Shown: positions 1 through 24,000 of the stretch, in pieces
How the letters are laid out: the number at the start of each line of letters is the position of its first letter
How positions within the stretch are numbered: position 1 is the stretch's first letter
Assembly: GCF_964026685.1 (NCBI RefSeq)
Contig: NZ_OZ034688.1
Location: forward strand, 696,442-720,441
DNA length: 24,000 nt
Source: Candidatus Providencia siddallii
GTDB lineage: Bacteria > Pseudomonadota > Gammaproteobacteria > Enterobacterales > Enterobacteriaceae
Reading direction: 5' to 3'
The notes under the pieces: model-generated
What the model saw: only the letters and a program-made list of their open reading frames with translations
Told to the model about the DNA's origin: nothing
Databases searched by the model: none
Program-made: the position numbers and the translations under genes

Positions 1-1659
1 AGCTATAACATCACGAATATTATCAGTATCAGTTAACAACATTACTATACGATCTAAACCAAATGCTATACCTGCATGTGGTGGGGCGCCATATTTTAAA
101 GCATCAAGTAAAAATTTAAATTTTAAATTTTGTTCTTTTTTAGAAATTCCTAATATATCAAAAACTATTTCTTGCATTTTAGTATTATTTATACGAACAG
201 AACCTCCACCAATTTCGTATCCATTTATAATTAAATCATAAGATTCTGAAATTACACTTTCTGGTTTTTTTATTAAATCTTTTAATGTTATTTTTTTTGG
301 AGCAGTAAAAGGGTGATGCACAGATGTAAAAGTATTTTTTATATCATTTTTAAACATTGGAAAATCAACAATCCATAATGGACGCCAACTATCTGTTTTA
401 ATTAATTTTAAATTATATCCTATTTTTTGACGAATCATACTCATTAAATATGATACTTCATTATATTCACCAATACTAAAAAAAAGTATATCTCCATTTA
501 TTGCAGATGTACAATTTATTATTGTTTTTAAAAAATCAATATTTAAAAATTTAAAAACTGAACTTTGAATACCCTTTAATCCTTTACTACAATCATTTAT
601 TTTTATCCATCCAAATATATCAACATTATCAACAAAAATAACTTTAATAAAATCATTAAGTTGTTTATTAGTTAATAAAAAACTACCAGAAATTTTTAAT
701 GCTACACCACATTTTTCAATATTATTTTTTAATTTCAAAAACGTTGTATGTTCAAAATATTTTATAGAATCATATATATCAATTAATTCAATAGGATTAC
801 GTAAATCTGGTTTATCTGTACCGTAACGCTTCATAACTTCAGCATATGTCATCACTGGGAATACACCTAAATCAATATTTTTAAATTTAAACCATAAACT
901 ACAAATCATATATTCCATTATTTTAATAATATTTTTTGATGTAATAAAAGATGCTTCAACATCAATTTGAGTAAATTCAGGTTGACGATCAGAACGTAAA
1001 TCTTCATCGCGAAAACATTTTGCAATCTGATAATAACGATCAACACCAGAAATCATTAATATTTGTTTTAATATTTGAGGTGATTGTGGTAATGCATAAA
1101 ATTTACCTTTATATATACGACTAGGCACTATATAATCTCTAGCTCCTTCTGGGGTTGATTTACTAAGTATTGGTGTTTCAATATTTAAAAAACCATTTTC
1201 ATCCATAAACTTATGTATAAAATTAGTAATTTTTGAACGAATATATAATCGTTTAAACATTTCTGGACGACGAAGATCTAAATATCTATATTTTAAACGA
1301 TTTTCTTCCATATTGATTTGATTATTATCTAACGGTAAAGGATCTGATTTATTAAATACTTCAATATTTTCAGCAAATATTTCAATTTCTCCTGTATTAG
1401 TATTTTTATTTTGTTGATGTTTTTTACGAATACGTACAGTACCAATAATTTTTATACAAAATTCATTACGTAAGTCAACAGCTTTTTTAAATAATTCATT
1501 ATTTTTTGAATCAAAAAAAACTTGTACTATACCTTCTCGATCACGTAAATTAATAAAAATTAACTTGCCTAAATTACGATAAGAATCTACCCATCCACAA
1601 ACTATAACTTTTTGACCATCATTATTTATATTTAAATGTCCACAATAATTAGTACGCAT
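1..1659 (-). CDS. aspS: Aspartate--tRNA ligase, N-terminal 553 codons; the C-terminus runs off the left window edge
   Basis: Absent from the ORF track because the frame is open to the window edge. My hand translation of the minus strand from the ATG at 1659-1657 is unbroken: MRTNYCGHLNINNDGQKVIVCGWVDSYRNLGKLIFINLRDREGIVQVFF...QIAKCFRDEDLRSDRQPEFTQIDVE...SYDLIINGYEIGGGSVRI...YGAPPHAGIAFGLDRIVMLLTD. This shows the OB-fold N-terminus and class II motifs typical of bacterial AspRS. An AGGA element lies about 6 nt upstream of the ATG. Confidence 0.93.
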   Translation of the reverse strand, partial: MRTNYCGHLNINNDGQKVIVCGWVDSYRNLGKLIFINLRDREGIVQVFFDSKNNELFKKAVDLRNEFCIKIIGTVRIRKKHQQNKNTNTGEIEIFAENIEVFNKSDPLPLDNNQINMEENRLKYRYLDLRRPEMFKRLYIRSKITNFIHKFMDENGFLNIETPILSKSTPEGARDYIVPSRIYKGKFYALPQSPQILKQILMISGVDRYYQIAKCFRDEDLRSDRQPEFTQIDVEASFITSKNIIKIMEYMICSLWFKFKNIDLGVFPVMTYAEVMKRYGTDKPDLRNPIELIDIYDSIKYFEHTTFLKLKNNIEKCGVALKISGSFLLTNKQLNDFIKVIFVDNVDIFGWIKINDCSKGLKGIQSSVFKFLNIDFLKTIINCTSAINGDILFFSIGEYNEVSYLMSMIRQKIGYNLKLIKTDSWRPLWIVDFPMFKNDIKNTFTSVHHPFTAPKKITLKDLIKKPESVISESYDLIINGYEIGGGSVRINNTKMQEIVFDILGISKKEQNLKFKFLLDALKYGAPPHAGIAFGLDRIVMLLTDTDNIRDVIA

Positions 1660-1896
1660 TTATTTTCCTATAAATATTTTTTAAAAAATCAAAAAAAATT
1701 TTATATATAATTAAAAAATATTTTTTTATTTAACTTAAATAAATAAAATAAAATTATTCTTAAAAATATAATTTTACAAAATTTTATTATAAAAATATAT
1801 TAAACACAAAAATTTTATAAAAATTTTTATATAAAAAATAAAATTAATGTTTTATAATAGAATTATTTATACATGTTAATTTTATATAAAATTTAA

Positions 1897-3627
1897 ATGA
1901 ATATTCATTATATACTTTCAAATAAAATAACCAAAGCATTACATTCTTTTGGAGCTCCAAAAGAATGTAATGCTTTGGTTGTTCGTCAAATATCAAAAAA
2001 ACATATTGATTATCAAGCAAATGGTATTATAAACGCAGCAAAAAAAATGAATATATGCCCACAAGAATTAGCTAAAAAAGTTATTAGCAAATTAAATCTA
2101 AAAGATATTGTAAGTAAAATAGAAATTAGCGGAAAAGGATTCATAAATATAAAACTTAATTCATTTTGGATAGCTAAACAAGCTGAAAAAGCATTAATTA
2201 ATAATAAACTTGGAATATCAAAAATAAAACCAGAAATTATAATTATAGATTATTCATCTCCTAACATAGCAAAACAAATGCACGTAGGTCATTTACGTTC
2301 AACTATTATTGGTGATGCAATGGCGCGTACTTTAGAATTTATAGGCCATAAAGTTATTCGTGCTAATCATATTGGCGATTGGGGTACTCATTTTGGTATG
2401 TTAATAGCATATCTTGAAAAATTACAAAATAAAAATTACAATAATTTTTTACTTACTAATCTTGACGAATTTTATAAAAAAGCAAAAAAAAAATACGATG
2501 AAGATGAAAACTTTGCAAAAAAATCTCGTATGTACGTAGTAAAACTTCAATCTGGTGATAAATATTGCATTGAAATGTGGCAAAAACTAGTAAATATTAC
2601 AATTGAACAAAATCAAAAAATTTATTATAGACTTAATATAACATTAACTAAAAATGATATAATGGGTGAAAGTTTATATAAAGACATGCTACCTGAAATT
2701 ATCTCGGATTTAAAATCTAAAGGAATAGCAATTGAAAATAATGGTGCAATAGTTGTTTTTCTTGATGATTTTAAAAATAAACACGGAAAAACTATGGGTG
2801 TTATTATTCAAAAAAAAGACGGAGCTTTTTTATATACAACAACTGATATTGCTTGTATAAAATACAGATACGAAAAATTACATGCAAATCGATTATTATA
2901 TTATATAGATTCACGTCAACATCAACATCTAATTCAAGCTTGGACAATAGCAAAAAAAGCTAATTATATTCCTGATTCAATAAAACTTGAACATCATATG
3001 TTCGGAATGATTTTAAACAAAGATAAAAAACCATTTAAAACAAGATCAGGAACAACAATTTCTTTAACTAGTTTATTGGATGAAGCAATTAAACGAGCAA
3101 AAAATATAATTTATAAAAAAAAACCAAATATAAACAAAAGAAATTTATCATATCTATCTAACATTATAGGTATTGGGGCTATCAAATATTCTGATTTATC
3201 AAAAAATCGAATAACAAATTATATTTTTAATTGGGATAATATGCTTTCTTTTAATGGAAATACCGCACCATATATGCAATATGCATATACTCGCATTGCA
3301 TCAATTTTTAAAAAAGGTAATATTAAAAAAAAAGAACTAACCTTACCTATTTTTTTAAATTCATCGTATGAAATTGCTTTAGCAACACGTTTAATCCAAT
3401 TTGAAGAAACTATTTTTTTAGTTGCAAATGAAGGAACACCTCATATTATGTGTTCATATTTATATGATATAGCAGGATTATTTTCAAAATTTTATGAAAA
3501 TTGTCCTATTTTATCAGAAAAAAATAAAAATCAACGTCAAAGCAGATTAAAACTTGCACTTTTAACACAAAAAACATTAAAAATTGGATTAGATACACTA
3601 GGCATTAAAACTGTAAACAATATGTAA
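1897..3627 (+). CDS. argS: Arginine--tRNA ligase
   Basis: 576-aa ORF, near-colinear with E. coli ArgRS (577 aa, from memory). Shared segments include the MNI... start, DYQANG, the HIGH-type [13 protein letters not shown] motif, [54 protein letters not shown] and [17 protein letters not shown] stop. Confidence 0.97.
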
Positions 3628-3661
3628 TTTATAATAAAATATATATAAATTTTATTATAAA
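3628..3661. terminator. Perfect 13-bp all-A/T hairpin filling the 41-nt gap between the convergent argS and murJ stops; candidate bidirectional terminator
   Basis: TTTATAATAAAAT (3628-3640) pairs perfectly with ATTTTATTATAAA (3649-3661) around an 8-nt loop. It starts directly after the argS TAA and ends 7 nt before the murJ stop codon. The stem has no G:C pairs, so stability and function are uncertain. Confidence 0.3.
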
Positions 3662-3668
3662 ATATCAA

Positions 3669-5207
3669 TTATTTTATATTAAGTTTTATAAAACTTAAAA
3701 ATCTAAAACCTAATATAAACAATGTAATAAAATAACTTATTCCACCAATAAAAATTACTAAAAATAAATAAAACATTCTTATTAACATACCTTTTTCATA
3801 TATAAAAGGTATACAATCTATCATAATAGATAAAACAGATCCCATAACAAATAAAGCTATTAATAATTTTAAAAAAAATATTTTCCATCCAAATAAAGGT
3901 TTATATATTTTTTGTTTTAATAATTGCCAATACAAAAGACCAGCATTAAAACATGCTGCTACACCTGTAGAAAGAGCAAGGCCAACATGTTGTAATTTTA
4001 TAACAAATATTAAATTCATCAATTGAGTTAAAATTAATGTAAAAATAGCTATTTTTACAGGAGTAACTGTATCCTGCCTAGAATAAAAACCAGGAGCTAA
4101 TATTTTAACTAAAATAATTCCTGTTAATCCTATACAATATGCAATTAAAGCATATTGCGTCATTAATGAATCATAAGCAGTAAAATTACTATATTGAAAT
4201 AATGATATAATTAATATTTTAGATAAAATAGCTAAACCTAATGCGCACGGCAAAGTTAATAATAAACATAAACGCAAACTCCAATCTATTAATTGATGAT
4301 ATTCAATTTTATTATTATTAATAAAACTTTTAGTTAATAAAGGTAATAAAATAGTACTAATCGCAACACCTAAAATACCTGAAGGTAATTCCATTAATCT
4401 ATCTGCATAATACATCCATGAAATTGAACCAGGTTGTAAAAATGAAGCAAATATTGTATTTATAATTAATGAAATTTGCGCAACAGATACCCCAATAATA
4501 GCTGGCCACATCATTTTTATAACCCTAAAAACACCTTGATTTTTAAATGAAAAACGTGGTAAAACTAACATACCAATTTTTTTAAGATAAGGTAATTGAT
4601 ATAAAAATTGTAATAAACCTCCAAATAATACTGACCATCCCAACGCTATAATTGGTGGATTAAAAAATGATGTTGCAAAAATAGAAAATACAATCATACA
4701 AATATTTAATAATGTTGGGGTAAAAGCTGGCACTAAAAAACGATTCCAAATATTAAGAATTGCACCAACAAGAGCACTTAACGAAATAAAAAAAATATAA
4801 GGAAATGTAATACGTAATAATTTTATTGTTAATTCATATTTATTTAAATATTTACTAATACCTGGCGCTGCAAGATAAATTATTCAAGGAGCACTAATAA
4901 ATCCAATAAAAGTTACAATTGAAAGAACTAAAGTTAACATTCCAGCAATATAAGAAATAAAAATACGAGTAGCTTCCTTTCCTTTTTTATTTTTATATTC
5001 AGTAAGTATTGGGATAAATGCTTGAGAAAAAGCCCCTTCAGCAAAAATTCTACGTAATAAATTAGGAAGTTTGAATGCTATAAAAAAAGCATCCGCTGCC
5101 TCCCCAGCACCAAATATTCTAGCAATTATAGCATCACGAATAAATCCAAAAATTCTAGACATTATCGTCATAAAACTAATTTTTGTTAATATTTTAAATA
5201 AATTCAT
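3669..5207 (-). CDS. murJ: Lipid II flippase MurJ (MviN), 512 aa if the single in-frame TGA at 4884-4886 is read as Trp
   Basis: ORF-track fragments 4884..5207 and 3669..4733 are in the same frame, and the stretch between them has no other stop. My translation across the junction is ...[68 protein letters not shown]... The E. coli MurJ sequence from memory is ...MLAAPWVIMVTAPGF...[39 protein letters not shown]. The N-terminus [35 protein letters not shown] also matches. Length is 512 aa versus 511 in E. coli. TAA stop. Confidence 0.9.
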
Positions 5208-5795
5208 AATTTATAATTCTAAAAATTAATATATCAAATAATAAATAGTTATTTATATTAAATAAATAAAACAAAATATTAAAAATAAAAAAAATATACT
5301 AAATATTTTTTTTAAAATTAATTAAATTAATTTTTAATAATTATATTTTCTTTAAAAAAAATAATTTTACATTTATTTTTTAAAACATAATTAATTATTA
5401 TATTTTATATTTTTGTAATTTTTACAATATTTTATTAATTAATAATATAATATATTTTTATTTAATTATTTAACTATTAAATTTTAATTCTTTTAAAAAA
5501 AATATTATAAATATAATACTATTAATAAAATAAAATTATTTAAATATATAAATAACTTTAATTTATACTATTTTAAAAAAATATAATATATTATCTATAA
5601 AAATTAAAACTTTTTAAAAAAATTACTACTTAAATTATAAATTTTGTTTATCTTTTTATTTTATATAATATTATTTATTTAATATTTTTATTAAATTAAT
5701 ACTTAACTCATATAACTAAATATTAATTGTATAAAAACTAAACATAATATATATTATAAAAATTAAATATATATTATATTTTACTTTAAATATAT

Positions 5796-5880
5796 GGTGA
5801 GATGTCCGAGAGGATGAAGGAGCACGTTTGGAAAATGTGTATACTAAAATGTATCGAGGGTTCAAATCCCTCTCTCACCG
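5796..5880 (+). tRNA. tRNA-Ser (anticodon GGA), type II with long variable arm; no encoded CCA
   Basis: The acceptor GGTGAGA pairs with TCTCACC and is followed by discriminator G. The anticodon stem is CACGT/ATGTG with loop TTGGAAA, giving anticodon GGA. The long variable arm is TATACTAAAATGTATC. The T arm is GAGGG-TTCAAAT-CCCTC. The downstream sequence is CAT, not CCA. Confidence 0.93.
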
Positions 5881-6192
5881 CATGAAATAAAATTAATTTT
5901 TTTAAAAATAAAAAAAACAAAAAATATTTTTATAAAAAATAAAATATTACAAATTATTATTAATAATATTCATTATATGTATATATTATAAATTATTATA
6001 TAAATATAAATAAAATAAACATAAATAATATTTTATTATAAAAAATTTTAATATATTAAATATTTCCTATTAAAATTATATTAACAATAAATATAATTTT
6101 ATAAAAAAATACTTTTTTACAAAATTATCTATTTTTATAAAACAAATATAAAAAATAATAGATTTTTAAAAATCTAAAAATAAAAATAAAAT

Positions 6193-7101
<909 letters not shown>

Positions 7102-7334
7102 TTAAAAAACAAAAAAACTTAATTTAATAAAACTATTAATATTTAATTAATATAATTATATTATTTTAATTATAAATTACTTAATTAATAAAATAATTAT
7201 TTTATAAAAAAATATACTAATTTTAGTTAAAAATACTATTTATTAAATAATTAATAATTAAGTTCAATTTTTTATAAAATATTTGCTATATTTTAAAAAT
7301 AAATATTTTACCCAAAAAAATCTTAACTGTTTTA

Positions 7335-8165
7335 TTATATATATTGAGCTAATGAAACTCTATCGCATTTACTATAATCAACACATGTTTTAATATTACT
7401 ATATCCATAAAACTTAAATAAATTACGTACAGACAAACCTTGCTTATAACCATGTTCAAGAATTACCCATCCATATTTTTTTAAATATTTTTTAGATTGT
7501 TTAATAATATAAGCTAAATTTGACATACCATTATCATATGCTACTAATGCAATAATAGGTTCAAATCTTAAATCACCTTTTTTTAAATGAATATCATTTA
7601 TTTTAATATAAGGCGGGTTACTAACGATCATATCAAATCGCTGATATAACAAAGAAGAAAACCAATTACTTTTTAAAAAACATACATTAAATATATTTAA
7701 TCTAAATTGATTCTTTTTCGCTAAATTAATTATTTCATAATTAATATCAACACCAATTATTAAACATTTTGGCAATTCAAAAGCAATTGATAAAGCTATA
7801 ATACCTGTCCCAGTTCCTAAATCTAATATTTTATAACGTTTATTACTTAATCTAATTAAAGCTTGTTCAACTAAACATTCAGTATCCGAACGAGGTATAA
7901 GTGTAACCGGTGACACATAAAATGATAAAGACCAAAATTCATATTCTCCAATAATATAAGCAATTGGTTCTCCCTTTTCTCTTCTTTGTAAGAATAACTC
8001 AAGAGTTTTATATTCATTTATTGTCAATTTTATTTCATTAAAAGCAAAAATATAAGCATAATTATAATTAGTTACATATTTCAAAAGAATTTCAACATCT
8101 TTTATTGCAGTATTACTAAAACTTAACCTTATTGTTGCTTGTTTTATCCAATCTATACATTTCAT
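7335..8165 (-). CDS. prmC: Release factor glutamine N5-methyltransferase PrmC (HemK)
   Basis: 276-aa ORF with the SAM-binding motif LDLGTGTGIIALS and the catalytic NPPY motif (VSNPPYIKI). It lies immediately downstream of prfA, as in E. coli. Its ATG overlaps the prfA TAA by 1 nt (TAATG at 8167-8163). TAA stop. Confidence 0.93.
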   Translation of the reverse strand: MKCIDWIKQATIRLSFSNTAIKDVEILLKYVTNYNYAYIFAFNEIKLTINEYKTLELFLQRREKGEPIAYIIGEYEFWSLSFYVSPVTLIPRSDTECLVEQALIRLSNKRYKILDLGTGTGIIALSIAFELPKCLIIGVDINYEIINLAKKNQFRLNIFNVCFLKSNWFSSLLYQRFDMIVSNPPYIKINDIHLKKGDLRFEPIIALVAYDNGMSNLAYIIKQSKKYLKKYGWVILEHGYKQGLSVRNLFKFYGYSNIKTCVDYSKCDRVSLAQYI

Positions 8166-9244
8166 TAATTTTCTAACAATTCCATTAATTTATCTGTTTG
8201 ATATTCATCAATGATAGGACTAATTAATAAATCTAATTTTCCAGACATAATCTCATTTAAAGAATATAATGTTAAATTAATACGATGATCAGTAATTCGC
8301 CCTTGATGAAAATTATACGTACGAATACGATCTGAACGCGAACCTGATCCTAATAAATTACGCCGTTCAGAATCTTTAATTAATTGTCTTTTATCTTTTT
8401 CTGCTTGATAAATACGTGCAGCTAATACAGACATAGCTTTAGATTTGTTTTTATGTTGAGAGCGTTCATCTTGACATTCAACAACAATACCACTTGGCAT
8501 ATGTGTAATACGTATCGCAGAATCTGTAGTATTAACATGTTGACCACCTGCTCCAGATGATCTAAACGTATCTATACGTAAATCAGATAAATTAATTTTT
8601 GGAGACTCTATTTCTGATAGCTCAGGTAAAATTGCCACAGTACATGTAGAAGTATGAATTCTACCTTGAGATTCAGTTTCCGGAACTCGTTGAACTCTAT
8701 GTCCACCTGATTCAAATTTTAATTTACCATAAACATTATCTCCTAAAATTTTTATTATAACTTCCTTAAAACCACCATGTTCTCCATGTTGAAAACTCAT
8801 TAATTCAATTTTCCAATTTTTGTTTTCAGCAAAACGAGTATACATACGAAATAAATCACCAGCAAAAATAGCAGCTTCAGATCCTCCTGAACAAGCTCTG
8901 ATTTCTAAAAAACAATTGTTTTCATCATTTATATCATTTGACGTTAAAAATAACTTAAGTTGTTTTTCGATATTTTTATTTTTTATTTTTAATTCTATTA
9001 ATTCTTCTTGTGCAATTGTTTTTAATTCAAAATCATTTAACATTGTTTCTACTACTTTTATGTCTTCCTGTAAACTATTCCACCTCTTAATATATCTTAT
9101 TATATTAGATATTTTAGAATACTCCATTGATAATTCACGAAAACGATATTGATCTGATATAATATTAGTATCAATAAGTTTTTTTTCAATTATATTATAT
9201 CGTTCTTGAAGCACTTTTAATTTTTCTTTTATAGAAAATTTCAT
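8165..9244 (-). CDS. prfA: Peptide chain release factor 1 (RF1, reads UAA/UAG)
   Basis: 359-aa ORF colinear with E. coli RF1. The GGQ motif is present ([21 protein letters not shown]). The RF1-type PxT recognition tripeptide occurs in [16 protein letters not shown]; E. coli has PAT. There is no RF2-type SPF motif and no RF2-style frameshift site. TAA stop. Confidence 0.96.
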
Positions 9245-9607
9245 TAGTTATACAAAACCCACAAGAATAAATTATTATATAACAATAGTAATTTATTATA
9301 AATAATAATATAATCAATACAATTATATAAACTTATAATTATTTATAAAAAAAATAAATCTAATAATTATTAATAATATCTTTATTTATTTAAATTTTAT
9401 ATTGAATTATATATTTATTTTGAGTAAAATAAAATCAAAATTACTATTAAATATACAAAAAATATAATTTAAAAATATTAAACATAAAAAAACTGAATTA
9501 TTTTTAATAATTATTAAAAAATAAAAAAATATATTAATTAATATATAAATTATATGTAATCATTTTAATTAATATATAATAAAAACAATATGCATATTTT
9601 AAGATAA

Positions 9608-10693
9608 TTATACATTAAATAAAAATTTTAAAATATCACCATCTTTAACAATATAATTTTTACCTTCCAATCGCATTTTTCCTGCATTTTTTGCTCCATT
9701 TTCTCCAGAAAACTTAACAAAATCATTAAATGCAATAACTTGTACACGTATAAAACCTTTTACAAAATCACTGTGAATTTTACTAGCTGCTTGTAAAGCA
9801 GTCGAACCGACACATATTGTCCATGCACGTACTTCATTTTTTCCAACAGTAAAATAAGTTTGTAAATTTAATAATTTATATCCTGCACTTATAATTTTAT
9901 CTAAATCTTCTTTAACATAAAAATCAAAAAAATTTTTTTTATTTTCTTTTTCGTTAAAATTGACTATATTTTTTTTTATTGAAGCACATATAGGTATTAC
10001 AACAGAATTTTCAAGATTAGCAATATTATAAATTTCATCTAAATATTTTTTTTTAAAATAATTCTTATCAATATTAGCAATATACATTGTTGGTTTTAAT
10101 GTTAAAAAATTTAAATAATTAATAATTAATTTATTTTCTAAAGACAAATTGATCGTACGTAAAAGTTTATTTTTTTCTAAATGAAACAAACATTTCATTA
10201 ATACATCTAATTCAATTTCTATATTTTTTTTATTATTTTTTTTATTATTTTTTATACGATTAATTGCACGTTCACAAATATTAATATCTTCTAATATTAA
10301 CTCTGTATTTACTATATTAATATCATTTAATGGATTTATACAACCATTAATATGAATTATATTATTATCATCAAAACATCTAACAACATGAATGATCGCT
10401 TCAGTTGTTCTAATATGAGATAAAAAATAATTACCAAGCCCTTCACCTTTAGATGCATTTTTTACTAAACCGGCTATATCTACAAATTCCATAGTAGTTG
10501 ATATAATACGTTTTGACTTTACAATTTTAGCTAATTTAATAAGACGAGGTTCTGAAACAAATACAACACCATTGTTTGGTTCAATTGTAGAAAAAGGAAA
10601 ATTAGCAACTTCAATCGATGATTTAGTTAATGCATTAAATAATGTAGATTTTCCAACATTAGGAAGACCAATAATACCACATTTAAATCCCAT
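9608..10693 (-). CDS. ychF: Ribosome-binding ATPase YchF (Obg-family GTPase-like)
   Basis: 361-aa ORF with the P-loop [18 protein letters not shown], the [17 protein letters not shown] segment and the C-terminal TGS-like end [21 protein letters not shown]. It lies directly downstream of pth, as in E. coli. Confidence 0.95.
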
Positions 10694-10766
10694 ATCATTT
10701 TACCTTTATTGATAAATTAATATTTATTTTATATTTTTAAATAACACAAATTTAATACTACAAGTA

Positions 10767-11345
10767 TTATAATGCTTTAAAAATACGTGAACAATTAACT
10801 AATTCATTAGATAAAAAAATTTTTGTATAATCAATTACTTTTTTCATTACAATTTTAATTAAATCATTCTCATATTTTGTAGGATTATTTAATACAAAAT
10901 TAACAATATTATTTTTATCTATAGGCCTACCAATTCCAATACGTAATCTATAAAAATTTACACTATTATTAAAATTACTTTTAATGCTTTTTAATCCATT
11001 ATGTCCAGCGAGACTTCCTCCAAATTTTAATTTTATAATTCCAGGTAATAAATCAAGTTCATCATGTGCTATTAAAATTTCATTTATATTAATAGAATAA
11101 AAATTAGCTAATGATATAACAGATATTCCACTTAAATTAACAAAAGTTGTTGGAACCAATAAAAAAACTTTTTTATCACATACATTTATACACGAAGTAA
11201 ATCCAAAAAATTTTTTTTCTTGCTTTAATTTTACATTAAAACTATCTGCCAATAAATTTACGTATAAAGATCCAATATTATGTCTAGTTTTAATATACTT
11301 TAATCCAGGATTTGCAAGTCCTACAATTAATTTTATGTTATTCAT
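10767..11345 (-). CDS. pth: Peptidyl-tRNA hydrolase
   Basis: 192-aa ORF. The N-terminus KLIVGLANPG..Y..TRHNIG contains the catalytic His. AHDELDL and GGSLAGHNGLKSI are also conserved. The size matches E. coli Pth (194 aa). Confidence 0.94.
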   Translation of the reverse strand: MNNIKLIVGLANPGLKYIKTRHNIGSLYVNLLADSFNVKLKQEKKFFGFTSCINVCDKKVFLLVPTTFVNLSGISVISLANFYSININEILIAHDELDLLPGIIKLKFGGSLAGHNGLKSIKSNFNNSVNFYRLRIGIGRPIDKNNIVNFVLNNPTKYENDLIKIVMKKVIDYTKIFLSNELVNCSRIFKAL

Positions 11346-11465
11346 TTTTATTAAAGTAACATTTTTTAAAAAATCTATATTTATATAATAAATTAACTCA
11401 ACATTAAATTAATATTTTTAAAATTTTTATATAAAAATCATATTATTAATAATTTTTAAAATAAT

Positions 11466-12413
11466 TTAATACTTAAACATTGCAGAAATTGATTCTTCAT
11501 TACTAATTCTACGTAATGCCTCAGCAATCATACCAGATAACGATAATATACGCACATTATTAAGCATTTTTATTTCTTTAGAAAGAGGTATTGTGTCACA
11601 AACAACAACTTCATCGATAATCGAATTTTTAATATTTTTCGCAGCATATCCTGAAAATACTGGATGAGTAGCATATGCAAAAACACGTTTTGCCCCACGA
11701 CCTTTTAAGGCTTTAGCAGCATTACATAATGTACTAGCGGTATCAATCATATCATCAATTAAAATACAATCACGATCATAAACATCACCAATAACATGCA
11801 TAACTTGTGAAATATTTGCACGAGGTCTACGTTTATCAATTATAGCCATATCAGTATCATTTAAAAGTTTAGCAATTGCTCTAGCTCGAATTACTCCTCC
11901 GATATCAGGAGATACTATAATTGGATTTTTTAATTTTTTTCGAAAAATATCATCAATTAAAATAGAACTTCCAAAAACATTATCTACAGGAACATCAAAA
12001 AAACCCTGAATTTGTTCTGCATGAAGATCAACAGTAAAAATACGATCAACTCCAACATTAGATAAAAAATCAGCTACAATCTTAGCTGTTATTGGAACAC
12101 GAGCAGAACGAACACGACGATCTTGTCTAGCATAACCAAAATATGGAATTACTGCTGTTATTCTACCAGCAGAAGCTCTACGTAATGCATCAACCATAAC
12201 AATTAATTCCATTAAATTATCATTGGTAGGAGCACAAGTCGATTGTATTACAAAAACATCACTACCACGAACATTTTCATTAACTTGAACACTAATTTCT
12301 CCATCACTAAAACGACCAACAAATACATCCCCAAGATTAATATTCAAATTATTAACAACACGTTGAGCTAATTCTGGGATTGCATTACCAGTAAAAACCT
12401 TTATTTCAGACAC
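11466..12413 (-). CDS. prs: Ribose-phosphate pyrophosphokinase (PRPP synthetase)
   Basis: 315-aa ORF with a GTG start, very similar to E. coli Prs throughout. Shared segments include [80 protein letters not shown] and the PRPP loop [13 protein letters not shown]. Confidence 0.97.
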
Positions 12414-12431
12414 ATAAAACCCTTTATTATA

Positions 12432-13295
12432 TTATATTATATTAGTTATTTTAGAACGAAACTCATGTAATGATGACTTATTTATTCCTTTTACTAAAAA
12501 ACTTTTTATTCATGTTGGAAGATGATTTAATAAATTTAAAGCATCAGAACGTGTTTTAAATTCAGAAAAAATACAAGAACCTGTTCCTGTTAATCTAAAA
12601 GTTGCATATTTTAATAACCAAGAAATAAGTTTATCAATTTTATAAAAACGTTTTCTTACAATATTTTCACAATCATTTGTATAAGGATTAATTAATAACG
12701 TAGATAATTGTTGTTTTGGAGAATCTCTATCTAATAAAGGATCTAAAAAAATTTCTTTAGTTGATATTTTTATTTTATTATTAATAATTAAATACCAATT
12801 TTCTTTTAAAAAAACAGGAGTTAAAACATCACCTATTCCTTCAGCAAACGAAGACTTACCTTTTACAAAAAAAGGTATATCAGCTCCAATAGTTTTACCT
12901 AATTCTGCCAAAACATCATCAGAAACTTTTGTAGACCAATGTTCATTAAGAGCTATTAATGTTGTAGCAGCATTTGAAGAACCACCACCTAATCCTCCAC
13001 CAATTGGCAATCTTTTTTCACAACTTATATCTGCACCTAATGCCTTAGTATATTTTAAAACATTATGACAATAATTCTGTAATAATTTTGCTGCACATAA
13101 AATTATATTATTTTTTACTCCAGGTATTTTATTAAGTATATTAATTTTATTATCTAATCTAGTAGATATAGTTATTTTATCACCATAATTAAAAAAATGA
13201 ATTAAAGTTTGTAATTCATGATAACCATCTTTTCTATAGCCATTTATATATAAAAATAAATTTAATTTGCCAGGAGATGGCCATGTCAGAATCAT
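12432..13295 (-). CDS. ispE: 4-diphosphocytidyl-2-C-methyl-D-erythritol kinase, 287 aa if the in-frame TGA at 12510-12512 is read as Trp
   Basis: The GHMP-kinase motif PIGGGLGGGSSNAATTL is present. The N-terminus MILTWPSPGKLNLFLYI matches E. coli MRTQWPSPAKLNLFLYI, so I prefer the ATG at 13295 over the track's TTG at 13310. After the track's end (...LNHLPT-TGA) the same frame continues IKSFLVKGINKSSLHEFRSKITNII-TAA. This parallels the E. coli C-terminus ...PEWLNGFVAKG.NLSPLH... (from memory). Confidence 0.9.
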
Positions 13296-13921
13296 TTTTT
13301 TAATACCCAATCATCTATTTTAAATTTTATAAAATTATTACCTTGACGTAATTCAAAAACACTTGGTAAATATGGAATTTTTATAATATTATATTTTATA
13401 TAATTTATTTCTATTTGTTTATTATTTTTTTTAAATCTCATAGTTTTTAACAAATTATTTTCATTAAAAATAAAATCAATTGAACTACCAGGTAAACCTA
13501 TTAACCATAAAACAAATTCATTAAACGGTATACTTATTCCTATTAACTTAATTAACATATAATCTACATCATCACCAACGTAAACTCCTTTGTTTTTTAT
13601 ATTTAAAAATGAAAAATTATCTTCAAATTTAAATTCTATTTCAACATTACCAATTGGATTCATTAAAAATAATTGATATTTTTCAGGATAAAATTGTCGT
13701 TGAAAAAAAAATTTAGAATATATTTTATTTTTATCATTTGAATATATTAAAGACCCACGAACTTGATAATTATGCAACTTTAATAAATTTTGTTTATGAA
13801 TATCCCATTTTATATTTTTTTTATAAAAAACATTTTTATTAAAAACTGATGTACAACTTAATAGTAATAAACAAATAATTTTTAAAAAAATAAATTTATT
13901 ACTAATAATAGTAGATATCAT
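13262..13921 (-). CDS. lolB: Outer-membrane lipoprotein LolB. Homology ends at the TGA at 13292-13294 (209 aa); the coordinates shown extend to the next TAA, assuming UGA is read through
   Basis: The N-terminal signal peptide has a lipobox (LLLLSC, Cys23). The C-terminus ...KFKIDDWVLKK parallels E. coli ...KLKMDNWIVK. The gene sits directly upstream of ispE-prs, as in E. coli. Its terminal TGA overlaps the ispE ATG (ATGA). With read-through the tail is WFWHGHLLAN, which contains a second TGA, before the TAA at 13262-13264. Confidence 0.85.
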
Positions 13922-14664
13922 ATATTTTATATATTAAATATTTGATAATACATAGTTAAACATTTCATTGTTGAAATAAAATAATTTTATTTACAAAATA
14001 ATACTATTAATAAAAATAAAATACATAATTTTTATAACATAATGTAAATAATTATAAAAGTTATTATTTTATTTTCAAATAAATGTAATTATATATAAAG
14101 AATATTATGTAATCAATTAATTTAATTAATAAAAAATATTTTATCTTAAATTAAAATTAAAATTAATATTAATTTTAATTTATATATGATATACATATTA
14201 AAATACATAAAAAATTACATTTTTTTATATACTAATTTAAAAATAACGTATTAAATAATAATATATAATACAAAAATATTTTTTTTTAAAAAATTAATAA
14301 AAAAACATTAACTAATTATATTTAACTAAAATTATTTTAAAAAATTAATTTTAAAATTTCAAATAAATGTAAAAGTATGTTTTATTAACTATAAAACATT
14401 ATATTTTATATAAAAATATAAATATAATTATATTTAAAATATTAAGTTCTATAAAAAAATAAATAAATTTATCTTAAATTTATACTATATATATTATAAA
14501 AATTAATTTTTATATAAAATATTATATTTATCTTATAAAATCATATATTTATATCAAAAAATATAAAACAAATGATATTAAATTAATAAAAATATTATTA
14601 ACTTAAAAAATAAATAAATTATATTTTTATAATAAATTTAATTTTTTTATAAACATTAAATTTA

Positions 14665-15864
14665 CTATAATAAATTATTTACTGCAAATTGTTTTTTTAT
14701 AATCACATCAACATTATAATCAATATTTTCAAAACCAAATCCAAATAATTGCAAAAATTCTTTTTTATAACCTATATAATCAGTAAATTCACCAAAATTA
14801 TCATTACTTATTTTATTCCAAATATCACGACAACTATTTTGTACATCATCGCGTAATTCTAAATCATCTAAACGCAATCGATTTTTATTATCAGTTATTA
14901 ATAATTTATTACTATATAATTTAGTTGAAAACAAACGTTGTATTTGTTCAATACAACCTTCATTAATATATTTTTCTTTCATAATTTTAAGAATAATAGA
15001 CATGTATAAAGGCATTACAGGAATAGCTGACGAAGCTTGCGTAACAACTGATTTTAACACAACTATATATGCAGAACCTTTTTTTGATTTTAATTTTATA
15101 TCAATAACATTTGCTGCTCGTTCTAAATCTTTTTTAGCTTTTCCTATTGTACCATGCAAATAAATAGGCCATGTAATTTCACTTCCTATATAAGAATAAG
15201 CAATTGTTTTAACATTATTTGATAATAAATTTGCATTATTTAAAACATCTATCCATAACTCCCAATCTTCACCACCCATAACACTAATAGTATCAACAAT
15301 TTCTTGTTTATTAGCTGGTTTTATATCAATTTTAAATAACATATTTTTATTAGTATCTAAAGCAATTGTTTTATAAGATTTACCAATTGGTTTCAAAGTT
15401 GATCGAACAATTTTACCAGTTTTAGGAATTTTACGTTGTGATGATGCTATTGAATAAACTATTAAATCTAATTTAATTGACTCCTTTTTACATAAATCAA
15501 TAACACTTTTTTTACATTCATCAGAAAAAGCATCCCCATTGATATTTTTTACATATAATCCTTCTTTTTTAGCAGCATGACTAAAACTAGCTGAATTATA
15601 CCAACCAGCAGAAGCTGTTTTATTCATACCTCCTTGTTTTTCAAAAAAAACACCTATCGTATTAGTTTTAGCACCAAACGCTAAACTAATACGAGAAGAA
15701 AGACCATAACCAGTTGATGATCCAATTATTAATGCATTCTTAGGGCCGTCTTTAAATTCACCGCAAGATTTTACATAAGAAATTTGATTAAGTACGTTAA
15801 CTTCACATCCAATAGGATGCGAAGTTGTACAAATATATCCACGAATTTTAGGTTTTATAATCAT
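14665..15864 (-). CDS. fabV: Enoyl-[acyl-carrier-protein] reductase, FabV type (trans-2-enoyl-CoA reductase family)
   Basis: From the ATG at 15864 the product starts MIIKPKIRGYICTTSHPIGCE, the canonical FabV N-terminus; the track's earlier start at 15879 is a TTG. Other matching segments are the GSSTGYGLSSRI nucleotide-binding motif, YSYIGSEITWPIY..GTIGKAKKDLE (Tyr...Lys catalytic region), VLKSVVTQASSAIPVMPLY and NRLRLDD.ELRDD. About 399 aa. TAG stop. Confidence 0.9.
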   Translation of the reverse strand: MIIKPKIRGYICTTSHPIGCEVNVLNQISYVKSCGEFKDGPKNALIIGSSTGYGLSSRISLAFGAKTNTIGVFFEKQGGMNKTASAGWYNSASFSHAAKKEGLYVKNINGDAFSDECKKSVIDLCKKESIKLDLIVYSIASSQRKIPKTGKIVRSTLKPIGKSYKTIALDTNKNMLFKIDIKPANKQEIVDTISVMGGEDWELWIDVLNNANLLSNNVKTIAYSYIGSEITWPIYLHGTIGKAKKDLERAANVIDIKLKSKKGSAYIVVLKSVVTQASSAIPVMPLYMSIILKIMKEKYINEGCIEQIQRLFSTKLYSNKLLITDNKNRLRLDDLELRDDVQNSCRDIWNKISNDNFGEFTDYIGYKKEFLQLFGFGFENIDYNVDVIIKKQFAVNNLL

Positions 15865-16259
15865 ATTTTTATTAATCAATGTAATTTAAAATTAAAATAT
15901 TTTTATAATTATTTTAATATTTTTTAATAATTTTATATCTATATGTATAAAATTATCAATAAACAAATTATTAATTATCATTTTATTTTCTATAAAATTA
16001 ATTTTAAAAAATTATTTATTTGTTCTAACAAAAATAATATAAATTTACTAAATTAATAAAAAATATACAAAATTAAAATTATAAAAACTTTTTAAAATTT
16101 TTAATAATTATGTTTTAATAAAATTATTTTAATATTAAAATATATAAAATATTACTATTTATCAAAAAAATAATATTTTTTTTAAATTTTAAAAAAAATA
16201 CTCTTTATAATTACAATATAAATAACTTTTTCTTTGCTTTAATATTAATTATAATCTAT

Positions 16260-16343
16260 TGCCCAGAGCGGGATTTGAACCCGCACAGACTAAAGTCTAA
16301 GGGATTTTAAGTCCCTTGTGTCTACCAATTTCACCATCTGGGC
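16260..16343 (-). tRNA. tRNA-Leu (anticodon UAA), type II; no encoded CCA
   Basis: The reverse complement is GCCCAGA TG GTGAAATTGGTAGACAC A AGGGA CTTAAAA TCCCT TAGACTTTAGTCTGT GCGGG TTCAAAT CCCGC TCTGGGC A. It closely resembles E. coli leuZ and occupies the same position after tRNA-Cys downstream of pgsA. Confidence 0.93.
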
Positions 16344-16345
16344 TT

Positions 16346-16416
16346 AGGCGCGTCCCGGAATCGAACCGGGCTATACGGATTTGCAATCCGACACATAACC
16401 ACTCTGCTAACGCGCC
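16346..16416 (-). tRNA. tRNA-Cys (anticodon GCA); no encoded CCA
   Basis: The reverse complement is GGCGCGT TA GCAGAGTGGTTATGTGT CGGA TTGCAAA TCCG TATAG CCCGG TTCGATT CCGGG ACGCGCC T. It is near-identical in architecture to E. coli cysT. Only 2 nt separate it from tRNA-Leu. Confidence 0.93.
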
Positions 16417-16524
16417 ATAAAACAAATTTAAAATTATTTTACTATATTATAAGAAATACATATTAAGTCAATAAATTTAATTTAAAAAATAATATTATTT
16501 ATAAATTTTAAATAATTCTATTAT

Positions 16525-17064
16525 CTATGAATTAGACAAAAAAATTTTTAAATATCTATACATTGACCAAAACGTTAATATAGTAGCAACATACATTAAA
16601 AATATCGAAAAGTTTTCAATAAATAAATTTGGTTTCCATAATAAACCAATTAATGATATCATTTGAACTGTAGTTTTAATTTTACCAATAAATGAAACAG
16701 AAATAAAATGTCGTTTGCCTACTTCAGCCATCCATTCCCTAAGAGAAGATACTACAATTTCTCTACCAATCATTGTTAATGCTGGTAAAGTAACATACCA
16801 TACACTATAACTTTCAGTTAATAAAATTAAAGCCGTTAAAACAATAATTTTGTCAGCAACTGGATCTAAAAAAGCACCAAATTTAGTAGTTTGATTTAAT
16901 TGTCTAGCCAAAAAACCATCAAACCAATCAGTAATACTTGAAATAATAAAAATAAATAAACATATAAATATCCCAAATCGACTAGAAAGATAAAAAAACA
17001 AAATAAAAAATGGTATTAAAATAACACGAAATAATGTTAACCATGTTGAGATATTTAATTTCAT
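16525..17064 (-). CDS. pgsA: CDP-diacylglycerol--glycerol-3-phosphate 3-phosphatidyltransferase
   Basis: 179-aa ORF with the CDP-alcohol phosphotransferase motif [27 protein letters not shown]. It is colinear with E. coli PgsA (182 aa); shared segments include [11 protein letters not shown] and REWMAE.GKR. TAG stop. It is followed by tRNA-Cys and tRNA-Leu, as in E. coli. Confidence 0.95.
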
Positions 17065-17828
17065 ATAACTTTCAAGATATTAAATAATAATTTTCAATAG
17101 CATATTTATTTTTATATATTTTAAAATACATAAAAACAAATATACTATTGAAAATAAATATACTAATAAATAGTACACATATTATTTACTAAATAACAAA
17201 TAAAATAAAATAATTATTAATAACGAATATATTTATATTAAATATTTATAACTATAAAATCATAACCTTTTATATTTTTTTATAAATAAACTTAAATTTA
17301 TTTATTTTATAAAAAATAAAATCTTATATTTTTATAAATACATATAATAAAATTTACAAAATTATATATTTAATATACAAAACAAAATTAATTTTAAAAA
17401 AATTTTATGTAATTACTTTTTATTAAAAATCAATTGTTTTAAAATATATAAAATATTTCATATAAAAAAATATTAAATTATTTTTTAAAAAAATAATTCA
17501 TAAAATATATTAAAAAACTAATATTTTAAAAAAATAACAAATTCAATTTTATTTATAAATAAAATTGATATTTATATTATGTAATATAAACAATAATTAT
17601 TAATATATTAAAATAAATTAAATAATAAACATAAATAATATTTTATCATATAGATATATATTTTAAAAAAAAATTAAAAAATAAACAAAAATAAATACAT
17701 TAAATAGTAAATCTATTATATTTTTACTTCATATAAAATATATATAATAATAAAATTATTAAAATATTTTTATTCAATATACAATATTTAATTATTTATT
17801 TTTTAAAAAAATAATTTTTTTATTTTTT

Positions 17829-20800
17829 TTATAAATCATTTGTTTTATAAACAAATTCACTATAATTTTTTTCATTTTTAAAAGAAAAATCAAATATATT
17901 AACTTTTGCTTGAAATGGTGGAAAAGGTAAATCAATATTTTGCTTTTTAAAAAAAATTAATATATTTTGATGTATTTCATGTCTAGCTGGCAAACGATGT
18001 CCAATTTCAGAAACATAAACACGCAACTCAAAAATTTGAATACCTTGTTGTAAATCAACTAAATAAACTTCAGATATTGGATTTTTTAAAACCAAAGTAC
18101 AATGTTCTACTGCTTGCAAAATTGTATTTGTTACTAATTTACTATTTACATGTATAGGAGCGCACACAATCATAACAATGCGAGTTATTGTATCAGATAA
18201 AGACCAATTTATAAATTGTTCAGTAATAAAAGCTTTATTTGGTACTATAATTTCTTTTTTATCCCAATCTGTTAATATAGTAGCACGTGTTTTAATTTTT
18301 GTAACGTTTCCAGTTAAATTACGAATAGTTATTGTATCATTAATTCGAATAGGTTTTTCAAATAAAATTATTAATCCTGAAATAATATTAACAAAAATTT
18401 CTTGCAAACCAAAACCTAATCCAACACCCATAGCAGCTACAAGCCATTGTAATTTTGACCAATCAATACCTAATATTGAAAAAGCAATAATAATACCAAT
18501 AATAGTAATTGTATATTTAGTTAAAGTACTAATAGCATATCCAGTACCAGGTGTTAAATCTAAATGTTGTAATATTGCTAATTCAAGTAAAGCAGGAAGA
18601 TTACGAACTAGTTGAGTGGTAATAATAATAACTAATATAACAATAAATATAGATTTTATATTAATTGTTTTAATAGTATCAACCCCATTAACCATAGAAG
18701 TTACATCCCATAAATGAATATTTTCAAGAAATGCAAATGCAATATGTAATTCAGACCATAACAAAATTAGAGAGACCAAAGCAATCATAGTTAAAATAGA
18801 ACGAACTAAACCAAGCGATTGAATACTAATCACATCTAAATCAATTAATTGTTCTTCTATATCAACACTTCCTTCGTTACTATTTACTAACTGATTGTCA
18901 TCCTCATATTTAGCACGCATAGCTAAAATCTCTGCTCTACGTTGTTTAGCTCTATCAAAAGCTAATTTTCGTCGTTGTATTAACATCCAGCGACGAATTG
19001 TATAATATATAATTAAAATAACAAACCAAATAACAAGTGAAGTTTCTAAACGTATTAAAAGTATTTGAGAAGTTGATAAATAACCTAATATAGAAAAAAA
19101 TAAAGCAACTATAGGAGACAATAAAATCACCAACCATAATATATGATTAATAATATTTTCTTTTGATCCATTTTTATCAATATATAATGGAATTTGTAAA
19201 CTATATAAATGTTTTTTAATTACACTTAATGCAATACATAATATTATAAAACAAAAACGACCAATACCAGGGACAAACTCTCTATTACCATAATGTTCAA
19301 AAGTAATAATTAACATAATTAATGGTACAACAACAAAAATAGCAGTTCGATAATATCTCATTGCACGTTTAACATAATTTTTATCCCATCCAAAATGAGC
19401 AATAAATAAACCAGTTTGACGAGAAAATATTTCACTAATCATAAACAACCATAATAATGGAGTTGTTGAACTAACACCATAACCTATAGCTGCTACCATA
19501 GAATATTGCCAAGAATTTTTTAAACCATAACCAATAGCTGACCACATTATAGGTAATGGTAAAGCAACAATAATAGACCAAAAAATAATACGAATAGTCA
19601 AATAAAAATGATCTTGTGTAACTTTACCAATTCGTAAACTAGAACGATTAAGAAAAGATTGATAATGTTTTCTAGTATTAATACTAAAAATAACTAAAAA
19701 AATAGAACCTAATAAACACAAAAATGTATCTTGAGTTGTTAACATTAATTTAAAAGATTTAGCAACTTGAGATAATGTATTTAACGATAATAATTTAATA
19801 ATATCAGAAGCTAAAATCATAAGATATTTAACATTAATAGGAGCAACATCTGCAATCCAAAAAAGATAACGATTTGATGCATCTTTAACATCTTTTAATA
19901 CATCTGTTAATTGATTAGTAGCAACGTTTAATTTTGTTAACTCAAGAATCTCTGTATCTAAATCAGAAATTATGGATAATAATAATTCTTTACGTGTTTT
20001 TATTAATAATAAATACATCTGATTTTGTTCTGTTGTTAACTTATTTATTTTTTTTTGTTTTGAAAAATTTAAATTATTTAAATGTTCCAAAATATCTTTA
20101 TAATTCAAGCGTTGAACACGTAAATATGCTATTTTATGATCTAATTGTTGACTTTTAGGAATATCAGGTAATCTTGAAAGTTGCGTTCTTAATACTTCCC
20201 CTAATATGCTAGAACTACTAATCCATTGTGATTGCTCATTAATAGTAGCTAAAGCTTGACGAGCTTCTCCAATGCTTATAGAAATTTTTAATTGTGTTGA
20301 TGTAATTGAATTCATTCTATTAGCTTGTTTTGTTAATTCTTGTGATATTCTATGATTTATATTAAGTTGTTCTTTTAAAAAAGGGATTAATTCACCTTGT
20401 TTAGCTAACATTCTAGTATATTTTAAAGCTAAAAAAGCTTTTTGTTGTCTTTTGGTATTTTGAAAATCACGTAAATTTTGTAATTCAAGTTCAAAAAGAT
20501 GATATTTTTTTTTATATAATTCTAATTTAATACGAGAAATTTCTTGACGATTATTAGCAGATAATTGTTCAAGTTCTAATTCATTTACTATAGATTTTCG
20601 CGCATTAACTTCTGATTGACATAAAATGTATTTTGCTTCTGATAATTTTGTTGAAGATCTTTCTATAAAATTAAAATGTTTTATAGCTTCATTAAGTAAA
20701 CGTCTTGCATCAGATATTTTTTGAGGTAAAATATTTAACGATTCAGTAATTTCTATAATTTTATCCTGTTCTTGTTGAATTAAATGACCTTGATCAAGTA

Positions 20801-21158
20801 TTTGACTACTTAATTGAACAATACGTTGTTCTAACTCATTTAAATTAACATCAATTTTTATAGAATTTATTTGATTATTTTCATTTAAAAAATTTTTTTT
20901 TATCTCTTTTATTATTTTAGGATAATTATTTATTATTTTTTGATAATATTTACATCTTGAATTTGAATTATTAAATTCAGAAATCCATTTTAATGTTGAC
21001 TCTAATACTTTTATTATTTCAATATCTTTTGAATTTTTATTTGATTCTAATTTTCTAAGTTCTTGTTTTATTTGTAATTCATCTTCAATTATATTTTGTA
21101 TTGCAAATAACGAAGAATTAATAAACAAGCTAAATAAAAAACCAACAATTAAACGCAC
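17829..21158 (-). CDS. mscM: Large MscS-family mechanosensitive channel (MscM/YjeP-like; MscK paralogue family)
   Basis: 1109-aa ORF with a GTG start. The MRLIVGFLFSLFINSSLFA signal-like N-terminus is followed by a long coiled-coil-like periplasmic region and multiple TM helices. The C-terminal MscS core reads AAMGVGLGFGLQEIFVNIISGLIILFEKPIRINDTITI...TDWDKKEIIVPNKAFITEQFINWS. Its position immediately downstream of psd (36-nt gap) matches E. coli psd-mscM. Confidence 0.88.
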   Translation of the reverse strand: MRLIVGFLFSLFINSSLFAIQNIIEDELQIKQELRKLESNKNSKDIEIIKVLESTLKWISEFNNSNSRCKYYQKIINNYPKIIKEIKKNFLNENNQINSIKIDVNLNELEQRIVQLSSQILDQGHLIQQEQDKIIEITESLNILPQKISDARRLLNEAIKHFNFIERSSTKLSEAKYILCQSEVNARKSIVNELELEQLSANNRQEISRIKLELYKKKYHLFELELQNLRDFQNTKRQQKAFLALKYTRMLAKQGELIPFLKEQLNINHRISQELTKQANRMNSITSTQLKISISIGEARQALATINEQSQWISSSSILGEVLRTQLSRLPDIPKSQQLDHKIAYLRVQRLNYKDILEHLNNLNFSKQKKINKLTTEQNQMYLLLIKTRKELLLSIISDLDTEILELTKLNVATNQLTDVLKDVKDASNRYLFWIADVAPINVKYLMILASDIIKLLSLNTLSQVAKSFKLMLTTQDTFLCLLGSIFLVIFSINTRKHYQSFLNRSSLRIGKVTQDHFYLTIRIIFWSIIVALPLPIMWSAIGYGLKNSWQYSMVAAIGYGVSSTTPLLWLFMISEIFSRQTGLFIAHFGWDKNYVKRAMRYYRTAIFVVVPLIMLIITFEHYGNREFVPGIGRFCFIILCIALSVIKKHLYSLQIPLYIDKNGSKENIINHILWLVILLSPIVALFFSILGYLSTSQILLIRLETSLVIWFVILIIYYTIRRWMLIQRRKLAFDRAKQRRAEILAMRAKYEDDNQLVNSNEGSVDIEEQLIDLDVISIQSLGLVRSILTMIALVSLILLWSELHIAFAFLENIHLWDVTSMVNGVDTIKTINIKSIFIVILVIIITTQLVRNLPALLELAILQHLDLTPGTGYAISTLTKYTITIIGIIIAFSILGIDWSKLQWLVAAMGVGLGFGLQEIFVNIISGLIILFEKPIRINDTITIRNLTGNVTKIKTRATILTDWDKKEIIVPNKAFITEQFINWSLSDTITRIVMIVCAPIHVNSKLVTNTILQAVEHCTLVLKNPISEVYLVDLQQGIQIFELRVYVSEIGHRLPARHEIHQNILIFFKKQNIDLPFPPFQAKVNIFDFSFKNEKNYSEFVYKTNDL

Positions 21159-21194
21159 AATAAAATCCTAATAAAGATTATAATTATAGTTATA

Positions 21195-22082
21195 TTAATT
21201 TTTAGGTAAATAAGATAATTCATTAGAAAATGATTCTGCTAATAAATCACCAACACGTGTTATACAACCAAGATGTAAAGAATTATTAAAAAAAATTTTA
21301 TTTGGTTCAAATAAATTTATAACAGTTGATCCTAACTTAAACATACCCATTTCTTCCCCTTTTTTTAAAAATATAGAACCTTTTAAATTAAAATCTGGAT
21401 ATATAAAATGATTAATTTTATTTTTTCTATAAGAATTAACACATCCAAACCATACAGTACTTATACTACCTACAATTATAGCGCCAACTAAAATTTGAAT
21501 CATTAAACCAATATCTGTTTTAAATACACAAATTAAACGTTCATTACGTGAAAATAAATTAGGTATTTTTTTAACAGAAAATAAATTAACAGAAAATAAA
21601 TCACCGGGTACATAAATCATTTCCTTTAATAAACCATCACATGGCATATGAACACGATGATAATCACTTGGAGATAAATAAATAGTAATAAAATTTCCAT
21701 TTTTAAATTTATCAATTAAATAATGTTTTTTTACTAACAAATTATTTAAAGTATAAAAATTTTTTTTTGCTTGAAAAAGATAAATATCATTAATAGAACC
21801 AAATTGACTAATAGTGCCGTCAACAGGATATGCTACTTGATATTTTTTTGAAACAATTTTACGTGCATTCTTTTTTAAAGAACGAACAAAAAAATCATTA
21901 AATGTTGCATAATCTTTTAAATTAGTATATTTCGCTTCATTTATATTAATTTTATAAATTTTTACAAAAAACTTTATCATAAAAAAAGTTATATATTTAA
22001 TTTTTTTATTAGCAAACCATCCAAAAAATTGAGTTATCCATAATTTAATTATATATTTTGTAAATATTTTACTTTTTAACAT
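21195..22082 (-). CDS. psd: Phosphatidylserine decarboxylase proenzyme
   Basis: 295-aa ORF with the self-cleavage LGST motif (MFKLGSTVINLF) plus YHRVHMPCDG.LKEMIYVPGDLFSVN and NERLICVF..., colinear with E. coli Psd. The acidic C-terminal tail of the E. coli protein is missing. TAA stop. Confidence 0.95.
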   Translation of the reverse strand: MLKSKIFTKYIIKLWITQFFGWFANKKIKYITFFMIKFFVKIYKININEAKYTNLKDYATFNDFFVRSLKKNARKIVSKKYQVAYPVDGTISQFGSINDIYLFQAKKNFYTLNNLLVKKHYLIDKFKNGNFITIYLSPSDYHRVHMPCDGLLKEMIYVPGDLFSVNLFSVKKIPNLFSRNERLICVFKTDIGLMIQILVGAIIVGSISTVWFGCVNSYRKNKINHFIYPDFNLKGSIFLKKGEEMGMFKLGSTVINLFEPNKIFFNNSLHLGCITRVGDLLAESFSNELSYLPKN

Positions 22083-22366
22083 GTATTTTCCTTTTTTTTT
22101 ACAAAAAAATATGTTTTACTTATTTTTTACTTTTTTAATATATCTAAATAAAATTATTATATTTTATCAATTAAAAACTTTAAAAATTAAAATCAATAAT
22201 TTTTAAAATTTTATAAAAAAATAAATTAAAATTTTAATTTTTTATAATATAAAATTATTTTTTTAAAATATTAAAATTATATATTTTATATATCTATATA
22301 AAATATTTTTAATAATATTAAAATTTCATTTATGACGTTTTTTTAAAAAACATATATATATTTATT

Positions 22367-22906
22367 ATGAAAAAAAACAATAATTTAATTTGGATTGATC
22401 TTGAAATGACAGGTCTTCATCCAATTCGTAATCGTATTATTGAAATAGCAACTATTATAACTGACAAAAATATTAATATTTTAGCAAAAGGACCTGTTAT
22501 TCCAATTTATCAAACAGAAAAACAACTTAATTTAATGGACAAATGGAATATCACAACACATGTTACTCATGGTTTAATAGAACGTGTTAGAAAAAGTTCT
22601 TTTAACGAACGAGATGCTGAACTAATAACAATTAATTTTTTAAAACAATGGGTTAAAAAAGGAAGCTCTCCTATCTGTGGTAATACCATTGGGTTAGATA
22701 GACAATTTTTATTTAATTATATGCCTGAACTAGAAAACTTTTTTCATTATCGCTATATTGATGTTAGTACAATAAAAGAATTAGCTTTACGTTGAAAACC
22801 ATCGATTTTAAATAAATTTACTAAAAAAAATACACATCAAGCTTCAAACGATATTATAGAATCTATAAATGAATTATTATTTTATAAAAAATATTTTTTT
22901 AAATAA
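22367..22906 (+). CDS. orn: Oligoribonuclease, 179 aa if the in-frame TGA at 22793-22795 is read as Trp
   Basis: The track ORF ends ...[18 protein letters not shown]. The same frame continues [40 protein letters not shown]. coli Orn from memory reads ...[43 protein letters not shown]... The DEDDh motifs are WIDLEMTGL (Exo I) and H-x4-D ([11 protein letters not shown], Exo III); the latter lies after the TGA. Length is 179 aa versus 181 in E. coli. Confidence 0.9.
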
Positions 22907-22959
22907 AAATATTTTTTATAAATAAACAATATTTATTTAAAAAAAATATTTTTTATATA

Positions 22960-22987
22960 TTGATAATTTTTATATTTTTGTTATAAT
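22960..22987 (+). promoter_or_regulatory. Candidate sigma70-type promoter for tRNA-Gly: -35 TTGATA, 16-nt spacer, extended -10 TGtTATAAT
   Basis: TTGATA is at 22960-22965 and TG-T-TATAAT at 22979-22987, ending 29 nt upstream of the mature tRNA 5' end. TATAAT-like hexamers are common by chance in this A/T background. The G-containing -35 and TGn elements make this match better than most. Confidence 0.35.
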
Positions 22988-23016
22988 AGAAACAATTTTT
23001 ATAAAAAATTAATTTT

Positions 23017-23089
<73 letters not shown>

Positions 23090-24000
23090 TAATATATATC
23101 AAATATTTTATTTATTAATATAAAAATATTTATATTTTAAAAAAACAAAAATTAAAAATGTATTTTTAATTTAAATAATATCATTATATAAAATTATAAA
23201 TACATAAACATAAATATATATTATAAATATTTTATCTAATATTTTTATAAACGTAAAAATATAAAACATTTTTTAAAAAAAATAATATAAGAATATTATT
23301 AAAATCAATAAAATATTATATATTTATAATTTCTTAACAAAAAAAATTCATATTTAATTTTTAATTACATTTTATAAAAAAAATAATAAAAAACTAAATT
23401 AGTTAATAATAATTTAATTATTAATTAACAAAAATCTATTTTAACTGTTAAATATATAATAAAATAAAATCAAACTTTTATATAAATTAATAATTTATTA
23501 TAATTTAACATTCAGTATTATATGATATATTAATTTCGTTAATCAAATATTTCTAATAATTTTATTATTAATCTATTTAAAATAAATAATTTTAAATATT
23601 TTATTTTATCAATAAAAAAAATAACAAAGAAATATTTTAATTATACAAATTTTATTTAAAAAATAAAATACTAAAATTTTTAATTAACCAATTTATTATT
23701 TTTAATATAAATATTTATATATTTTATATAAACTAAAATATATCTTAGAAATATTAATATCACAATGATTATAACATTTTTTTTAAAATACATAAAAACT
23801 TTTAAAAACAATTAATAACTTTTTAGAATATTATTCTAATTAATAAACTAATTATTAAAACTAAAATATATTGTATCTTTTAAAGATATATATTTATTAT
23901 TAAAAATATATTAAATAAAAAATAACGAAATATTTTAACAAAACTATCTTAAAAATAAAAAACAAATATAATAAAAATATAAAATTACTAAAAATTTTAA

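Follow-up and report, generated by a model that had tools for sequence, protein, structure and literature searches.

The window analysed here is a stretch of 24,000 nucleotides from the genome of Candidatus Providencia siddallii strain PSAC, with a GC content of about 20%. It holds 16 genes with 6,090 sense codons, among them 65 TGG codons, three internal TGA codons and no internal TAA or TAG. One of these genes is murJ, which encodes the lipid II flippase. It occupies positions 3669–5207 of the minus strand and comprises 512 sense codons when TGA is counted as Trp, ending with a TAA stop at 3669–3671. The in-frame TGA is codon 108, located at 4884–4886 in the context CCT TGA ATA; the plus strand reads tca at these positions. 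Using translation table 11, murJ appears as two ORFs in the same frame, 4884–5207 (107 aa) and 3669–4733 (354 aa). Translation of the minus strand from 3669 to 5207 gave 512 codons with one internal stop and a TAA end, 404 of the codons lying past the TGA. The earliest codon at which translation could restart in frame after the TGA is a GTG at codon 159; codons 109–158 (4734–4883), which precede it, are stop-free and conserved. A sequence-only reading of this DNA had described a single in-frame TGA with 404 open codons after it, and two ORFs of one frame separated by a stop-free segment. ORF finding and translation confirmed the codon, its position and the open frame, and all coordinates and sequence strings that had been given for murJ proved correct.

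The read-through product matched the Pfam profile PF03023 in one stretch, over profile positions 1–437 of 451 (score 475.8 bits, cutoff 27.4, E = 1.6e-142). The two table-11 fragments cover only profile positions 1–79 and 130–437. Residues 1–507 of the solved MurJ structure 7waw (511 aa) aligned with residues 1–507 of the product (E = 1e-217), placing the motif APWIIY opposite APWIIY and the W opposite the TGA. Among the 120 best homologues, aligned with MAFFT, the TGA column contained W in 116 sequences, I in three and L in one, and the A-P-W-[IV]-I motif surrounding it is nearly invariant. As counted along the read-through sequence, arginines are present at positions 18, 24, 52 and 270, the last of which lies past the TGA. 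In mutagenesis studies, R18, R24, R52 and R270 have reportedly proved essential for E. coli MurJ. The PSAC protein is predicted to flip lipid II. The public annotation of PSAC murJ uses table 4 and translates through the TGA. The read-through product is 100% identical to CAL1329511.1 / WP_341764966.1, which has 512 aa and Trp at residue 108, and only one PSAC MurJ was present among the protein matches.

The closest relative used for comparison was the sister strain PSOF (GCA_001457715.1, locus L002), which is syntenic with the window over lolB-ispE-prs-pth-ychF-prfA-prmC-kdsA-murJ-argS-aspS. Codons 107–109 of murJ read CCG TGG ATT in PSOF versus CCT TGA ATA in PSAC. The two genes aligned over 512 of 512 codons without gaps, and PSOF murJ has no frameshift or stop downstream. 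Identity to PSOF MurJ was 76% upstream of the TGA, 72% over codons 109–158 and 70% downstream. The pairwise dN/dS of murJ was 0.28 overall, about 0.19 for codons 1–107 and about 0.31 for codons 109–512 (dN 0.186, dS 0.59); such a value is an average over both lineages and is compatible with a very recent inactivation. Most of the intact neighbours of murJ gave pairwise dN/dS values of 0.14–0.50.

The sequence-only reading had proposed a TGA in place of a conserved Trp within a single intact murJ of 512 codons, colinear with the E. coli MurJ of 511 aa. The proposal is supported by the alignments, by the TGG of PSOF and by the table-4 annotation. Colinearity is borne out by 7waw over residues 1–507, and the alignment runs unbroken across the TGA, with Trp in its column, for 7waw, 116 of the 120 homologues and PF03023. 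The expectation that a close relative would carry Trp in this column, with no stops or frameshifts thereafter, holds for PSOF, which has TGG and an intact gene.

The TGA of murJ is not isolated, as ispE and orn also have UGA at a conserved Trp. The ispE gene (12432–13295, minus strand; 287 codons with table 4) has TGA at 12510–12512 as codon 262, in the context ACA TGA ATA; the corresponding PSOF codon is TGG. With table 11 this TGA is an apparent stop, and 25 more codons follow it. The E. coli-type IspE sequence ...APEWLNGFVAKG aligned opposite ...LPTWIKSFLVKG of PSAC, and the structure alignment continues through ...LPTWIKSFLVKG... The 287-aa form is deposited in GenBank as CAL1329518.1, and ispE of PSLP is included in the published table of UGA read-through genes (PMC10540940). 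The oligoribonuclease gene orn (22367–22906, plus strand) has TGA at 22793–22795 as codon 143, in the context CGT TGA AAA. Its product would have 142 aa with table 11 versus 179 aa (179 codons) with table 4, and the longer form is that of CAL1329524.1. In the alignment with the Orn structure 7vh4, which reaches the C-terminus, ...ELARRWKPEIL is opposite ...ELALRWKPSIL of PSAC. The peptides spanning the UGA are SDALNLLNHLPTWIK for IspE and WKPSILNK for Orn.

A similar case was seen in the sister strain itself. The 250-aa call for znuB of PSOF (L002, about 16470–16480, minus strand) begins past a TGA that occupies a Trp position in the same frame, MIELLIPG-TGA-ITGV..., and the gene fits the published list of PSOF read-through genes (PMC10540940).

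Two further genes of the window have TGA at their ends. The kdsA gene (6220–7074, minus strand) has a terminal TGA at 6220–6222, in the context AAT TGA TTT, located exactly at the C-terminus of the PSOF protein, where PSOF has TAA TAG. Reading through this TGA would add only nine codons (WFLYLFFLF) before a TAA at 6193; the terminated form ends in ...KIDINN. KdsA has 284 aa in GenBank versus 293 aa in RefSeq, and the annotation itself is therefore undecided. The terminal TGA of lolB (13292–13921, minus strand) is located at 13292–13294 and overlaps the ATG of ispE as ATGA. It cannot turn into TAA, because the overlap means that the ispE ATG would be destroyed. A second in-frame TGA follows at 13286–13288 (TGA TTC TGA), and decoding both as Trp would add 10 codons, to 13262, so that the C-terminus would be ...KKWFWHGHLLAN instead of the ...WVLKK of the terminated form. 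Both GenBank and RefSeq give the 219-aa read-through form of LolB. PSOF lolB has the same terminal TGA, the same ATGA overlap and likewise a second TGA (TGA CAT TGA). With a protein 52% identical to that of PSOF and a pairwise dN/dS of about 0.89, lolB is also the fastest-evolving gene of the block. That kdsA and lolB end in UGA suggests that the meaning of the codon is ambiguous or context-dependent, and, as judged from the sequence, these two terminal TGAs are themselves ambiguous.

The genes for the release-factor methyltransferase, prmC (7335–8165), and release factor 1, prfA (8165–9244), are both on the minus strand, intact and free of TGA; the machinery for termination at TAA and TAG is thus retained. 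Pfam identifies PCRF/RF-1 and PrmC_N/MTS domains in their PSOF orthologues, and dN/dS for the prmC/prfA pair was 0.24 and 0.31. Four tRNAs are encoded in the window, Ser-GGA, Leu-TAA, Cys-GCA and Gly-GCC, and trnW is not among them; prfB is also located beyond the window.

The code change in PSAC was reported by Manzano-Marin, Kvist and Oceguera-Figueroa (2023, Genome Biol Evol 15:evad164; PMC10540940). The strain lives as a symbiont in the bacteriomes of the leech Haementeria acuecueyetzin and has a genome of 756 kbp and 22.0% GC. In-frame UGA codons were found at Trp positions in 125 of its 610 CDSs, mostly as UGG>UGA changes, and many of the affected genes are essential, including those for aminoacyl-tRNA ligases (PMC10540940). 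The RF2 gene prfB is kept, yet has an in-frame UGA of its own, and the anticodon of trnW is CCA, which is also that of Zinderia and Stammera (PMC10540940). At least nine genes, including kdsA, are thought still to stop at UGA, with “rather large” extensions otherwise; the authors regard PSAC as being at an early or intermediate stage of the reassignment from code 11 to code 4 (PMC10540940). By the literature, prfB loss, a feature of code 4, is thus not fully seen in PSAC (PMC10540940).

The phenomenon is therefore already known, and the TGAs of murJ, ispE and orn are instances of the 125 published UGA genes. The published report and the window concern one phenomenon in one genome and do not differ in substance. 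The kdsA extension, at nine codons, is shorter than the general description of “rather large” (PMC10540940). The main text of the paper does not mention murJ by name, and a 2024 paper on the Haementeria symbiont gives nothing further on the genetic code.

We conclude, with a probability of roughly 0.9, that UGA is read as Trp in murJ and that MurJ is made at full length; the conclusion is drawn from sequence comparison. The PSAC genome would be midway in exchanging code 11 for code 4, with UGA turning from a stop into a Trp codon. In a genome of about 20% GC, where AT mutation pressure favours such a change, a TGG>TGA transition would have arisen in murJ. It would be tolerated because ribosomes put Trp at UGA, and the product would therefore be a full-length MurJ of 512 aa. 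The ordinary tRNA-Trp(CCA) might decode UGA through a near-cognate C–A mismatch at the third codon position, in competition with a depleted RF2 and helped where A is the next base. Some UGAs, for example those closing kdsA and lolB, may still be recognised as stops by residual RF2. The TGG>TGA changes at constrained Trp sites are observations of the present analysis and the state of RF2 and of the tRNA is that given in PMC10540940; from the two we infer the decoding route. As the specific mechanism, near-cognate decoding against a weakened RF2 is slightly favoured.

The alternative that survives best is a strict code 4, in which RF2 would be non-functional, every UGA would mean Trp, and kdsA and lolB would have short C-terminal extensions. 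It is possible, and in our view rather doubtful. The extensions would be only nine (kdsA) and 10 (lolB) codons before a TAA and are probably harmless, in keeping with this alternative. Nevertheless, only three of the 68 Trp codons of the window (about 4%) are TGA despite strong AT pressure, and only 20% of PSAC genes contain UGA versus 50–70% in established code-4 symbionts (PMC10540940). In addition, prfB has been kept, not deleted, and nine genes would, according to the authors, acquire long extensions if read through (PMC10540940). The second TGA one codon past the lolB stop, found in PSAC and PSOF alike, also argues against a strict code 4.

It is very improbable that a nonsense mutation has turned murJ into a pseudogene in which the 404 downstream codons are an undecayed remnant. 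Envelope genes do get lost in reduced symbiont genomes, and table 11 splits murJ into ORFs of 107 and 354 aa. However, the 404 codons have acquired neither a frameshift nor a further stop at about 20% GC. The alignment with PSOF is ungapped, with a downstream dN/dS (about 0.31) similar to that of the intact neighbours. In addition, ispE and orn show the same TGA at Trp, and there is no TAA or TAG in the 6,090 codons. Given three random nonsense mutations, the probability that all three would be TGG>TGA is 6e-5 to 8e-4 (mutation-bias weights of 1–10). Finally, 125 such genes have been published, many of them essential (PMC10540940).

A sequencing or assembly error could have turned TGG into the TGA by one G>A difference. 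The chance of this is negligible, as the 24 kb contain three independent TGG>TGA sites, each with the change precisely at the third base of a Trp codon, and the deposited closed genome and PMC10540940 agree, with 125 genes. Equally negligible are a MurJ made as two polypeptides (1–107 and 159–512), for which a GTG for re-initiation is present in frame at codon 159, and decoding of the UGA, a Sec codon in bacteria, as selenocysteine: the omitted codons 109–158 are stop-free, 72% identical to PSOF and contain a near-invariant motif, and the murJ column is W, I or L and never C among the 120 best homologues. A search of the window with Rfam at the gathering threshold found no SECIS or other structured element, only tRNAs. 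On this evidence, we rejected all four of these alternatives: pseudogene, sequencing error, re-initiated split gene and selenocysteine.

With Trp as the meaning of UGA in murJ, ispE and orn, the base that follows the codon was compared between sense and terminal sites. An A follows all three sense UGAs (murJ, 4881–4886; ispE, 12507–12512; orn, 22793–22798), and a T follows both terminal ones (kdsA, 6217–6222; lolB, 13289–13294). After the 65 TGG codons of the window, the next base is A in 23 cases (35%), T in 23, G in 11 and C in eight. In ispE, the codon past the Trp is TTA (Leu) in PSOF versus ATA (Ile) in PSAC, so that A follows the UGA. The UGA of PSOF znuB also has A next (TGA ATC). The pattern, which agrees with the proposed decoding route, is a weak lead resting on five or six sites, and the A is in part explained by conservation of Ile or Lys as the next residue. 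In E. coli, UGA followed by U is the strongest context for RF2. It might be that the meaning of UGA in PSAC is set by the 3′ base, A leading to Trp through tRNA-Trp(CCA) and U to termination, an idea that we put forward tentatively and consider improbable at present. An effect of a 3′ A was raised in PMC10540940 for prfB only. If the idea were true, PSAC would be a bacterium with a codon of truly dual meaning resolved by context, and a new UGA-Trp codon would have a better chance of fixation with A as the next base.

Several known systems can be compared with PSAC. The code-4 Mollicutes and the insect symbionts Hodgkinia, Nasuia, Zinderia and Stammera, whose genomes are AT-biased or reduced, likewise give UGA the meaning Trp and, like PSAC, show TGG>TGA at conserved Trp positions of essential genes. 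These code-4 lineages have lost prfB and have UGA in 50–70% of their genes, whereas PSAC keeps a prfB with an internal UGA (PMC10540940, Table 2). The tRNA-Trp of Hodgkinia and Nasuia has a UCA anticodon, in contrast to CCA in PSAC (PMC10540940, Table 2).

In E. coli, wild-type tRNA-Trp(CCA) gives leaky read-through of UGA, more so when A is the next base (Engelberg-Kulka 1981, cited in PMC10540940). The route would be the same as that proposed here, a near-cognate tRNA-Trp against RF2, and the sense UGAs of the window have a 3′ A in three of three cases. Read-through in E. coli is a low-level error, and not a source of essential proteins as is proposed for PSAC. The D-arm suppressor tRNA-Trp of Hirsh reportedly also allows UGA read-through; the mutations of the PSAC tRNA-Trp might conceivably have a similar effect.

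A codon that apparently serves both for Trp and as a real terminator, as apparently in PSAC, is also found in Blastocrithidia (cited in PMC10540940) and Condylostoma. In these two organisms the machinery is eukaryotic, with eRF1 and an altered anticodon stem of tRNA-Trp, and no bacterial equivalent of a context-dependent stop/sense codon is known to have been demonstrated.

The murJ call decides whether the symbiont can still build peptidoglycan. If TGA is taken as a stop, murJ, ispE and orn are wrongly scored as broken. In practice the window needs table 4, and gene ends at TGA (kdsA, lolB) are to be treated as ambiguous. As a gammaproteobacterium that appears to be midway in UGA reassignment, with RF2 and tRNA-Trp(CCA) still there, PSAC matters for the evolution of the code.

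Some other features of the window were also recorded. A gene at 17829–21158 (minus strand) encodes a mechanosensitive channel of the MscK/KefA type (1,109 aa; Pfam MscS_porin, MscS_TM and MS_channel), and one at 14665–15879 (minus strand) a trans-2-enoyl reductase of the FabV type (Pfam PF12241, PF12242 and PF07055). Both are without TGA, the channel gene having 17 TGG codons. The spacers at 13922–14664, 17065–17828, 23090–24000 and about 22083–22366 are up to about 900 bp long and have 6–9% GC, with no ORFs or RNA matches. They are long for a compact genome of 756 kb, and may be what is left of genes that were lost and have eroded completely.

Follow-up and report, generated by a model that had tools for sequence, protein, structure and literature searches.

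In bacteria where genetic code 4 has fully replaced code 11, prfB has been lost, UGA codons read as Trp are found in 50-70% of the genes, and some of these lineages carry a UCA anticodon (PMC10540940). A less advanced state was described for Candidatus Providencia siddallii from the bacteriome of the leech Haementeria acuecueyetzin (hereafter PSAC), whose genome of 756 kbp (22.0% G+C, 610 CDSs) contains in-frame UGA codons in 125 of the 610 CDSs, mostly by UGG-to-UGA change, along with only 4 pseudogenes (Manzano-Marín, Kvist & Oceguera-Figueroa 2023, evad164, PMC10540940). Those authors saw in the pattern a "likely intermediate stage" of the passage from code 11 to code 4: the PSAC tRNA-Trp retains its CCA anticodon and carries two unique loop mutations, prfB, the gene for release factor 2 (RF2), is kept and itself holds an in-frame UGA, and at least nine genes, including kdsA, may still stop on UGA (PMC10540940). 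An effect of a 3' A on read-through was invoked in that account for prfB only, and no genome-wide test of context was reported; the reassignment itself was reported without mass spectrometry, and the authors called for proteomics (PMC10540940). Its main text names ispE only for the sister strain PSLP, as a readthrough candidate, and does not single out the ispE of PSAC (PMC10540940).

Here, we analysed a stretch of 24,000 nucleotides of the PSAC genome (contig NZ_OZ034688.1, positions 696,442 to 720,441; hereafter the window), with a G+C content of about 21%. It carries, in order, argS, murJ, tRNA-Ser, kdsA, prmC, prfA, ychF, pth, prs, ispE, lolB, fabV, tRNA-Leu/Cys, pgsA, mscM, psd, orn, and tRNA-Gly; its 4 tRNAs do not include tRNA-Trp, and prfB lies outside it. 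For comparison we used the sister strain PSOF, the symbiont of H. officinalis, whose syntenic sequence lies on CVRF01000002.1 (loci L001 and L014). The enterobacterial synteny lolB-ispE-prs is present in the window, and locus L014 of PSOF has the same gene order. As a side observation, FabV (14665-15864, minus strand) has as its closest relatives besides PSOF, among the matches listed, Serratia symbiotica, Ewingella, and Rouxiella (about 63-64% identity), with no free-living Providencia among the matches listed (best 120), unlike IspE, where the matches next in rank to P. siddallii are from free-living Providencia.

The ispE gene, which encodes the GHMP kinase 4-diphosphocytidyl-2-C-methyl-D-erythritol kinase, contains an in-frame TGA near its 3' end, and the features of the locus are as follows.

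12432..13295, minus strand: the whole of ispE when read with code 4 (287 aa, then TAA)
12510..12512, minus strand: in-frame TGA of ispE, codon 262, followed by A (TGA-ATA), at an invariant Trp position
12435..12509, minus strand: C-terminal tail of IspE, IKSFLVKGINKSSLHEFRSKITNII, 25 sense codons
12432..12434, minus strand: TAA, the effective terminator of ispE, 18 nt upstream of the prs GTG (12413)

Around the TGA, the minus-strand frame runs ...CTT CCA ACA TGA ATA AAA AGT..., and the 18-nt spacer between the ispE TAA and the prs GTG contains AAAGGG. A sequence-only reading of this DNA had placed the TGA at 12510-12512 and a TAA at 12432-12434, 18 nt before prs, and these coordinates are exact. 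The ispE ATG (13295-13293, minus strand) shares an ATGA overlap with the lolB TGA. When open reading frames were called with table 11, ispE appeared as a product of 266 aa that starts at an upstream TTG and is cut at the TGA. Read with code 4, the protein matches the Candidatus Providencia siddallii IspE in CAL1329518.1 / WP_341764973.1 at 100% identity across its 287 aa, and in that record the TGA codon is already given as Trp. The ispE TGA is an instance of the UGA-to-Trp reassignment published for PSAC in 2023; it is annotated in GenBank and RefSeq and was thus already known. From the comparisons given below, we consider it very probable that this TGA is read as Trp within a partial change from code 11 to code 4, and that a full-length IspE of 287 aa is made.

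A stop-free run of at least 25 codons follows about 8-11% of the TGA trinucleotides in the window, so an open extension of this length is unremarkable by itself and the case rests on homology. Against the NCBIfam model TIGR00154 for IspE, the score rose by 12.6 bits, from 255.8 bits for the protein ending at the TGA to 268.4 bits with TGA read as Trp, and coverage of the 294 model positions extended from 3-269 to 3-290; both forms pass the curated cut-off of 138.7 bits. We also built a family HMM from the best 119 database homologues of IspE, with the query left out, in which the full-length protein scored 447.7 bits versus 410.4 bits for the truncated one (+37.3). When the tail was replaced by 1000 shuffled versions, the scores averaged 417.6 (SD 2.0, maximum 427.0), and none of the 1000 matched the full-length score, which corresponds to z = 15 for the real tail. 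Trp occupies the column of the TGA in 119 of 119 homologues, and Trp at codon 262 scored ~6.4 bits above every other residue tried in this HMM. By these profile comparisons, the 25-codon tail is homologous to the C-terminus of IspE.

The conserved positions tell the same story residue by residue. Of the eight tail columns with conservation of at least 95% in the family, seven are kept (F266, G270, N272, S274, L276, H277, and R280), the sole change being P275 to S, and this rate is no different from that in the body of the protein, where 103 of 116 such columns are kept. In a phmmer search against solved structures, the query aligned through residue 278 to the E. coli-type proteins 8qc7, 8qcc, and 1oj4, with the tail alignment reaching E. 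coli IspE residue 280. In the alignments to 8qc7 and 8qcc, the query segment 'nhlptWiksflvkginksslhe' lies opposite 'eqapeWlngfvakgvnlsplhr'. The sequence-only reading had put the Trp of the E. coli C-terminus opposite the TGA, and had paired FLVKGIN with FVAKG.N and SSLH with SPLH; its version of the E. coli C-terminus was right, including the position of the Trp, and the same pairing is seen in the phmmer alignment. The C-terminal pattern W-x3-F-x3-G-x-N-x-S-x-L-H is complete only if TGA is Trp, in which case it comprises W262, F266, G270, N272, S274, L276, and H277. Upstream in the same protein, the glycine-rich ATP-binding motif of GHMP kinases, LPIGGGLGGGSSNAAT, occupies residues 96-111 in alignment with E. 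coli IspE, and G99, G101, G103, G105, S106, S107, N108, A109, and A110 are invariant in the IspE alignment. When the 287-aa protein was modelled with AlphaFold2 on an alignment of 32 sequences, the mean pLDDT was 65.6; the tail was predicted as a strand (264-271) and a helix (275-282) with pLDDT of about 50-75, and this confidence is too low to bear on whether the fold requires the tail.

Conservation of the tail beyond the stop codon is, taken alone, not proof of translation, since a recent nonsense mutation would look alike. Under that alternative, TGG mutated to TGA a short time ago, the TGA is a genuine stop, IspE ends at 261 aa as a functional protein or a young pseudogene, and the tail is a remnant that has yet to decay. 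Two properties of the tail lean this way: the near-invariant P275 has changed to S, and the ratio of pN to pS between PSAC and PSOF (Nei-Gojobori) is somewhat higher in the tail (0.329/0.543, i.e., 0.61) than in the body (0.186/0.455, i.e., 0.41), although the tail has only 25 codons, compared at high divergence. A comparison with a sister strain had been proposed from the sequence as a way to look for purifying selection after the TGA, and these ratios speak neither for nor against it. On the other side, the tail has lost conserved columns no faster than the body and stands far above its shuffled versions, and the segment that a stop would remove holds the family-invariant W262, F266, N272, and S274. 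The sequence-only reading had argued that a motif conserved past a stop codon is hard to explain unless the codon is translated: the conservation it saw is real and translation of the TGA is supported, but conservation was insufficient by itself, and what decides the matter is the pattern across the genome.

That pattern is visible within the window, where two further genes carry in-frame TGA codons.

4884..4886, minus strand: sense TGA of murJ, codon 108 (TGA-ATA), followed by about 400 intact codons
22793..22795, plus strand: sense TGA of orn, codon 143 (TGA-AAA), upstream of the conserved THQA motif

The murJ TGA aligns to the W in 'AAPWIIY' of the solved MurJ structure 7waw, and the orn TGA to the W in 'RRWKPE' of 7vh4, the top match among solved oligoribonucleases, with E. 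coli 1yta scoring equally for Orn. The public records give a MurJ of 512 aa and an Orn of 179 aa, each with W at the TGA site. Table 11 calling cut orn to 142 aa and split murJ into pieces of 107 and 354 aa, and any code-11 gene track of this window is therefore wrong at ispE and orn, which it truncates, and at murJ, which it splits. In a codon-level alignment, PSOF has TGG at all three sites, with the ispE TGA (codon 262) lying opposite TGG codon 264 of PSOF, and in-frame TGA codons were absent from the 14 PSOF orthologues compared. Among 15 genes of the window, no in-frame TAA or TAG was found. This absence matters, because TGG can mutate to TAG by a G-to-A change as easily as to TGA.

These observations weigh heavily against a recent nonsense mutation in ispE. 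In murJ, TGG has likewise become TGA at codon 108 of 512, and in orn ahead of the THQA motif, places where truncation is implausible; stop codons of the other two kinds are missing from the 15 genes even though TAG was equally accessible; and the published genome shows a like pattern in 125 genes with only 4 pseudogenes (PMC10540940). Because TGA is the sole stop codon involved, always in place of a Trp codon and in essential genes, with no in-frame TAA or TAG, recoding explains the data better than a recent nonsense mutation, and we regard a genuine stop at the ispE TGA as improbable. Translation of the ispE TGA, as first proposed from the sequence, is instead supported by the homology of the tail, the invariant Trp, the TGG codon of PSOF, and the parallel cases of murJ and orn. 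Two traits of code-4 genomes are thus present: in-frame UGA at conserved Trp positions of several intact essential genes (ispE, murJ, and orn), and a lack of comparable in-frame UAA or UAG codons, which sets the pattern apart from general pseudogenisation.

The same data bear on a sequencing or assembly error, in which case the true codon would be TGG, from which TGA differs by one base. Such an error would have to account for three independent TGG-to-TGA differences in 24 kb, all of them third-position G-to-A changes of Trp codons, and for the 125 affected genes genome-wide (PMC10540940), and the public record has the same sequence; this explanation is extremely unlikely. Scarcely any more credit can be given to another form of UGA recoding, either insertion of selenocysteine or a programmed readthrough directed by a local RNA signal. 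UGA does encode selenocysteine, and recoding in general is known to involve local stimulatory structures. In the IspE family, however, all 119 homologues have Trp in this column, and none has Cys or selenocysteine. A 99-nt segment covering the ispE TGA and the sequence 3' of it folded no better than shuffled sequences (z = 0.00), and an Rfam search of the window matched only tRNAs and no SECIS-like element. Selenocysteine at the ispE TGA was excluded on these grounds, namely the missing local RNA signal and the invariant Trp.

While reading of the ispE TGA as Trp is the favored explanation, the reassignment in the window is far from complete. Only 3 of the 63 Trp codons (5%) are TGA, the other 60 being TGG, whereas the codon pairs AAR, GAR, CAR, TTR, and AGR are 90-95% A-ending. 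By this comparison, TGA is far from being a freely synonymous Trp codon, and UGA is not the prevalent Trp codon that code-4 genomes rich in A+T display. Nor does UGA seem to have ceased to be a terminator, as two genes have a TGA at their natural C-terminus.

6220..6222, minus strand: TGA of kdsA (TGA-TTT), apparent terminator at the natural C-terminus, aligned with the TAA of PSOF kdsA
13292..13294, minus strand: TGA of lolB (TGA-TTC), aligned with the TGA stop of PSOF lolB, part of the ATGA shared with ispE

KdsA matches its profile NF009109 to the very end (281 of 281 positions) before the TGA. From these alignments, kdsA and lolB appear still to stop at TGA. Such apparently surviving terminators, together with the nine genes and the retained prfB of the published account (PMC10540940), speak in favor of a genuine stop in ispE. 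The annotation of KdsA is split between a submitters' version of 284 aa, with UGA as stop, and a RefSeq version of 293 aa, with UGA as Trp; the read-through (window 6193-6222, minus strand) adds just 9 residues, WFLYLFFLF. LolB occurs in the public records only in its read-through form of 219 aa, with the extra residues WFWHGHLLAN (window 13262-13294, minus strand). PSOF uses TGA as the stop of both mscM and lolB; the mscM of PSAC ends on TAA. The lolB gene is absent from the nine that the paper lists as possibly keeping a UGA stop (PMC10540940), and it is possibly a tenth such gene.

The two sets of UGA codons differ in the base that follows them. An A comes directly after each of the three sense UGAs (TGA-ATA in murJ, TGA-ATA in ispE, and TGA-AAA in orn), and a T after each of the two apparently terminal ones (TGA-TTT in kdsA and TGA-TTC in lolB). 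A follows only 21 of the 60 TGG codons in the window. The chance that three of three sense UGAs would have A at the +4 position is ~0.055, which, with five sites in all, is suggestive only. The A at +4 fits the 3'-A effect on readthrough by tRNA-Trp that was cited for prfB (PMC10540940). We accordingly raise, as a tentative idea that we think has a smaller chance of being right than wrong, that UGA in PSAC has a dual meaning set by context, Trp before A and stop before U. If the pattern were to hold over the ~125 sense and ~10 terminal UGAs of the genome, it would constitute context-dependent dual decoding in a bacterium during a change of code, and if dual decoding were true, lolB would take its place as the tenth gene keeping a UGA stop.

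Taken together, the data are best explained by the following course of events. Under mutation pressure toward A+T, TGG became TGA at many Trp codons of the PSAC lineage, and decoding of UGA as Trp led to the partial, 'intermediate' shift from code 11 to code 4. At ispE, the ribosome would insert Trp at codon 262 and continue for 25 codons to the TAA before prs. We infer that near-cognate reading of UGA by tRNA-Trp(CCA) competes with a weakened supply of RF2, and the A directly after the ispE UGA may favor readthrough. Because of this competition between tRNA-Trp(CCA) and RF2, some termination at the ispE UGA may persist, with some truncated product alongside full-length IspE. The tryptic peptide SDALNLLNHLPTWIK is the predicted mark of UGA readthrough in IspE, and a truncated product would end in ...NHLPT.

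No new biology comes from the ispE TGA itself; the finding is of practical use as a check, in that the code-4 signal was correctly detected by a reader from raw sequence. The wider interest lies in PSAC itself, where a bacterial code change seems to have been caught midway, with RF2 and an unmodified tRNA-Trp anticodon both present, and which thus bears on how the reassignment of a stop codon begins.

Compared with the reassignment published for PSAC (PMC10540940), the ispE TGA is a case of that very phenomenon in the same genome, with nothing different in substance. It resembles the situation in Mycoplasmatales/Entomoplasmatales, Hodgkinia, Zinderia, Nasuia, and Stammera in that UGA comes to mean Trp through UGG-to-UGA change in the setting of genome reduction (PMC10540940). 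Unlike the complete code-4 lineages, PSAC keeps prfB as well as trnW(CCA) (PMC10540940), TGA accounts for only 5% of the Trp codons in the window, and some genes end on TGA. The likely mechanism here is the one known from E. coli, where wild-type tRNA-Trp reads UGA leakily and a 3' A is favored (Engelberg-Kulka 1981, as cited in PMC10540940). In E. coli, such readthrough is an error that occurs at a low level at genuine stops, whereas in PSAC the same process would need to yield functional amounts of essential proteins.

Follow-up and report, generated by a model that had tools for sequence, protein, structure and literature searches.

The in-frame TGA at codon 143 of orn, the oligoribonuclease gene of Candidatus Providencia siddallii strain PSAC (positions 22793..22795, forward strand), is very probably a sense codon. 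Sequence comparison points to UGA being read as tryptophan in this strain, which would yield a full-length DEDDh oligoribonuclease of 179 residues, as part of a genome-wide, lineage-specific and incomplete reassignment. This assignment follows from the invariant Trp column into which the codon falls, from the reading frame and catalytic motif that are kept downstream of it, and from the recurrence of the same change in murJ and ispE. All positions are those of the window, the 24,000-nt stretch of PSAC DNA that was analysed.

PSAC has a genome of 755,758 bp and is a symbiont housed in the bacteriome of the leech Haementeria acuecueyetzin; Ca. Providencia siddallii is placed in the Morganellaceae, Enterobacterales. 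Three strains of the species were sequenced by Manzano-Marin, Kvist & Oceguera-Figueroa (2023, Genome Biol Evol 15:evad164; PMC10540940), PSAC being the 756-kbp strain of 22.0% GC from H. acuecueyetzin. These authors found in-frame UGA in 125 of 610 PSAC genes, mostly as UGG-to-UGA changes at Trp positions, and read this as a change from code 11 to code 4 that is specific to the lineage and probably at an intermediate stage. According to the same work (PMC10540940), the UGA-bearing genes include many aminoacyl-tRNA ligases, trnW has kept the anticodon CCA and acquired two unique loop mutations, prfB (RF2) is retained and itself carries an in-frame UGA, and at least nine genes, including kdsA, probably still end at a UGA stop. 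The orn TGA is one annotated case of this published, genome-wide reassignment and is in that sense already known; reading TGA as Trp is not particular to orn, which is one of 125 such genes. The main text of PMC10540940 mentions neither orn nor murJ nor lolB by name. What we add to it is small: the base following the TGA (the +4 base) is split between A and T, and lolB may be a further gene, unlisted there, that has kept its UGA stop.

The orn gene on either side of its TGA

Under table 11, orn is an ORF of 142 aa (22367..22795) that begins with the ATG at 22367 and has Arg142 as its last residue. The TGA stands in the context cgt TGA aaa, with A as the +4 base, and beyond it the same frame runs through 36 further open codons to the true stop, a TAA at 22904..22906. 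With TGA translated as Trp, the full CDS (22367..22906, forward strand) encodes 179 aa, and the peptide across the TGA-encoded Trp is ELALRWKPSILNK. The preliminary description of this DNA had given the coordinates, the sequences and both lengths correctly. Runs of at least 36 codons free of TAA and TAG account for ~3% of the off-frame runs in the window, and ~5% are expected from base composition. Taken together with the homology described below, the open frame after the TGA is therefore not a product of chance.

With NF003765, the oligoribonuclease equivalog of NCBIfam (curated cutoff, 106 bits), the read-through product reaches 263.1 bits and covers profile positions 3-180 of 189. The profile comparison that had been suggested for the table-4 translation of 22367..22906 thus returns a full-length oligoribonuclease. 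The 142-aa truncation also exceeds the cutoff, with 207.8 bits, and the C-terminal 36 residues after the TGA add 55 bits to the score. Residues 4-179 align without gaps to E. coli Orn (PDB 1yta/7vh4; E = 3e-79), and the TGA coincides with W143 of the E. coli protein, within the segment ELARRWKPE in which a conserved Trp had been proposed. In an alignment of the PSAC protein with 119 homologues, this column is W in 120 of 120 sequences and hence in all Enterobacterales retrieved.

The Exo III motif of the DEDDh family, H-x4-D, lies 3′ of the TGA (22835..22852, forward strand), as the preliminary description had indicated. His157 is encoded by cat at 22835-22837 and Asp162 by gat at 22850-22852, and both columns are invariant across the 120 aligned sequences. 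In the read-through protein the DEDDh set is complete, with D11, E13, D111, H157 and D162 matching the E. coli residues. H157 and D162 enter the protein solely through read-through of the TGA; a chain that stopped there would be short of two of the five catalytic residues, which bears out the earlier expectation for a truncated Orn. Measured against the E. coli enzyme (PDB 1yta/2igi), PSAC Orn shows ~65% identity over its full length, equal length and all of the catalytic residues; it departs from the family in having its Trp143 encoded by TGA and in the substitution of conserved C-terminal residues.

Public annotation already places W at the TGA: the GenBank entry CAL1329524.1 (179 aa, 'Oligoribonuclease [Candidatus Providencia siddallii]') corresponds to the read-through product, and RefSeq WP_341765308.1 (180 aa) is the same protein with one additional N-terminal Met. 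An exact-sequence look-up of the 142-aa truncation found no record in the protein collection. The closest non-self matches to Orn in the protein search come from free-living Providencia, at 69% identity. A scan of GTDB-representative contigs with exact 8-residue Orn peptides returned no P. siddallii strain, PSAC included, and yielded only free-living gammaproteobacteria and MAGs with at most 64% identity. A protein search with LolB, a fast-evolving query chosen to favour sister symbionts, returned PSAC's own protein alone, and on this account the sister strains PSOF and PSLP appear to be missing from the collection. Among the homologues that could be reached, neither stops nor indels follow the Trp codon.

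UGA in the other genes of the window

The window is AT-rich (~10-29% GC per kb) and holds 16 genes: partial aspS, argS, murJ, kdsA, prmC, prfA, ychF, pth, prs, ispE, lolB, a fabV-like gene, pgsA, an mscK-like gene, psd and orn. Annotation with table 11 truncates or splits around one-fifth of all PSAC genes and, in line with this published 20%, breaks three of the 16 here, namely orn, murJ and ispE. In murJ (3669-5207, reverse strand) the in-frame TGA is codon 108 (4884..4886, context cct TGA ata) and falls on a conserved Trp, aligning with the W of AAPWIIYITAPG in MurJ 7waw in a match that extends over residues 1-507 (E = 1e-217). In ispE (12432-13295, reverse strand) it is codon 262 (12510..12512, context aca TGA ata), again at a conserved Trp; it aligns with the W of APEWLNGFVAKG in IspE 8qc7, and the same span, 4-280, is matched in E. 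coli IspE 1oj4. In all three of these unrelated genes, the internal TGA thus occupies a conserved Trp column.

TGA is still a rare Trp codon. The window genes contain 65 TGG and three TGA codons for Trp, so that TGA makes up 4% (3/68); the underlying codon-usage tally counted five TGAs, two of them terminal. For the codon pairs of Lys, Glu, Gln, Leu(TTR) and Arg(AGR) in the same genes, the A-ending share is 90-95%. A value of 4% against 90-95% elsewhere places TGA far from mutational equilibrium. Such a low share would be expected of a reassignment that is recent or still carries a cost, in agreement with the published 'intermediate stage'.

The two terminal TGAs are found in kdsA and lolB, both on the reverse strand. 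The kdsA TGA (6220..6222, TGA-ttt, +4 base T) closes a CDS of 284 aa (6220-7074), the length of E. coli KdsA, and the alignment spans residues 1-282 of both proteins. With UGA as a stop, KdsA terminates in KIDINN; under code 4, eight codons past the TGA would be translated up to a TAA at 6193-6195, adding nine residues (WFLYLFFLF). The public records of KdsA disagree, with 284 aa in GenBank, ending at the TGA, and 293 aa in RefSeq, where the TGA is W.

The lolB TGA (13292..13294, TGA-ttc, +4 base T) closes a CDS of 209 aa (13292-13921). Homology to E. coli LolB, in which DNWIVK is matched by DDWVLK, ends one residue before it. If UGA stops translation the C-terminus is WVLKK, and if UGA is read through it is KKWFWHGHLLAN; code 4 adds ten residues (WFWHGHLLAN), and the public annotation has 219 aa. 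The list of nine genes that keep a UGA stop in PMC10540940 does not include lolB. Its TGA overlaps the ispE ATG (13293-13295) as ATGA. A change from TGA to TAA would destroy this ATG, which explains the retention of the TGA whether or not it still terminates translation.

Under code 4, UGA is no longer a terminator; in kdsA and lolB, TGA stands exactly where the homologues end. On the basis of these two codons and of the at least nine genes with UGA stops argued for in PMC10540940, the PSAC code is at best an incomplete code 4. The TGAs at stop positions, together with the 3/68 share among Trp codons, suggest that decoding of UGA may be inefficient or ambiguous. The window reproduces the published reassignment in the following respects: TGG-to-TGA changes at conserved Trp positions, ~20% of genes affected and the UGA stop of kdsA.

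Alternative readings of the orn TGA

The bases that follow the five TGAs differ between the two classes. A follows all three sense TGAs (orn TGA-aaa, murJ TGA-ata, ispE TGA-ata), and T follows both TGAs at stop positions (kdsA TGA-ttt, lolB TGA-ttc). After TGG, the next base is A in 21 of 60 cases (~35%), which gives p ~0.04 for three out of three at the sense TGAs; the pattern covers five codons and was recognized post hoc. This difference is absent from PMC10540940, which discusses +4 context for prfB only, and we regard it as a lead, not a result. It raises the possibility of a dual, context-dependent UGA, by which tRNA-Trp(CCA) would insert Trp at UGA-A and residual RF2 would end translation at UGA-U; Orn would then be made at full length, possibly at reduced yield. 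Besides the distribution of A and T, such a mechanism would accord with E. coli work in which a 3′ A favours read-through of UGA by tRNA-Trp (Engelberg-Kulka 1981; Kopelowitz et al. 1992, both as cited in PMC10540940), and with the retained UGA stops argued for in that paper. However, T after stop codons is common in AT-rich DNA, and the overlap with the ispE ATG accounts for the lolB TGA regardless of stop function. We view dual decoding as a tentative proposal with less than an even chance of being right. If true, it would be a bacterial case of context-dependent dual decoding in the midst of a code change, a matter for which the main text of PMC10540940 holds no genome-wide analysis; the +4 pattern opens a cheap genome-wide test.

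Considerably less probable is that orn has recently become a pseudogene, such that translation ends at the TGA, the 142-aa product is inactive and the cell manages without Orn. Some reduced genomes do without this enzyme. UGA apparently still terminates kdsA and lolB, and RF2 is reported to be retained (PMC10540940), both of which would be compatible with termination in orn. Substitutions also point in this direction to some extent: departures from columns with at least 90% conservation amount to 8 of 23 after the TGA versus 11 of 93 before it (Fisher p = 0.023), identity to P. heimbachae Orn declines from 70% before the TGA to 58% after it, and the changes at highly conserved sites in the distal part (22796-22903) include L160S, D161N, R164I and A168N. 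From the protein alignment, constraint on the C-terminal part of Orn could be somewhat relaxed. Yet this excess of substitutions is mild, and the 36 codons contain neither stops nor indels; they have remained open in sequence of 15% GC, for which the chance is the ~3-5% given above. Both catalytic residues, His157 and Asp162, have been kept. Moreover, murJ and ispE carry a like change from Trp to TGA, and the 125 UGA-bearing genes reported across the genome (PMC10540940), many aminoacyl-tRNA ligases among them, cannot all be pseudogenes.

Selenocysteine, or an error of sequencing or assembly in place of TGG, has next to no probability as an explanation of the orn TGA. UGA is the Sec codon in bacteria, and nothing more speaks for selenocysteine. 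It was rejected because the aligned column is Trp and never Cys or Sec, and because no SECIS-like hairpin is present 3′ of the UGA: the minimum free energy over the 70 nt from the orn UGA is 0 kcal/mol, and 200 of 200 shuffled sequences fold at least as well. Error was ruled out by the recurrence in murJ, ispE and 125 genes of a finished genome, which is not a random-error pattern. A programmed frameshift was likewise rejected, as the reading frame is unchanged across the orn TGA.

UGA decoding in PSAC and the remaining features of the window

For UGA read as Trp in PSAC, we envisage a sequence of events in which AT pressure would generate TGG-to-TGA mutations that become tolerated at Trp codons. 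tRNA-Trp(CCA) may read UGA through a C-A wobble pair and would do so in competition with weakened or depleted RF2. The efficiency of this decoding may stay below 100%, which may lower the yield of Orn, and an A in the +4 position may help. Leaky read-through of UGA by wild-type tRNA-Trp(CCA) in E. coli offers a parallel, in that PSAC shares the CCA anticodon and the sense TGAs of the window are followed by A. In E. coli, however, read-through occurs as an error, at a low level, at true stop codons, whereas in PSAC essential genes depend on UGA being decoded, which would call for a much higher efficiency or for a weakened RF2.

Established users of code 4, that is Mycoplasma/Spiroplasma, Hodgkinia, Zinderia, Nasuia and Stammera, resemble PSAC in reading UGA as Trp and in having AT-biased or reduced genomes (PMC10540940). 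These lineages have lost prfB and contain sense UGA in 50-70% of their genes (PMC10540940). PSAC, in contrast, is reported to retain prfB, has TGA for ~4% of the Trp codons of the window and carries TGA at ancestral stop positions. No other bacterium has been reported in what appears to be an intermediate phase of turning a stop codon into a sense codon, with RF2 and tRNA-Trp(CCA) both retained; the case was made in 2023, and the orn codon contributes one more, already annotated, example. The joint retention of RF2 and tRNA-Trp(CCA) makes PSAC a natural case on which the ambiguous-intermediate and codon-capture models of code evolution can be tested.

Neither prfB nor trnW lies within the 24,000-nt window. 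prfA, which encodes RF1, the factor that reads UAA and UAG, is intact and free of in-frame TGA (8165..9244, reverse strand; exact match to CAL1329514.1, 'peptide chain release factor 1'). Directly downstream of it, the gene call places an intact prmC (7335-8165, reverse strand).

The tRNAs of the window are Ser(GGA), Leu(TAA), Cys(GCA) and Gly(GCC). Of these, tRNA-Cys(GCA) (16346-16416, reverse strand) alone is near-cognate to UGA; the aligned columns, being Trp and not Cys, give no indication that it reads the TGAs. tRNA-Ser(GGA) (5796-5881, forward strand) was called by ARAGORN, and the Rfam tRNA model is silent there at the gathering threshold. Four stretches of ~10-14% GC (23100-24000, 17065-17828, 13922-14664 and 5208-5795), with no ORF of at least 50 aa and no Rfam match, are unusually long non-coding regions for a symbiont genome of 756 kb.
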